The notes below the pieces were generated by a model. It searched no databases, had not been told where the DNA came from, and worked only from the letters and a program-made list of their open reading frames with translations. From Roseovarius sp. (GTDB lineage Bacteria; Pseudomonadota; Alphaproteobacteria; Rhodobacterales; Rhodobacteraceae), in assembly GCF_027019125.1 (NCBI RefSeq), contig NZ_JALUXE010000004.1, positions 21,785 to 85,784 of the forward strand: a stretch of 64,000 nt of DNA, read 5' to 3'. A program made the translations under genes and the position numbers. Below, in pieces: positions 1 through 64,000 of the stretch. The first letter of the stretch is position 1; each line of letters opens with the position of its first letter.

Positions 1-917
1 CGCGCCTTCAACTCTGCCAGCGGCGTCGTCTGCGCCCCCGGCAACACCCCCAGATCATAGAGGTATCCGTGCAACCGCCCCGACAGGATCACCCGCAGAT
101 CGAACACCACCCCCTCCGCAACCTGCCGCACCAGCCGATAGGGCATCGTCGTGCAATTGGTCCAGAGCGTGTGATACCAGCGCGGCTCCCGCGCCAGAGC
201 ATTTCCATAGTCCAGAAACGCCTCGAACAGCGCCGCGCGCTGTGCCGCCCCCATCTGGACCGGATAGAGCGAGACCGCCTCGCCCCGCGCATCGGTGCGC
301 AGATGCACGATGTCGCGCTCGTCAGCAGCGATCAAGACCAACTCATACCGCTTGAAGAATCCGCCAATGGCCGAAAACTCTTCGCCCACCTCCCTGCGGA
401 TTTCCCCGGAAAAGACAATGTGCCGCCCATCCGCAAAGCCGAAGCTGACCAGCGTATGCGCAATCTCCGGGCTGTCCCAGACCGACATGATCATGTCAAC
501 AGACGTGATCTGCTCCGGATCAACCACGAGGTCATACCAGGTCTCGACTGCCTCGGTCGGGCTGGACCAGCGGAAGTCCCGGATATTGCGCACAAGCACC
601 AGACCATCGCCCTGCGCCTCAGCGGTGACACCGCGCGCAACCTCCGCCATCCAGTCCCGCTCCTGTCGCGGCGCAAGACTGCCCCACCACAGCGCCCAGA
701 CCGCCAGCACCACAGCGCTCAGCCCGAATGCCCGGCCCAGTTGCCCGCGCCAGAGCATCCGCAGAGCCCCCGGAATGGCTACCGCCAGACCACAGTAGAG
801 AAGATACACGAGCGGCGCGGCGATCTGGAAGTGCAGGCTCAGCCCGATCCAGACCCCAAGGATCAGAAGCAGCGCCCCCCCGACCCCCCGTCCGAGCAAG
901 CCTAGAAACCGGCGCAC
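1..917 (-). CDS. DUF4105 (Lnb N-terminal-like) membrane protein, 3' end runs off the window
   Basis: Not in the ORF track (truncated). Manual translation from GTG at 917: VRRFLGLLGRGVGGALLLILGVWIGL... with N-terminal TM helices, then RNIRDFRW...SPEIAHTLVSFGF...IAADERDIVHLRT, typical of DUF4105. Confidence 0.75.
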   Translation of the reverse strand, partial: MRRFLGLLGRGVGGALLLILGVWIGLSLHFQIAAPLVYLLYCGLAVAIPGALRMLWRGQLGRAFGLSAVVLAVWALWWGSLAPRQERDWMAEVARGVTAEAQGDGLVLVRNIRDFRWSSPTEAVETWYDLVVDPEQITSVDMIMSVWDSPEIAHTLVSFGFADGRHIVFSGEIRREVGEEFSAIGGFFKRYELVLIAADERDIVHLRTDARGEAVSLYPVQMGAAQRAALFEAFLDYGNALAREPRWYHTLWTNCTTMPYRLVRQVAEGVVFDLRVILSGRLHGYLYDLGVLPGAQTTPLAELKA

Positions 918-920
918 ACC

Positions 921-3779
921 CTATTCCGCCGCCACACGGCGCGCCGCCAATATCTCCTTGAGATAGCGCCCGGTATGGCTGCGCGGCTCTTCCGCCACCT
1001 CTTCGGGCGTGCCAAACGCCACGATCTCGCCACCGCCATCGCCACCCTCGGGGCCGATATCGATGATATGGTCGGCGGTCTTGATCACATCGAGGTTATG
1101 CTCGATCACCACCACCGAGTTGCCCTGATCCACCAGTTCGTGCAGCACTTCCAATAGCTTGTTCACATCCTCGAAATGCAACCCCGTGGTCGGTTCGTCG
1201 AGAATATAGAGCGTGCGGCCCGTGGACCGCTTCGACAACTCCTTCGACAGCTTCACCCGCTGCGCCTCACCGCCCGAGAGGGTCGTCGCCTGCTGGCCCA
1301 CCTTGATATAGCCAAGACCCACCCGCATCAGCGCATCCATCTTTTCGCGGATGCTTGGCACCGCCTTGAAAAATTCCTGCGCCTCTTCCACAGTCATATC
1401 AAGAACATCTGCTATGCTCTTGCCTTTGAACCGTATTTCCAGCGTCTCGCGGTTATAGCGCGCGCCCTTGCAGGTCTCGCATTCCACGTAGACATCGGGC
1501 AGGAAATGCATCTCGATCTTGATCAGCCCATCGCCCTGACAGGCCTCACAACGCCCGCCCTTGACGTTAAAGCTAAAGCGCCCGGGCTTGTAACCGCGCG
1601 CCTTGGCCTCGGGCAGACCGGCGAACCAATCCCGGATCGGCGTGAATGCCCCGGTATAGGTGGCCGGGTTGCTGCGCGGGGTGCGCCCGATAGGCCGCTG
1701 GTCAATGTCGATCACCTTGTCGAGATGTTCGAGCCCCTTGATCGTCTCACAGGGCGCGGGCGTCTGACGCGCCCCATTCAGACGCATCGAGGCGGTCTTG
1801 AACAGCGTTTCAATCGTCAGCGTGGATTTGCCCCCGCCCGACACGCCCGAAACACAGACAAACTGCCCCAGCGGGAATTCGGCCGTCACCTCCTTGAGGT
1901 TGTTGCCGGTCGCCTTGACCACGGTCAGCTTCTTCTTGTTGCCCTTGCGCCGCACCTCTGGCACCGCAATCTCGCGTGCCCCCGACAGGTATTGCCCGGT
2001 TAGCGAGGCCGGATCGGCGGCCACCGCCTCGGGCGTGCCGCGGCTGACCACGCGGCCGCCATGCACCCCGGCACCGGGACCGATATCGAACACGTAATCG
2101 GCGGTGCGAATGGCCTCCTCGTCATGCTCGACCACGATCACCGTATTGCCCTGATCCCGCAGATTGCGCAGCGTTTGCAACAGCCGCCCGTTGTCGCGCT
2201 GATGCAGGCCGATGGACGGCTCGTCGAGCACGTAGAGCACCCCGGTCAACCCGCTGCCGATCTGGCTGGCCAATCTGATCCGCTGGCTCTCGCCCCCTGA
2301 CAGCGTGCCCGCATTGCGGCTCAGCGTCAGGTAATCGAGGCCCACGTTGTTCAAGAACCCCAACCGCTCGCTGATCTCCTTGAGAATGGCACGCGCGATT
2401 TCGTTCTTCTGCTTGCCCAGATGATCCGGCACGGTGCCGCACCACTCCAGCGCCTCGCGGATCGACATCTGCACCACCTGCCCCACGTGCAGGCCCGCAA
2501 TGCGCACCGCAAGCGCCTCGGCCCGCAGGCGATAGCCGCCACAGGCGCCACAGGGCCTGTTGTTCTGGTAACGCTCGAACTCTTCGCGCACCCAGCTTGA
2601 ATCGGTCTCGCGATAGCGGCGTTCCATATTGGGAATGACGCCTTCAAAGACCCGGCTCACCTGATAAACGCGCCCGCCCTCGTCATAGCGGAAATTGATC
2701 TCTTCCTCGCCGGACCCATGCAGGAACACCTGCTTCACATGCGCCGGCAGGTCTTTCCACGGGCTGTTACGGTCGAATTCGTAATGCTTGGCAATGGAAT
2801 TGATGGTCTGCGTGAAATAGGGGCTCTTGCCCTTGCGCCAGGGTGCAATCGCCCCATCCGCCAGTTTCAGCGCCTCATCCGGCACCACCAACCGCTCGTC
2901 AAAGAACAGCTCCGCCCCCAGCCCGTCACATTCCGGGCAGGCGCCAAAGGGCGCGTTGAACGAAAAGAGCCGCGGCTCGATCTCTGGGATGGTGAACCCG
3001 CTGACCGGACAGGCGAATTTCTCGGAAAAGATCACCCGCTCCGGCTCGCCCTCCTTGGGCGCGGATTCCAGCACCGCAATCCCGTCCGCCAGGTCGAGCG
3101 CCGTTCGGAAACTGTCCGCAAGCCGCGTCTGCAACCCGTCCTTCACCACCAGACGATCCACCACCACGTCAATGTCATGGCGGAATTTCTTGTCGAGCGT
3201 GGGCGGCTCGTCCAACTCGTAGAACTTCCCGTCCACCTTGACCCGCTGAAACCCGGATTTGCGCAGTTCCAGAAATTCCTTGCGATACTCGCCCTTGCGG
3301 TCGCGCACGATGGGCGCCAGCAGATAGGCGCGTGTGCCCTCCTCCATCGCCATGACGCGATCCACCATATCCTGCACCTGCTGCGCCTCGATGGGCAGGC
3401 CGGTGGCGGGCGAATAGGGCGTGCCGACACGGGCAAAGAGCAGCCGGAGGTAATCGTAGATCTCCGTCACCGTGCCGACAGTGGAACGAGGGTTCTTGCT
3501 CGTCGTCTTTTGCTCGATGGAAATCGCCGGGCTCAGACCGCTGATATGGTCCACATCCGGCTTTTCCATCATGTCGAGGAACTGCCGCGCATAGGCGCTG
3601 AGGGATTCGACATAGCGCCGCTGCCCTTCGGCATAGATCGTGTCAAAGGCGAGGCTCGATTTCCCCGATCCCGACAGCCCGGTGATCACCACAAGCTGAT
3701 CGCGCGGAATATCCACGTCGATGTTCTTGAGGTTATGCTCGCGCGCGCCGCGCACCTCGATATATTTCAGATCGGCCAT
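921..3779 (-). CDS. uvrA: Excinuclease ABC subunit A
   Basis: 952 aa; two Walker A motifs ([18 protein letters not shown]), LSGGE signatures, CxxC zinc fingers. Confidence 0.99.
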
Positions 3780-3846
3780 TCTGACCCCCCGGACTCACCT
3801 CTCCCACACATAGGCGAGAGAGCCGCCGCTTCCAAGACAAATCTGA

Positions 3847-3861
3847 GAACATAAAGGGAAC
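3847..3861. promoter_or_regulatory. LexA (SOS) box, alphaproteobacterial GAAC-N7-GAAC / GTTC-N7-GTTC type
   Basis: GAAC-ATAAAGG-GAAC, perfect match, ~70 bp upstream of the uvrA start. Confidence 0.88.
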
Positions 3862-3891
3862 GCGCAAGTTTCCGTGAAATCCGCGCAAGGA

Positions 3892-4728
3892 TTAGACCGC
3901 GACGCCGCGCCGCCCCGCCAGATCGGTGAAATACTGCCACGCCACCCGGCCCGACCGCGCCCCGCGCGTGGCCTGCCATTCGATCGCCTCGGCGCGCAAT
4001 GTCTCGTCGTCGATCTCGACGCCGTAGGCATCGCAATAGCCCCGGATCATCGCCAGATACTGATCCTGATCGCAGGCATGGAATCCCAGCCACAGCCCGA
4101 ACCGATCCGAGAGCGAGACTTTTTCCTCGACCGCCTCGGACGGGTTGATCGCCGATGACCGCTCGTTCTCGATCATGTCGCGCGGCATCAGGTGGCGGCG
4201 GTTCGACGTGGCATAGAACACCACATTGTCGGGCCGCCCCTCGATCCCGCCATCCAGAACCGCCTTGAGCGACTTGTAATGCTGATCGTCATGGGAAAAC
4301 GACAGGTCGTCACAAAAGAGCAGGAACCGCGCCTCCGACCCGCGCAAGAGGTTCAACAAGCGGCTGACCGACGGCAGGTCCTCGCGCTGCAATTCCACGA
4401 TCTTGAGCGGCAGGTCCTGCGCCCGCACCGCCGCATGCACCGCTTTGACAAGGCTTGATTTGCCCATGCCCCGCGCCCCCCAGAGGAGCGCATTGTTCGC
4501 AGGCAATCCCCGCGCGAATTGCAGCGTGTTCTGCAACAGCGTGTCGCGCGACCGGTCCACCCCTACCAAGAGGGACATATCGACCCGGCTCACCTGCCGC
4601 ACCGGCTCCAGCCGATCGGGGCTGACATGCCAGACAAAGGCATCCGCCGCGTCAAAATCAGGGGCTGAAAGCGGTGCCGGGGCCATCCGCTCCAGCGCGG
4701 CGGCGATACGGTCCAACGGATCACTCAT
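3892..4728 (-). CDS. DUF815 family AAA+ ATPase
   Basis: Walker A GARGMGKSS, FCDDLSF, ATSNRRHL; usual position after tatC. Confidence 0.92.
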   Translation of the reverse strand: MSDPLDRIAAALERMAPAPLSAPDFDAADAFVWHVSPDRLEPVRQVSRVDMSLLVGVDRSRDTLLQNTLQFARGLPANNALLWGARGMGKSSLVKAVHAAVRAQDLPLKIVELQREDLPSVSRLLNLLRGSEARFLLFCDDLSFSHDDQHYKSLKAVLDGGIEGRPDNVVFYATSNRRHLMPRDMIENERSSAINPSEAVEEKVSLSDRFGLWLGFHACDQDQYLAMIRGYCDAYGVEIDDETLRAEAIEWQATRGARSGRVAWQYFTDLAGRRGVAV

Positions 4729-5658
4729 TCAGATCTTGCCTTTTTCCTCGGACGCCTCGGCCTCGGCTGCATCCTCAGCCTCTTCCTCGTCGAACCACAA
4801 GCCCTGTGCGCGCAGCTCCGCCTCCCGCTTTTTCTCGACCCAGGTCACAAGCTGGATGGAAACCTCATAGAGGCCATAAACCACCACGAAGAGGATCAAT
4901 TGCGTCATCACATCGGGCGGCGTCACCAACGCGGCGAGAACAAGAATCCCGATCACGGCATATTTGCGCACGGATTTGAGGCCACCCGCACTCACCAGCC
5001 CCGCCTTGCCCATCAGCGTCAGCAACACCGGCAACTGAAAGCAGAGACCAAAGGCAATGATGAATTTCAGCGTAATATCGAGGCTCTCGTTCACCTTGCC
5101 GAAAAAGGTGATGCGAATACCCGATGTCTCGGGCGCAGCAGCGACCCCCGGCACGGCCTCGGCCCCCACCAGCCCTGTCATCAGGTCCGCGATCAGCGAC
5201 GGCACATCGGCAAAGCCAAGAAAGAACGCCATCGCGAGCGGCGTCACCACGAAATGCGCAAAGGACGCCCCCAGAAGAAACATGATCGGCGAGGCGATCA
5301 TGAAGGGCAAAAATGCGTTCTTTTCCTGCTTGTAAAGACCGGGCGCCACAAAGCGCCACATCTGGAATCCGATGACCGGAAAGGCCAGAGCAAAGCCAAA
5401 GACCATCGAGATGCGAAACAGCGTAAACAGATATTCCTGCGGGCTGGTGTACTGCATCGTGGGCGAGGGATCGCCCAACTCGCGCAGCGTGGCCTCAATC
5501 GGTCCCAGCAGAAATTGCAGGATCGGCTCGGCCACGGCAAAGGCCAGCACGATCCCGATGACAAAGGCGATGACCGAACGGATCAGCCGCGTGCGCAGTT
5601 CCGCCAGATGCTCGATCAGCGGCGCGCTGCTGTCCTCGATCTCGTCCTGCGGGCTCAT
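4729..5658 (-). CDS. tatC: Twin-arginine translocase subunit TatC
   Basis: [20 protein letters not shown], multiple TM segments. Confidence 0.97.
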
Positions 5659-6149
5659 GCCTCATCCCCTGCCTTGGTCTTCTTGGCCTTGGCCGCCGCC
5701 TTGGGCTTGGCCGCCGTCTTGGGCTTGGCGGGTGCCTTGGGCTTTGCCGCCGCCTTCTCCGGCGCGGCTTCGGCTTTCGCCGCCTTGCGCGCCTCTGCCA
5801 TCTCGGCGGTCGCGGCGCGGGCCTTTTCGGCAGCCGCCTGCTGTTCGGCGCTGAGCGGCGGCTTGGTCGCCGCGTTCAGATCGCGCGTAACGCTGTCGGT
5901 GGTCTTGCGCACCTCATCCATCGCGGTTTTCATCGGGTTCGCGGCGGATTTGAAGGTCTTTTGAATGTCACCCACGCCGGACTGATCGGCGGCGTCATTC
6001 ATTGCCCGGCTGAATTCCCGGGCCATGCCCTTGGCCTTGCCCACGAAATTGCCCACGGCCCGGAACATTCCGGGCAAGTCCTTGGGCCCGACGACGATCA
6101 AGGCCACGATGCCGATGAGCAGAAGCTCCGTCCAGCCAAGATCGAACAT
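5655..6149 (-). CDS. tatB: Twin-arginine translocase subunit TatB
   Basis: [26 protein letters not shown]; Ala/Lys-rich tail. Confidence 0.97.
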
Positions 6150-6156
6150 CTAGGGA

Positions 6157-6381
6157 TCAGGCCTTGTCTTTGTCTTCGACCGGGGTCACGTCACGCGCCG
6201 ACTCGGCACTGTGCTTGTCCGCGTCCTCCAGCTCCTTGCTGCCTTCGGCGACGCCCTTCTTGAACGAGGTGATGCCCTTGCCCACTTCGCCCATGAGCGA
6301 GGAAATCTTGCCGCGCCCAAACAGCACAAGCACCACCACCGCGATCAGAAGAAGCCCCGGAAGGCCAATATTGTTCAGCAT
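6157..6381 (-). CDS. tatA: Twin-arginine translocase subunit TatA
   Basis: [26 protein letters not shown]. Confidence 0.96.
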
Positions 6382-6545
6382 TTCAATCTCTCCCTTTCTC
6401 GGGGGTCGGTTGCAGGGTCCCCGGGAATTTCATTTAACTATCTAGTCGCTCGTACCGGCGGTTGGAAGCGGCAAAGCACCAGAGCGCCCCGGATTCCACC
6501 ACAAATTTCCACGGACCGCACCCTAATCAGGCTGGCCCGCCCCGG

Positions 6546-7673
6546 TCAATCACTCCCCTGCGCCTCGGCGCGGCTCTTGCCGCTGACATTCATCGCCAGC
6601 GTGGCGGCCATGAATTCGTCCAGATCTCCATCGAGCACCCCCTTGGTATCCGATGTCTCGACCCCGGTGCGCAGGTCCTTGACCATCTGATAGGGCTGCA
6701 ACACATACGACCGGATCTGATTGCCCCAGCCGGCATCGCCCTTGGCATCATGCGCCTCGTTGATGGCGGCGTTGCGCCGGTCCAGTTCCAGCTGGTAGAG
6801 CCGCGATTTCAGCGCCTTCATGGCGATGTCGCGGTTCTGGTGCTGGGATTTCTGGCTACTCGTCACCACGATTCCCGTGGGAATATGGGTGATCCGCACC
6901 GCCGAGTCGGTGGTGTTCACGTGCTGCCCGCCCGCCCCGGAGCTGCGATAGGTGTCGATGCGAATATCCGACGGGTTGACCTCGATCTCGATATTGTCGT
7001 CCACCACCGGATAAACCCAAACCGAGGAAAACGACGTGTGCCGCTTGGCCGCCGAGTCAAAGGGCGAAATCCGCACCAGCCGGTGCACCCCCGATTCGGA
7101 CTTCAGCCAGCCATAGGCATTATGGCCGCTGATCTTGTAGGCGGCGGATTTGATTCCCGCCTCATCGCCCGCCGACTCCGACTGCAATTCCACGGTATAG
7201 CCGCGCTTCTCCGCCCAACGCACATACATCCGCGCCAGCATCGAGGCCCAGTCACAGCTTTCCGTGCCACCGGCCCCTGCGTTGATCTCCAGAAAGGTAT
7301 CGTTGGAATCCGCCTCACCATCAAGCAGCGCCTCCAGCTCCTTGGCGGCCGCCACCTTGGCCAGCGCCTTGATCGCGGCCTCGGCCTCGGCCACGACCTC
7401 GGTGTCGCTTTCGGCTTCGCCCAGTTCGATCAGACCCAGATGATCCTCCAACTCCTGCTTGATGCTGTCATGGGTCTCGAGCGCATCGACAAGCGCCTGC
7501 CGCTCCCGCATCAGCGCCTGCGCCCGGGCGGGATCATCCCAGAGCGTCGGATCCTCGACCCGCGCGTTGAATTCCTCCAGCCGGTGACGGGCGGTCTCCC
7601 ACCCAAGCCGCTGCCGCAACAGCTCCAACGACTTTTGGATCTCGGCCACGAGGTTCTGGGTTTCTGCGCGCAT
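6546..7673 (-). CDS. prfB: Peptide chain release factor 2 (single continuous ORF)
   Basis: GGQ motif (GAGGQHVN), SPF anticodon-mimic motif, WGNQIRSYV. Confidence 0.98.
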
Positions 7674-7737
7674 CGGAATGTCCTTGTCTGGTCAGGTGCG
7701 GGTGATAGCGCAGCGCGCCGGGCCGGGCAAGAGAGCC

Positions 7738-10242
7738 CTAGTACAAGCCACCCGAACTCAACGACCCGAAACTGGCCTTGTTGCCCACCTGAGCCTTCTC
7801 ACCGGTCGAGGTCGTGACCTCCTGCACCTGCTCGCGTTCGCCCGCAGAGAAGAGATCAAGGTCATTGCCCATGGCAAAGCCCCCGTCATAGGTCACACCA
7901 AAAATCGGCTCCTCGCCATCACGGAAATATTCGGACACCACATTGTCGCCGGTCGCATCATCCGAGAGGCGCGCGCCGGTGAACCGGTCGATCTTGAGGA
8001 AATGACCGCCCGGCGGCACTTCGAACGGACCGCCGCCGTATTTCTTGATCGCTTCCTCCATGAACTCCTGAAACACCGGCCCGCAGAGCGACGAGCCATA
8101 GGCCGACCGCCCAAGGCCGCGCGGCTGGTCATGGCCGATGTAACAGCCCGCCGCGATATTGCTGGTAAAGCCCACGAACCACACGTCGCGCGCGTCATTG
8201 GTGGTGCCGGTCTTGCCCGCCACGGGCACCGGCAGGTTGATCGCCCCCGCCGCCGTGCCACGATCCACCACGCCCTTGAGCATCGAGGTCAGCTGATAGG
8301 CCGTGACCGCATTCATCACGCGTTCCCGATCCGACACGATACGCGGCCCGCGATCGCCAGGAATGTCCGGGGTATCGCAATCGACGCAATCGCGCTGATC
8401 GTGGCGATAGACGGTCTTGCCATAGCGATCCTGCACGCGGTCCACGAGGGTGGGGCGCACCCGCTCACCGCCATTGGCAAACATCGCATAGGCCGCGACC
8501 ATATTGTAAAGCGTGGTTTCCTCGGACCCCAGCGAATTGGCCAGAAACCGCCCCATGTTCTCGTAGACACCAAAGCGCTCGGCATAATCCGCGATCACAT
8601 CCATACCCACCTCCTGCGCAAGGCGGATGGTCATCAGGTTGCGCGACTGTTCGATGCCCGTGCGCAGCGGTGTCGGGCCGTAAAACTTGTTTGACGAATT
8701 GCGCGGCCGCCACAGACCCTGAGGCGTGTTGATCTCGATCGGGGCGTCGATCACGATGGTCGCGGGCGAATAGCCGCTGTCAAGCGCGGCGGCATAAACG
8801 AACGGCTTGAAGGACGAACCCGGCTGCCGCAACGCCTGCGTGGTCCGGTTGAACACCGAGGCCTGATAGGAAAACCCGCCCTGCATGGAAATCACGCGGC
8901 CCGTGTTCACATCCATCGCGACAAAGCCGCCCTGCACCTCGGGCACCTGCCGCAGGGACCAGTTCACGAATTCCCCATCCTTGGTGACGGCGCGCACATG
9001 CACCACATCGCCCAGATCAAAGGTCGCTTTGAAATCCTTGGGCAGCCATTTGATGTCGCTGCGCGGCACCTCCTGCACACCCTCGACGCCCTCGATCCCC
9101 ACTTGCATGGCCTGATCGCCGATCCCCAGCACCACCGCCGGATGCCACACGCCATCCAGATCAATGTCCCGCGCCACGCTCAGCGCGGACAGCGCCGCGC
9201 GCCACGCGGCCTCATCGTCCAGAACCTCGGCAGGCAGGCTCTCGCCCGTGCCGCGCCAGCGCCCCTGGCCCCGGTCGTAATTCTCCAACTGGCGCCGCAG
9301 CGCCCGCGCGGCAAAGACCTGCATCTCGGGATCAATGGTCGCCCTCACCGACAGACCGCCGGTAAAGAATTCACCCTCGCCGAAATCGGCGCTCAACTGA
9401 CGCCGGATCTCATCGGTGAAATAATCGCGCGGCGGCAACTCGGCGCTGAACGGCGGGAAATCGCCATTCTGCACACTCCGCAGGGGCGCTTCGCGCTCCT
9501 GCTCATAGGCCGCCTGCGTCAGATAGCCATTCTCGAACATCTCCCGCAGCACGAAATTGCGGCGATCCAAGAGCCGCTCCTTCTCGCGCACCGGGTGATA
9601 ATCGCTCGGCGCTTTCGGCATCGCGGCGATGGTGGCGGCCTCATGCGGGGCCAATTCGGTCAGGGTCTTGTTGAAATAGGTCTGCGCGGCGGCAGTCACG
9701 CCATAGCTGTTCTGACCCAGAAAAATCTCGTTGAGATAGAGCTCGAGAATCTCGTCCTTGCTCAGCGTCTCCTCGATCCGCGTGGCCAGAATGATCTCCT
9801 TGATCTTGCGCTCCATCTGCCGGTCGCCGGACAAGAGGAAATTCTTCATCACCTGCTGCGTGATGGTCGAGGCCCCGCGCACATTGCGCCCCCGTGACTT
9901 GACCGCATCCACAATGGCCGAGGCGATACCCACCGCGTCGTAACCGCCATGTGTGTAGAAATTCTTGTCCTCCGCGCTGATGAATGCCTGTTTCACAAGG
10001 TCGGGAATATCCTCGGCCGGCGTGAACAACCGCCGCTCGCGCGCGAATTCGTCGATGATCCGCCCCTCGCCCGAATAAATCCGGCTGATGGTCGGTGGCG
10101 TGTAATTGGCAAGGCTCTCATGGCTGGGCAAATCCTGACCATAGATATGCAGCACGGCACCAATGCTCAGCCCGATCACCACCACCACGAGCGTGATCAA
10201 ACTAAAGACAGTGCCGAAAAGGCTGAGAATCGCACGTATCAA
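7738..10242 (-). CDS. mrcA: Penicillin-binding protein 1A (transglycosylase + transpeptidase)
   Basis: EDKNF, GASTITQQ, SxxK (GSSFKP), SRN, KTG; start moved to TTG 10242 just before the TM anchor. Confidence 0.95.
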   Translation of the reverse strand: MIRAILSLFGTVFSLITLVVVVIGLSIGAVLHIYGQDLPSHESLANYTPPTISRIYSGEGRIIDEFARERRLFTPAEDIPDLVKQAFISAEDKNFYTHGGYDAVGIASAIVDAVKSRGRNVRGASTITQQVMKNFLLSGDRQMERKIKEIILATRIEETLSKDEILELYLNEIFLGQNSYGVTAAAQTYFNKTLTELAPHEAATIAAMPKAPSDYHPVREKERLLDRRNFVLREMFENGYLTQAAYEQEREAPLRSVQNGDFPPFSAELPPRDYFTDEIRRQLSADFGEGEFFTGGLSVRATIDPEMQVFAARALRRQLENYDRGQGRWRGTGESLPAEVLDDEAAWRAALSALSVARDIDLDGVWHPAVVLGIGDQAMQVGIEGVEGVQEVPRSDIKWLPKDFKATFDLGDVVHVRAVTKDGEFVNWSLRQVPEVQGGFVAMDVNTGRVISMQGGFSYQASVFNRTTQALRQPGSSFKPFVYAAALDSGYSPATIVIDAPIEINTPQGLWRPRNSSNKFYGPTPLRTGIEQSRNLMTIRLAQEVGMDVIADYAERFGVYENMGRFLANSLGSEETTLYNMVAAYAMFANGGERVRPTLVDRVQDRYGKTVYRHDQRDCVDCDTPDIPGDRGPRIVSDRERVMNAVTAYQLTSMLKGVVDRGTAAGAINLPVPVAGKTGTTNDARDVWFVGFTSNIAAGCYIGHDQPRGLGRSAYGSSLCGPVFQEFMEEAIKKYGGGPFEVPPGGHFLKIDRFTGARLSDDATGDNVVSEYFRDGEEPIFGVTYDGGFAMGNDLDLFSAGEREQVQEVTTSTGEKAQVGNKASFGSLSSGGLY

Positions 10243-10354
10243 AAGCGCCCCCGCATGCTTGCTGGCCCCGATATAGGCATAGCGGCCCTCGGGGTCAAAA
10301 GGGAATGGGCGGACCCGCGCGCCACATTCCGCCGGGTCAGGGCCTCCGCCCCCG

Positions 10355-11590
10355 TCACTGGCGGACCAATCCCGCGCGCGCGACGTCCGCATCCCGCCAT
10401 GCGGTCAGCGCCATACGCAGGGCCGTGGCGATCCGGGCCCGCCCCTCTTCATCGCGCAACCGCGCCAGATCGCGCGGGCTGGACAGAAACCCCAATTCAA
10501 TCAGGACCGACGGAATATCGGGGGCCTTCAACACCGAAAACCCCGCCCGCCGCAACGGCCGCGTCAAGAGCGGCACATCCTGAGCGGCAAAGCTCTCGAT
10601 CAAGGCCTGCGCCAGATGCGCGGTGCGCGGCTGCGTCTCGACCCGCGCCAGATCCATCAGCACATCGGCCACCACATCGTCCTTGCCGCTCAGGTCCACA
10701 CCGGCCAGCATATCGGCACGATTGTGCCGTTCGGCGAGCGCAGCACTGGCCTTGTCCGAGGCACTCTCGGACAGCGTATAGACCGACAGCCCGCGCGCCT
10801 GCGCCCCCGAGAGCGCATCGGCATGAAGCGACAGAAACACATCCGCACCGGCCCAATGCGCCAGCGCCACGCGCCGCTCGAGGCTCACGAACTCGTCGCG
10901 CTCGCGCGTCAGAACCACCTCGAATCCCCCCGCCCGCAGCAATTCATCGCGCAATTCCTGCGCGAATTGCAGCATCAGCTCCTTTTCGGTCAACGCGCCC
11001 TCCTGGGCGCCCGGATCAATCCCGCCATGCCCCGGATCAAGCACCACCACCAGCGGCCCCGCGCCCGGCACCCGGACAGGTGCAGCCGCCAACGCGGTCT
11101 TGGGGTCGGGCAGGTCCCACCCGGGCAACGCAGGCGTGCCCGCCGTGGCGGCAAAGCGTTCGGCATCCGCCGCCCCAAGCACGACCCGCAGAGCCGCCCG
11201 CCCGCTTGCGCGGTCGATCTCCAGCCCGGCCCGATCCAGAGGATAGGGCGCGTCCAGGTCCGCCACCATGCGCGACCAACCGGGCCGGATCTGACCCAAT
11301 CGCAAGCCCTTGACCCGCGCCCCCGCAATCAGATCGCGCGCTCCGATCCCCTGCCAATCCACCTCTTGAAAATCAAGCACGAGGCGCGGCGGCGCATCGA
11401 GCGTATAGACACGGTAGGGCACGCCCTGCGACAGGCTCAGGGTCATCTCGACCCCGCGCGCCGTGTCCGCGATGGCGCTGCCTTCGGCATCGAGCCGCGC
11501 CAGACCGCTGAACGCAGCCTCCTGCGCGCGCACACCCGCGCCGCCGATCGCCAGCGCAAGCGCCAGCCCCATGCCAATGATCCTGCTCAT
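10355..11590 (-). CDS. amiC: N-acetylmuramoyl-L-alanine amidase (AMIN + Amidase_3)
   Basis: Signal peptide; LDPGHGG, SLHAD, VLIELGF; start moved to ATG 11590. Confidence 0.92.
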   Translation of the reverse strand: MSRIIGMGLALALAIGGAGVRAQEAAFSGLARLDAEGSAIADTARGVEMTLSLSQGVPYRVYTLDAPPRLVLDFQEVDWQGIGARDLIAGARVKGLRLGQIRPGWSRMVADLDAPYPLDRAGLEIDRASGRAALRVVLGAADAERFAATAGTPALPGWDLPDPKTALAAAPVRVPGAGPLVVVLDPGHGGIDPGAQEGALTEKELMLQFAQELRDELLRAGGFEVVLTRERDEFVSLERRVALAHWAGADVFLSLHADALSGAQARGLSVYTLSESASDKASAALAERHNRADMLAGVDLSGKDDVVADVLMDLARVETQPRTAHLAQALIESFAAQDVPLLTRPLRRAGFSVLKAPDIPSVLIELGFLSSPRDLARLRDEEGRARIATALRMALTAWRDADVARAGLVRQ

Positions 11591-11736
11591 CCGCCGTTTC
11601 CCGGTTCGTGTTCGCCCACAGGATACACGAGCACCGCTCGACGCAACAGCCCCGATGTCCCGTGCAACAAGCGCTTGATCCTGCCGCACGATCAATCAAG
11701 GTTTTTATCCCGCACATTCCGGTCTATAGAATCGCC

Positions 11737-12744
11737 ATGACCAGCCAAAGCCCACGCCCCATCGTCACCGCAGAGGACCCAAAGGTTCTCTTTGAAATCT
11801 TCGTGCAGCGCAAATACTGCGATCTCGAACTGGCCTCGATCATCCACACCCTGCAAATCGCCAACAAGGTGCATGGCGCTGAGCATTTCGGCTGGCGCAT
11901 CATCTCCGACCGTCCCGGCCTCGTGCAAAGCAGCGGTGCCGGGCTCGTGCGGGCCGAGCCGGTCATCCCCGATCACTGCCTCGCGGATTTCCTGATCGTC
12001 ATCGCCTCGAAAACGGCCGATCCGGCCGTCTGGATGGCACGAATCCGCAGCATGCGGCGGCTCGGGCGCTCGGTGATCCTGCTGGCGGATGCCGCGACCA
12101 CCTTCATTTCGCGCACCCAGATCGAAACCGGCGCCGTCACGACCCATTGGGCCGATGCCGTGATCCTGCGCGAGACCCAGGATCAGCCGCGCCTGACCGA
12201 GAACCTGTCGGAGTTTTCCAACGGCATCATCACCGCCGCCGGGCGCGCAGCCACGGCCGAGCTTGTGATCGGGCTCCTGGCCCGCGACCTGCCCGTGTCG
12301 GAAATCACCGAAATCGGCCGTCACCTGCTCTTGCCGGAAATCCGCACCAGTTCCAGCACACAGCCCTTCGCCCCCGAGGCGTTCCACAAATTCTTTGACA
12401 AGGCCGTGTCGGATGCCCTCGCCATCATGGAAGACAACCTGAGCGAGCCGCTCTCCATCGCGGACATCGCCGATGAGGTCGACACCTCGCAGCGCTGCCT
12501 CGAGCGCCGTTTCCGCGCCGTGTTCGAAACCTCGCCGGGGCATTACTACAAACAGTTGCGCGTGCGCCGCGCCCATCACCTGATCCAGAGCACGAAATTG
12601 CCGCTGATCGACATCGCCACCGCCACCGGCTTTGGCTCGACCGGCACGCTCTCCACGGCGTTCAAGAAATTCTACGGCGTGACGCCCTCTGACCTGCGCG
12701 GCAAACACCGCGAGCGCGTGCTCGACTACTCCGCCGAGGTGTGA
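11737..12744 (+). CDS. GlxA-family (DJ-1-like + AraC HTH) transcriptional regulator
   Basis: TTHW, IITAAG and C-terminal AraC HTH (LERRFR...IATATGF...FKKFYGVTPS). Confidence 0.88.
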   Translation: MTSQSPRPIVTAEDPKVLFEIFVQRKYCDLELASIIHTLQIANKVHGAEHFGWRIISDRPGLVQSSGAGLVRAEPVIPDHCLADFLIVIASKTADPAVWMARIRSMRRLGRSVILLADAATTFISRTQIETGAVTTHWADAVILRETQDQPRLTENLSEFSNGIITAAGRAATAELVIGLLARDLPVSEITEIGRHLLLPEIRTSSSTQPFAPEAFHKFFDKAVSDALAIMEDNLSEPLSIADIADEVDTSQRCLERRFRAVFETSPGHYYKQLRVRRAHHLIQSTKLPLIDIATATGFGSTGTLSTAFKKFYGVTPSDLRGKHRERVLDYSAEV

Positions 12745-13790
12745 ACCCGCACCGCGTCGGCCACCACCTGCGCCGCCGCCGCCCAATCGCCCAAGCCCGC
12801 CGCCGCCTGCCGCGCCGCCAAGGCGCAGCCTGCCCGCAACGCAGGCTCGTTCAGCATCCGCCGCAGCGCCTCGCCAAAGGCCGCGTCATCCTCGGGCGGC
12901 ACCAGAATGCCCGCGCCGGGGGCCACCGTCTCTGGCACCGCCCCCGCCTGCGTGCTGATGATCGGCAGCCCATGGCCCATCGCCTCGTCAAACACGATGC
13001 CATAGCCCTCGTAACGCGTCGCCAGCGCAAAGAGCGTGGCGCGCCCATACAGCGCCTCCAGCGCCGTCTGCGTAATCTCCCCCGCGATCTCGACCCGGTC
13101 CCACAACCCCAGATCGGCCCGCAGCGCGCGCAACGCCGCCACTGTCCCGGGCTCGTGCAAGCGCCCGACAATCACCGCCCGCCAATCCAGATCGGTGATC
13201 CGCGCCAAGGCCCGCAAGAGCACGTCATGCCCCTTGCGCCGCGCCAAGAGCCCCACCGACAGGATCAGCGGTGGCACCTCCGGCACCGGGCGCAGGTTCG
13301 GGGCCACAAACCCCGGCCGCGCCACGCTGATCCGTTCCGGTGCCACACCATAAGTCTCTTGCAAGAGGCCCGCGATATGCCCGCTCGTCACCACGATATG
13401 CCGCGCCCGGCTCAGGTTGGCCCGCTCCCGCGCGGCCATGGCCTGCGCCTGTGGCGCGCTCAGCCCCGGTTCCAGCGCGAGGGGATGATGCACCAGCGCC
13501 ACCATCGGGGCCGCCAGACGCGCCACCCCGTCCGGGTCGAGCGCGCCATAGGCCAGCCCGTCCACCAGGGCCGGACAGTCGCGCGGCAACGCACCCAGTT
13601 GCGCCAGCGCATCCGCCATGTCGCGCGCATCGGGATGCGGAAAACTGTCCCCCAACCGCAGATGCCGCAGCCTGATACCCCGCGCCACCAATGCCTCCGC
13701 CAACCGCCGGTCGTAGAGGTATCCCCCCGTCGTCAGCTCCGGATCACCCGGCACGGCAAAGGCCAACGCGCGCCCCGCCTCACGCGCCAT
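12726..13790 (-). CDS. Glycosyltransferase family 4
   Basis: TTGGYLYD, HHPL, EGYGIVFDEAMGHGLP (EX7E motif). Confidence 0.92.
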   Translation of the reverse strand: MAREAGRALAFAVPGDPELTTGGYLYDRRLAEALVARGIRLRHLRLGDSFPHPDARDMADALAQLGALPRDCPALVDGLAYGALDPDGVARLAAPMVALVHHPLALEPGLSAPQAQAMAARERANLSRARHIVVTSGHIAGLLQETYGVAPERISVARPGFVAPNLRPVPEVPPLILSVGLLARRKGHDVLLRALARITDLDWRAVIVGRLHEPGTVAALRALRADLGLWDRVEIAGEITQTALEALYGRATLFALATRYEGYGIVFDEAMGHGLPIISTQAGAVPETVAPGAGILVPPEDDAAFGEALRRMLNEPALRAGCALAARQAAAGLGDWAAAAQVVADAVRVHTSAE

Positions 13791-14745
13791 AGCGCACCCG
13801 ATGGCAGAGGGTGTCCGCCGCGGCCAGGATCGCCGGGTAGTCGCGCGGCAGATCGTCAAACCGGGTCTCGCCCGAAATCAACCGATCCAGCACCGGATCG
13901 GCCAAGAGCCGCAGCGCCACCTCCATCCGCCGCCGATAATCCCAGCGTGCCGCATGGCTGGCCGGGATACGCCCCACCTGGGACGAGATGATCTGCAACC
14001 GCCGCTGGTGAAACGCACCACCAAGGGCAACCCCGATCTCGCCGCTGCCATACCAGCTGGCCTCGACCACCCGCGCCTCGACCCCCGCAATCCTGATCGC
14101 CGTGCCAAGCCCTGCGGGGCTGGCCGTGGCATGGATCACCACATCCGCATCGCCCTGCGCCGCCTCAGGCTGCGCAAACCGACACCCGAACGCTTCGGCC
14201 AGCGCAGCCCGCGCCCCGTCGCGGTCAATCAAGGTGACATCCGTTCCCGGCACCCGCGCCGCAAGATAGCCCACGAGCGCCCCCACCGTGCCCGCGCCGA
14301 TCACCGCCACCCGGTCGCCAGGTGCCACCTGCGCATCCCACAGGATATTGAGCGCGGTTTCCATATTGGCCGCCAGCACCGCCCGCGCAGGCGGCACGCA
14401 ATCCGGCACCGGCACCGCCATTTGCGCGGGGCAGGCAAAGCATGTCTGATGCGGGTGCAGCACAAAGACCACCTGCCCCGCCCGATCCCCCGTGCTCACG
14501 CGCCCCACGGCGCAATAGCCGTATTTGACCGGCGCGGGAAACGCGCCCTCCTGCAATGGGGCGCGCATCGTGGCGTGCTCGCTCTCGGGCACCCGGCCCT
14601 CGAAAACCAGCCGCTCGGTGCCCCGGCTGATCCCGGTGTAGAGCGTGTCGACCACGACATCGTCCGGCCCCGGCTCTACCGCCACGGGGCGCAGCTCCAC
14701 CTGCCCCGGCGCCACGATCCAGAGCGCGCGCGCCGCTTGCGCCAT
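13780..14745 (-). CDS. MDR-family (zinc-binding ADH-like) dehydrogenase
   Basis: GISRGTE, KYGY, LHPHQ, Rossmann motif GAGTVG. Confidence 0.88.
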   Translation of the reverse strand: MAQAARALWIVAPGQVELRPVAVEPGPDDVVVDTLYTGISRGTERLVFEGRVPESEHATMRAPLQEGAFPAPVKYGYCAVGRVSTGDRAGQVVFVLHPHQTCFACPAQMAVPVPDCVPPARAVLAANMETALNILWDAQVAPGDRVAVIGAGTVGALVGYLAARVPGTDVTLIDRDGARAALAEAFGCRFAQPEAAQGDADVVIHATASPAGLGTAIRIAGVEARVVEASWYGSGEIGVALGGAFHQRRLQIISSQVGRIPASHAARWDYRRRMEVALRLLADPVLDRLISGETRFDDLPRDYPAILAAADTLCHRVRYGA

Positions 14746-14750
14746 GCCCC

Positions 14751-15569
14751 TCACCCCAGCCGCGCGGCCGGCTGGCGCGCATGCGGCCAGACCTCCGCCG
14801 CCACCCGCGCGCCCATCACGCAATCAAAGAGCACGTCCGAACCAAGTCCGTAAACCTGCGTTTCGGGCCGCCGCGCCTGCGCCAGCCGCGCCACGGGGCG
14901 CGTGGTCAGGCCCTGCGGCCCCGCCCCGATCAAGAGCGGCGCCACCGCCACATGCAGCCGCGCCAGCATATCCGCTTCTATGAAACGCGCGATCGTGATG
15001 GCCCCGCCCTCCACCATCAGATGATGCAGCCCCAGTTTGCGCAGGGCGCTGACAATGGCAGGGGGCGAAATCCAGTCCTTGCGCGGCAGGCGGATGATCT
15101 CGACACCCTCGGGGCGCGGCTTGTCCACCTCCTGAATGACGATCCGACGCGTGCCGTCCTCTGCGAACAAACGCGCGTCATTCGGCAACCGCCCCGAGGG
15201 ATCAATCACCACCCGCGCCGGATTCTGCCCCGGCACCAGACGTACGGTCAGGCGCGGGTCGTCGTGCAGGGCGGTCTTGACGCCCACGATCACCGCATCG
15301 ACCAGCGCGCGCATCCGGTGCAGATGCGCCAGCCCGTCCGGGCCTGACACATCCGCCGCATCGCCCGTGACGGTGGCCACCCGCCCGTCCAGCGATTGCC
15401 CGATCTGCGCCACGACCTGCGGCGTGCCGGGCGCGGCCAGCATCGACCCATAGAGCGCCATCGCCGCGCGCTCGCCCGTCGCCCACTCCCCGCAACACAG
15501 GCACGCCCGCCCCGCGCGCGCCGCAAGAATATGCTCCCAGACCTTGGGGGTGACTTCAGCACTCTGCAT
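14751..15569 (-). CDS. RibD C-terminal reductase-domain protein
   Basis: GQSLDGRVAT, LHRMRALVDAVIVGVKT, DDPRLTVR, MVEGG; no deaminase domain. Confidence 0.9.
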   Translation of the reverse strand: MQSAEVTPKVWEHILAARAGRACLCCGEWATGERAAMALYGSMLAAPGTPQVVAQIGQSLDGRVATVTGDAADVSGPDGLAHLHRMRALVDAVIVGVKTALHDDPRLTVRLVPGQNPARVVIDPSGRLPNDARLFAEDGTRRIVIQEVDKPRPEGVEIIRLPRKDWISPPAIVSALRKLGLHHLMVEGGAITIARFIEADMLARLHVAVAPLLIGAGPQGLTTRPVARLAQARRPETQVYGLGSDVLFDCVMGARVAAEVWPHARQPAARLG

Positions 15570-15676
15570 CCGGGTCTCCGTTTCGCGTTGCGTATCGGTT
15601 GATCGTCAGGGTTGCGCAGGCCAAGGCGGGTCGCGTTATGGTCTGCATAGCAGAGATAGACGGGTTTTCAAAAATG

Positions 15677-16456
15677 TCATGCCCGTCGGCCATCCCCCGG
15701 CGGCACCGCCAATAGGTCGAGATGGCCGATTTCCGCCCATCCCCCGGCAAGCGCCCGCAGGCGCCGCGCCTGCCAGCCCTCTGCCCCGGTGTATCCCGCC
15801 TCGCCCGCCGCCTGCGCAATCCCCGCGAGCAGCAGGCTCTGCATCTCCGCCACCTCCGGCCCCAACCGCCATGGGCTTGGCGCGAGATGCACCTCGTAAC
15901 CCAGCGACGCGAATATCCCGGCAGCGGTCTCTGCCGCCTCCGGGCCAAGGGCCGCGCCAAAGCCCTTGTCGCCCCGCTGATGCGCGTTGAACTGCGCGGT
16001 GATCGCCGCATCCTCCGCATCCTCGGGCGACCAGCGCATCACGCCGTCATAGCTGAGCGCGGCATAGAGCGCCGCGCCTTGCGCCGCCAACCGCGCCGCC
16101 AATGCCGCGACCCAGTCCCGCGACACGAGGTCAAAGAGCGCCGAGGCCGTCACCAGCCGCACACCCCCAAGCGGCAGGGCGTCGATCTCCGCCAGATCCC
16201 CCTGACAGATTTTCGCCTCCGGATGCAGCACCGCCGCCCGCGCCAGCAGGTCCGCGTCATTGTCGAAAAGACGCCACCCCGCGCCCGAGGCCCCGACATC
16301 CTCAAAGGCGCGCAAGGTCGATCCGGTGCCGCACCCAAGGTCGAGCACGCAGCCCCCCGGCCCAGCCAGCGCCACGGCGCGGCGCAAGAGCGACGCATCC
16401 CGCGCCACCCCGTCCGCCGGTTCCCGCAGCGCCAGCCATCGGGGGTCAAACCCCAT
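15677..16456 (-). CDS. Class I SAM-dependent methyltransferase
   Basis: WLALREPAD, VLDLGCGTGS, TASALFD. Confidence 0.88.
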   Translation of the reverse strand: MGFDPRWLALREPADGVARDASLLRRAVALAGPGGCVLDLGCGTGSTLRAFEDVGASGAGWRLFDNDADLLARAAVLHPEAKICQGDLAEIDALPLGGVRLVTASALFDLVSRDWVAALAARLAAQGAALYAALSYDGVMRWSPEDAEDAAITAQFNAHQRGDKGFGAALGPEAAETAAGIFASLGYEVHLAPSPWRLGPEVAEMQSLLLAGIAQAAGEAGYTGAEGWQARRLRALAGGWAEIGHLDLLAVPPGDGRRA

Positions 16457-16457
16457 C

Positions 16458-16853
16458 TCAGATGTCCGCCTCGTACCAGCCGCGCGCCACATGGCTTTCG
16501 TGCAGCATCACCCGGATACGGGCCAATCGCCCCGCATCGCCCAGACCCTCGGCGCGGGCAATGTCGCGCAGCCCGGTCCAGATGTGATGGCACAGGAATT
16601 CCGTTGTGGTGAACTTGCCCTTGAACTCGGGCTTGTCGTCCAGATTGCCATAGCGCAACGGTGCCAGCACCCGCGCCAGCGCCTCCGACGCAAGGCCGAT
16701 GTCCACCACCAGCCCATGCGCATCAATATCCTCGGTGTAGAATGCGGCATCGACCACGAATGTCGCCCCATGCACCCCCTGCGCGGGGCCAAAGACGGGA
16801 TCGGGCAGGGAATGGGCGATCATGATGTGATCGCGAACTTCGACGGCAAACAT
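16458..16853 (-). CDS. 6-pyruvoyl-tetrahydropterin synthase/QueD-fold protein (COG0720), non-canonical type
   Basis: 131 aa at the end of the 833-aa track ORF: MFAVEVRDHIMIAHSL..FGPAQGVHGATF...TTTEFLC...LHES. Confidence 0.88.
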   Translation of the reverse strand: MFAVEVRDHIMIAHSLPDPVFGPAQGVHGATFVVDAAFYTEDIDAHGLVVDIGLASEALARVLAPLRYGNLDDKPEFKGKFTTTEFLCHHIWTGLRDIARAEGLGDAGRLARIRVMLHESHVARGWYEADI

Positions 16854-16985
16854 GGGGCTTTCCTTCCTTGCATGGCAGGCGAGACGTAACACGCGCTCCG
16901 ATTGCGTCAAGCCTCGGGATCGCATCGGCAAAACCCCGCGCGCGCACAATAATTTCATTGGACCTGCGCCAGCATCGCCATAACT

Positions 16986-18806
16986 GTGGCACACAATCAG
17001 CGCGAGAGACCCATCGTGACAGAGTTGACCCCGAACCGACCGACCGCGCCTGCCGTGACGCCGATTGCGCCGCATCTGCGGCGTGCGCCCGCGCTGGCCA
17101 CCCGCCGCCGCATCGTGCTGGCGCTCAACGTGGTCACGGTCGCAGCACTCTTTGCCGCGATGTTCGCGCTCTTTCTGCCGCTCGGCATTACATGGGCCGA
17201 AGGTGCGATGCTCACGGCCTTCCTTCTGACCCTGCCCTGGCTTTCCATCGGTCTGTGGAACAGCATCCTTGGCCTCGCGCTCGACCTGCGCCATGGCGCG
17301 GCGGCCGCGGCTCATGTCACCCCGGCGCTTGCCCGCATCCGCGGCGACGAGCCGATCACGGCCCGGGTCGCCGTGGTCATGCCGCTGCGCAACGAAGACC
17401 CGGACGCCTCCATCGCCCGCCTGCGCCGCCTGGAAGAGGAAATCGCCCGCAGCCCCTATGCGGGGCGCTTTTCCTACCATGTGCTCAGCGATACCGATGA
17501 CGCCCGCGTCGCCCTCAAGGAAGAGGCGCGCATCGCGCAATGGCGTGCCGCACGGCCCATGGCGGCCATCTATTACCGCCGCCGCACCGACAACACCGGC
17601 TACAAGGCCGGCAATATCGCGGAATTCCTGCATGGTCCGCAAGGCGAGAGCGACCTTTTCCTGCCGCTCGACGCCGATAGCGAAATGGGGGCCGAAACCG
17701 TCTTTCGCCTGATCCGCGTGATGCAGGCCAGCCCCGAAATCGGCATGTTGCAAAGCCTCGTGACCGGCCTGCCCGCCCGCAGCTTCTTTACCCGCGCCTT
17801 TCAGTTCGGCATGCGCCACGGCATGCGCTCCTATACGCTTGGTTCCGCATGGTGGCAGGGCGATTGCGGCCCCAACTGGGGGCATAACATCGTGATCCGC
17901 ACCGCCCCCTTCCGCGACCATTGCATGTTGCCGGTGCTCGCCGGGCGCGGGCCGCTTTCGGGCGCGATCCTCAGCCATGATCAGGTCGAGGCGGTGCTCA
18001 TGCGCCGCGCCGGATACGAGGTGCGCGTTCTGGCCGAGGAATCCGAAAGCTACGAGGAAAATCCCCCCAGCCTGGTCGATTTCATCCGCCGCGAACTCCG
18101 CTGGATGAATGGCAACCTGCAGTATTTCAAACTGCTGTCCATGCCCGGCCTCAAACCCGTGAGCCGCCTGCAACTGGTGCTGGCAATCCTCATGTATATC
18201 AGCTCTCCCGCGTGGATTGCCTTCATCCTGATCGGCGCGGCCTTGGCTGGCACCGTCGACCAGATCAACGCCATTCCCGCCGCTGCCGGTCTCGCCCTCT
18301 TTGCCGTGCTGATGACGCTCAGCCTCAGCCCCAAACTCATGGGGCTGGCGCAAGTGCTGGCCTCGCCCGCGCGCTCGGCGGCCTATGGCGGGCGCGCCCG
18401 CGTGCTGGCGGGCGGGCTGGTCGAGATTGTCTTTTCGATGCTCACCTCGCCGGTCGTGGCGGTCGCGCTCACGCAATTCGCCATCGGTCTGATCTTTGGC
18501 CAGCGCATCGGCTGGAGCGCGCAACAACGCTCGCGCGAGCGCCTCGAATGGCATGAGGCCGCGCGCGTGCTCTGGCCGCAAACCCTGCTGGGCGCGGGGC
18601 TTTGCCTCTGGTTCTGGGTTCAGGCCCCTTGGGCGCTGATCTTTGGCGCGCCGGTGCTGCTGGCGCTGACCCTGTCCATTCCGGTGGCGGTGCTCACCAC
18701 CCTGCCCCGCCTCAGCCGCTGGTCGCAATCCACCGGCCTTTTCGACATCCCCGAGGATCGCCGCCCCGCGCGGCATGACCAGACCATCCACGCCAACACC
18801 GCCTGA
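16986..18806 (+). CDS. opgH: Glucans biosynthesis glucosyltransferase OpgH/MdoH-like (GT2)
   Basis: PLRNED, KAGNIAEF, LDADS, WGHN, SHDQVEA, RELRWMNGNLQ; multiple TM segments. Confidence 0.9.
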   Translation: MAHNQRERPIVTELTPNRPTAPAVTPIAPHLRRAPALATRRRIVLALNVVTVAALFAAMFALFLPLGITWAEGAMLTAFLLTLPWLSIGLWNSILGLALDLRHGAAAAAHVTPALARIRGDEPITARVAVVMPLRNEDPDASIARLRRLEEEIARSPYAGRFSYHVLSDTDDARVALKEEARIAQWRAARPMAAIYYRRRTDNTGYKAGNIAEFLHGPQGESDLFLPLDADSEMGAETVFRLIRVMQASPEIGMLQSLVTGLPARSFFTRAFQFGMRHGMRSYTLGSAWWQGDCGPNWGHNIVIRTAPFRDHCMLPVLAGRGPLSGAILSHDQVEAVLMRRAGYEVRVLAEESESYEENPPSLVDFIRRELRWMNGNLQYFKLLSMPGLKPVSRLQLVLAILMYISSPAWIAFILIGAALAGTVDQINAIPAAAGLALFAVLMTLSLSPKLMGLAQVLASPARSAAYGGRARVLAGGLVEIVFSMLTSPVVAVALTQFAIGLIFGQRIGWSAQQRSRERLEWHEAARVLWPQTLLGAGLCLWFWVQAPWALIFGAPVLLALTLSIPVAVLTTLPRLSRWSQSTGLFDIPEDRRPARHDQTIHANTA

Positions 18807-18834
18807 CGCCTGAGCCACACAAGGGAGATACCGC

Positions 18835-19425
18835 ATGACCGCCTTCAGACTGACAGCCCTCGGCGCAACGCTGGCCCTTGGCCTCGCGCCCCCCGCACAG
18901 GCCGAACCCGCGACATGGCAGATCGACCCCGACCATGCGGTCGTGGCCTTTACCATCATGCACGCAGGCTATGCCAAGGTCCTCGGCCGGTTTTCAGACA
19001 TCGAAGGCAGCTTTACCTACGATCCCGACACACAGGACCTGGGCGACGTGACCGCCCGCATCGGCGCGGGCAGCGTCGATACGGATCACGAGAAGCGCGA
19101 CGAGCATGTCCGCTCCACCGACTTTCTCGACGCGGGCGCCCATCCGATGATCACCTTCACCGCCACCGACAGCACCCCCACCTCCGAGACCACCGGCACC
19201 GTCACCGGCGATCTCACGATCCGGGGCGTGACCCAGCCCGTGACCCTCGATGTGACCCTCAACAAACGCGCCGACTACCCCTGTTGCCATGGCAAGGAAA
19301 CGCTCGGCATCTCCGCCACGGCTGAAATCCTGCGCAGCGATTTCGGCAGCACCTATGCCCTGCCCGATTTCGTGGGCGATGCGGTCAGCATCATTCTCGA
19401 ATTCGAGGCGATCCGCGCCGACTGA
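18835..19425 (+). CDS. YceI family periplasmic lipid/polyisoprenoid-binding protein
   Basis: Signal peptide; WQIDPDH, RDEHVRSTDFLD, GDLTIRGVT. Confidence 0.92.
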   Translation: MTAFRLTALGATLALGLAPPAQAEPATWQIDPDHAVVAFTIMHAGYAKVLGRFSDIEGSFTYDPDTQDLGDVTARIGAGSVDTDHEKRDEHVRSTDFLDAGAHPMITFTATDSTPTSETTGTVTGDLTIRGVTQPVTLDVTLNKRADYPCCHGKETLGISATAEILRSDFGSTYALPDFVGDAVSIILEFEAIRAD

Positions 19426-19553
19426 TCACCCGCCGCGCGACCAGCGCGCTCAATCATTTTGTCACAGAGTCCGATTTGAGACCTGCTTTGACCGAATTCG
19501 ATATACCATAGCCGCCCTTTTTCCCCGAAATTGGGGCAAAGGAGTCGGATACA

Positions 19554-20804
19554 ATGCGCTATTCAGGATTCAAGGTCATCAAAGAGGCCCTCACCGGCCA
19601 CCGCGGCTGGGGCCCCGCATGGCGCGATGCCGCGCCGCAATCATCCTATGATTACGTCATCATCGGCGGCGGCGGGCACGGCCTTGCCACGGCCTATTAC
19701 CTGGCCAAGGAATTCAAGCAGGCGCGCATCGCCGTGCTGGAAAAAGGCTGGATCGGCGGCGGCAACGTGGGGCGCAATACCACCATCATCCGCTCCAACT
19801 ACCTGCTCGACGGGAATGAGCCTTTCTATGAATTCTCGCTCAAGCTCTGGGAAGGTCTCGAACAGGACCTCAACTACAACGCCATGGTCAGCCAGCGCGG
19901 GATTCTGAACCTGATCCACACCGACGCGCAGCGCGATGCCTTTACCCGGCGCGGCAATGCGATGATGCTGAACGGCGCGGATGCCGAACTCATGACCACG
20001 GCGCAGATCGTCGCGCGCTATCCGTTTCTCAACGTGAATGACGCGCGCTTCCCGATCAAGGGCGGCCTCGCCCAGCATCGCGGCGGCACCGTGCGCCATG
20101 ATGCGGTCGCCTGGGGCTATGCCCGCGCCGCCGACCAGCGCGGCGTCGACATCATCCAGAATTGCGAAGTCACCGGCTTCCGCATCGAGAACGGCACATG
20201 CCTCGGGGTCGAAACCTCGCGCGGCTTCATCGGCGCGAAAAAGGTCGGCGCCTGCGTCGCAGGCTCGTCCTCGCGGCTCATGTCGCATGCGGGCATGCGC
20301 CTTCCGATCGAGAGCCACGTGTTGCAGGCCTTCGTGTCCGAGGGTCTCAAACCCGTCCTGCCGGGTGTCATCACCTTTGGCGCCGGTCATTTCTATTGCA
20401 GCCAGTCCGACAAGGGCGGGCTTGTGTTCGGCGGTGACATCGACGGCTACAATTCCTACGCCCAACGCGGCAACCTGCCCGTGGTCGAGGATGTCTGCGA
20501 AGGCGGCATGGCGATTTTCCCGATGATCGGGCGCGCGCGCCTCCTGCGCATGTGGGGCGGCATCATGGACATGAGCATGGACGGCTCGCCCATCATCGAC
20601 CGCACCCATATCGGCGGCCTCTATTTCAACGGCGGCTGGTGCTATGGCGGGTTCAAGGCCACGCCCGCGTCAGGCTTTGTCTACGCGCATCTGCTGGCCA
20701 CCGACACCCCCCATCCCACCGCCACCGCCTATCGTTTCGATCGCTTCGCCAAGGGGCTGATGATCGACGAAAAGGGCATGGGCAACCAGCCCAACCTGCA
20801 TTGA
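19554..20804 (+). CDS. soxB: Heterotetrameric sarcosine oxidase-family subunit beta
   Basis: GGGGHG FAD motif, GRNTTIIRSNY, RHDAVAW, GNQPNLH end. Confidence 0.95.
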   Translation: MRYSGFKVIKEALTGHRGWGPAWRDAAPQSSYDYVIIGGGGHGLATAYYLAKEFKQARIAVLEKGWIGGGNVGRNTTIIRSNYLLDGNEPFYEFSLKLWEGLEQDLNYNAMVSQRGILNLIHTDAQRDAFTRRGNAMMLNGADAELMTTAQIVARYPFLNVNDARFPIKGGLAQHRGGTVRHDAVAWGYARAADQRGVDIIQNCEVTGFRIENGTCLGVETSRGFIGAKKVGACVAGSSSRLMSHAGMRLPIESHVLQAFVSEGLKPVLPGVITFGAGHFYCSQSDKGGLVFGGDIDGYNSYAQRGNLPVVEDVCEGGMAIFPMIGRARLLRMWGGIMDMSMDGSPIIDRTHIGGLYFNGGWCYGGFKATPASGFVYAHLLATDTPHPTATAYRFDRFAKGLMIDEKGMGNQPNLH

Positions 20805-20817
20805 GGGAGCGCGCACC

Positions 20818-21105
20818 ATGCTGATCAATCACCCCCTCCTTGGCCCCCGCGACGCCAGCGAATTCGTCTACAAGGGCGACGCCGCCCTCATCAACCGGCC
20901 CGACCCCGACGCGCCCGACGCGTTGGAGCAGTTCATCGACTACGGCTATCTGCGCGACAACCCCGCCGGTGCCCATCGGGAACTATGGTTCCACGAACAG
21001 GGCGACCGAAGCTGGCTTGTCGTCACCCGCAACACACTCACCCATGAAATCACTTCGGTGGAATTGGCCCGTGACGTGGCCCGCCGCGAAGGACGCTCCA
21101 AATGA
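20818..21105 (+). CDS. soxD: Sarcosine oxidase-family subunit delta (Cys-free variant)
   Basis: GPRD.SEF, YLRDNPAG, ELW.H, RNTLTHEI; position in the operon. Confidence 0.92.
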   Translation: MLINHPLLGPRDASEFVYKGDAALINRPDPDAPDALEQFIDYGYLRDNPAGAHRELWFHEQGDRSWLVVTRNTLTHEITSVELARDVARREGRSK

Positions 21106-24056
21106 CCCAAGTTAATCGCCTCGCTGGCGGGTTGATCGACCGCAGCCGCACCATTTCCTTCCGCTTCGACGACAAATGGATGAAGGGCCATCCCGGCGAT
21201 ACCCTCGCCTCGGCGCTGCTGGCCAATGGCGTGCGCCTGATGGGCCGCTCGTTCAAATACCACCGCCCGCGCGGCCCCCTTTCGGCGGGCTCCGAAGAAC
21301 CCAACGCCATTGTCGAATTGCGCGACGGCGCGCGGCGCGAACCCAACACCCGCGCCACCACCGCCGAGCTTTTCGACGGCCTCACCGCGCAGTCGCAGAA
21401 CCGCTGGCCCTCGCTTGCCTTTGATGCGCTCGCGATCAACGACCGCCTGTCGAATTTCTTTGCCGCCGGGTTCTACTACAAAACCTTCATGTGGCCCGCG
21501 GCCTTCTGGGAAAAACTCTACGAGCCGATCATCCGCCGTGCCGCGGGCCTCGGCTCGCTCAGCCTGCAAGCCGACCCCGACAGCTACGACAAGGGCTATC
21601 TGCACTGCGACCTGCTGATCATCGGTGCTGGTCCCGCCGGTCTGGCGGCGGCGCTGACCGCGGGCGAATCCGGTCTCAACGTCATCCTCGCGGATGAAGA
21701 TTCCCTGCCCGGTGGCCGCCTCAACATCGAAACCTATGGACTTGGCCAACAATCTGGCGCCGATTGGGCCGCCGAGGCCACCGAGCGTCTGGCCGCCCTG
21801 CCCAATGTCCGCCTCATGACCCGCACCACCGTGCTCGGGGCTTTCGATCACGGCATCTACGGCGCGCTCGAACGCGTGAGCGATCACCTGCCCGTCCCCC
21901 CCGAGGGCAAGCCGCGCCAGATCCTGTGGCGCATCTATTCGCGCCGCGCCATCCTTGCCGCCGGGGCCACCGAACGCCCCATCGTGTTCGAGAACAACGA
22001 CCGCCCCGGCATCATGCTGGCAGGCTCGCTGCGCGCCTATGCCAACCGCTGGGCCGCCACCCCGGCACCGGAAATCGCCGTCTTTACCAACAACGACGAC
22101 GGCCACCGCACCGCACAGGACTTGCGCGCCAAGGGTGTCACCGTCGCCGCCGTGATCGACACGCGCGCGCAGGCCCCCAAGGGCAACGGGTACGAGGTGA
22201 TCGCGGGCGGCACCGTCACAAACACCTCGGGCCGCCTTGGCCTGTCACGGATCGAGGTGACGGATGCACGCGGCAGCCGCCGCACGATCCGCTGCGGCGC
22301 GCTCGGCGTCTCGGGCGGCTGGAACCCCAACGTCAGCCTCACCTGCCATCAGCGTGGCCGCCCCACATGGAACGCCGATATTCACGCCTTCGTCCCCGGC
22401 GGCACCCTGCCCGAGGGCATGGTGGTCGCAGGGGCGGCCAACGGTCTCTTCTCGACCCATGCCGCCCTCACCTCCGGGGCCGACATCGCGGCCCGGATCG
22501 CCACAGAGCTTGGCCACAGCGCCACCCGCCCCGACCTGCCGCAGGCCGAGGATACGCCGCTCGCCATCACCCCGTTCTGGCATGTCAAAGGGGCCAAGCG
22601 CGCCTGGGTCGACCAACAGAACGACGTGACCGCCAAGGATGTGAAACTGGCACATCAGGAGAATTTCGTCTCCGTCGAGCATCTCAAGCGCTATACCACG
22701 CTTGGCATGGCCACCGATCAGGGCAAGACCTCGAACACCGCCGGTCTCGCGATCATGGCCGAGGTGGCGGGCAAATCCATCCCCGAGGTGGGCACCACCA
22801 TGTTCCGCCCGCCCTATACCCCCACCGCCATCGGGGCCTTTGCGGGCCGCGCGCGCGGCAAGGATTTCCGCCCCACCCGCAAGACCCCGAGCCATTTCTG
22901 GGCCGAGGAACAGGGCGCGGTCTTTGTCGAGGTGGGCATGTGGCTGCGCGCCCAATGGTTCCCGCGCCCCGGCGAAACCCACTGGCGGCAGAGCGTGGAC
23001 CGCGAAGTCCTGCAAACCCGCGCTTCCGTCGGCATCTGCGATGTGACGACCCTGGGCAAGATCGACGTGCAGGGGGCGGATGCCGCCGCCTTCCTCAACA
23101 AGATCTATTGCAACGCCTTCGCCAAGCTGCCCGTCGGGCGCACCCGCTATGGCCTCATGCTGCGCGAGGACGGCATTGCCATGGATGACGGCACCGCCGC
23201 ACGCCTGGCCGAGGATCATTTCGTGGTCACGACCACCACCGCCAACGCGGTCACGGTCTATCGCCACATGGAATTCGTGCGCCAGTGCCTCTGCCCGGAC
23301 ATGGATGTGCAACTCATCTCCACGACCGAGGCCTGGGCGCAGTTTTCCGTGGCTGGCCCCAACGCCCGCAAACTGCTGCAAAAGGTGGTCGACCCCAAGT
23401 TCGACATCTCCAACGAGGGCTTCCCCTTCATGGCCTGCGGCGAGATCACGGTTTGCGGCGGCCTGCGCGCGCGGCTCTTCCGCATCTCCTTCTCGGGCGA
23501 ACTGGCCTATGAAATCGCCGTGCCCACGCGCTATGGCGATGCCATGATCCGCCGCCTGATGGAGGCGGGGCGCGAATTCGACGTGGTCGCCTACGGCACC
23601 GAGGCGCTCGGCGTCATGCGTATCGAAAAGGGCCACGCGGCCGGCAACGAGCTGAACGGCACCACCACCGCCCTCAATCTCGGAATGGGCAAGATGGTCT
23701 CGACCAACAAGGACTCGATCGGTGCCGTGCTCTCCCGCCGTGAGGGTCTCAATGCGCCGGACGCGCTGCGCCTCGTCGGCCTGCGCCCTGTGGATCGCTC
23801 CAAACCCGTGCCCGCCGGCGCGCACCTGATGACCAAGGGCAGCCCGGTCGATGCCGCCCATGATCAGGGCTATGTGACCTCTGCCTGCTACTCGCCCAAC
23901 CTGGGGCATTCCATTGCGCTGGCCTTCCTCAAATCGGGCGATACCCGCATGGGCGAAATCCTGCGCCTTGTCTCGCCCCTGACCGGCTTTGACCACGAAG
24001 TCGAAGTCGTCAGCGCCCATTTCGTCGATCCAGAAGGAGAGCGCCTCCGTGCATGA
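21102..24056 (+). CDS. soxA: Sarcosine oxidase-family subunit alpha
   Basis: 984 aa; GDTLASALLANG, GAGPAG, KRYTTLGMATDQGK, GcvT-like C-terminal half. Confidence 0.96.
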   Translation: MTQVNRLAGGLIDRSRTISFRFDDKWMKGHPGDTLASALLANGVRLMGRSFKYHRPRGPLSAGSEEPNAIVELRDGARREPNTRATTAELFDGLTAQSQNRWPSLAFDALAINDRLSNFFAAGFYYKTFMWPAAFWEKLYEPIIRRAAGLGSLSLQADPDSYDKGYLHCDLLIIGAGPAGLAAALTAGESGLNVILADEDSLPGGRLNIETYGLGQQSGADWAAEATERLAALPNVRLMTRTTVLGAFDHGIYGALERVSDHLPVPPEGKPRQILWRIYSRRAILAAGATERPIVFENNDRPGIMLAGSLRAYANRWAATPAPEIAVFTNNDDGHRTAQDLRAKGVTVAAVIDTRAQAPKGNGYEVIAGGTVTNTSGRLGLSRIEVTDARGSRRTIRCGALGVSGGWNPNVSLTCHQRGRPTWNADIHAFVPGGTLPEGMVVAGAANGLFSTHAALTSGADIAARIATELGHSATRPDLPQAEDTPLAITPFWHVKGAKRAWVDQQNDVTAKDVKLAHQENFVSVEHLKRYTTLGMATDQGKTSNTAGLAIMAEVAGKSIPEVGTTMFRPPYTPTAIGAFAGRARGKDFRPTRKTPSHFWAEEQGAVFVEVGMWLRAQWFPRPGETHWRQSVDREVLQTRASVGICDVTTLGKIDVQGADAAAFLNKIYCNAFAKLPVGRTRYGLMLREDGIAMDDGTAARLAEDHFVVTTTTANAVTVYRHMEFVRQCLCPDMDVQLISTTEAWAQFSVAGPNARKLLQKVVDPKFDISNEGFPFMACGEITVCGGLRARLFRISFSGELAYEIAVPTRYGDAMIRRLMEAGREFDVVAYGTEALGVMRIEKGHAAGNELNGTTTALNLGMGKMVSTNKDSIGAVLSRREGLNAPDALRLVGLRPVDRSKPVPAGAHLMTKGSPVDAAHDQGYVTSACYSPNLGHSIALAFLKSGDTRMGEILRLVSPLTGFDHEVEVVSAHFVDPEGERLRA

Positions 24057-24609
24057 TCTCATCGCCATCAGCCCGCTCGGGGCCACCCGTCCCCGCATCG
24101 ACAACCACGGTCCCGTGACCCTGACCGAAGTCACCGACCGCGCGCTGGCCTCCGTCGCTGCCCGCCTCGGGCACGAGGCGCAGGCCACGGCCCTTGTGAC
24201 CGCCCTGATCGGCGCCCCGGCCCCCGGCCCTGCCCGCATGGCGGGCGATACCCTTACCGCCTTCTGGATGGGACCGGATCAATGGATGCTGGACGCGCCG
24301 ATTGACAGCCACGAAGATCTGGCAGAGCGGATCACGGCAGAGGCCAAAGGCTCCGCCAGCGTCACCGACCAGACCGGCGCCTGGTGCCGCTTTGATCTGA
24401 CGGGGGACGGATTGGCCGATGTCTTGGAACGCCTCACAAACGCCAATACCCGCGCCTTCGCAGGCGGCGAGGCGCAGCGCGCAGCGGTCGAACATATGGG
24501 ATGCTTTCTGCTCTGCCACAGCCCGCGCCATATCTCGGTGATCGGTCCGCGCTCGTCAGCCGGCTCGCTGCATCACGCGCTCCTGACCGCGATCCGCTCG
24601 GCGCACTAG
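24049..24609 (+). CDS. soxG: Sarcosine oxidase-family subunit gamma
   Basis: WMGPDQW, VTDQTGAW, RSSAGSL; GTG start overlaps the soxA end. Confidence 0.9.
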   Translation: MHDLIAISPLGATRPRIDNHGPVTLTEVTDRALASVAARLGHEAQATALVTALIGAPAPGPARMAGDTLTAFWMGPDQWMLDAPIDSHEDLAERITAEAKGSASVTDQTGAWCRFDLTGDGLADVLERLTNANTRAFAGGEAQRAAVEHMGCFLLCHSPRHISVIGPRSSAGSLHHALLTAIRSAH

Positions 24610-24612
24610 CCC

Positions 24613-24716
24613 CGTCCCGGGCTTGCCCCGGGACCTCACCATTCCCAAAAAAAGGCCCCGGCTCAAGGCCGGGGCGCTCCCCATCCGCAACCATGCCGGG
24701 CCTGCCCCGGGACCTC
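24613..24716. repeat. Cluster of three REP-like palindromic units (+,-,+), CGTC-tagged type
   Basis: CGTCCCGGGCTTGCCCCGGGACCTC (24613-24637), AGGCCCCGGCTCAAGGCCGGGGCG (24653-24676, inverted), TGCCGGGCCTGCCCCGGGACCTC (24694-24716), between convergent genes. Confidence 0.72.
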
Positions 24717-24736
24717 AAAAAGCCCCGAGACTTCCC

Positions 24737-25879
24737 CTACCCATCCAGCGCCTGCGCCAGATCGGCGATCAGGTCGCCCGCATCCTCGATCCCCACCGAA
24801 AACCGCAACAGCCCCTCGGGGATGCCCGTATGCGGCTCGATCGTATGGCGATGCTCCACCAGGCTCTCGACCCCGCCCAGCGACGTCGCCCGATGGAAAA
24901 GCTGCAACCGCCCCGCCACCTGCAACGCCCGCTCGCGCCCGCCTGCCACCACGGCCGACAGCAGATAGCCATAGCCGCCGCACATCTGCCGCGTGGCAAT
25001 GGCATGGCCCGCGTGGCTCTCCAATCCGGGGTAAAGCACCGTCTCGACCTGCGAATGCCCCTCCAGATACCTTGCCACGGCCAGCGCATTCTCGCACATC
25101 CGCTCCATCCTGAGCGGCAGCGTGCGCATCCCCCGCATCAAGAGCCACGCCTCGAACGGCCCCATCACCGCCCCCGCATCATGCCGGTCGGTCACGATCT
25201 CCTGCCACATGGGATTGCCCGGCTCGCGGCAGGACAGCACCCCCGCCAACACATCGGAATGCCCGTTCAGCGCCTTGGTGCCCGAATGCATGACAATATC
25301 CGCGCCCAGATCCAGCGCCCGCGTCAGCACCGGCGTCGCCGCCGTGCCATCGACCACCAGAATGGCCCCCGCCTTATGCGCCATCCCCGCCGCTGTGGCG
25401 ATCTCGACCGTTTTCAGCCACGGGTTCGACGGTGTCTCGATCCAGACCATATCCGCCGAAGACCGGCACGCCGCCGCCAGGGCCGCCGGGTCCGACGCGT
25501 CAATCTCGTCCAGCAGGATCGCGCGGCGCACACAATAGGCCCGCACCCATTTCAGCGTGCCCCAGTAAATGCCGGTCTGCATCACCACCCGCGCACCACT
25601 GGGCAGCGCGCGAAACACCGCCGCCACCGCCGCCATGCCGCTGGGAAAGAGCAGCGTCGCCGCAGCCCCCTCCAACTGCCGGATCACCTCTTCGGCCTGC
25701 CTCACCGTGTCGTTCTGATCGCGCCCATACATGTTGTCAGGCCGCAGCAGCGCATAGTCTGCATCCCGCGTATAGGTCGTGGCCAGCGAGATGCCCGGCA
25801 CCACGCCGCCTGTCGCCGTGTCCTTGGCCCCAGCCGCCTGCGCGGCAATCGTTGCGGGTTTCAGCGGTTCATTCTTCAT
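24737..25879 (-). CDS. PLP-dependent transferase, Cys/Met metabolism family (cystathionine gamma-synthase/lyase-like)
   Basis: FPSGMAAV, WIETPSNP, HSGTKALNGHSD (PLP lysine), TSLGGVESL. Confidence 0.92.
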   Translation of the reverse strand: MKNEPLKPATIAAQAAGAKDTATGGVVPGISLATTYTRDADYALLRPDNMYGRDQNDTVRQAEEVIRQLEGAAATLLFPSGMAAVAAVFRALPSGARVVMQTGIYWGTLKWVRAYCVRRAILLDEIDASDPAALAAACRSSADMVWIETPSNPWLKTVEIATAAGMAHKAGAILVVDGTAATPVLTRALDLGADIVMHSGTKALNGHSDVLAGVLSCREPGNPMWQEIVTDRHDAGAVMGPFEAWLLMRGMRTLPLRMERMCENALAVARYLEGHSQVETVLYPGLESHAGHAIATRQMCGGYGYLLSAVVAGGRERALQVAGRLQLFHRATSLGGVESLVEHRHTIEPHTGIPEGLLRFSVGIEDAGDLIADLAQALDG

Positions 25880-26628
25880 GCGTCGATCTTTCCATGTTCC
25901 ATCGCAAAGAGCCGCCCCGGCCCCCATCCCCGCGCATCGGCCCCGGCCCGGCGCAGCATATCCCACAAGAGTGCCTGATTCGAGGTGACGACCGGCAGGC
26001 CCAATTCCGCCTCCACCGCCCCGATCACGCCGAAGGTGCGCAAATTGGTGCAACTGGCGAAAACCGCCTCCACCCCCGGCACACGTCCCGCCTCCAGCAT
26101 GGCCCGCCGCGTGCTGGCCTCGGTGATGCGCGCCACGGTCCAATCCTCTTTCTGCCCGAAACTGACCGCATGGATCACTTCGATCCCCGCCGCGCCAAGC
26201 GCCGCCGCCATCGGCCCGCTCACCTCGCGCACATAGGGCGTGACCATCGCGATGCGCCGCACCTGCAACCGATGCAGCGCCGCGATCACGGCGCTCAGCG
26301 GGTTCGTGACCGGAACGCCGGGATGCGCCAGATGGATCAGCCGCGCCACCTCGTCCGATCCGATGATCGTCGCCCCCGAGGTGCAGGCATAGGCCACCGC
26401 CTGCAACCCGCGCGGCAAGAGCGCCGCCGTGCGCGTCATCTCGGGCGCCATGCGCGCCAGATCCTCGGGCGTCACATCGGCCTGCGCCGGAATGCGCGCG
26501 TGCAGCAGGTTCACATCCCGCCCCGCCAGCGCCATCCGCGCCTCGTATTCCACCGTTTCATCGGTGCTGAGCACGATCATCCCAAGCCGCAGCCCAGACC
26601 CCGCTCCACCATCCAGATCATACTCCAT
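25876..26628 (-). CDS. Asp/Glu racemase / maleate cis-trans isomerase family protein
   Basis: [15 protein letters not shown] and SCTNL cysteine motifs, VTSNQA. Confidence 0.88.
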
Positions 26629-27728
26629 CACCGCCCCTCCACCCGGCTGATTGTCCCGCCCGACACGGCGGCGCGCACCCCCGTGGTGCTGGCGCAGGAC
26701 GTAGGCAGTCCCCGCGCCACCCGCACCGCCAGATAGGCAAAGGCCTGCGCCTCCAGCATATCCCCATCGAGCCCCACCGCCTCGACCGGCTCCACCGGGC
26801 AATCGAGGGCCGCGCGCAGCATCTGCATCATCACGGCGTTATGCCGCCCGCCGCCCGTCACCAGCAAGCGCGCGGGCGGGCGCGGGCAATGCTCCATCCC
26901 GCGCAGGATCGCCGCCGCCGCCATGCCGGTCAGCGTCGCCACCGCATCCGCATCGCCCAACTCGCCCACCAATCCGATCATGTCGGCGAATGTGTCCCGA
27001 TCCAGCGACTTGGGCGGCATCCGCAGGAAGTAGGGCTCATCCAGGAACAGCTCCAACGCCCCTTGCGCCACCTCGCCCTGTCGCGCCAAGGCGCCATCGC
27101 GGTCAAACGCCTCTCCGCGCCGCGCCAGCATGAGATCGTTGATCGGCGCATTGGCCGGGCCGGTATCAAAGGCCAGAATGGCCCCCGGCTCCTCTGGCCG
27201 CGCAAACCTCGGATCAAGCCAGGTGATATTCCCGACCCCGCCAAGGTTCAGAAACGCCAGCGGCTCCTCAGCCCCGATCCACTTGGCACAGGCGAAATGA
27301 AAGAACGGGGCCAGGGGCGCGCCCTCGCCCCCCAGCCGAATATCCGCGCTGCGAAAATCCCAGACCACCGGCAGGCCCAGACCCTCGGCCAAACGCGCGC
27401 CATCGCCCAACTGATGCGTGCCCCGCCCGCGCGGCTCATGCGCCAGCGTCTGCCCGTGAAACCCCACCAGCGCCGCGCCCTCGAACTGGCTCAGGACCTC
27501 CAGATGCGCGCGTTCAACCAGCGCTTGCGCCTCTTCCAGATCTTCGCCCGGCCACTTCCCCAGGGCGGCGGACAAAACCGCCTGCTCCTCGGCGGAATAT
27601 CCACGATAAGCGGTTGGCCCAAAGGCAAAAATCGTCTCGCCATCGGTCTCGACCATGGCCGCATCCACCCCATCCAACGAGGTGCCCGACATCGCCCCCA
27701 ACGCCCAGAGGCGCTCCGCCTTCAACAT
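26628..27728 (-). CDS. anmK: Anhydro-N-acetylmuramic acid kinase
   Basis: [43 protein letters not shown]. Confidence 0.96.
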
Positions 27729-27791
27729 GGCCTTTTCCTTTGCCCACCGACTGCATATACATGCCGCGCAAACCAAGCCGGGACAAGCATT

Positions 27792-29045
27792 ATGACCTAT
27801 CGCCCCAAATCCGATTTCCTGAACGTGATGACGTCGCGCGGCTATCTCGCCGACTGCACCGATTATCAGGGTCTGGACGAGGCGCTGCAGGCTGGAACCG
27901 TCACCGCCTATATCGGCTACGACGCCACGGCAAAATCTCTGCATGTCGGGCACCTGCTCAACATCATGATGCTGCGCTGGCTGCAAAAGACCGGGCACCG
28001 CCCCATCACGCTCATGGGCGGCGGCACCACCAAGGTGGGCGATCCTTCGTTCCGCTCGGATGAACGTCCGCTGCTCTCACCTGCGCAGATCGACGAAAAT
28101 ATCGCCGGCATGAACCGCGTCTTTGCCCGCTACCTCGCCTATGGCGACGGGCCGCAGGATGCCATGATGCTCAACAACGCCGAATGGCTCGACGGGCTGA
28201 ACTACCTCGAATTCCTGCGCGACATCGGGCGGCATTTCTCGGTGAACCGGATGCTCAGCTTTGAATCGGTGAAATCGCGCCTCGACCGCGAGCAATCGCT
28301 GTCGTTCCTCGAATTCAACTACATGATCCTGCAAGCCTATGATTTCCTTGAACTGAACCGCCGTCATGGCTGCGTCCTGCAGATGGGCGGCTCGGATCAA
28401 TGGGGCAATATCATCAACGGCATCGACCTCACCCGCCGCGTGATCGACCACGAGGTCTTTGGCCTCACCTCGCCGCTGCTGACCACCTCGGACGGGCGCA
28501 AGATGGGCAAATCGGCGGGCGGCGCGGTCTGGCTTTCGGCCGACATGCTCAGCCCCTATGAATTCTGGCAGTTCTGGCGCAACACCACCGACGCCGATAC
28601 CGGACGCTTCCTCAAACTCTACACCGAACTGCCGATCGAGGAATGCGAGCGCCTTGGCGCCCTGGAAGGCTCCGAGATCAATGCCGCCAAGATCATTCTC
28701 GCCAATGAGGTCACGACCCTCCTGCACGGGGCCGAGGCAGCAGCCGCCGCCGAGGCGACCGCCCGCGAAGTGTTCGAGCGGGGTGGCGTGGGTGATGATC
28801 TCCCCACCGTCGAGGTGACAGCCGAGGAAGTGTCCGAGGGAATTTCCATCGTGCAACTCATCGTGCGCGCCGGACTCGCCAAATCCGGCAAAGAGGCCAA
28901 ACGCCTCATCACTGAAAACGGCGCGCGTCTGGATGACGAACCGTTAACCGACGCAGGCCTGATGATCGACGCCGCCGCCCTCCAATCACCGATCAAGCTG
29001 TCGGCGGGCAAGAAGCGGCACGCCCTCGTCAAGCTGTCCGATTGA
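27792..29045 (+). CDS. tyrS: Tyrosine--tRNA ligase
   Basis: [17 protein letters not shown]; true ATG at 27792 inside the long track ORF. Confidence 0.98.
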
Positions 29046-29064
29046 GCGGCAAATCCTGACACCG

Positions 29065-29098
29065 GACCTTACAAAATCGGCCTCCGATTTGTAAGGTC
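29065..29098. terminator. Long palindrome between convergent tyrS and aroB (bidirectional terminator or REP-like)
   Basis: GACCTTACAAAATCGG-cct-CCGATTTGTAAGGTC, 15-bp stem with one bulge. Confidence 0.6.
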
Positions 29099-29106
29099 TG
29101 TAAGGT

Positions 29107-30225
29107 TCACCCCCGCCCGCGCAGCGCCTCTTTCAGCACGTCACGCACCGCTTCCGGCGGCACATCCGAGGTGATGAACGCCTCGCCGATACCGCGCGCA
29201 AGAATAAAGCGCAGCTTGCCATCGACGACCTTTTTATCCTGCCCCATGAGCGCGATCAGCCCATCGGCATCCGGCAAATCTCCTGATATATCAGATAGAT
29301 CAACCTTCATCTTCATGTCGCGAAAATGCGCCCGCACCCGGCTTGGGTCCTCTTGCGAGCACAGCCCCAACCGCGCCGACACCTCGAACGCGAGCGCACA
29401 GCCAATCGCCACCCCTTCCCCATGCAAGAGCCGCGACCCATCATAGTGTGTGGCCGACTCCAGTGCATGACAAAATGTATGCCCCAGATTGAGCAACGCC
29501 CTGTCGCCCTGCTCGGTCTCGTCGCGGGTCACGATCTCGGCCTTCATCTCGACCGAGCGTTTGACCAGATGGATACGCGCCGCCATATCACCGCTTGCCG
29601 CACGTGAAGCATTGACCTCAAGCCATTGAAAAAATTCACTATCCCCAAGCAATCCGTATTTGGCGACCTCACCGTATCCCGCAAGGTAGTCCCGCTCTGT
29701 CAGCGTGCCCAGGACCTCGGTATCAGCCAGAACCAGGCTCGGTTGATGGAACGCTCCGATCAGGTTCTTGCCTTGGGGTGCATTGATCCCGGTCTTGCCC
29801 CCCACCGAACTGTCCACTTGCGCGAGCAAACTCGTGGGAACCTGAACAAACCGCACGCCCCGCCGCAGCACTGCCGCCGCAAAGCCCACCAGATCGCCGA
29901 TCACGCCGCCGCCAAAGGCAATCACCACGTCATTGCGCTCGATCTTTTCCTCCAGCAACCATTCGACCACCCGCTCGAAATGCGGCCAGGATTTGGTCGC
30001 CTCTCCCGCCGGAAGGGTCAAGGAAACCGACGAAATCCCCTGAATTTCCAATCCTTTGCAGAGCGTTTCCAGATGCAATGGCCCAACCGTGGCATCGGTC
30101 ACGATCGCCACGCACGGACGCCGCAAGAGCGGCCCGATCAACGCCCCGGCCTGTCCCAACAGTCCCGGTCCGATGTGGATGTCATACTCCCGCCCCGGCA
30201 GGCCCACATGCACGATCTCGGTCAT
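29107..30225 (-). CDS. aroB: 3-dehydroquinate synthase
   Basis: GGGVIGD, DSSVGGKTG, LNLGHTF. Confidence 0.97.
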   Translation of the reverse strand: MTEIVHVGLPGREYDIHIGPGLLGQAGALIGPLLRRPCVAIVTDATVGPLHLETLCKGLEIQGISSVSLTLPAGEATKSWPHFERVVEWLLEEKIERNDVVIAFGGGVIGDLVGFAAAVLRRGVRFVQVPTSLLAQVDSSVGGKTGINAPQGKNLIGAFHQPSLVLADTEVLGTLTERDYLAGYGEVAKYGLLGDSEFFQWLEVNASRAASGDMAARIHLVKRSVEMKAEIVTRDETEQGDRALLNLGHTFCHALESATHYDGSRLLHGEGVAIGCALAFEVSARLGLCSQEDPSRVRAHFRDMKMKVDLSDISGDLPDADGLIALMGQDKKVVDGKLRFILARGIGEAFITSDVPPEAVRDVLKEALRGRG

Positions 30226-30803
30226 TTCACCCACTCCAATATGTCCTTGCGAGCGCTGAGCGCGTTAAGAACTTGCTCGGCCATCGCCTCGACGCTGTAT
30301 TCCGGTCGCGCCTGCACCCGTATCTCGGCCAACTGATAGATCGGCACGCGGGCATTGTAGATCTGTGTCAGCGTCTCGAATGGATGAGCTGTGCGCAGTA
30401 AGGGTCTGGTATTCTTTCCTTTTACCCGCGACCACAAAAGCGGCAAGTCCGCATCGAGCCAGACCGAAACGCCCTTGCGCGCCACCAGTTCGCGGTTGCG
30501 CTCGGCCAGAAACGCGCCACCCCCGGTGGACAGGATCGCCTTCGGCCCATCGAGCAGCCTGTCAATCACCTCGGTTTCTCGCGCACGAAAGAATGTCTCT
30601 CCATCCCTTTGAAATATCTCGGAAATTGCCATGTTTGCGGCCTTCTCGATCTCGGCATCCGAATCAAGAAACGGCACGCCAAGACGCGCCGCCAGTGCCT
30701 TGCCCACCGCCGTCTTGCCTGCCCCCATCATGCCCACCAGCACGACCGTCTTGCCCAATTTCCAGTGCCCCTTGGCCGACACTTTCGGCGCTCCCTTGCC
30801 CAT
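30222..30803 (-). CDS. aroK: Shikimate kinase
   Basis: GMMGAGKT, FLDSD, STGGG, RPLL. Confidence 0.97.
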   Translation of the reverse strand: MGKGAPKVSAKGHWKLGKTVVLVGMMGAGKTAVGKALAARLGVPFLDSDAEIEKAANMAISEIFQRDGETFFRARETEVIDRLLDGPKAILSTGGGAFLAERNRELVARKGVSVWLDADLPLLWSRVKGKNTRPLLRTAHPFETLTQIYNARVPIYQLAEIRVQARPEYSVEAMAEQVLNALSARKDILEWVK

Positions 30804-30893
30804 TCACAAAGTTTTTCACTCAATGACGTGATCTTGCGCAAAAGGCCAGTTATAACTTGGGAAAAAGAACAGGCAAAAGAGGCAGGGGATGAC

Positions 30894-31043
30894 ATGCTAA
30901 GATTGATCAAATGGCTGATTTATCTGGCAATTCTTGGATTTATCGCTTTGGTTGCCTATGCCTATATCGGGCCGTTTTTTGGCGCGGACTTCTCGCCTGA
31001 TCAGATCGAGATTCGGCAGGACATCATTCTTGATACGGATTAG
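30894..31043 (+). CDS. Small single-TM hypothetical protein (49 aa)
   Basis: MLRLIKWLIYLAILGFIALVAYAYIGPFFGADF; usual arrangement before the xerD operon in this family. Confidence 0.75.
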   Translation: MLRLIKWLIYLAILGFIALVAYAYIGPFFGADFSPDQIEIRQDIILDTD

Positions 31044-32562
31044 TGCAGCAGTTTTTCTGGGTTTGACCTCAACGGGTGCCGCCCTCGCGCAGCAGCCTCT
31101 CTCGGCCATCGACTGGCTGGATCAGGCCAGCACCGCCGCTGTCACCACCGTGCCACGCGCCTCGCTTACCGAACCCCCCGCTGCCGATACGGTGACCGTG
31201 CCGAACGTCACCGTCACCGCACTTGATGCGCCGCGCGCCGATGCGGTTGGCCTGCTTCCCAGAACCACCACGGGATTGCCTGTAACCCTCTGGGAAAAAA
31301 GCACAAACTCTAGGCTCCTGTGGGCTCTGTCTCAGCTTGAATCGGAACCTTTGCCCGCGATTCAGGCGCTCTATTACACTCTGCTGCTGGCCGAGGCGAA
31401 TGCCCCCCTCGACGCCGGATCAGAGGCCGCCTTTCTGCAAGCCCGCCTCAAGGCCCTGCGTGACTTTGGCGCAATCGAGCCCGCACAAGCCATGGCCGAG
31501 CGCGCCGGCCCGATGACAAAATCTCTTTTTGACCAATGGTTTGATCTGTCACTCTTGCTGGGACAAGAGGACCCGGCCTGCGCCATGCTCAGTCGCAAAC
31601 CGCGCCTGACCTCGGATATCGGCGCGCGGATTTACTGCGCGGCGCGCACCGGCGACTGGAACACGGCGGCCCTGACCTATCACAGCGCCACAGCCCTTGA
31701 CACCCTGACGGAGACCGATGCCACCCTTCTTGCGCTCTACCTGGATCCCGAATTGATCGACGTAACGGAGCCACCAGAACCGCCCCAATCCCTCACCGCG
31801 TTGCAGTTCCGCCTGTTTGAGGCCATCGGCACCGCCTTGCCCACCCACAATCTGCCCCGCGCCTTCGCCATGGCCGACCTGCGCGGCAATTCAGGCTGGA
31901 AGGCCGAAATCGAAGCAGCAGAGCGCCTCGCGCGCACCGGTGCCGTTCCCGCCTCGCGCCTCTTGGGGCTCTACACGGATCGCCGCCCTGCGGCCTCGGG
32001 CGGGGTGTGGGATCGGGTTGCTGCGGTTCAGGCGCTTGATCTGGCGCTGAGTGAAGGGGCCACGGAAGATCTCGTTCAGGCGCTACCGAGGGCCTGGCGC
32101 GCCGCGCAGGACCAACGACTAGAGGTCACCTTCGCAGAGCTTTTCGCAGAACGCCTGAACGAAGCGGAAATTCCGCCGAGTATCGCGTCGCAAGTCTTTG
32201 AAATCACGCTATTGTCGGATCAGTATGAAACGGCTGCCGCTCGGGTCGAGTCACCGTCGTCGGATCAACGCTTCCTGATTGAAACCGCGCTTGGAACCCC
32301 CTCTGCCGAGACCGCGCGCACCGCGCTTCAAGGGGCCATCGCCGCGGGTTTTGCCAGCGTCACGCCCCCGCCAGAGCATCAGGCGTTGATTGATGCCGGT
32401 CGGCTGGGCGAAGCGATTCTGGCCGCCGCCCGACAGATCGGTCACAGCGACCGTGCCCGCGATGCCCTGCCGGGCGCGATTGCCACACTGCGGGCTCTGG
32501 GCCTAGAGGACACAGCGCGCCGCGCCGCCCTGCAACTCCTCCTGCTGGGGTCACGCGGGTGA
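31030..32562 (+). CDS. Conserved exported hypothetical protein (helical)
   Basis: Signal peptide then AQQPLSAIDWL; long ORF coupled to xerD; start uncertain (TTG 31030). Confidence 0.75.
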   Translation: MIRISAAVFLGLTSTGAALAQQPLSAIDWLDQASTAAVTTVPRASLTEPPAADTVTVPNVTVTALDAPRADAVGLLPRTTTGLPVTLWEKSTNSRLLWALSQLESEPLPAIQALYYTLLLAEANAPLDAGSEAAFLQARLKALRDFGAIEPAQAMAERAGPMTKSLFDQWFDLSLLLGQEDPACAMLSRKPRLTSDIGARIYCAARTGDWNTAALTYHSATALDTLTETDATLLALYLDPELIDVTEPPEPPQSLTALQFRLFEAIGTALPTHNLPRAFAMADLRGNSGWKAEIEAAERLARTGAVPASRLLGLYTDRRPAASGGVWDRVAAVQALDLALSEGATEDLVQALPRAWRAAQDQRLEVTFAELFAERLNEAEIPPSIASQVFEITLLSDQYETAAARVESPSSDQRFLIETALGTPSAETARTALQGAIAAGFASVTPPPEHQALIDAGRLGEAILAAARQIGHSDRARDALPGAIATLRALGLEDTARRAALQLLLLGSRG

Positions 32563-33530
32563 ACGCCGCGGCACGTTGGGTCAATCTCTTTCTCGAGGCG
32601 CAAGCTGCCGAAGTCGGAGCCGCAAGAAACACCCTTCTGGCCTATGCGCGGGATCTTAATGACTTTGTTGATTGGGTTTCAAATCAACAGCTTTCGTTGG
32701 AAACGCTGTCCCAGGCGGATATTGATCGCTATTTGATCCATTGCGACGCGCAGGGCCTGGCAAGGGCCACGCGGGCGCGCAGGCTCTCCGCAATCCGCCA
32801 GCTCTACCGATTTGCCTTTGACGAGCGGTTGCGCGCGGATAACCCCGCCATACGCATCAAGGGGCCCGGCAAGGCGCAGCGCCTGCCGAAGACTCTGAGC
32901 GAAGACGAGGTCAACCGCCTGCTGGACAGTGCCCCGGCCCACGGGCGCACCGCCTCCGAACGCTGCCGCAATGCCTGCCTGATCGCCCTGCTCTATGCTA
33001 CCGGCATGCGCGTGAGCGAACTGGTGTCACTGCCCCTTGCCGCCGCGCGGGGCGATCCGCGCATGATCTTGGTCCGCGGCAAGGGGGGCAAGGAACGTAT
33101 GGTGCCCCTCTCGCCGCCCGCGCGCGCGGCCCTGGCAAACTGGCTTGCGATTCGCGAAGCCGAAGAGAGCACGCGCCGCGCCAAAGGCCTGCAACCCGCG
33201 CCCTATCTTTTCGCATCAGGTGGGGCGACTGGGCACCTGACGCGTCACAGGTTTTATAACCTTATCAAGGAAATATCTGTCAAAGCTCATGTCGATCCAG
33301 ACAAGGTGACGCCGCATACCCTGCGCCATGCCTTTGCCACGCATCTTTTGGCCAACGGTGCCGACCTGAGAGTGATCCAGACCCTGCTTGGCCATGCCGA
33401 TGTCGCCACAACCGAGATTTATACCCATGTGCTTGAGGCCCGACTCCAAGCACTGGTGCAAGAGCATCACCCGTTGGCGCAGGCCGCCCGGCGCAAGACC
33501 GGGGGCAAAACCTCTTCTGAGGGCCAATAG
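32559..33530 (+). CDS. xerD: Site-specific tyrosine recombinase XerD
   Basis: LYATGMRVSEL, RGKGGKER, PHTLRHAFATHLL, LGH, TTEIYTH; aroK-adjacent synteny. Confidence 0.92.
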   Translation: MNAAARWVNLFLEAQAAEVGAARNTLLAYARDLNDFVDWVSNQQLSLETLSQADIDRYLIHCDAQGLARATRARRLSAIRQLYRFAFDERLRADNPAIRIKGPGKAQRLPKTLSEDEVNRLLDSAPAHGRTASERCRNACLIALLYATGMRVSELVSLPLAAARGDPRMILVRGKGGKERMVPLSPPARAALANWLAIREAEESTRRAKGLQPAPYLFASGGATGHLTRHRFYNLIKEISVKAHVDPDKVTPHTLRHAFATHLLANGADLRVIQTLLGHADVATTEIYTHVLEARLQALVQEHHPLAQAARRKTGGKTSSEGQ

Positions 33531-34282
33531 CCGGTCGTCAACGCCACATCATAACCCTGCACCAGCCCCGCCGCCCGCATTGCTGCCTCCGCGCCACGAT
33601 GATCATAGCTGAGGCGGTGAAAGCTGACCCGCTCATCCAATACCGCAAAGCCGGTCTCAACCCGACCATCATGCGGCGGCATGCCGATTGCCCCGGCATT
33701 TATCCACTCCACCGTGCCGATGCGCCGCTGAAACATCAATCCGGAGTGACCCGCGAAAACCAGATCAATATGGCCTGCAACCTCCTGAATCCGTTCGATT
33801 TCATCCAAAAACACCTCATCACTGGATACTGACCATAGAAAGCGGCTGATGTCCGTCAGGCCACCATGGATCACCGCCGCGCGTCGACCGGCATGGGTGA
33901 AGAGGATGAGATCCGGCAGCGCCCCCATCCAGCGGCGCGCCTCTCCGCCAACCGCACGGTCCGCGTGTCGGTACCACCCGGCAGACAAGAGGTCGCAGGT
34001 CGTGCCCGTATCAAACCCACATCCGCAATCCATCGCGTTGCGCGCCAATTGTTTCTCGCAATTTCCCGCAAGCACGACACAACCAGCGGCGCGGATCAAC
34101 GCTACGGTCTCGGCCGGCTCGGCGCAGTAGGCCACGACATCGCCCGTGCAGATCATACGTTCCGGGGGAATTTCATGGGCAGTTGCCCAAGCCAGAACCG
34201 CCTGCGTCGCCTGCAAATTGGAATATGGCCCGCCAAAAATCAGCACAGGCCCAGACAACGCGCCCAAATCTGTGATTTGCAT
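33467..34282 (-). CDS. Metallophosphoesterase-family protein (atypical motif 1, Cys-rich insert)
   Basis: GGPYSN, TGDVV, GNCE, IHGG, GHSG, NAGAIG. Confidence 0.82.
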   Translation of the reverse strand: MQITDLGALSGPVLIFGGPYSNLQATQAVLAWATAHEIPPERMICTGDVVAYCAEPAETVALIRAAGCVVLAGNCEKQLARNAMDCGCGFDTGTTCDLLSAGWYRHADRAVGGEARRWMGALPDLILFTHAGRRAAVIHGGLTDISRFLWSVSSDEVFLDEIERIQEVAGHIDLVFAGHSGLMFQRRIGTVEWINAGAIGMPPHDGRVETGFAVLDERVSFHRLSYDHRGAEAAMRAAGLVQGYDVALTTGYWPSEEVLPPVLRRAACANG

Positions 34283-34352
34283 CGGCCATGCTCCCTTGAA
34301 TGCAGGGGGCGCACGCCCCATAACCCTGTAAACTAAAAGGGACCGCACAGAG

Positions 34353-35660
34353 ATGGAAGCCGCGTCAAGCGCAACCGACCTTACATTCTGGATCACAAGT
34401 GGCGCGATCGTGCTGCTTCTGGTGATGTCCGCCTATTTCTCGGGCAGCGAAACCGCCCTCACCGCCGCCTCACGCGGAAAACTGCGCGCGCAGGCTGAAA
34501 AGGGCTCTCGCGGAGCGGAAACAGCTCTCAAGATCACCGAAGACAACGAGCGTCTGATCGGATCGGTCCTGCTCGGCAACAACATGGTGAATATTCTCGC
34601 CGCCTCGCTGGCCACCGCGCTCTTCACCCGCCTCTTTGGCGAAGGCGGTGTGGCGCTGGCCACCCTCGTGATGACCCTTCTGGTGCTGGTCTTTGCCGAG
34701 GTTCTGCCCAAAACCTATGCAATCACCAATGCCGAGGCCGCCGCAGCCCGCACGGCGCCGCTGATCGTCTGGGTGATCAAGGTCTTTTCCCCCATCGTCA
34801 CCGCCGTGCGCTGGTTTGTGCGCCGGGTTCTGGCGCTTTTTGGCGTGCAGACCGATCCCGACAGCCACATTCTTGCGGTGCGCGAAGAAATCGCGGGCGC
34901 GCTCTATCTGGGGCAATCCGAAGGCGTGGTGGAAAAGGAAGACCGCGACCGGATCCTGGGCGCGCTTGACCTGGGCGAACGCGCAGTCGAGGAAATCATG
35001 CTGCATCGCTCGCGGATCGAGATGATCGACGCCGAGGCAGACCCCGATGCAATCCTCGATCAATGCCTCAAGAGCAATCACACACGCCTGCCACTCTATC
35101 GCGACGACCCCGACAACATCATTGGCGTCGTCCACGCCAAGGACCTCTTGCGCGCCATGCACAAACTGGTGACGGAATCGCAGGACGGGGCGGCGGCGCT
35201 CAAGAATTTCGACGTGTGCAGCATCGCGCGCAAACCCTATTTCGTGCCCGAAACCACCACGCTGGATGACCAGATGCGGCAGTTCCTGCGTATGCGCAGC
35301 CATTTCGCCATGGTGGTGGACGAATATGGCACACTTCAGGGCCTGATAACGCTGGAGGATATCCTAGAAGAGATCGTCGGCGAGATCACCGATGAATTCG
35401 ACCCCGATGCCGAACATCCCGTGCGCCGGACCGAGGATAATCAGTTTCTCGTCGATGGCGCCATGACCATCCGCGACCTCAACCGTGCCAATGACTGGAA
35501 CCTGCCCGACGAGGCCGCAAATACCGTGGCGGGCTTGGTGATCCATGAGGCCCAGATGATCCCGAAGGTCGATCAGGTCTTCATCTTTCACGGTTTCCGG
35601 TTCCAGGTCATGGCCCGCAAGGACAATCGCATCACGCGTCTCAAGGTGCGCAAGCTCTGA
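34353..35660 (+). CDS. HlyC/CorC family transporter (CNNM + CBS + CorC)
   Basis: FSGSETA, FAEVLPK, HTRLPLY, VVDEYG, TLEDILEEIVGEI. Confidence 0.95.
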   Translation: MEAASSATDLTFWITSGAIVLLLVMSAYFSGSETALTAASRGKLRAQAEKGSRGAETALKITEDNERLIGSVLLGNNMVNILAASLATALFTRLFGEGGVALATLVMTLLVLVFAEVLPKTYAITNAEAAAARTAPLIVWVIKVFSPIVTAVRWFVRRVLALFGVQTDPDSHILAVREEIAGALYLGQSEGVVEKEDRDRILGALDLGERAVEEIMLHRSRIEMIDAEADPDAILDQCLKSNHTRLPLYRDDPDNIIGVVHAKDLLRAMHKLVTESQDGAAALKNFDVCSIARKPYFVPETTTLDDQMRQFLRMRSHFAMVVDEYGTLQGLITLEDILEEIVGEITDEFDPDAEHPVRRTEDNQFLVDGAMTIRDLNRANDWNLPDEAANTVAGLVIHEAQMIPKVDQVFIFHGFRFQVMARKDNRITRLKVRKL

Positions 35661-35669
35661 GAGCCTCGC

Positions 35670-36248
35670 TTAACGCGGTTCCTTGTACTTGAGAACGTCG
35701 CGATCCACCCCCAGACCGATGATGGGGCTCAACAAGTCGCGCCACAGGCTCTGACGTGGCTTGTCCTTGGCGGACGGATCGCGCGGCAGGCGCAGATCAT
35801 CCTCCAGCATCGGTGCCAGAATCCGCTCGTCCAGCATCCAGCGGCCCCGCCGCCCTTCGGCGCGATCTGCCTGCTGATAACTCAGCCACGCCGACAAACG
35901 CGTCTGACAGCACAGGGCCTTGCCGGGATAGATCAGGTAAAAGCCGCTGTTGACCCGCAAACAGATATTGTCCAGCACCCGAGCCACGCCGTGATACGCC
36001 TCGGGAACATGCGCCTTGGGCATATAATTGAACCGCCCGGGATCGCCATTGAAAAACACAGCAAGCGCCGTGCACAGATCAATGCCGCGCTGCGCCATGG
36101 CCCAACCCAGAACCGGCTCTGGTGCCAGCCTCCAGTCGTATTCGACAATCGCTCGATGAAACGCCTCGGGTGAGAGGCCGCGCAAATGCTCGATCTGCTC
36201 GGCAACAGGGCTTGCGGACCAATCAAACGGACTGGCATGCGGCATCAT
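35670..36248 (-). CDS. Hypothetical protein, DUF4274-like
   Basis: Y-D-W...W...DLCTALAVFF pattern resembles DUF4274. Confidence 0.55.
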   Translation of the reverse strand: MMPHASPFDWSASPVAEQIEHLRGLSPEAFHRAIVEYDWRLAPEPVLGWAMAQRGIDLCTALAVFFNGDPGRFNYMPKAHVPEAYHGVARVLDNICLRVNSGFYLIYPGKALCCQTRLSAWLSYQQADRAEGRRGRWMLDERILAPMLEDDLRLPRDPSAKDKPRQSLWRDLLSPIIGLGVDRDVLKYKEPR

Positions 36249-36389
36249 CGGCTCCGTAACTAAAGCGAAAAATCAATACTGTGTATGTGAGCGGCGAAAG
36301 TGCGTTTTGTGCGGAACAACTGTGACACCAATTAGGCAAACACAAAAGTTTCGCTTGGGGCGCGGGGTTTTGGCGACTAGGCTTGATTC

Positions 36390-36827
36390 ATGCTCACCCG
36401 TATTCTGCATTCCTTCTCCTCCCCGAAACCGGCCCCGCTGCCCGAGCCGGACGACAAATTGGCGCTGGCCGCCTTGATGGTGCGGGTGGCGAAATCCGAC
36501 CATCATTACGACCTTGCCGAGATCAAACGGATCGACCGCCTTTTGGCGCGGCTTTACGGGCTTGGCCCGGTCGAGGCGGCCAAGATGCGCGCCCTCTCGG
36601 AGCGGATCGAGCATGCCGCCCCTGAAACCGACCGCTTTGGCCATATCATCCGCGAGACCGTCAGCCTCGAGGCCCGCCTTGCCGCGCTCGAGGCTCTGTG
36701 GGAGGTGGTGTTGTCCGACGGCGCGAGCCAGCCAGAGGAATTGCACGTGATTGACGCCGCGCGCGAGGCAATGGGTCTGAGCCATGCCGATAGCGATGCC
36801 GCGCGCGCCTTGGCCGAGGCGCAGTAA
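36390..36827 (+). CDS. TerB family (DjlA N-terminal-like) protein
   Basis: LMVRVAKSD...E...LWEVVLSDG...E. Confidence 0.88.
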   Translation: MLTRILHSFSSPKPAPLPEPDDKLALAALMVRVAKSDHHYDLAEIKRIDRLLARLYGLGPVEAAKMRALSERIEHAAPETDRFGHIIRETVSLEARLAALEALWEVVLSDGASQPEELHVIDAAREAMGLSHADSDAARALAEAQ

Positions 36828-36869
36828 TTCCCCATTGGCGCGCCGCGCATGGCATCCTATACCAGAGCC

Positions 36870-37310
36870 ATGTTTGCAGATTTCCTGAAGCGGCTGATCC
36901 AACCAGCCCCCGAGCCTCTGACCGGCGGTGATGCCCGTCTGGCGCTCTGTGCCCTCCTCGTCCGCGTCGCGCGCACCGATGGAGATTACGCTGCGGCCGA
37001 GATCATCCGCATCACGCGCATCATCTCAGCCCGTTACAACCTGTCTCAACCCGAGGCAGAGGCCCTGCGCCAACAGGCCGAAAATCTCGAGAGCGAGGCA
37101 CCCGACACTGTCCGCTTTACCCGCGCGATCAAGGATGCAGTACCACATGAGGACCGTCTCGGCGTGATCGAGGCGCTCTGGCAAGTGGCCTTGGCCGATG
37201 GGGTGCGAGAGGCGGATGAGGACGCGCTGTTGCGTTTGGTGGCCAGCCTTTTGGGCATCACCGATCAGGAAAGTGCCCGCGCCCGTCAGCGCATCATGGG
37301 TCAAACATGA
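36870..37310 (+). CDS. TerB family protein (tandem paralog)
   Basis: LLVRVARTDG, DTVRFTRAIK, LWQVALADG. Confidence 0.9.
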   Translation: MFADFLKRLIQPAPEPLTGGDARLALCALLVRVARTDGDYAAAEIIRITRIISARYNLSQPEAEALRQQAENLESEAPDTVRFTRAIKDAVPHEDRLGVIEALWQVALADGVREADEDALLRLVASLLGITDQESARARQRIMGQT

Positions 37311-38062
37311 TTGCCAGCCTGCCGATGTATGACCGCCCCGAAACCGCGGCGGCCAATGATGCCCTCTGGCAGGGAATTCGCGACGCCTTGGGCACAGGTC
37401 CAGAGCATCTGACCCGCGAAGGCGATCTCTGGAATCACTGGCAAAGCCCCGATCTCCTGCTCTCGCAGACCTGCGGTTATCCCTACCGCGCGCGGCTGCA
37501 TGGCCAGGTGACGCTGGTGGGCAGCCCTGTGCTGGATTTGCCCGACTGTCCACCGGGCTATTACTATAGCGTCTTTGTCGTCCGCGCCGATGATCCCCGC
37601 ACTGACCCGCAGGAGTTTGCCACCGCGCGCCTGGCCTATAACGATGCCCTGTCGCAATCCGGCTGGGCCGCACCGCAGAACTGGGCCACCGCGCGCGGCT
37701 TTGCCTTCACCACCCCCATCCACACCGGCACGCACCGCGCCTCTGCCTTGACCGTGGCCGAGGGGGGCGCCGATATTGCGGCGCTCGACGCGCTTACCTG
37801 GAAGTTGATGCAGGCGCATGACCCGTTCACGACAGGGCTGCGGGTGTTGGCCCGTACCAATCCCACGCCAACCCTGCCCTATATCACCGCCCTTGGGCGC
37901 GATGCAGACGCGATGCGCGCGGCGGTGGCGCATGCAATCGAGGCGCTCCCCTCAGACACGCGCGCAACTCTTGGGCTAAAGGGCGTCACCTTTATCGCCG
38001 CAACAGATTATCTGGCCCAGCCCAATCCCGCGCCGCCGCCTTTGTCTGCGCCTCCGATTTGA
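37307..38062 (+). CDS. PhnD/SsuA-like substrate-binding-fold protein, no obvious signal peptide
   Basis: MIASLPMYD, SQTCGYP, YYSVFVV, SQSG, DIAALD. Confidence 0.8.
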   Translation: MIASLPMYDRPETAAANDALWQGIRDALGTGPEHLTREGDLWNHWQSPDLLLSQTCGYPYRARLHGQVTLVGSPVLDLPDCPPGYYYSVFVVRADDPRTDPQEFATARLAYNDALSQSGWAAPQNWATARGFAFTTPIHTGTHRASALTVAEGGADIAALDALTWKLMQAHDPFTTGLRVLARTNPTPTLPYITALGRDADAMRAAVAHAIEALPSDTRATLGLKGVTFIAATDYLAQPNPAPPPLSAPPI

Positions 38063-38184
38063 GCTAACGGCACGTCAATTCGCACAAACAGCCCCCCAAT
38101 CGCCCGCTTTGCAAGTTGCATCGGCCCATTTTTTCGGCCCTATTGTCACAAAGCCGTCAAAACTCACCGAAACGGAAGCTGCCC

Positions 38185-38961
38185 TTGTCCGACACGCCCC
38201 CGGTTATCGAGATCCGCAACCTGCACAAGGCCTATGGCGCGCTTGAGGTGATCAAGGGGGTCGATATTGCCGCCCACCGTGGCGAAGTCGTCTCACTCAT
38301 CGGTTCTTCGGGCTCGGGCAAATCGACCATCCTGCGGTGCGCCAATCTGCTTGAGGATAGCCAGCAGGGCGACATCCTGTTCAAGGGCGAACCGGTTCTT
38401 TGGAAAGGTGCGGGATTGGCCCGCCACCCCGCTGATCCCAAGCAGGTTCTGCGCATTCGCACGAATCTCAGCATGGTGTTCCAGCAATTCAATCTCTGGG
38501 CGCATCTTACGATCCTGCAAAACGTCATGGAGGCGCCCGTGACCGTGCTTGGCCGCAACCGGCACGAGGTCGAGGCTGCCGCACGCAAACATCTCGACAA
38601 GGTGGGCATTGGCGACAAATGCGATGTCTACCCCGCTCAATTGTCCGGCGGCCAGCAACAGCGCGCGGCCATCGCCCGCGCCCTCTGCATGGAGCCCGAG
38701 GCGCTCCTCTTCGACGAACCCACGTCGGCGCTCGACCCCGAATTGGAACAAGAGGTGATTCGCGTCATCAAGGATCTGGCCAACGAGGGCCGCACCATGA
38801 TGATCGTCACCCATGACATGAAAATGGCCGCCGATGTCAGCGACCATGTCGTGTTCCTGCATCAGGGACTGATCGAGGAGCAAGGCCCACCCGACGCGCT
38901 CTTTGGCGCACCGAAATCGGCGCGCCTGCAACAATTCCTCAGCTCCACCAGCGGCGACTGA
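38185..38961 (+). CDS. Polar amino-acid ABC transporter ATP-binding protein (HisP-like)
   Basis: GSSGSGKST, LSGGQQQR, FDEPTSALD. Confidence 0.95.
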   Translation: MSDTPPVIEIRNLHKAYGALEVIKGVDIAAHRGEVVSLIGSSGSGKSTILRCANLLEDSQQGDILFKGEPVLWKGAGLARHPADPKQVLRIRTNLSMVFQQFNLWAHLTILQNVMEAPVTVLGRNRHEVEAAARKHLDKVGIGDKCDVYPAQLSGGQQQRAAIARALCMEPEALLFDEPTSALDPELEQEVIRVIKDLANEGRTMMIVTHDMKMAADVSDHVVFLHQGLIEEQGPPDALFGAPKSARLQQFLSSTSGD

Positions 38962-38992
38962 GGCAAGACCACCACTCAAAAGGGAGAAAACC

Positions 38993-39706
38993 ATGAAGAA
39001 ACTGCTACTCACCACCGCCGCACTGGCGCTCTCGGCTGGCTTTGCCATGGCCGATACCGTGCGACTTGGCACCGAAGGTGCCTACCCTCCGTATAACTTC
39101 ATCAACGACAAGGGCGAAGTCGACGGGTTCGAGCGCGAATTGGGCGATGAGCTATGCAAGCGCGCCGAACTGACCTGCGAATGGGTCACGAATGACTGGG
39201 ACAGCATCATCCCGAACCTCGTGTCCGGGAACTATGACGTGATCATCGCCGGCATGTCGATCACCGACGAACGGGATCAGGTGATTGATTTCACCCAGAA
39301 CTATACCCAGCCCGATCCCTCGGCCTATCTCGCCCCCTCCGCGGATGTCGATGTGAAATCCGGTGTGATCGCGGCTCAGTCCGGAACGATTCAGGCATCC
39401 TATGTGGCCAGCAGCGGTGCCACGCTGGTGGAATATGCGACCCCCGAGGAATCCATCGCAGCCGTGCGCAATGGCGAAGCCGATGCCGTTCTGGCCGACC
39501 GTGCCTTCCTTCTGCCCGTGGCCGAAGAGGATGCCGGGCTGGAACTCCTCGAAGAGCTGGTCATGATCGGGGGCGGCGTGGGTCTGGGCCTGCGCGAGAG
39601 CGACACCGAACTCAAGGCCAAGTTCGATGCCGCCATTCAGTCGATGAAGGACGATGGCAGCCTGAACGCCCTGATCGAGAAATGGGAAATCGGCCTGACC
39701 TTCTGA
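38993..39706 (+). CDS. Polar amino-acid ABC transporter substrate-binding protein
   Basis: Signal peptide; GTEGAYPPYN, WDSIIPNL, MSITDER. Confidence 0.95.
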   Translation: MKKLLLTTAALALSAGFAMADTVRLGTEGAYPPYNFINDKGEVDGFERELGDELCKRAELTCEWVTNDWDSIIPNLVSGNYDVIIAGMSITDERDQVIDFTQNYTQPDPSAYLAPSADVDVKSGVIAAQSGTIQASYVASSGATLVEYATPEESIAAVRNGEADAVLADRAFLLPVAEEDAGLELLEELVMIGGGVGLGLRESDTELKAKFDAAIQSMKDDGSLNALIEKWEIGLTF

Positions 39707-39718
39707 GGTTGGCCGACA

Positions 39719-39742
39719 GGCGGGGTCCAATGCGGCCCCGCC
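39719..39742 (+). terminator. GC-rich stem-loop after the binding-protein gene (partial terminator or mRNA stabiliser)
   Basis: GGCGGGGTC-caatgc-GGCCCCGCC. Confidence 0.45.
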
Positions 39743-39764
39743 CCCTCCAACAAGGCTCTTTGCG

Positions 39765-40646
39765 ATGTTTGCCTTTTGCTCCGATCCAGCCAGCCTTGAC
39801 GGTCTTGCGTGGATTTCCTGCTACCTGACCACGTCCAAACACCTGCAACTTTACTATGCGGTGGGCACGGTTCTGTTGCTGCTGGCGATCACTGCACCGG
39901 CTGCGCTTGCCTTTGGATTTGGTGGGGCAATGGCCGCGCGGGCGCATCTGGCCCCCCTGCGCTGGTTCGGCAAGTCCTATATCGCCGTCGTGCGCGGCGT
40001 GCCCGACATCGCGTTCTTTCTCTTTTTCGTCATCGCGCTGGATCAGGCGTTTGAATGGACGCGGCATCAGATCCTGTGCCCAGATTGGGACCAACCGATC
40101 CGTCAGGGCAATGACTTTGTGGTCTGTCAGGCCGCGAAACTCCCCCTCGGCACAGCCCCGCAATGGGTGCATGAAACCTACGGCTTTGCCCTTGCTGTGC
40201 TGACCTTTGCCATCGTCTTTGGGGCCTTTGCCGCGAATGTGCTCTTTGGGGCCATGCGCGCCGTGCCCCGTGCCCAGATGGAAACCGCCGAGGCCTATGG
40301 CATGTCCCGTCGTCAGGCCTTCTGGCGGATCATGGTGCCGCAGATGTGGGTTTACGCCCTGCCCGGTCTTGGCAATCTCTGGATGGTGCTGATCAAGGCC
40401 ACACCGCTGCTCTTCCTGCTCGGGGTCGAGGATATCGTCTATTGGGCGCGCGAACTCGGCGCCACGGCCAATCCGCGATTTACCGACTATCCGCATGGCG
40501 ACTGGCGGATGTGGTATTTTCTGGGGCTGATGGTGTTCTATCTCGGCTTCACCCGCGTGTCAGAGGTCATGCTGGAGCGCCTCATGCAGCGCCTTACATT
40601 CGGGCAGGCCACGACCGGCGGTGAAGCGCAAAGGAAAGCGGCATGA
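39765..40646 (+). CDS. Polar amino-acid ABC transporter permease (HisQ-like)
   Basis: RGVPD, AVPRAQMETAEAYG, KATPL. Confidence 0.93.
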   Translation: MFAFCSDPASLDGLAWISCYLTTSKHLQLYYAVGTVLLLLAITAPAALAFGFGGAMAARAHLAPLRWFGKSYIAVVRGVPDIAFFLFFVIALDQAFEWTRHQILCPDWDQPIRQGNDFVVCQAAKLPLGTAPQWVHETYGFALAVLTFAIVFGAFAANVLFGAMRAVPRAQMETAEAYGMSRRQAFWRIMVPQMWVYALPGLGNLWMVLIKATPLLFLLGVEDIVYWARELGATANPRFTDYPHGDWRMWYFLGLMVFYLGFTRVSEVMLERLMQRLTFGQATTGGEAQRKAA

Positions 40647-41630
40647 GCTGCATACCTTTGCGAACCACACTAAGCCATTTTGGATGCGCACCCTTCCAAC
40701 CATTCGGATATGTCTCTGATAAAATCATCCTCGTCTTGGGTGATGATGCCATCCGCTTGAACTACGCCTACGGCTGCCTTAAAAAGTCGCTCAATGCGCT
40801 TAATTGGCCAATTCGCTATTTCTGCAAGAGCCTCGTCCAATTCCGTTTGCGTTGGACGCGTTCGTCGCACCAAACGTCCGAGTTTCTCAAAGCCGTCCAG
40901 ACCGGGCAGAACATCCAGAACACCTTCATTCTTAAGGCATTCAGCTTCAGTTTCGGTAAATTGCATGATCCTATCAACCTCTTCAATGTGAAGCAGATCA
41001 TCCGCACGCGCAGCTGCCGAAAGCACGACAATCGCTGCTTTGAGTTCTCGCCGAAGCATTGTGTAAGGAGAACTAGAATAGCTGGATTTACCGACGCTAT
41101 CTTCTTTCAAACTTGTAAGTTCAACCTCGTAACCAGAATCCCCTGCGATCAGTTCACCAATGAGAAGCTGTGCGTCTTCAACGACGCCGTCATCATCAAT
41201 AACCCCTTCGATTCGATCCAACCTGAACGTTCTGTGAGCCCTTCGTTCATGGCAAATCGCACCGACATAGAATATTCCCCCGCGGTTCTCTACCCACCGC
41301 GTAGTTATTCGTCTTCGGCTGAAGTTATCTCCCGCGTCGCGGTAGTCGATGACAAGGAAAAGAGGCTCCAAGTTATAGCGGCGAGTTTGAGGAACAATTG
41401 GGTTATTTTCATGCTGGAGTTCGCGGCACTCGTGCTCAATGTCAATTCCGAGTTCGACGTCAACAAATCCACTTGGTGGAAGTTCAAAAACTACAGTAAC
41501 TGCTTCAGTTTCGCTCGGCGTCCGGCCTCTCAACCAAGAAAAAAATCTCATTCACTCGTTCCCCTTAATCAAAGTAAGCGCATGGAATTTAAGCTGCACA
41601 TCTGTCAACTGAGGTGTCAAGCATGAGCTG
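40641..41630. mobile_element. AT-richer single-gene cassette bounded by a 10-bp direct repeat, inserted between two permease genes
   Basis: GCATGAGCTG at 40641-40650 and 41621-41630; hand counts of three 60-nt lines give 43-55% GC vs 60% on one flanking line; no transposase or terminal inverted repeats. Confidence 0.85.
40670..41551 (-). CDS. WYL domain + TerB-like domain fusion protein, no HTH
   Basis: WYL: IDYRDAGDNFSRRRI...YVGAICHERRAHRTFRLDRI; TerB-like: LSAAARADD...EE...AAVGVVQADG...E; SD-like AAGGGGA upstream. Confidence 0.85.
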   Translation of the reverse strand: MRFFSWLRGRTPSETEAVTVVFELPPSGFVDVELGIDIEHECRELQHENNPIVPQTRRYNLEPLFLVIDYRDAGDNFSRRRITTRWVENRGGIFYVGAICHERRAHRTFRLDRIEGVIDDDGVVEDAQLLIGELIAGDSGYEVELTSLKEDSVGKSSYSSSPYTMLRRELKAAIVVLSAAARADDLLHIEEVDRIMQFTETEAECLKNEGVLDVLPGLDGFEKLGRLVRRTRPTQTELDEALAEIANWPIKRIERLFKAAVGVVQADGIITQDEDDFIRDISEWLEGCASKMA

Positions 41631-42429
41631 TCTGGAGACCATTCAGGCCTATGGGCTGCGCGCCATCGGCATCGGCGAGCGCCTCTTGCCGCAAAGCGAT
41701 TTCACCCTCTGCCAGCAGGTCACGCTGATCGGCTCCGGCCTGATCTGGAATATCTATTTCGGCTTGTTCGCCCTCGTCAGCGGCTTCATCCTCGCGACTG
41801 CCGTGGCACTTGGCAAAGGCTCACGCAACCGCGTGATCCGCAAACTGTCCGAGTGGTTCATCTTTGTCTTTCGCGGCTCGCCGCTCTTCATCCAGTTTTT
41901 CTTTGCCTATTTCTTCTTTCTTTCTCTCAAATCGGTCTCGCCCTTCTTTGATATCCTGACCTCGGCCTGGCTTGGCGCGTTGATCGTGCTTTTCCTCAAC
42001 ACGGCCGCCTATTCCGGCGAGATCTTCTATGGCGCGCTGCGGTCCATTCCCAAAGGCGATGTCGAGGCCGCAGATGCCTATGGGTTTTCCGGTTGGCCCC
42101 GCTTTCGCCGGATCATCTGGCCCACCATGCTGCGGCTCGCATGGCCTGCCTATACCAATGAGGCGATCTTTCTCTTTCATGCCACGACGCTGGTCTTTTT
42201 CTCGGGCTTTCCGGTCTGGCAACAGCGCGGCGATGCGCTCTACTATGCCAAGTATTTCGCCGACAAGACGTTTAACCCCTTCGTACCCTACCCGATCCTT
42301 GCGGGCTATTTCATCCTGCTCACGCTGGTGGTGATCGGCGTCTTTGGCCTGATCAATCGTCGGCTCAACCGTCACCTGCCGCAGGAATATCGCCGCAAGC
42401 TTAGCCTGCGGGTGAACCTGATCCGCTGA
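41623..42429 (+). CDS. Polar amino-acid ABC transporter permease (HisM-like)
   Basis: FRGSPLFIQ, NTAAYSGEI, EAADAYG. Confidence 0.93.
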   Translation: MSCLETIQAYGLRAIGIGERLLPQSDFTLCQQVTLIGSGLIWNIYFGLFALVSGFILATAVALGKGSRNRVIRKLSEWFIFVFRGSPLFIQFFFAYFFFLSLKSVSPFFDILTSAWLGALIVLFLNTAAYSGEIFYGALRSIPKGDVEAADAYGFSGWPRFRRIIWPTMLRLAWPAYTNEAIFLFHATTLVFFSGFPVWQQRGDALYYAKYFADKTFNPFVPYPILAGYFILLTLVVIGVFGLINRRLNRHLPQEYRRKLSLRVNLIR

Positions 42430-43016
42430 TGGGCGGGGTCGCGATCCTCGTTCCCGCCGCTGGCGCGTCGTCGCGGATGCGGGGCAAGGACAAACTATTG
42501 CAAACCGTGCGCGGTCAACCGCTCCTGCGCGACCGCGTGACGCTCGCCCTTGGCACGGGCTGCGCCGTGGCCGTGACCCTGCCACCAGAGGACGCCGCCC
42601 GCCGCGCGGCTCTGGACGGGCTCCATGTCACCCTTTTGCCCGTGCCCGACGCTGCCTCCGGCATGTCAGCTTCGCTGCGCACCGGCGCGGCCTGGGCGAT
42701 GACCCAAGATGCGGCCGCCCTTATGGTGCTGCTCCCGGATTTGCCAGACCTGACGGCAGAGGATTTGCAAACCCTCCTTCACACGAATGATCATTCCGGA
42801 ATCTTTCGCGCTTGCGATGCAGATGGCACCCCCGGCCATCCTGTCATCCTGCCTGCACGCCTTTTGCCGGACCTCACGCGCGTTACCGGCGACACCGGCG
42901 CGCGCGACCTCTTGCGCGCCCATCCCGTGACACCCGTTCCCCTACCCGGACGACATGCCACAACCGACCTTGACACGCCCGAGGCTTGGGCGGCATGGCG
43001 CGCCGCGAATCCCTAA
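42429..43016 (+). CDS. MobA/MocA-like nucleotidyltransferase family protein
   Basis: PAAGASSRM, GMSASL, LPDLP, GHPV, GDTGAR, DLDTPE. Confidence 0.9.
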   Translation: MGGVAILVPAAGASSRMRGKDKLLQTVRGQPLLRDRVTLALGTGCAVAVTLPPEDAARRAALDGLHVTLLPVPDAASGMSASLRTGAAWAMTQDAAALMVLLPDLPDLTAEDLQTLLHTNDHSGIFRACDADGTPGHPVILPARLLPDLTRVTGDTGARDLLRAHPVTPVPLPGRHATTDLDTPEAWAAWRAANP

Positions 43017-45652
43017 GCCGCATCGCGGCCCATATGCTCGGCGATGCGCCGGTTGAGCCAGGCAAGCCCCGCCAGCGACAGCCCCAAGCCAAGGAAAGAC
43101 GCCACCCGCACCAACCCCGACAACCCGGACATATCCACCAGGAACACCTTGGCCACGGTCAGCGCGACCCCGGCCATGGCCACCCGGCGCAAGGTCTCGG
43201 ATCGCCGCACCAGCGCCAAGCCCAACAGCACGACCGAGATCAGAATAAGCGCGACCGTATAGCTGTATAGCTCGCCATCGCTCACCCCCGGCACGCTCAG
43301 GTCATCCCCCTGCCAAAGCCGCCGAATTTCGAGCGCGAGATACCATGCCCCATACCCCGCCCCCGCCACAGCAAACGCCAGCCGAGGCAAACGCCGCAGG
43401 TGATCCAGTTTCCACGCCGCCAGTGCAAAGACCAGCGCCACCGGCAAATAGGCCGCCGCCAATGTATCGAGGATCAGAGGCCCGCTCACAAACTCCTTGC
43501 GCCAGAGCAGCGGCACCAGCGGATTGGTCAGCACCGCCTGCGCCACCAGCGTCACCAGCGCCACCGCCCCCATGATACAGCCAAGCGCCAGCCGCAGCCA
43601 CCGCACCACGCGCCCCCCCGCGCGTAACCGCCAGAGCTGCACCACGCTGGACGCAAGCCAGACCACCGCCGTCAGACCAAGCCCCGCATGTCCCATCGCC
43701 CCCGGTCCGCCCAGCCATCGCTGCAAGACGACGCTGAGAAAGATCGCCGCGATACTCCAGACGGCGCTTTCGATCACCACCCGCGTGGCACCCCCGGCGC
43801 GCGCCGCCATCGCCCCCCATGCTGCTGCCAGCAGGGCCAACGGCCCCAGATGCGACAGGAGCACATCGCTTGCGCTTGCCTCGCGCACGGCCCAAACCAG
43901 ACCGGGATCAATCACCAGCCGATAGCCGATCACTGCAACGCCCACCTGCGCCAGCCCCCCCAGCAGCGGCAGATTGAACCGTCGGTCAATCACCGCCGTG
44001 GCCAGAATCATCAGCCCGAGCGCCAGCGTCAGCGCCGCCTTGCTCAGCACCACAAAAAGCGCCAGCGTGATCAGCACCAAGGCCGCCGCCGCGAACAGCG
44101 CCGCACCGACTGCCCCCTCCGGCCCGCGCGAACGCACCGCAAACACCACCATCAGCGCCGCCAAGGCCATCACCTGCAAGGCCCACGCATAGGCCCCGAG
44201 CACCACGGCGGGGATCCAGAACAGCTCAAGGATCAGCGCAACCCCCGGAGCCATAACCGCCGCGCCAAGGCTCCAGAGGATCACCGGCACCGCGCCCGCC
44301 GCATATCTCGCTCGAAACGCACAAAGGATCGAGACCACCGCCCCGCCCGTCAGGATCACACTCACCTCTAGCGGCGTCTTGGATTCGGGCAATCGCTCGG
44401 CCCCGGCCATGAACGCCGACCAGACCGGCCCCTGTCCAAATCCTTCGAGTGCCACCAGCAGCAGCGTCGCCACGGCCGGAACCACCGGCACATCTTCCAG
44501 CGCCGAGGCCCGTCGCGTGCCGAGAATCAGCGCCGCCAGCATCCCCGCCAGCAGGCTCAGCGCGCCCCAAACCACCAGTGCCTCGCGCGCCTCCTGTGCC
44601 AGCCAGAGAGCGGCAAAGCTTGCCAGAGCCACCACCCCCCACACAAGACGGACCGGGAAGTCGGGATAGCTCCCCCCTGCCAGTACCCGGCGCAGCAGCG
44701 AATTGCCCGCGTGCTGAGGCACCACCCGCGCCTCGGGTACCAGCACGGTCAGCACCCCCAGAATAGCCCAGAACATGAGGTAAAGCAGCGCGCCCGCCTG
44801 CGCCAAATAGAGCAACGTTGCGCCACCTATACTGATTGCCAAGGCCAGAACCGAAATCCAGGCCCATCGCCGCGCGGCATCCACCGCCAGACCGACCGCT
44901 GCCAAGACGACGAAGTATCCGTAGAGGACGCCGGGCATGTCCGACTGTCCCCCCACCAGGAATGGCGCCGCCCCCGCGCCCACAAGACCAAGTGCCGTCA
45001 GAACCGGCCCATGGAACCAGCCAAGGATCACAGCCCCCGTACCAACCCCAACCAGACCAGCCAGAGCCACGCCCGGCCCGATCAGATCATAGAGCCCCCG
45101 CGCCGCCAGCACCCCCGAAAAGAGCGCGATCAGCCCCGCCCCGGACAAAACCGAAGGCAGCCCGGTGACCGCGCCGGCCGCCTCGTCGCCGTAGCGCCGC
45201 CGCAGCCGCTCGCCCGAAGCAATCAGCGCAGCCCCAAGTGTCAGCGCGCCCATCACGCGCCAGAATGGCGTGAGCAATCCTTGCTCGACGCCGTATTGCA
45301 CCATGAACACCCCGGCCAAGGCCAGCGACACGCCCGCCACCGCCAGCGCCCAATTGGCACGCGCCCAAGCCATCAGCGCCGCCATCCGGCCCGCGCCGAG
45401 CACAAAGGCACGCGGCGGCGTGACGTCCTGACTTGCCTCTGGCGTATCAACAGGGTCAACGGCCCAGGGACCAGCCCGTTCCTCGACCACGGGCGCAACC
45501 TCTGCCACCGCTTCGGGACGCGCCTGTGCCAGCCCCGCCTCAAGCCGCGCAACCCGCGCCTTGAGACGCAAATGCGAAATCAGGAGATAGGGCACTCCGA
45601 TCACGAGGAGCGCCAGTAATCCAAGCCCGAAAAGAACGGCGAGTGCATCCAT
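43013..45652 (-). CDS. DUF2339 polytopic membrane protein
   Basis: 879 aa, highly hydrophobic; ends KVFLVDMSGLSGLVRVASFLGLG. Confidence 0.9.
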   Translation of the reverse strand: MDALAVLFGLGLLALLVIGVPYLLISHLRLKARVARLEAGLAQARPEAVAEVAPVVEERAGPWAVDPVDTPEASQDVTPPRAFVLGAGRMAALMAWARANWALAVAGVSLALAGVFMVQYGVEQGLLTPFWRVMGALTLGAALIASGERLRRRYGDEAAGAVTGLPSVLSGAGLIALFSGVLAARGLYDLIGPGVALAGLVGVGTGAVILGWFHGPVLTALGLVGAGAAPFLVGGQSDMPGVLYGYFVVLAAVGLAVDAARRWAWISVLALAISIGGATLLYLAQAGALLYLMFWAILGVLTVLVPEARVVPQHAGNSLLRRVLAGGSYPDFPVRLVWGVVALASFAALWLAQEAREALVVWGALSLLAGMLAALILGTRRASALEDVPVVPAVATLLLVALEGFGQGPVWSAFMAGAERLPESKTPLEVSVILTGGAVVSILCAFRARYAAGAVPVILWSLGAAVMAPGVALILELFWIPAVVLGAYAWALQVMALAALMVVFAVRSRGPEGAVGAALFAAAALVLITLALFVVLSKAALTLALGLMILATAVIDRRFNLPLLGGLAQVGVAVIGYRLVIDPGLVWAVREASASDVLLSHLGPLALLAAAWGAMAARAGGATRVVIESAVWSIAAIFLSVVLQRWLGGPGAMGHAGLGLTAVVWLASSVVQLWRLRAGGRVVRWLRLALGCIMGAVALVTLVAQAVLTNPLVPLLWRKEFVSGPLILDTLAAAYLPVALVFALAAWKLDHLRRLPRLAFAVAGAGYGAWYLALEIRRLWQGDDLSVPGVSDGELYSYTVALILISVVLLGLALVRRSETLRRVAMAGVALTVAKVFLVDMSGLSGLVRVASFLGLGLSLAGLAWLNRRIAEHMGRDAA

Positions 45653-45655
45653 GGA

Positions 45656-46657
45656 TCACCCCTGCCCGAAAAGTCCGGTCAACGCCCGGTGCACCACCCC
45701 TGTCACCGAGGGCCTGCGTCCGCGCTGAAACGGCAGCGGGCGGCACACCTCGATCGCGGCCACGCCCACGCGTGCCGTCAGCGCGCCGTTAACCACGCCC
45801 TCCCCGAACCGACGCGACACCTTGGAGAGCACGCCGCCACCGGCCACGCTGCTGATCATATCATCGCCCACCGCCACGGCCCCCGTGGCCAGGAGATGGG
45901 CCATGACCGCCCGAGCCAGTCGCCAACTGCCCAGGACACCGGCGCGCCCCCCATAGATCTCGGCCACCGCCCGGATCATGCGCAGATTTGCGACAAACGC
46001 CCCCACGACATCGGCCAGGGCCAGCGGCACCAGCGCCGTGACCATCGCCACCTGCCGCGCCGCGACCTCCACTTCGCGCAAAGCCTGCGCATCGAGAGGG
46101 GCCAGAATCTCGACTTCCGCCAATCCGAGCAGCGCCTCGGCGTCGAATTGTTCCTCCTGCCGCTCTGCCAGCCGTTCCAGCCCCCAGGACGCTTCGGGAC
46201 GCTTGGCGTAAAGCGTACGCAGCCGCGCCACCACCCGACGTGCCGCCTCCAGATCTTCGGTGGCACGCGCAGCCCCGGCCTCGCGCCGCAGGGTATCGAG
46301 CCGACCCAATCGGGCAAATCCAGCCAGTTCGCGCAACCCGATGATCGCCGCCACAATCAAGAGGCCCGCGCCCATCGCTGCCACGCCGTAGCCCAGCACC
46401 GGCACACGCGCGATCAAGCCCATCGCAAAATCCCACGCCGCGACAGAAACCGCCGCCCCCATCAAGCCAAGCGCCAAGCCCCAGAAAAGCCGCCCCAGCC
46501 ATGACGGCCCCGCCGCCCCGCGCGAGATCACCGTCCGCATGGCCCGCCCGTCGGGCCGATCCATCAGATCGGGCACCGGCGGCGCACGGTCTGGCCCCTC
46601 GGCGGCCTGCGCGTCCATCTCGATCAGAACCGGCCCCTTTGCCTTGTTGCCGCTCAC
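45656..46657 (-). CDS. ycjF: YcjF family membrane protein
   Basis: TALVPLALAD, SRRFGEGVVNGALTARVG, CRPLPF. Confidence 0.92.
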   Translation of the reverse strand: MSGNKAKGPVLIEMDAQAAEGPDRAPPVPDLMDRPDGRAMRTVISRGAAGPSWLGRLFWGLALGLMGAAVSVAAWDFAMGLIARVPVLGYGVAAMGAGLLIVAAIIGLRELAGFARLGRLDTLRREAGAARATEDLEAARRVVARLRTLYAKRPEASWGLERLAERQEEQFDAEALLGLAEVEILAPLDAQALREVEVAARQVAMVTALVPLALADVVGAFVANLRMIRAVAEIYGGRAGVLGSWRLARAVMAHLLATGAVAVGDDMISSVAGGGVLSKVSRRFGEGVVNGALTARVGVAAIEVCRPLPFQRGRRPSVTGVVHRALTGLFGQG

Positions 46658-47100
46658 GCGCTCTCTCCTTTGCCGTGCCAGACCATCAGGACATCCGGCA
46701 GCCCCTCGTCATTGCCCATACCCATGCTGCGCGCGGCCTCGACAAAGCCTTGCCGGGCATAGAACGCGCGCGCGGCTGCATTCGCCTCGAGCACCCAGAG
46801 GCGCAATACACCTGCTTCGGCCTTGGCCTCGGCCAAGAGCGCCCGGCCCAATCCCTGTCCCTGCCGCAGCGGATGCACGTAGAGCGCATGCAGAATATCG
46901 CCGTCGCGGACCACGAATCCGGCCACGCGACCCTGCTTGCGGATCACCCTCACCCAACCCCAGCGGATCACCTTGAAGAGCGCGCGAAGGTCGTCCCAAT
47001 GGCTGCGCACCTGCGGCAACCACGGCGTCGCACGGGTAAACCCCCACAGGATCATAGCCAGTTGCGGCAGATGCCAAAGCTGCCCGCGCGCCGTTCTCAT
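46654..47100 (-). CDS. GNAT family N-acetyltransferase
   Basis: LYVHPLRQGQGLG, N..AR.FY...GF, NDEGLPD. Confidence 0.88.
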   Translation of the reverse strand: MRTARGQLWHLPQLAMILWGFTRATPWLPQVRSHWDDLRALFKVIRWGWVRVIRKQGRVAGFVVRDGDILHALYVHPLRQGQGLGRALLAEAKAEAGVLRLWVLEANAAARAFYARQGFVEAARSMGMGNDEGLPDVLMVWHGKGESA

Positions 47101-48509
47101 AGCTTGTCCCCGATCAGGAATTGCGCGGCGCGATCCAGCCGGATATGCGGCGGCCCCTCACCGGGCCGCAGGTTGAGCGGCGCTGGCGCAAAGCGCATGA
47201 CACGGTAATCCTGCCCCAGCCACTCGGTCGCCCCCGCCCGCGCCGGGGATAGCAATTGACCGGGGTCCTCGGGCAGATCGCCGGGATAGAACGCCGCCTG
47301 TCGCCCGGTATCTAGCAACCGCCCGCGCACACAATCGAGCATCTCGCCGTTGTGGCTCACCCGTTCCTCGACCGTGGCGCGCAACGCGGCCAAGGCCATT
47401 GCCTCTGTCTTAGCCCCGGCAAACTCCGCCCGGTCGCGCGCCTCGCGCAAGAGCGCGGCCATGATCCCCGTCAACCGCCCGTGCTGCGCATGATGCAGAT
47501 GGTCTGCCTTGGTTGCGGCAAAGAGGATACGTTCCACCCGCCGGCCAAGCAGCAATTGCGTCAGGAACGCATTGCGGCCGGGCCGGAACGCGCCCAGAAT
47601 ATCCGCCATTGCCCGGCGCATGTCCTCGACCGCCTGCGGTCCCTTGTGGATCGCGTCGAGTGCGTCCACCAGCACCACCTGCCGGTCAATCCTCGCGAAA
47701 TGATCGCGAAAAAAGGGTTTCACCACCTCGCGCTTGTAAGCGTCATAGCGCCGTGCCATCTCGGCGCGCAGGCTGCCGCGCCCCGCCTTGCCTTCGGGCA
47801 GCGGCGCGAATGTCACGACGGGCGAGCCTGCCAGATCACCGGGCAGAATGAAACGCCCCGGCGTGCAATCATAGAATCCGGCGGCCCGCGCCGCCTGCAA
47901 ATAGGCGGTAAACCCTGCGGCCAGCGCCTGTGCGACCGGCTCGTCCAACCGCGCCGCCGCATCCATATTGGCCACCTGTGCCAGATACCCAGCCGCTTCG
48001 GCGCGCGGGGCAATCCGTGTCAAAACTTCGGATGCCCATTGATCATAGCTCTTGTCCAGCAACGCCAGATCAAGCAGCCATTCGCCCGGGTAATCCACGA
48101 TATCGAGATGAACCACCCTCGGCCCTGCGACCCCCGCCAAGAGCCCCGCGGGCCGAACCCGCAACGACAGGCGCAATTCAGAAACCGTGCGCGTGCTCTC
48201 GGGCCAATGCGGCGTGGGGCCGGTCAGGGCCGCCAGATGCGCCTCGTAGTCAAAGCGCGGCAGCGTCACATCAGGCTGTGGTTGCAAATAGGCCGCGAGA
48301 ATCCGCCCTTCGCCCTGCGCCAAGAGCCCCGGCATCCGCCCCCGGTTCATCAGATTGGCGATGAGCGAGGTGATGAACACCGTCTTGCCCGCCCGTGCAA
48401 GGCCCGTCACCCCGACGCGGATTACCGGCTCCAAGAACGCTTGGCTCACGCGGTCGCCCAAGCCCTCGATGCCGCGCACCACGCCCTCTGCCATGCCTGC
48501 TACTGCCAA
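47097..48509 (-). CDS. ycjX: YcjX family P-loop protein
   Basis: GVTGLARAGKTVFITSL, DYPGEWLLD, FAATKADH; start may be ATG 48494. Confidence 0.94.
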   Translation of the reverse strand: MAVAGMAEGVVRGIEGLGDRVSQAFLEPVIRVGVTGLARAGKTVFITSLIANLMNRGRMPGLLAQGEGRILAAYLQPQPDVTLPRFDYEAHLAALTGPTPHWPESTRTVSELRLSLRVRPAGLLAGVAGPRVVHLDIVDYPGEWLLDLALLDKSYDQWASEVLTRIAPRAEAAGYLAQVANMDAAARLDEPVAQALAAGFTAYLQAARAAGFYDCTPGRFILPGDLAGSPVVTFAPLPEGKAGRGSLRAEMARRYDAYKREVVKPFFRDHFARIDRQVVLVDALDAIHKGPQAVEDMRRAMADILGAFRPGRNAFLTQLLLGRRVERILFAATKADHLHHAQHGRLTGIMAALLREARDRAEFAGAKTEAMALAALRATVEERVSHNGEMLDCVRGRLLDTGRQAAFYPGDLPEDPGQLLSPARAGATEWLGQDYRVMRFAPAPLNLRPGEGPPHIRLDRAAQFLIGDKL

Positions 48510-48689
48510 GAACCGCCCCTTTTCCCGTTGCCCTCAAGATAGAGACCCACCAGAGGGGTTGCTAGGGGCAATTGCGCCCCCGTGTCCCCGGACCGTCGGC
48601 GCAAGCACCCCGACAAGAAGCCGGACCAGCCCAATGGTCAACGCCGCAATTCCGCGTTATAGGAGCAAAAATCCAGCAGGAGCGCCCCG

Positions 48690-49310
48690 ATGGCCGAGAC
48701 CGAGCAGCCGCAGATTTACCTTATCACCCCGACCGAATTCGAGTTGAGCCTCTTTCCCGACACGCTGGCCCGCGTGCTCGACGCCCATCCTGTCGCCTGC
48801 GTGCGCCTTGGCCTCGCCAGCCGTGACGAGGATCGCATTGCACGCGCCGCCGATGCCTGTCGCGAAGTGACACACGCCCGCGACGTGGCCTTGGTGATCG
48901 AGCGTCATCTGATGCTCGTCGAGCGGCACGGCCTCGACGGCGTGCACCTGCCAGACGCCGGTCGCTCGGTCCGCGCCGCGCGCAAGGAACTGGGCGAAGA
49001 CGCCATTGTCGGCTGTTTCTGCGGCACCTCGCGCCATGACGGCATGACCGCCGGTGAGGCGGGAGCGGACTACATCAGCTTCGGGCCGGTCGGAGCAAGC
49101 CCCCTCGACGCCGGAGAGCAGGTCGATCCGGAGGTCTTCGACTGGTGGTCGCAAATGATCGAATTGCCAGTTGTCGCCGAGGGCGCTCTTGATCTGGCAC
49201 TTGTCAAACAACTCGCACCCGTGACGGATTTTCTGGCTTTTGGCGACGAAATCTGGCGCGAAGACGATCCGGCCCAAGCTCTTGGTCGCTTTATCGCTGC
49301 CATGGGCTAA
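48690..49310 (+). CDS. Thiamine phosphate synthase-like TIM-barrel protein
   Basis: YLITP, LDGVHL, SRHDGM..GE.GADYISFG, PVVAEG. Confidence 0.85.
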   Translation: MAETEQPQIYLITPTEFELSLFPDTLARVLDAHPVACVRLGLASRDEDRIARAADACREVTHARDVALVIERHLMLVERHGLDGVHLPDAGRSVRAARKELGEDAIVGCFCGTSRHDGMTAGEAGADYISFGPVGASPLDAGEQVDPEVFDWWSQMIELPVVAEGALDLALVKQLAPVTDFLAFGDEIWREDDPAQALGRFIAAMG

Positions 49311-49319
49311 GCCCCGCCC

Positions 49320-50153
49320 CTATCGCCCCCGGCGCTCTGCGGGCATGCCGGACCGCACCTGCGCCTCGGCCCAGGCTGCCAGCGTCTTGCGGTCCGCAAA
49401 GGCATCCACCCGCGCCGGGGCGTGGTAGACCACCCGCACCCGGCCATGACGCCGCACCGCAAGGACGCGCAGCAAATGCGTGCCAAAATCCATATCGCCC
49501 CACCAGCCATAGAACCGGGAGTCTTGCCCCTTGGGGGATTCGTAGATCACCGAAACCGGCTGAACGTGCATCGCATGCTCCAGTTTTTGGCTGAAGAAAG
49601 CCTGAAAGAGCGTTGATTTAAAAGGAATAACGCGCATGCCATCTGTCGAGCTGCCTTCGGGAAAGAACAAGAGCTTGTGCCCCGCCAACAGGCGCGATTC
49701 GAAAATATCGGTCTGCGCCTTGGCCTCTTTCGGATCACGGGTGATGAACACCGTGCCCACCAGACGTGCCAGATACCCGATGCCGGGCCAGCCCGCCACC
49801 TCGGATTTTGACACGAAATACACGCGCTTGCGCGCATTGAGTGCGAAGATATCCAGCCACGAGGCATGATTGGCCACCACCGCCCCCGGCACGCGCATCG
49901 GCGTGCCCTGCACCTCATGGCCCATGCCCAATATGCGAAACACTGCCCAGCAGACCCATTGCGTCACATAGGGCGTCCAGGGACGGTGCAGCCCATGCAG
50001 GGGCCGCTCGATCAGGCGCAATGCGACCGTGATGATCACGCCCAAGAGAATCACCAGCGCCATGCACAGCCCGCGCATCCCCGCACGCAACCAACCGCCC
50101 GGTGTCAGCGTGAAATCAGCGGGTGGCACGTCGGAGTTCCACCTGAACTTCAA
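49320..50153 (-). CDS. olsA: Lyso-ornithine lipid / lysophospholipid acyltransferase
   Basis: NHASWLD, FFPEG, WWGDM; directly downstream of olsB. Confidence 0.85.
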   Translation of the reverse strand: MKFRWNSDVPPADFTLTPGGWLRAGMRGLCMALVILLGVIITVALRLIERPLHGLHRPWTPYVTQWVCWAVFRILGMGHEVQGTPMRVPGAVVANHASWLDIFALNARKRVYFVSKSEVAGWPGIGYLARLVGTVFITRDPKEAKAQTDIFESRLLAGHKLLFFPEGSSTDGMRVIPFKSTLFQAFFSQKLEHAMHVQPVSVIYESPKGQDSRFYGWWGDMDFGTHLLRVLAVRRHGRVRVVYHAPARVDAFADRKTLAAWAEAQVRSGMPAERRGR

Positions 50154-50917
50154 GACATAAGACCTTGCTGATAGGTTGATTTTTGTTTCTCACTCAGCCG
50201 ATCGGTATCCAGAATCAGGCAGACATCGGTGGTGTTGAACTGATGATCCACAAAGGCCCCATCGCCAACATATCCCCCCAATCGCAGATAGGCCTTGATC
50301 AGCGCAGGCACCTGGCGCATCGCCGCGGGCCGATCCAGATCCCCGGCAGCGATCAGGTCCATGCGTTGAAAATGCCCCTCCCGCGCCCGCACACGCAAGC
50401 CCTCTGGCGCCAGATGCCGCTCATGCAACAGACTGAGAGAAGGGGCAAGTTCCGCGATGTCGGTGCCATGAAAACTAGCCACGCCGAACAGGATCTCGAT
50501 ACCATGATCCGTCACATAACGACCCAGACCGTTCCACAGATGATACATGCCCGGCCCCCCGCGATAGGATTTCGCGAGGCAAGAACGCCCCAACTCCATC
50601 AACCGCCGCCCACTGGCCTTGAGCGCGCTCAGGTCATATTCATCCTCGGAATAGAATTGCCCCGCGCGCGCCGCCTGATCATCGCGAAGCAGGCGGTAAA
50701 CCCCGACCACTGCGCCATTATTCGCATCGTCCAGCAACAGCAGATGATCAAAGAACGGATCGAACCGATCACATTCCAGCCGCGCGGCGTGATCCACCAA
50801 CGGCCCGTCGCCGCCCAATTCCTCGACGAAAACCTCGTAGCGCAGACGTTGCGCCGCGCGCAATTCCTCGGGCGTTTCGGCCAGCTTCACACGGAACTTG
50901 GGGGCGCTTGCGGTCAT
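50150..50917 (-). CDS. olsB: Ornithine N-acyltransferase (GNAT family)
   Basis: AQRLRYEVF, DRFD..FDHL, ELGRSC, LIKAYLRLG. Confidence 0.9.
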   Translation of the reverse strand: MTASAPKFRVKLAETPEELRAAQRLRYEVFVEELGGDGPLVDHAARLECDRFDPFFDHLLLLDDANNGAVVGVYRLLRDDQAARAGQFYSEDEYDLSALKASGRRLMELGRSCLAKSYRGGPGMYHLWNGLGRYVTDHGIEILFGVASFHGTDIAELAPSLSLLHERHLAPEGLRVRAREGHFQRMDLIAAGDLDRPAAMRQVPALIKAYLRLGGYVGDGAFVDHQFNTTDVCLILDTDRLSEKQKSTYQQGLMS

Positions 50918-51004
50918 CGGCCTTGCCTCTCGGGTCTGCGCCGCCTTTTAGGCAAGAGCACGGCCAAGTGCAACGATACCGCTGGTCGCACTGCCCGACG
51001 GTTG

Positions 51005-51020
51005 TTAACCTTTTGCTAAC
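51005..51020. promoter_or_regulatory. Candidate CtrA box (one mismatch)
   Basis: TTAA-CCTTTTG-CTAAC vs consensus TTAA-N7-TTAAC; intergenic, ~90 bp upstream of olsB. Confidence 0.35.
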
Positions 51021-51025
51021 CCGGA

Positions 51026-51208
51026 TCAGGGATCAAGAAGAGGTATCAGTTCGACGCGAGTGCCATCAATCACCACTTTACCCTCTTCACGAAAATTGAC
51101 GGTGATACGCCCGCCGATGTTGGATTGCACCTGCCCCGTTCCCCAATCCGGCCTCTGCGGATGCCGCACCAGCATTCCCGGCTCAAGTATCGAATTCATA
51201 TCCGTCAT
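51026..51208 (-). CDS. DUF3553 small protein
   Basis: LEPGMLVRHP.RPDWG.GQVQSNIG.RITVNF. Confidence 0.88.
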   Translation of the reverse strand: MTDMNSILEPGMLVRHPQRPDWGTGQVQSNIGGRITVNFREEGKVVIDGTRVELIPLLDP

Positions 51209-51233
51209 GCCGCATCTCACCCCGGAGTGTCCA

Positions 51234-51863
51234 ATGCCCCAACATACCCATGCTATTGGCGCTTTGATAGCCTCTCGCATCTGCCATGACCTCGTCAGCC
51301 CCTTGGGCGCGATCGACAATGGCCTCGAATTGATGGGCCTTGCCGGGGCTTCGACAGGGCCGGAAATGGCACTTGTCACGGCATCGGCAAGCCAGGCATT
51401 GGCCCGCGTGCGATTTTTTCGGCTGGCTTTTGGTCACGCCGAGGCGGATCAGGCCACGCGGACCGACGAGTTGCGCGATATCCTTGGCATCTTGCACGAG
51501 GGGGGGCGCATCGCCCTTGCACTTCAGATCACCGGCAACTTGCCGCGCCCCACGGCGCAGATTCTGCTGCTTGGTCTGCTTTGCGTCGAGCAGGCGCTGC
51601 CCCAGGGCGGTCATATCGTGCTTGGCGAAACCTCCGGCGGGTGGCAGGTCACGGCCACCGCCCCGCGCCTTGCCCCGAACCCTGACCTCTGGCAAGCGCT
51701 CGACGCGGGCGGGCCATGGCCAAAGGTCAGCCCCGCACAGGTGCATTTCCTGCTCCTGCATCACTGTCTCGCGGCACAGGGCCTGACCATTCAACGCAGG
51801 CTCAGCGAAACAGAGTTCTGCGTCACGCTCTCACGGCGCCATCTGCCTCAACCAGATATTTGA
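51234..51863 (+). CDS. chpT: Histidine phosphotransferase ChpT
   Basis: [34 protein letters not shown]. Confidence 0.9.
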
Positions 51864-53088
51864 AACTGGTCAGTTGCGCCGCCCCTACAGGGCCGCGCGC
51901 GTGCATCTTGCCGGTGGCAATCCCGATTTCCGCCCCCATACCGAATTCGCCGCCATCGGCGAACTGGGTCGAGGCGTTGCGCATCAGGATGGCACTGTCG
52001 AGCCGGGTAAAAAACCGCGCCGCCGCCGCATCATCCTCGGTCACGATGCAATCGGTGTGGTTGGACCCATAGCGCCGAATATGCGCGATGGCGTCATCCA
52101 GGCTGTCCACAACCCTGACGGCGATGATACTGTCGAGATATTCGCGCCCCCAATCCTCTTCGGTGGCCGCAACCGTGCCCGCGATCCCCTGCAGGGCCGC
52201 GTCGGCGCGCACTTCGACCCCGGCGTCGATCAGCGCGCGGATCACACCCTGACCAATGGTCTCGACAATATCGCGATGAATGAGCAGACATTCCGCCGCT
52301 CCGCAAATCCCCGTGCGCCGGGTCTTGGCATTCAGCACCACGCGCAGCGCCTTGGCCGGGTCCGCCGCCGCATCCAGGAAAATATGCACGATGCCTTCAA
52401 GATGGGCAAAGACGGGCACCCGCGCCTCGCGCTGCACAAGACCCACAAGGCCCTTGCCGCCACGCGGGATGATCACGTCAATCGTGTCGGTCATGGTCAG
52501 CATCTCTTGCACCGCTGCCCGGTCCCGTGTGGGCACAAGCTGAATCGCATCCTCCGGTAGCCCTGCCGCGCGCAACCCCGCCACGAGACAGGCGTGAATC
52601 GCGCCCGAGGAATGAAAGCTCTCCGACCCGCCGCGCAGGATCACCGCATTGCCGGACTTCACGCAGAGCGCCCCGGCATCCGCCGTCACATTGGGACGGC
52701 TTTCATAGATCACGCCGACCACGCCCAAAGGTGTGCGAACCCGGCGGATATGCAGGCCCGTGGGCTGATCCCATTCCGCCAGAACCTCGCCCACCGGATC
52801 GTCCTGCGCCGCCACGGCGCGCAATCCGTCCACGATCCCCTTGATCCGCGCCTCGTCGAGCGCCAGACGGTCCATCATCGCCTCGGACAGCCCCTTGTCG
52901 CGGCCATAGTCCAGATCGCGCGCGTTGGCCGCCATGATCTCGGCCCGGCCGTCCCAGACCGCATCGGCTGCCGCCTCCAGCGCCGCGCGCTTGGTCGCGG
53001 CATCTGCAACCGCCAGATCGGCCGCCGCCGCACGGGCGCGCGCGCCAATTTCGGCCATCAGCGCCGTAATCTCTGCCTGATCCTTCAT
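51823..53088 (-). CDS. proA: Gamma-glutamyl phosphate reductase
   Basis: [32 protein letters not shown]. Confidence 0.97.
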
Positions 53089-53106
53089 CCGCTGCCCTCC
53101 CGCGTG

Positions 53107-55253
<2,147 letters not shown>

Positions 55254-55279
55254 TTATCGCAAAGGCCCCTGTCCGAGCC

Positions 55280-55819
55280 TCAGATCATCTTTTTACTATA
55301 GGTCCAGGTCAAGACCTTGGCGCCACGTGCAACGCTGAACGCTTCGGCATCCCCAAGATACTGAAACCCGCAATTCGTCAAGACCCGCGCCGAAGCGGCA
55401 TTGTCCTGAAACACCGAGGCAAAGATCGTCCGTGCCCGATGCGGATTGGCCGACAACAGCGCCTCGACCGCCGCCGACGCGACACCCGTATTCCAATAGG
55501 CCGGGGCCACCCAATAGGCGATCTCGGATTGGCCGTCATCCACCCGCTCCAGGCTGACGAGGCCCATCACCTCGGAGCCACCCGCCTTGGTGCCGTCAAT
55601 GGCCCAGATATCCTCGGACCGGCCCTCGGCCTGCGCCCGCGCAATCAACGCCTCGGTCGCGCCCGGTGGCAGGGGGTGCGGAATGCTGCGGGTAAAGCGC
55701 GCAACGCGCACATCCCCGGCATTCATCCCGATCAGACCTGCATCCGACACCCGCAAGGGCCGCAGATCGAACCGCTCCGCCGAAATCACCGGCTGGTTCA
55801 CAATCGTCTCGTACTTCAT
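55280..55819 (-). CDS. RimJ/RimL-like GNAT acetyltransferase
   Basis: SIPHP, EIAYW, N.AS..VL...GF; usual position between rpmA and obgE. Confidence 0.88.
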   Translation of the reverse strand: MKYETIVNQPVISAERFDLRPLRVSDAGLIGMNAGDVRVARFTRSIPHPLPPGATEALIARAQAEGRSEDIWAIDGTKAGGSEVMGLVSLERVDDGQSEIAYWVAPAYWNTGVASAAVEALLSANPHRARTIFASVFQDNAASARVLTNCGFQYLGDAEAFSVARGAKVLTWTYSKKMI

Positions 55820-55950
55820 GCGCCTGCTCCTCCGATCAGCGCCAGGATCATGGCAAGAGATGGCCTCTCTCCGCCAAAGCACAACGGCTCCGTCGCGCAA
55901 TTGTGCAGTAATGTCACCCTCGCGAACCCTTCCTCCAGCCCACAAAAGTG

Positions 55951-55980
55951 AAAAGGGACCGGCGGTCTCGCCGATCCCCT
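55951..55980 (-). terminator. Rho-independent terminator after rpmA
   Basis: Minus strand GGGATCGGCG-aga-c-CGCCGGTCCC followed by TTTT. Confidence 0.78.
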
Positions 55981-56005
55981 CTAGTGTCAAAACCCTAAGG
56001 ACGGC

Positions 56006-56275
56006 TTACTCAGCGGCCTCCGCCACTGGCAGAACCGAAACAAAGGTGCGGCCCTTGAGGCCCTTGTGGAACTTCACGGCGCCTTCCGCCACGGCAAAGA
56101 GCGTGTGATCCTTGCCCTCGCCCACGTTCAGACCCGGCCAGAACTTGTTGCCGCGCTGACGCACGAGGATGTTGCCGGAAATTACGGATTCGCCACCGTA
56201 TTTCTTGACGCCAAGGCGACGACCGTCAGAGTCGCGCCCGTTACGGGATGAACCGCCTGCTTTTTTATGTGCCAT
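56006..56275 (-). CDS. rpmA: 50S ribosomal protein L27
   Basis: [16 protein letters not shown]. Confidence 0.99.
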
Positions 56276-56286
56276 TTGGTCTCTCC

Positions 56287-56901
56287 TTAGCCTTTAGCCA
56301 GCTCTTTGGCCTGTTCGATCCAGCCTTCACGCTCGATCCGGCCCTTGAACGACAGTTTTTCGTCCATCGCGGCCACATCGGCCTCGGTCCATGCGGCCAC
56401 TTGGGCAAAGGTGGTCACACCTGCCTCATGAAGCTTTTTCTCAAGCGCGGGGCCAACACCCGACAACCGCTTGAGGTCGTCGCCACCTGCTGCGGCCTTG
56501 GCGCTGGATTTCTTGGCGGGTTTCGCCTCGACCACAGGGGCCACCGAGCCGGAGCCGACAGCCGCCTTGACGCCTGTTGATTCTGCACCGCTGGCCAGGA
56601 TCTCGGTCACGCGCAGCAACGTCAGCTTCTGACGGTGACCACGGGTGCGCTGCGAGCCGTGCTTACGGCGACGTTTGACAAAGTTGATAACCTTGTCGGC
56701 CTTGATTTGATCAACGACCTCGGCCTGCACGGCCGCACCCGCCACAAAGGGCGCACCGATGACGGGGGCATCGCCGCCCAGCATCAGGATATCGTTGAAC
56801 TGAACTTTTTCACCGGCATCGGCTGCAAGTTTCTCAACACGAAGAATGTCACCCGACGACACCTTGTATTGCTTGCCACCGGTCTTGAGGACCGCAAACA
56901 T
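56287..56901 (-). CDS. rplU: 50S ribosomal protein L21 with C-terminal HhH-like extension
   Basis: [14 protein letters not shown]...GHRQ, then [11 protein letters not shown]...WIEQAKEL. Confidence 0.97.
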
Positions 56902-57071
56902 GGGCTCTTCCTTTTCTCTCCGCGCTCTGTGGTCCCCGGATGCTCCGGGCGTTCTCGGCCCTTGGGCCACCTCGAACTGCGCCCCCTTTTAGGGGTGTAT
57001 ATCAAAGACAAACCCGGCAAGATCATCCCGCCGGGTTGCGCGCTCTTGCCAAACTCTGCCCCCCGAGTCAA
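56902..57071 (-). promoter_or_regulatory. rplU-rpmA candidate promoter and structured 5' leader
   Basis: TTGACT-N17-CAAGAG (57071-57043); hairpins at 57011-57037, 56983-56995, 56957-56968, 56935-56949. Confidence 0.5.
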
Positions 57072-57102
57072 GGGCAAGCACGTCAAAACCGCGCCAAAAC
57101 CC

Positions 57103-57915
57103 TCATAAATCCTCGCCTTCCATGGTCAAGGCGGTGGCCAGCCCCAGCTGATACGACAGGTCGACATACATCGCATCAAAGGCCGCGAACAGCGCGCGGT
57201 TCAACTGCTGGCCCTCGGGGCTTCGGTAAAGCGCGATATAGGCCTCGAGCACCTCTTGTGCCAGCGGTTGATAGGCCATGGTCAGATAGGCCTGCATCCA
57301 GTCGCGCGTTTCTTCACGCATCTCGGGCTCTTGCGCCCAGATCTCGGCCAGCATCTCGGCTTCGCTCAACTCCAGACCGCCACCATCGGCCAGCCCGCGA
57401 TAGAATCCGAGGTTGGCATTGAGCGCCCCCGCGACATTGCGCTCGATCAGATCGCTATCGTCAATGAGGGCCGCGACATGGCGCACGATCGGCGCATCCT
57501 CTGCCGCAAGCTCTGCATAGCGTGCCTCTGCCGCGGCCTCGGTGCCATCGTCCAGGAGCGCCCGACGCCCCGCGATTTCGAGCGCCACGACTTCGGCCCC
57601 CTGCCCCTCGAAAAAGCCCAGCAGCGGTCCCGTGTCGGCCCCCTCCATCGCCTGCGTGAACCGGCTCTGCACCTGTGCCAGCATCCGCTCGACATCATAG
57701 ACCCGTCCGACCACCCGATCCCAACGGGCCCGCTCGACCGTGCTCAGCATCTCGTCGCCCACATCGCCGCCATAGCGCAGCCCCTCGGCGCGCATGATCT
57801 CGACGGTCTCTTCAAAGTGCAGCGCGGTCATCAGCCGGTCGATCTCGCCCGCGCGCAGCGGCAGCGCCGCGAGGAGCAGCGCCGCACAGGCCCAGAGAAC
57901 CGCCCGCACCGTCAC
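57103..57915 (-). CDS. DUF2059 domain exported protein
   Basis: Signal peptide; YI.LY.SPEGQ.LN.ALF.AF. Confidence 0.8.
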   Translation of the reverse strand: MTVRAVLWACAALLLAALPLRAGEIDRLMTALHFEETVEIMRAEGLRYGGDVGDEMLSTVERARWDRVVGRVYDVERMLAQVQSRFTQAMEGADTGPLLGFFEGQGAEVVALEIAGRRALLDDGTEAAAEARYAELAAEDAPIVRHVAALIDDSDLIERNVAGALNANLGFYRGLADGGGLELSEAEMLAEIWAQEPEMREETRDWMQAYLTMAYQPLAQEVLEAYIALYRSPEGQQLNRALFAAFDAMYVDLSYQLGLATALTMEGEDL

Positions 57916-58757
57916 AACTCCTGTGCCGGGGTCAGCCCCCGCATCCTGGCGGCCAGAACCTCGAACCGGTTGGCCATGATCTCGTATTGCACGGCATTCA
58001 TCAATTCATAGACCCGCGCCATGGTCGGATGCTCGAGCGCGGCCACATAGGCGCGCAAATCCTCGATGGGCAGGCTCTGATAGGTATAGGCGGCACTGGC
58101 CAGCGCCGAAGCCTGCAGGCTCTCGCGCAACTCCTCCTCGCCCTCAGCCATCACCGCGCGCAGCATACCCTCGTCGATCTCGCTCTCCAGCACCCCGGCA
58201 TAAGAGGCCGCCAGCAGGAACCGCACCTGGATTTCCTGCACCGCCCGCACACCAGAGCCGGCACTGTCCACCGCCGCATTCATGGCCCGCAACACCTCGA
58301 CCCGCTCTGGCGACATGGCGGCCAACAGCGCCTCGCCCTCGGCCCGCTTGGCATCGTCGTCCTCATGCAGATGCGCCGCGTTCTCGACCGCAACCAGACG
58401 CTGCCCAAGGTCCGACGCATAGAACTCCGCGGCATGGCCCAACATCTCGTCGTCCAGCGCCTGCTCCAGAATACTCAGCCCCATCTCACGCATCCGGTCG
58501 GTGTCAAACACCTCTTCGGCCAGCGTTGTCCAGCCCTGGCCGAAATCGCTGGTCGACAGGCCCAGCATCGCGGGCGCGCCAGAGGCCGAGAGCGCGATGC
58601 TATCCAGCGCCACGCCAAAGCCCGTCACCTCCAGAAACGCCTCAAGCCGTGCCCGATCCGCCGCGCGCAGGGGCTGTGCCACCAGCAGGGCCAGAAGCAG
58701 CACCAATGCCCCCCACGTGATGCCCCGCCCGCATGACCGCAAGGCTACTCCGCCCAT
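57912..58757 (-). CDS. DUF2059 domain exported protein (tandem paralog)
   Basis: FL..TGF.VALDS, FY.SDLGQRLV.VEN; start approximate. Confidence 0.8.
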   Translation of the reverse strand: MGGVALRSCGRGITWGALVLLLALLVAQPLRAADRARLEAFLEVTGFGVALDSIALSASGAPAMLGLSTSDFGQGWTTLAEEVFDTDRMREMGLSILEQALDDEMLGHAAEFYASDLGQRLVAVENAAHLHEDDDAKRAEGEALLAAMSPERVEVLRAMNAAVDSAGSGVRAVQEIQVRFLLAASYAGVLESEIDEGMLRAVMAEGEEELRESLQASALASAAYTYQSLPIEDLRAYVAALEHPTMARVYELMNAVQYEIMANRFEVLAARMRGLTPAQEL

Positions 58758-58890
58758 GACACCTCATCCTTTCCAGATTGCTTCAGCCAGACCTGACCCC
58801 AACCTAGGCAAATTATCCCGCGAAACAATGCAAATCCCCCTTGCCCCTCCGGCGAAAGGCAAATAAACGCTTGCCCCACCAGACCCCCGC

Positions 58891-58980
58891 GGAGAGGTGC
58901 CGGAGTGGTCGAACGGGGCGGTCTCGAAAACCGTTGTGGGGGCAACTCCACCCAGGGTTCGAATCCCTGTCTCTCCGCCA
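58891..58980 (+). tRNA. tRNA-Ser(CGA)
   Basis: Acceptor GGAGAGG/TCTCTCC, anticodon arm GCGGT-CT-CGA-AA-ACCGT, long variable arm, T-arm CAGGG-TTCGAAT-CCCTG, encoded CCA. Confidence 0.97.
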
Positions 58981-59325
58981 CAAATCTTTATTTTCATATT
59001 GTTTAACAACAAGTTACCATACTTTAAGAGATTGTCTTCCCACACTTTTTCCCACGCTTATATTTGAGTGGTAGGGGCTTTTCCGAGCATCGGACTTTTA
59101 AGCTTTGAACTGACATTGTGAGAATGTTGCCATCCACGCCGGTCCTCAAACAAAGCTGTCAGACTTTCACCCCGCCCCCCCTTTCAATAGCATTGCCTAC
59201 GGTGGAGCACAAAGAGCAGGACTTAACCTTCCGGCCATTCTCTCGAATTAAAATTCTTGGATTGCTCAAGTCGGTGCTCTGACGCACGTGGAAATAGCGG
59301 TCGAGGAGCCGCGCACTCCTATAAC

Positions 59326-60303
59326 TCAATCAGATTTGATATCTGCCGTTTTCGATTGATTGTAGCCGTAGGCTGAATCAAGATTTTCAGTAACGATCTC
59401 ATCGATGACTTTTATCTGCGCATCTTCAAAGTAGTCTCGATATCCACCGACTTTGGCACGCCGAACCTTGTAGCTATCTGGAATACTCTTATCGCCCGGG
59501 TTTAAACGCGCACCGCTAGTTCGAAAACTCTGCTCGGCCTCTTTCTTCTTCATGTTTTCGTACGAGGCGTAATCGACCGCCTCTGTTATCTGCGCTGCAC
59601 TGGCGGGAATTTCTAGGAACCGAGCGACCCGGGCTAACTCATTGACCGGGTCGGCCCGCATGTTCTCGTATTTGACAATTTCATGCGCGCGGGTGTTTAC
59701 CAATTCCTCTGCCCAGCTATTCATGAAGTTAATGATCCTGCGTAGCCCGCTTCTGTCATCTTGCACAAACTCGAACATCGAAAGATCGCTTCCGTGAGGT
59801 GGATAAAAGCTAAGCTGCTTCTTCCATGGTTGTGTGCGAAAGCGCCAATGAAAAAAACTTGAGACCACAACATCGCGAGGGTCCCGCACCATCAAAAGGA
59901 CCTTCTTGTCGTAGAAATCGAGCTTCGTCGATGTATTGCCAGAATAATCCCGGATAAACTCGTCATGTGTGAAAAGCAGACGTGGAATGCGACGGTCTAT
60001 GTAATGGAAATTGTCGAATCCGATCACAGCATCTTTTGGCAGATCATATACCTGTTGATAGAGCCGCGAGATCATTACTCTTAGCCAGGTGCGTCCGCTT
60101 TTTGCGTAAGAAACAATGACCGCATCAGCGCTTTGAAGCTGATCATACTGCTCGCGTCCTCTCAATTGCCGCTCGGCACCAAGACGTTGTTCATGATTTG
60201 CTCTCGTCAGGCTGAGATGCAATCTAACAATGCTGCGTCGCGCTCTTCTTCGGGCTTGATGAATGAGCTGGGGGAGCGCTGCACGCATGGTTCTTGTGCT
60301 CAT
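59326..60303 (-). CDS. PAPS-dependent sulfotransferase (Sulfotransfer_1-like)
   Basis: 5'-PSB SYAKSGRTWL, 3'-PB VRDPRDVVVS, KYENM, KVRRAKVGGY. Confidence 0.9.
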   Translation of the reverse strand: MSTRTMRAALPQLIHQARRRARRSIVRLHLSLTRANHEQRLGAERQLRGREQYDQLQSADAVIVSYAKSGRTWLRVMISRLYQQVYDLPKDAVIGFDNFHYIDRRIPRLLFTHDEFIRDYSGNTSTKLDFYDKKVLLMVRDPRDVVVSSFFHWRFRTQPWKKQLSFYPPHGSDLSMFEFVQDDRSGLRRIINFMNSWAEELVNTRAHEIVKYENMRADPVNELARVARFLEIPASAAQITEAVDYASYENMKKKEAEQSFRTSGARLNPGDKSIPDSYKVRRAKVGGYRDYFEDAQIKVIDEIVTENLDSAYGYNQSKTADIKSD

Positions 60304-60516
60304 TGAGAATTCATCCGATCATCGAATACGAAATGCGCGCTTTCTTGAGGCCCGGGTCGTATGGGGCGGCATTTCGTGCTAATCAACCCACCCTATGATT
60401 TCTCTGACTCCGGTCTGTATGTCCATGCTAATTTCACCGAACTTAGTGCTTTTCTTATTGCATACCGTTGGCTTATATCTAGCCGCTCAACTAACACCAC
60501 TACGATAGCGGAAACC

Positions 60517-61446
60517 ATGACTATAAAATTTAGAGATATTGACGAGACAACGTTAGCTCTTTCTCCTGATACAGTAATTTCGTCGTTCTCCCCGTTCGTC
60601 TGTAATGATCAAAAATCTGAAGGTCGTATCCGCCGGATCATCAAGATTTGGTTCAAGACTGCGAAGCGGGTCGTGAGGCGCCTTTTCGGTAGAAAAAGTT
60701 CATCTAGCACTCGCAGCAAGGACGTGATCAAGGACGAGTACGAGGTCACTTGGTCGCGTGGTTATGCGGCGTATGATCTAGATGTAGGGTGCCGCAAGCC
60801 CGAACCTTGGCTTGTGCGAGGTAAAGGTATAATGGCTGACCGATCTGGCGTGCCGAGATGGCGCAACTTGATCCTCAACGCGGCTATAAAATCAATCAAG
60901 CCGCGTCGCGTGCTTGAAGTTGGGTGCGGTAATGGAATAAACCTCATCCTCCTCGCAAATCAGTTCCCCGATATTTCCTTCACCGGGCTTGAGTTGACAG
61001 ACGCAGGAAATCGTGTTGCACGTGATTTACAGAACGTTGCTACGTTTCCTTCCGCTCTCGCTGCATATCCTTTTATCCCCGCGACTGATCCCGAGGCGTT
61101 CCGCAGAATCAACTTTGTGCGTGGTGATGCGACCGCCATGCCGTTTGATGATGGCGAATTCGATTTGGTATTTACGGTGCTATCAATCGAACAGATGGAG
61201 CGCGTACGCGATAAAGCGCTGGCCGAAATCGGGCGCGTCAGCGGTGGCCATGTTCTGAATATGGAGCCATTCGCAGAGGCCAATTCTTCGCTGCTGCGTC
61301 GCGCTCACGTATTTGGACGTGACTATTTTCGCGGGAAGATAGATGATCTGAGCCAATACGGATTAGAACCCATCTGGGCCACGATGGATTTTCCTCAGGA
61401 GGTTCAGCTAGGAGCAGCACTCGTGTTGAGCCACAAGAGCATTTGA
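60517..61446 (+). CDS. Class I SAM-dependent methyltransferase
   Basis: VLEVGCGNG, GLE, GDATAMPFDDGEFDLVFT; start uncertain (60361 or 60517). Confidence 0.88.
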   Translation: MTIKFRDIDETTLALSPDTVISSFSPFVCNDQKSEGRIRRIIKIWFKTAKRVVRRLFGRKSSSSTRSKDVIKDEYEVTWSRGYAAYDLDVGCRKPEPWLVRGKGIMADRSGVPRWRNLILNAAIKSIKPRRVLEVGCGNGINLILLANQFPDISFTGLELTDAGNRVARDLQNVATFPSALAAYPFIPATDPEAFRRINFVRGDATAMPFDDGEFDLVFTVLSIEQMERVRDKALAEIGRVSGGHVLNMEPFAEANSSLLRRAHVFGRDYFRGKIDDLSQYGLEPIWATMDFPQEVQLGAALVLSHKSI

Positions 61447-61657
61447 TCTTTAAAGGGAAGGATATTGCTGGTCCTAGATCGGCTTTGGGACCTTAACTAG
61501 GATATGTGTATGTTCCCTAATCCCGAGTTCCACCATTTCGAATCTTTTTGTGTATTTTCCGAGAATTATAAGAACATTTCTAAAGTCCGAAAGTTCCTTG
61601 CCCTCCGAGATTATTGGCTGGGTCAAGAGCAAGGTTTCCATCCAAAAGAGCCCCCTC

Positions 61658-61736
61658 TGACAAAACCGACATAACCGACAAAACCCATCCGACGCGGCTT
61701 GCCCGCGAGGTTCTGTCGGTTTTGTCAGTTCTGTCA
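61658..61736. repeat. Two inverted arrays of three 9-bp repeats (iteron-like origin)
   Basis: TGACAAAAC-CGACATAAC-CGACAAAAC, 25-bp spacer, GTTCTGTCG-GTTTTGTCA-GTTCTGTCA. Confidence 0.85.
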
Positions 61737-61816
61737 GCCGCCCAAAGCGCACTTCGTTTTCGTGGTGAGAGACCCGCACAATGTTGCGAATTCAATGAAA
61801 ACCGTACGAAATAAAG

Positions 61817-62101
61817 CTAATTCCCAATCAGCGCATCCAACTCTTTCTGCTCTTCAATGAACTCACGCACGGACTTGCGCATATCGTCCAATTCGCGCGA
61901 CCTGCCACCGTGCTTCCACTGGGGGTGTGATGGCCCGGCCTTGTGACCACCGCCAGCGCCATGAACGCGACACACGGCCCAGCCACGCACTGCTGGGCAC
62001 TTGCAGCGCTCTCCAGAGCGCTTGGCCTTGGCACGGCACCTGGGGGCGTCTCTGAGGCGCTGTACCGGGCTGATGGGGTTAGCGTTACTTTTTCTCGCCA
62101 T
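61817..62101 (-). CDS. HGGxSTG-like zinc-finger protein (small-terminase-related)
   Basis: PRCRAKAKRSGERCKCPAVRGWAVCRVHGAGGG...WKHG. Confidence 0.78.
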   Translation of the reverse strand: MARKSNANPISPVQRLRDAPRCRAKAKRSGERCKCPAVRGWAVCRVHGAGGGHKAGPSHPQWKHGGRSRELDDMRKSVREFIEEQKELDALIGN

Positions 62102-62615
62102 CCCCACCCCCATGGCTCACGGTGCCGACAATGGCCTGCCCGCCATCTTCCACTGTCACACGCTCCACCCGGACAACCTGCTGCGCCTTGGCCCGGTATT
62201 TTTTCAACGCTTCGGTCTGGCTGATGAATGTCCGCGCCAGACGCGTGGCGGCCCGCTCGTAGACTTCGAACCTTTGCAGCGTGTCCGAGTCCATCATGCG
62301 CTGTGACGTCACCGCTAGCGCTGCGTTGGTGGCAACCATCTGATTAACCAGCATCGCCTCGACCGCATCCTGCGGCTCCATTTCAGCAGGCATCGCCGCC
62401 ATCATGTCCCGGTATAGCTCCCCCTTGTTGCCCAAGCTGTCTATGGCTGTCAGCAACAACCCCTTGCCAGCTTCTCGGGTTTTGATGCCATAGAGGGCCT
62501 TCAGTTCATCATCGCCGTGAAGAGTGACTTCAACATCACCGTCATCGTTCACACCGAACTTGGGAAATCTGCGGAGTTGTTTGGCTTTGGAGATGTCTTG
62601 TTTCGGTTTGGTCAT
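62085..62615 (-). CDS. Conserved hypothetical protein of integrative elements
   Basis: EPQDAVEAML..QMVAT...LARTF..Q.EAL..YR...QQVVRVERVTV.DGGQAIVG; overlaps the HGGxSTG-like gene. Confidence 0.8.
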   Translation of the reverse strand: MTKPKQDISKAKQLRRFPKFGVNDDGDVEVTLHGDDELKALYGIKTREAGKGLLLTAIDSLGNKGELYRDMMAAMPAEMEPQDAVEAMLVNQMVATNAALAVTSQRMMDSDTLQRFEVYERAATRLARTFISQTEALKKYRAKAQQVVRVERVTVEDGGQAIVGTVSHGGGDGEKK

Positions 62616-62956
62616 TGCTTCGATTCCCCTTCAGTGGCCGGTATGTGTTTTACGTCCGTTCCTGACCCCGAGCGCGGCCCATGCCTTTCCCAGTCTGATA
62701 AATTGCGCCAAGTCGCTCGCGACACGACGCGCCCGGTATAGGTTAGCAGTCTTCTCCCTACGGATGCGCCATAGGGAGAGGTCGTTTCCGGCTCTATTTC
62801 TCTGAGCGAGGTATTGGAATTTTCAACCGCACCCCCTGCTACATCCGCTACATTCGCTACACTTGGACGGGCAGGTTTCGCAGGGGCGGCAAGTTCGGAA
62901 CGGGGCGTTTCTGCCCCACCCAGGCCTTGCAGCGCGGCTTGCGCATCAAACCACAT
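62612..62956 (-). CDS. Small hypothetical protein carrying the second repeat array
   Basis: ATG overlaps the DUF3987 stop; MWFDAQAAL...VANVADVA...TYTGRVVS..TW..LSDWERHGP. Confidence 0.55.
   Translation of the reverse strand: MWFDAQAALQGLGGAETPRSELAAPAKPARPSVANVADVAGGAVENSNTSLREIEPETTSPYGASVGRRLLTYTGRVVSRATWRNLSDWERHGPRSGSGTDVKHIPATEGESKQ
62838..62864. repeat. Three tandem 9-bp repeats (second iteron-like array)
   Basis: GCTACATCC-GCTACATTC-GCTACACTT, preceded by CCCCCT like the first array. Confidence 0.75.
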
Positions 62957-64000
62957 CGCCGGCCCCCCGCACGATCCGCCATGCTGTCTTGCGCGCCGCG
63001 CCTCGAACAACCGTGCCGGGTTCGAGCACCACCAGCCAGCTGTGCTTTTCCAAGAGTTTCAAAGCCGCTGTTGCCTTCGGACTGTCGCGTAAAGCACTTG
63101 GCCCATATTGCAGCACATCGCGCGGGGTGATTTCAGGCTCCGTCCAGCTTTCCAGAAGCCATGTGCGCAACCGTTCCGCCCGGTCGATTTCAACCGATAC
63201 GGTTGCTGCATCAGCCAGCCGCGCAGCTTCTGACAGATAGAACTGCGCCAGCGTAATAGCATTCGCCATATCTGGCGCAGCCACCTCAGCCGCATGCAGA
63301 TCACGCCAGAGCGTTAGAACACCGGAGATCCGCGCGGCCTGTTCGGCTGCTTTGGATGCCGTACCTGTGACATGTTCGAGATTGCCGCCCTTTGCCTGTG
63401 CCACCTCGATTGCATCTGCAAACTGGATCAAAAGCTTTCGCGCACCGCTGCCTAGCGCAAGAACGCGCGGCTGTAGTTCACGGGTTTCTGCGTCCATCGG
63501 CAGGGGTGTTTCCAAGATTTCCCGCAACCTGTGTGAGAATGCCGCCAATGCGCCTTCATCGGGGCGTATGTGCGCATGCAGCCGTGTCCCTATGCGGCTT
63601 GGCGGTTCGCAGATCAAAAAGCGGGGGAGAAAGCCGCTATCTGCGGCCATTGGATCAGACATGAACGCCCGCGCGACACCGGGCTGCGCCATCAGGTGCA
63701 CCGCAAGCCGCCGCCCATAGAGCGTATATGCACCGTCACCTGCCCGCGTGCGCCGGATCGGATTGCCCTGCCAAAGGTCATTCAAAGCCGTCAGCGTCTT
63801 TTGCCGGTTGTCGCTGTTCATGGCATGCCCGCCCAGGAATTGTCCGCCTTCATCCGAAAAGATGCCAAGCGATGGCTGTCCGGTTGCATAGAGCCGGGTC
63901 AGTCCTTCAAAGGTCGGTTCCGTCACAACGCGATCAGGATAGGGGGGCGCAGCCGGTTCTTTCTCCAAGTCGTCCATATCGGCTTGCGCCGCAACCCGCT
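62946..64000 (-). CDS. DUF3987/YfjI family replication (helicase/primase-associated) protein, 5' part off the window
   Basis: EPTFEGL, IFSDEGGQFLGG, LNDLWQG.PIRRTRAG, SGFLPRFL, C-terminal wHTH-like region; frame stays open past 64000. Confidence 0.85.
   Translation of the reverse strand, partial: RVAAQADMDDLEKEPAAPPYPDRVVTEPTFEGLTRLYATGQPSLGIFSDEGGQFLGGHAMNSDNRQKTLTALNDLWQGNPIRRTRAGDGAYTLYGRRLAVHLMAQPGVARAFMSDPMAADSGFLPRFLICEPPSRIGTRLHAHIRPDEGALAAFSHRLREILETPLPMDAETRELQPRVLALGSGARKLLIQFADAIEVAQAKGGNLEHVTGTASKAAEQAARISGVLTLWRDLHAAEVAAPDMANAITLAQFYLSEAARLADAATVSVEIDRAERLRTWLLESWTEPEITPRDVLQYGPSALRDSPKATAALKLLEKHSWLVVLEPGTVVRGAARKTAWRIVRGAGDVV

Follow-up and report, generated by a model that had tools for sequence, protein, structure and literature searches.

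A conserved two-gene module in a small, satellite-like island integrated in a tRNA gene of Roseovarius sp.

The window analysed here is a 64,000-nucleotide stretch of a contig (C4) of Roseovarius sp. Its last part, positions 61817-64000, was described in an earlier note as four co-oriented genes with overlapping starts and stops, and the ORF list agrees with this description, placing all four on the minus strand. The first of them codes for a DUF3987 helicase-like replication protein (62946..64000, minus strand) and is cut by the window edge, leaving the C-terminal two thirds inside. The complete gene (C4 84730-86301) reaches window-equivalent position 64517 and codes for 523 amino acids. Its assignment to DUF3987 in the note holds: PF13148 matches with 220 bits over the part in the window and with 312.8 bits over the full protein, which also matches phrog_2373, "DNA helicase", with 195.6 bits. 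The second gene, p132 (62612..63010, minus strand), is a 132-amino-acid ORF without match in Pfam, NCBIfam or PHROG; it is poorly conserved, as just 2 of 22 related loci have a homologue. It is followed by p176 (62085..62615, minus strand), here called FAM, coding for a 176-amino-acid protein predicted to form a helical hairpin; stop and start overlap as ATGA between this ORF and the gene upstream. The final gene, p98 (61817..62113, minus strand), overlaps the 176-aa gene by 29 nt and codes for a small CCCH zinc-finger protein of divergent HGGxSTG type, 98 amino acids long, or 94 if counted from the second ATG.

The operon continues past the window edge. Upstream of the DUF3987 gene lie a primase with Toprim_3 and DUF7146 domains (C4 86223-87101), an HTH_91 winged-helix protein (C4 87193-87597), an AlpA regulator (C4 87601-87804; PF05930, 64.6 bits) and a P4-type tyrosine integrase composed of Arm-DNA-bind_3, Phage_int_M and Phage_integrase domains (C4 88151-89407). 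Extension of the contig, suggested in the earlier note as a search for integrase, AlpA and primase genes, has therefore delivered all three. The replication genes carry the PHROG labels primase and helicase, and the core genes are all intact and tightly coupled.

An island of 8.8 kb, bounded by a 15-nt direct repeat, has these four genes as its tail end. Its integration target is tRNA-Ser(CGA) (58891..58980, plus strand; ARAGORN; Rfam tRNA, 52.5 bits), the sole match of an Rfam scan. The 3' end of the tRNA forms attL, with its core at 58967..58981. A repeat search found the last 15 nt of the tRNA, CTGTCTCTCCGCCAC, to recur exactly 8,796 nt downstream, past the window, as attR (L001 9763-9777; C4 89547-89561); about 1e-5 occurrences of a given 15-mer are expected by chance in 10 kb, and the extended repeat is identical at 25 of 31 nt. 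The island extends 3.8 kb beyond the window edge and reads, in order: attR, integrase, AlpA, winged-helix protein, Toprim primase, DUF3987 protein, p132, FAM, p98, methyltransferase and sulfotransferase cargo, and attL with the tRNA. The proposed anchoring at a tRNA is thus borne out by the exact copy of its 3' end at the far end of the island. The four genes are not its direct neighbours, since about 2.8 kb of low-GC cargo lies between. Beyond attR follow RND efflux genes, and neither a full prophage nor a conjugative ICE, the two downstream contents that would have spoken against the original reading, is present there. Just outside attR lies a fragment of a Type IIG restriction enzyme, left over from an older island. 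Genomes of the same genus are hypervariable at the tRNA-Ser site, and one of them has a different integrase there, and no clean empty attB adjoining the efflux genes was recovered from this variable site within the flanks fetched for 30 relatives.

Neither capsid and tail genes nor terminase or conjugation genes were found in the island with Pfam, NCBIfam and PHROG. The absence of structural phage genes was originally claimed for the window, and none was found on the whole contig. No TerL was found in the island, and nothing in the profile searches of its proteins pointed to a relaxase, a coupling protein or type IV secretion; the sole match to a TraI model falls on the Toprim-like region and lies far below the cut-off. 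The only HK97-type capsid gene of the genome is located on another contig, in a gene transfer agent (GTA) cluster. No helper was identified in the host genome, where only this GTA capsid gene and one isolated TerL (contig C2 342833-344245) are present. Scans for promoters and terminators gave counts no higher than shuffle level.

The cargo region has a GC content of about 48%, compared with about 63% in its surroundings. It contains a sulfotransferase (59326..60303, minus strand; Pfam Sulfotransfer_1, 98.7 bits) and a SAM-dependent methyltransferase (60361..61446, plus strand; Pfam Methyltransf_25 and Methyltransf_11), the latter with a weak PADLOC match to mad2 that is confined to the methyltransferase domain. 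Between cargo and operon, about 80 nt past the p98 stop, two arrays face each other in inverted orientation, both made of three 9-bp units (61657..61737; TRF arrays at L001 3659-3685 and 3710-3737): GACAAAACC three times and its complement three times, separated by a GC-rich spacer, the 20-nt arms being 95% complementary. They are a candidate cis site or operon terminator. The idea that they form a conserved origin or pac site was rejected, as they are missing from 14 of 16 relatives.

The product of p98 contains the finger C26-x10-C37-x10-C48-x2-H51, invariant in 56 homologues, and a WKHG motif that is near-invariant in the same set; both had been noticed in the earlier note, and this conservation confirms them. 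The match to the HGGxSTG model NF041373 reaches 18.8 bits (21.4 bits in a six-frame search), below the curated cut-off of 29 bits, and phrog_3678 is matched with E=1e-5. Judged from its sequence, p98 is best called a divergent HGGxSTG-type finger of a "HGAGGG" subtype with the same CCCH spacing. The two subtypes occupy the same position adjoining FAM (76/80 loci). The AF2 model of p98 (pLDDT 79) has a C-terminal helix, and Foldseek searches of PDB and BFVD returned only matches with E above 4, without a TerS fold. The resemblance of the last gene to HGGxSTG and TerS proteins, as first suggested, thus survives for the type of finger, at a score below the cut-off, and is not supported for the fold.

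FAM has no match in Pfam, NCBIfam, PHROG or PADLOC; its family nevertheless comprises at least 7,758 representative clusters at 50% identity (E<=1e-3) and is marked by a conserved tail, QQxVRVERVTVxxGGQAIVG. The AF2 model (pLDDT 84, pTM 0.71) predicts a small N-terminal domain, a long helical hairpin and a strand-like tail that would be unstructured in the monomer. Every Foldseek match of this model in PDB and BFVD had E above 0.3. The best match to a TerS fold had E=2.3 and an rmsd of about 9 A, and the small terminases of HK97 and 44RR, which are among these non-significant matches, scored no better than unrelated helical proteins; the TerS fold for which the earlier note proposed to check the 176-aa protein was not detected. 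Profile searches against PDB sequences gave no match. No relative of FAM occurs in 50,697 phage records, and comparison of FAM by hhalign with phage HGGxSTG proteins, their upstream neighbours, p132 and a 114-aa protein of a second island (see below) stayed under 2% probability throughout. No recurrent Pfam domain is fused to FAM in its 34 long members. Apparent fusions of FAM with p98 turned out to be overlapping genes in different frames, with the exception of one deletion derivative.

FAM and p98 form a conserved, translationally coupled backbone module. The zinc-finger gene comes behind FAM in 20 of 22 loci from Rhodobacterales; in a wider set the figure is 76 of 80. The setting of the pair is always the same: a replicase of varying type directly precedes it, and varying cargo follows. 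At least five kinds of replicase occur (DUF3987, Prim-Pol, AAA_25, HTH_36 and VapE/DUF5906), and a Type ISP restriction enzyme and a McrB-like protein are among the cargo. The distribution is patchy, covering 25 of 301 genera of the host family. Five plasmids, two of them typed as mobilisable, also carry FAM-p98 pairs, straight after Rep-like genes: either an HTH_36 Rep-like gene or a gene for a 1,152-aa Toprim protein. This location suits a replication role as well as hitch-hiking. A PADLOC search linked the pair to no known defence protein. It is extremely common, yet no family model exists for FAM in Pfam, NCBIfam or PHROG.

Proteins headed by the HGGxSTG finger are also found in phages, where several of them occupy the place of a small terminase. 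In Ralstonia phages and Pasteurella phage Pm86 they are coded for directly upstream of, and overlapping, TerL; in Bacillus phage Bolokhovo the finger lies within gene 1, annotated as "putative terminase small subunit"; and TerS-annotated proteins of Enterococcus phages match the Pm86 protein. The small-terminase status of all these proteins rests on gene position or annotation. Gene 4 of Ralstonia phage Hyacinthe, Pm86 ORF53 and Bolokhovo gene 1 share with p98 the CCCH finger followed by a KHG motif. The phage proteins are longer (184-224 aa, with a long helical, coiled-coil C-terminal half), whereas p98, at 98 aa, has a single helix. Profile similarity of p98 to the proteins in small-terminase position is weak (25-72% probability over 27-49 aligned columns), the upper value belonging to the comparison of the p98 family with Pm86 ORF53 (E=3e-5, hhalign). 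The closest phage relative of p98, with 98.6% in hhalign, is instead Cumys_44 of a Thermus phage, located among a replication initiator, a DNA methyltransferase (DNMT) and a giant helicase, with no terminase adjoining. Neither p98 nor FAM has a TerL neighbour or, by Foldseek, a TerS fold.

The genome contains a second island, 6.6 kb long. It is bounded by 16-nt repeats at tRNA-Leu(CAG) and has the same gene order; its primase is 65% identical to that of the main island. It lacks FAM and ends in an XRE-type HTH fused to a canonical HGGxSTG domain (NF041373, 70.4 bits), which holds the position equivalent to p98. As this island would replicate without FAM, FAM is presumably not obligatory for that type of replicon.

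Several families of known mobile elements resemble the island in part. PICMI elements (phage-inducible chromosomal minimalist islands) show that a core of int, alpA and a DUF3987-type primase suffices for a phage satellite (PMC10803314), and the PICMI model of SatelliteFinder consists of a co-located integrase, AlpA and DUF3987/DUF5906-type primase, with integration beside fis mandatory (PMC10803314). In our island, integrase, AlpA and DUF3987 protein are coded for within 4.7 kb on one strand, as in that model, while its site is tRNA-Ser(CGA) and not fis. A further mark of PICMI is a virulent helper phage, which induces the element and packages it in concatemeric form. Both kinds of element are small, have a marine host, combine integrase, AlpA and a DUF3987-type primase or replicase, lack genes for capsid remodelling and terminase, and carry accessory or defence-type cargo. 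They differ in size and site (8.8 kb in a tRNA gene against roughly 6 kb next to fis) and in host (Rhodobacterales against Vibrionaceae); the island additionally contains a winged-helix gene and a Toprim primase encoded separately, and its FAM-zinc-finger pair is not described for PICMI (PMC10803314). The triad of int, alpA and primase is also generic for genomic islands that are not satellites.

Alphaproteobacteria also harbour satellite-type elements that are packaged in marine virus particles (PMC9618062). These VEIMEs (virion-encapsidated integrative mobile elements from seawater), 5-15 kb long, are like the island marine and integrative, with tyrosine integrase, AlpA and primase/helicase; some are integrated in Alphaproteobacteria and some carry small-terminase homologues (PMC9618062). 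The likeness is in gene content; VEIMEs are defined by their occurrence as concatemers inside virus particles. With P4-like satellites the island shares a P4-type integrase (Arm-DNA-bind_3), an AlpA-family regulator, integration in a tRNA, a cargo hotspot, and a primase with zinc-binding region and Toprim next to a helicase-like protein. In contrast to P4, primase and helicase-like functions reside on separate genes and the integrase lies at the tRNA-distal end; P4-like satellites combine int, alpA and alpha with psu, sid and delta, which control capsid size and late genes, but homologues of P4 Psu, Sid, Delta and Epsilon were absent when p132, p176, p98 and orf101 were searched in Pfam, NCBIfam and PHROG. 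Gram-negative PICIs (EcCICFT073) and SaPIs have the same order of integrase, regulator, replication, small genes and accessory genes, but the island has no recognisable TerS, Rpp, Ppi or Cpm and no pri-rep fusion. As to their packaging module, neither family nor fold searches matched any island protein to TerS; the p98 finger recurs in TerS-position proteins of some phages. Capsid, connector and head genes of the kind found in cfPICIs are missing, the recombinase is a tyrosine integrase and not the serine recombinase that PLEs have along with their specific genes, and no relaxase family typical of integrative mobilisable or conjugative elements occurs among its proteins. The island is thus neither a demonstrated carrier of a small terminase nor a member of P4, PICI, cfPICI, PLE or strict PICMI.

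We consider the four genes to be probably the distal half of the core operon in a self-replicating 8.8-kb integrative island in tRNA-Ser(CGA), satellite-like and dependent on a helper. AlpA and the integrase would excise the island as a circle, as their gene families suggest and as PICMI provides experimental precedent for, and the primase and DUF3987 protein, again judging by family, would copy the circle. Because the island is devoid of capsid, tail, terminase and conjugation genes, it would have to borrow a helper to reach new cells, most probably an infecting phage, with the GTA of the host and a conjugative plasmid as alternatives. FAM and p98 may form a DNA-binding complex, with the zinc finger contributed by p98 and a possibly oligomerising helical core by FAM, that would act after replication, either marking island DNA for packaging by the helper or serving replication or regulation. 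A packaging role of the pair is plausible but unproven. The initial reading as a phage satellite is thereby retained for the gene set (integrase, AlpA, primase, no structural genes) and not for the packaging proteins, in which Foldseek detected no TerS.

The function of the pair can be read in two ways. It may be an accessory of the replicon, an origin-binding, copy-control or transcription factor, the island itself being transferred by generalised transduction, GTA uptake or co-transfer with a plasmid; we regard this as possible but rather unlikely. Its constant place directly after the replicase, whatever the type, on islands and on plasmids alike, argues for such a role, as do the replication neighbourhood of Cumys_44 and the fusion of the second island's HGGxSTG domain to an HTH of the XRE type, as is typical of regulators. 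However, profile searches found no similarity to known replication or regulatory families, the inverted arrays beside p98 are not kept in relatives, and the second island does without FAM despite its related primase. Slightly more doubtful, in our estimate, is a two-part surrogate of the small terminase, in which p98 would recognise island DNA and a ring of FAM would present it to the TerL of a helper or GTA, so that concatemers are packaged. It would be consistent with the finger forming the N-terminus of the gene that directly precedes TerL in Ralstonia phages and Pm86, with its occurrence in Bolokhovo gene 1 and the TerS-annotated Enterococcus relatives, with the hhalign match to Pm86 ORF53 and with the position of the pair downstream of replication genes, where PICIs keep their packaging genes. 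The FAM model also has what we take to be the general outline of small terminases, and HK97 and 44RR appear among its fold matches. Yet none of these fold matches is significant, FAM has no relative in the phage records and no profile similarity to phage HGGxSTG proteins, the closest phage relative of p98 sits in a replication region, and the pair is found on plasmids too. That the pair is an unrecognised two-protein module redirecting helper or GTA TerL to island DNA, and that it defines a very large satellite family, we rate as unlikely.

Two further explanations concern the island as a whole. It could be an integrative mobilisable element, moved by a conjugative plasmid or ICE by means of an oriT mimic, with the pair as relaxosome accessories. 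According to a review (PMC11389934), most small islands depend on helpers of some kind, and relatives of the pair reside on plasmids, two of them typed as mobilisable; but no protein of the island is a relaxase or coupling protein or belongs to a known mobilisation family, the TraI match is far too low, and a core of AlpA and primase-helicase is typical of satellites, which makes this distinctly improbable. Still much less credible is an immobile remnant, a decayed prophage or an island that no longer moves. No helper was found in the genome and the fragment outside attR testifies to an older island, but the core genes are intact and tightly coupled, the repeats are exact, and the family is diverse, patchily distributed and includes a circular relative.

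Small tRNA-integrated islands with an int-AlpA-primase core are an already known kind of element, PICMI (PMC10803314) and the marine VEIMEs (PMC9618062) being the satellites with experimental characterisation considered here. A full-text literature search gave no paper combining phage satellite, Rhodobacterales, integrase and primase; the satellite-like island described here is an intact and concrete case from a roseobacter-type genome that also contains a sister island. Since the finger is common to phage proteins in the small-terminase slot, the hijacking of helper packaging by the pair becomes a testable hypothesis. If it were true that the pair redirects packaging, an unnamed satellite family with thousands of protein clusters and interchangeable replicases would extend across Alphaproteobacteria and beyond; should the role of the pair lie in replication, many unrelated replicases would share a new accessory. 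With either role, thousands of "hypothetical" gene pairs could be annotated, helping to explain how defence and other cargo moves in marine Alphaproteobacteria.

The circular relative, L064, is a 9.4-kb contig with identical 30-nt ends, whose closure restores a p98-like gene across the junction; it could instead be a small plasmid or a tandem array. The view that metagenome contigs of 8.7-9.4 kb coding for FAM homologues, similar in length to the island, are generally free circles was abandoned, as six of the seven examined (L002, L003, L063, L065, L181 and L182) are chromosomal fragments without terminal overlap. Matches in IMG/VR were likewise rejected as a sign of encapsidation, being integrated elements or mosaic contigs. 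One IMG/VR contig, L059, is flanked by a 46-nt tRNA-derived repeat.

The ORF listing places four minus-strand genes at window positions 61817-64000, overlapping where they meet: a DUF3987 gene (62946 onward, cut by the window end; PF13148, 220 bits for the part inside the window), a 132-aa ORF (62612-63010), a 176-aa ORF (p176; 62085-62615) and a 98-aa ORF (p98; 61817-62113). The latter codes for a zinc-finger protein with the motif C26-x10-C37-x10-C48-x2-H51 and a WKHG sequence, whose Cys/His positions are invariant in 56 aligned homologues. About 2.8 kb of 46-54% GC, in surroundings of about 63%, separates these genes from tRNA-Ser(CGA) at 58891-58980 and codes for a sulfotransferase and a SAM methyltransferase. 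ORF, domain, motif and tRNA calls bear out the four-gene arrangement described in the earlier note. From the 3' end of the tRNA to the sulfotransferase gene (58981-59320), some 340 nt of DNA are AT-rich and non-coding; a 12-nt tandem repeat, TTCCCACACTTT x1.9, lies there at 59037-59059.

The source genome comprises 3.77 Mb in 34 contigs; the window occupies 21785-85784 of contig C4, which extends another 9.5 kb past it. In the fetched locus L001 (window coordinates minus 58000; genes in all fetched loci were called by a simple longest-ORF heuristic), the minus-strand operon runs on upstream beyond the window. It comprises, all on the minus strand, the full-length DUF3987 protein (523 aa, 312.8 bits), a 292-aa DUF7146 + Toprim_3 primase with a Cys cluster at its N-terminus, a 134-aa HTH_91 winged-helix protein, AlpA (67 aa; PF05930, 64.6 bits) and, 346 nt from AlpA, a P4-type tyrosine integrase of 418 aa. 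Integrase, AlpA and primase, all predicted before the contig was extended, were found. An exact second copy of the 15 nt that end the tRNA, CTGTCTCTCCGCCAC (L001 967-981), occupies L001 9763-9777, just beyond the integrase, so that the island measures about 8.8 kb; the extended direct repeat is alike at 25 of 31 nt. Family-model searches of the island proteins revealed no capsid, portal, tail, terminase, relaxase or secretion genes. The full prophage or ICE named in the earlier note as evidence against a satellite did not appear downstream; outside the distal repeat, instead, a Type IIG restriction enzyme is represented by a C-terminal fragment, and RND efflux genes follow. The fragment, a 368-aa ORF of lowered GC at L001 9912-11018 (window-equivalent 67912-69018), matches only the C-terminal part of such enzymes and was probably left over from an older island at this tRNA-Ser hotspot. 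Content of this tRNA-Ser site varies among all same-genus genomes examined, one of which carries another integrase there.

The genes for p176 and p98 form a pair that spreads well beyond this island. Close homologues number 435 for p176 and 132 for p98; nearly all are unnamed, and the named ones belong to marine Rhodobacterales. Occurrence of p176 in 25 of 301 genera of the same bacterial family is the patchy pattern of a mobile element. Searched with a profile, 1.84 billion representative proteins yielded 7,758 clusters of the p176 family at E<=1e-3, and 4,502 at the stricter E<=1e-10. No Pfam domain was matched by p176 or 34 long relatives, and p176 itself matched no NCBIfam, PHROG or PADLOC model. 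Directly 3' of p176, on the same strand, a p98 homologue is found in 20 of 22 fetched loci; in a set of 80 named-genome loci (Hyphomicrobiales, Methylobacterium, Mesorhizobium, Rhodospirillales, Rhodobacterales and a few bins assigned to other phyla), 76 have a C-x-C-x-C-x2-HG[GA] ORF on the same strand within a few hundred nt downstream. This ORF is of two subtypes, the p98-type 'HGAGGG' or the canonical 'CRMHGG'. The gene preceding the pair is a replicase whose kind varies between loci (DUF3987 or a Toprim-DUF3987 fusion, Prim-Pol, AAA_25, HTH_36 or VapE/DUF5906), and the cargo following it varies as well (Type ISP restriction enzyme, McrB-like protein, Dcm methylase); the pair is therefore a portable backbone module set between replication genes and cargo. 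Five plasmids also carry it, directly behind Rep-like genes. At three IMG/VR loci the pair lies just 3' of tail-type genes, namely a 566-aa TMP_3 protein plus a Pam3_gp18-like plug at L073 and L074 and tail fibre genes at L078; no capsid or portal genes are found near the pair at these three loci.

The earlier note had likened the last gene to HGGxSTG proteins and small terminases. This likeness held in part, for the finger itself, which is common to phage proteins in the small-terminase position. A canonical HGGxSTG island protein matches the N-terminus of the gene directly 5' of the large terminase (TerL) in Ralstonia phages Hyacinthe, Raharianne and Albius and in Pasteurella phage Pm86. Homologues of these TerL-adjoining proteins include gene 1 of Bacillus phage Bolokhovo, annotated 'putative terminase small subunit', Enterococcus phage proteins annotated as small terminases, and first or last genes of Staphylococcus, Klebsiella and Microbacterium phages. 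From this company, the finger appears to be a DNA-binding head, one that apparently forms part of the small terminase in some phages. In profile comparisons the p98 family reaches a probability of 72% with Pm86, 34% with Hyacinthe, 25% with Bolokhovo and, over the finger only, 95% with Microbacterium FuzzBuster gp85. What did not hold is the likeness of the remainder: the phage finger proteins are 184-250 aa long with a long, helical C-terminal half, which p98 lacks. Nor does p176 show homology to this half, or match anything among 50,697 phage records. The p98 family also aligns with the Thermus phage proteins Cumys_44 and phiMa_01 at 98% hhalign probability, and the neighbours of Cumys_44 are a replication initiator, a DNA methyltransferase and a giant helicase. 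Among phage proteins these two stand nearest to p98 (L179, Thermus phage Cumys 41302-42054, and L056, phiMa gene 01; 237-250 aa). Both join the finger to a long helical tail, and the gene block around them is of replication type, with a 1,617-aa putative helicase beside them.

A small-terminase fold for p176 or p98 is unsupported by predicted structures, because Foldseek gave no significant match for either. The AlphaFold2 model of p176 (pLDDT 84, pTM 0.71) opens with a short hairpin at the N-terminus, behind which come three short helices and then a long helical hairpin (residues 84-145); the tail, modelled with low confidence, holds the most conserved motif, QQxVRVERVTVxxGGQAIVG. Its best matches were E=1.3 in PDB and E=0.32 in BFVD; the HK97 and 44RR small terminases occur among the PDB matches at E=2.3-4.6 and rmsd of about 9 A, where unrelated helical proteins do at least as well. 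For p98, modelled as a zinc knuckle with a single C-terminal helix (pLDDT 79), the best PDB match was the zinc finger of MCM10 (28 residues, E=4.8).

Among known satellites, the island has exactly the int, alpA and DUF3987-primase triad of PICMIs, a core shown to be necessary for them (PMC10803314); PICMIs are defined, however, by integration next to fis, whereas the island occupies tRNA-Ser. The lack of psu, sid and delta sets it outside the P4-like elements, and it may or may not belong to the PICIs, as no packaging module is recognisable. The nearest ecological analogue is presented by VEIMEs (PMC9618062), although these are defined by encapsidation. We file it as a satellite-like, helper-dependent island, set apart by the pair of p176 and its zinc finger.

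Mobility within the family is suggested by a relative, L064 (Logan contig ERR12421925_10951), which is 9,413 nt long with identical 30-nt ends and codes for integrase, AlpA, AAA_25 replicase, a p176 homologue and cargo. Identical ends could also stem from part of a tandem array; circularising the contig (9,383 bp) rebuilds an intact p98-like ORF over the junction, and L064 is best read as a probable free circle, the excised or episomal form. In the Roseovarius genome, the sole HK97-type capsid gene belongs to an RcGTA-like cluster, as a GTA_TIM gene (500 bits) lies 7 kb away on contig C2 (cluster at about 423.8-432.1 kb). A lone intact TerL at C2 342833-344245 (L185, L187), with 45-55% identity to the TerL proteins of Brevundimonas, Roseobacter and uncultured phages, has no surrounding prophage; the 10 kb to each side of it contain neither a co-oriented structural operon nor an integrase or a tRNA. 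No complete resident prophage was seen in the genome, and the part of helper would have to fall to an infecting phage, the gene transfer agent or a plasmid.

The second DUF3987 gene of this genome, on contig C34, is followed just downstream by a canonical HGGxSTG domain (70.4 bits against a 29-bit cut-off). It belongs to a second island of 6.6 kb (L071 6561-13167, C34 237561-244167), flanked by an exact 16-nt repeat of the tRNA-Leu(CAG) 3' end and ordered integrase, 230-aa ORF, AlpA-like, 144-aa ORF, Toprim primase, DUF3987, 114-aa ORF and a 170-aa protein, in which an XRE-type HTH (HTH_31) is fused to HGGxSTG. Compared with the first island, its Toprim primase is 65% and its DUF3987 25% identical, and a p176 homologue is absent. 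Common to both islands is their layout, with the integrase at the tRNA-distal end and a zinc-finger gene closing the operon.
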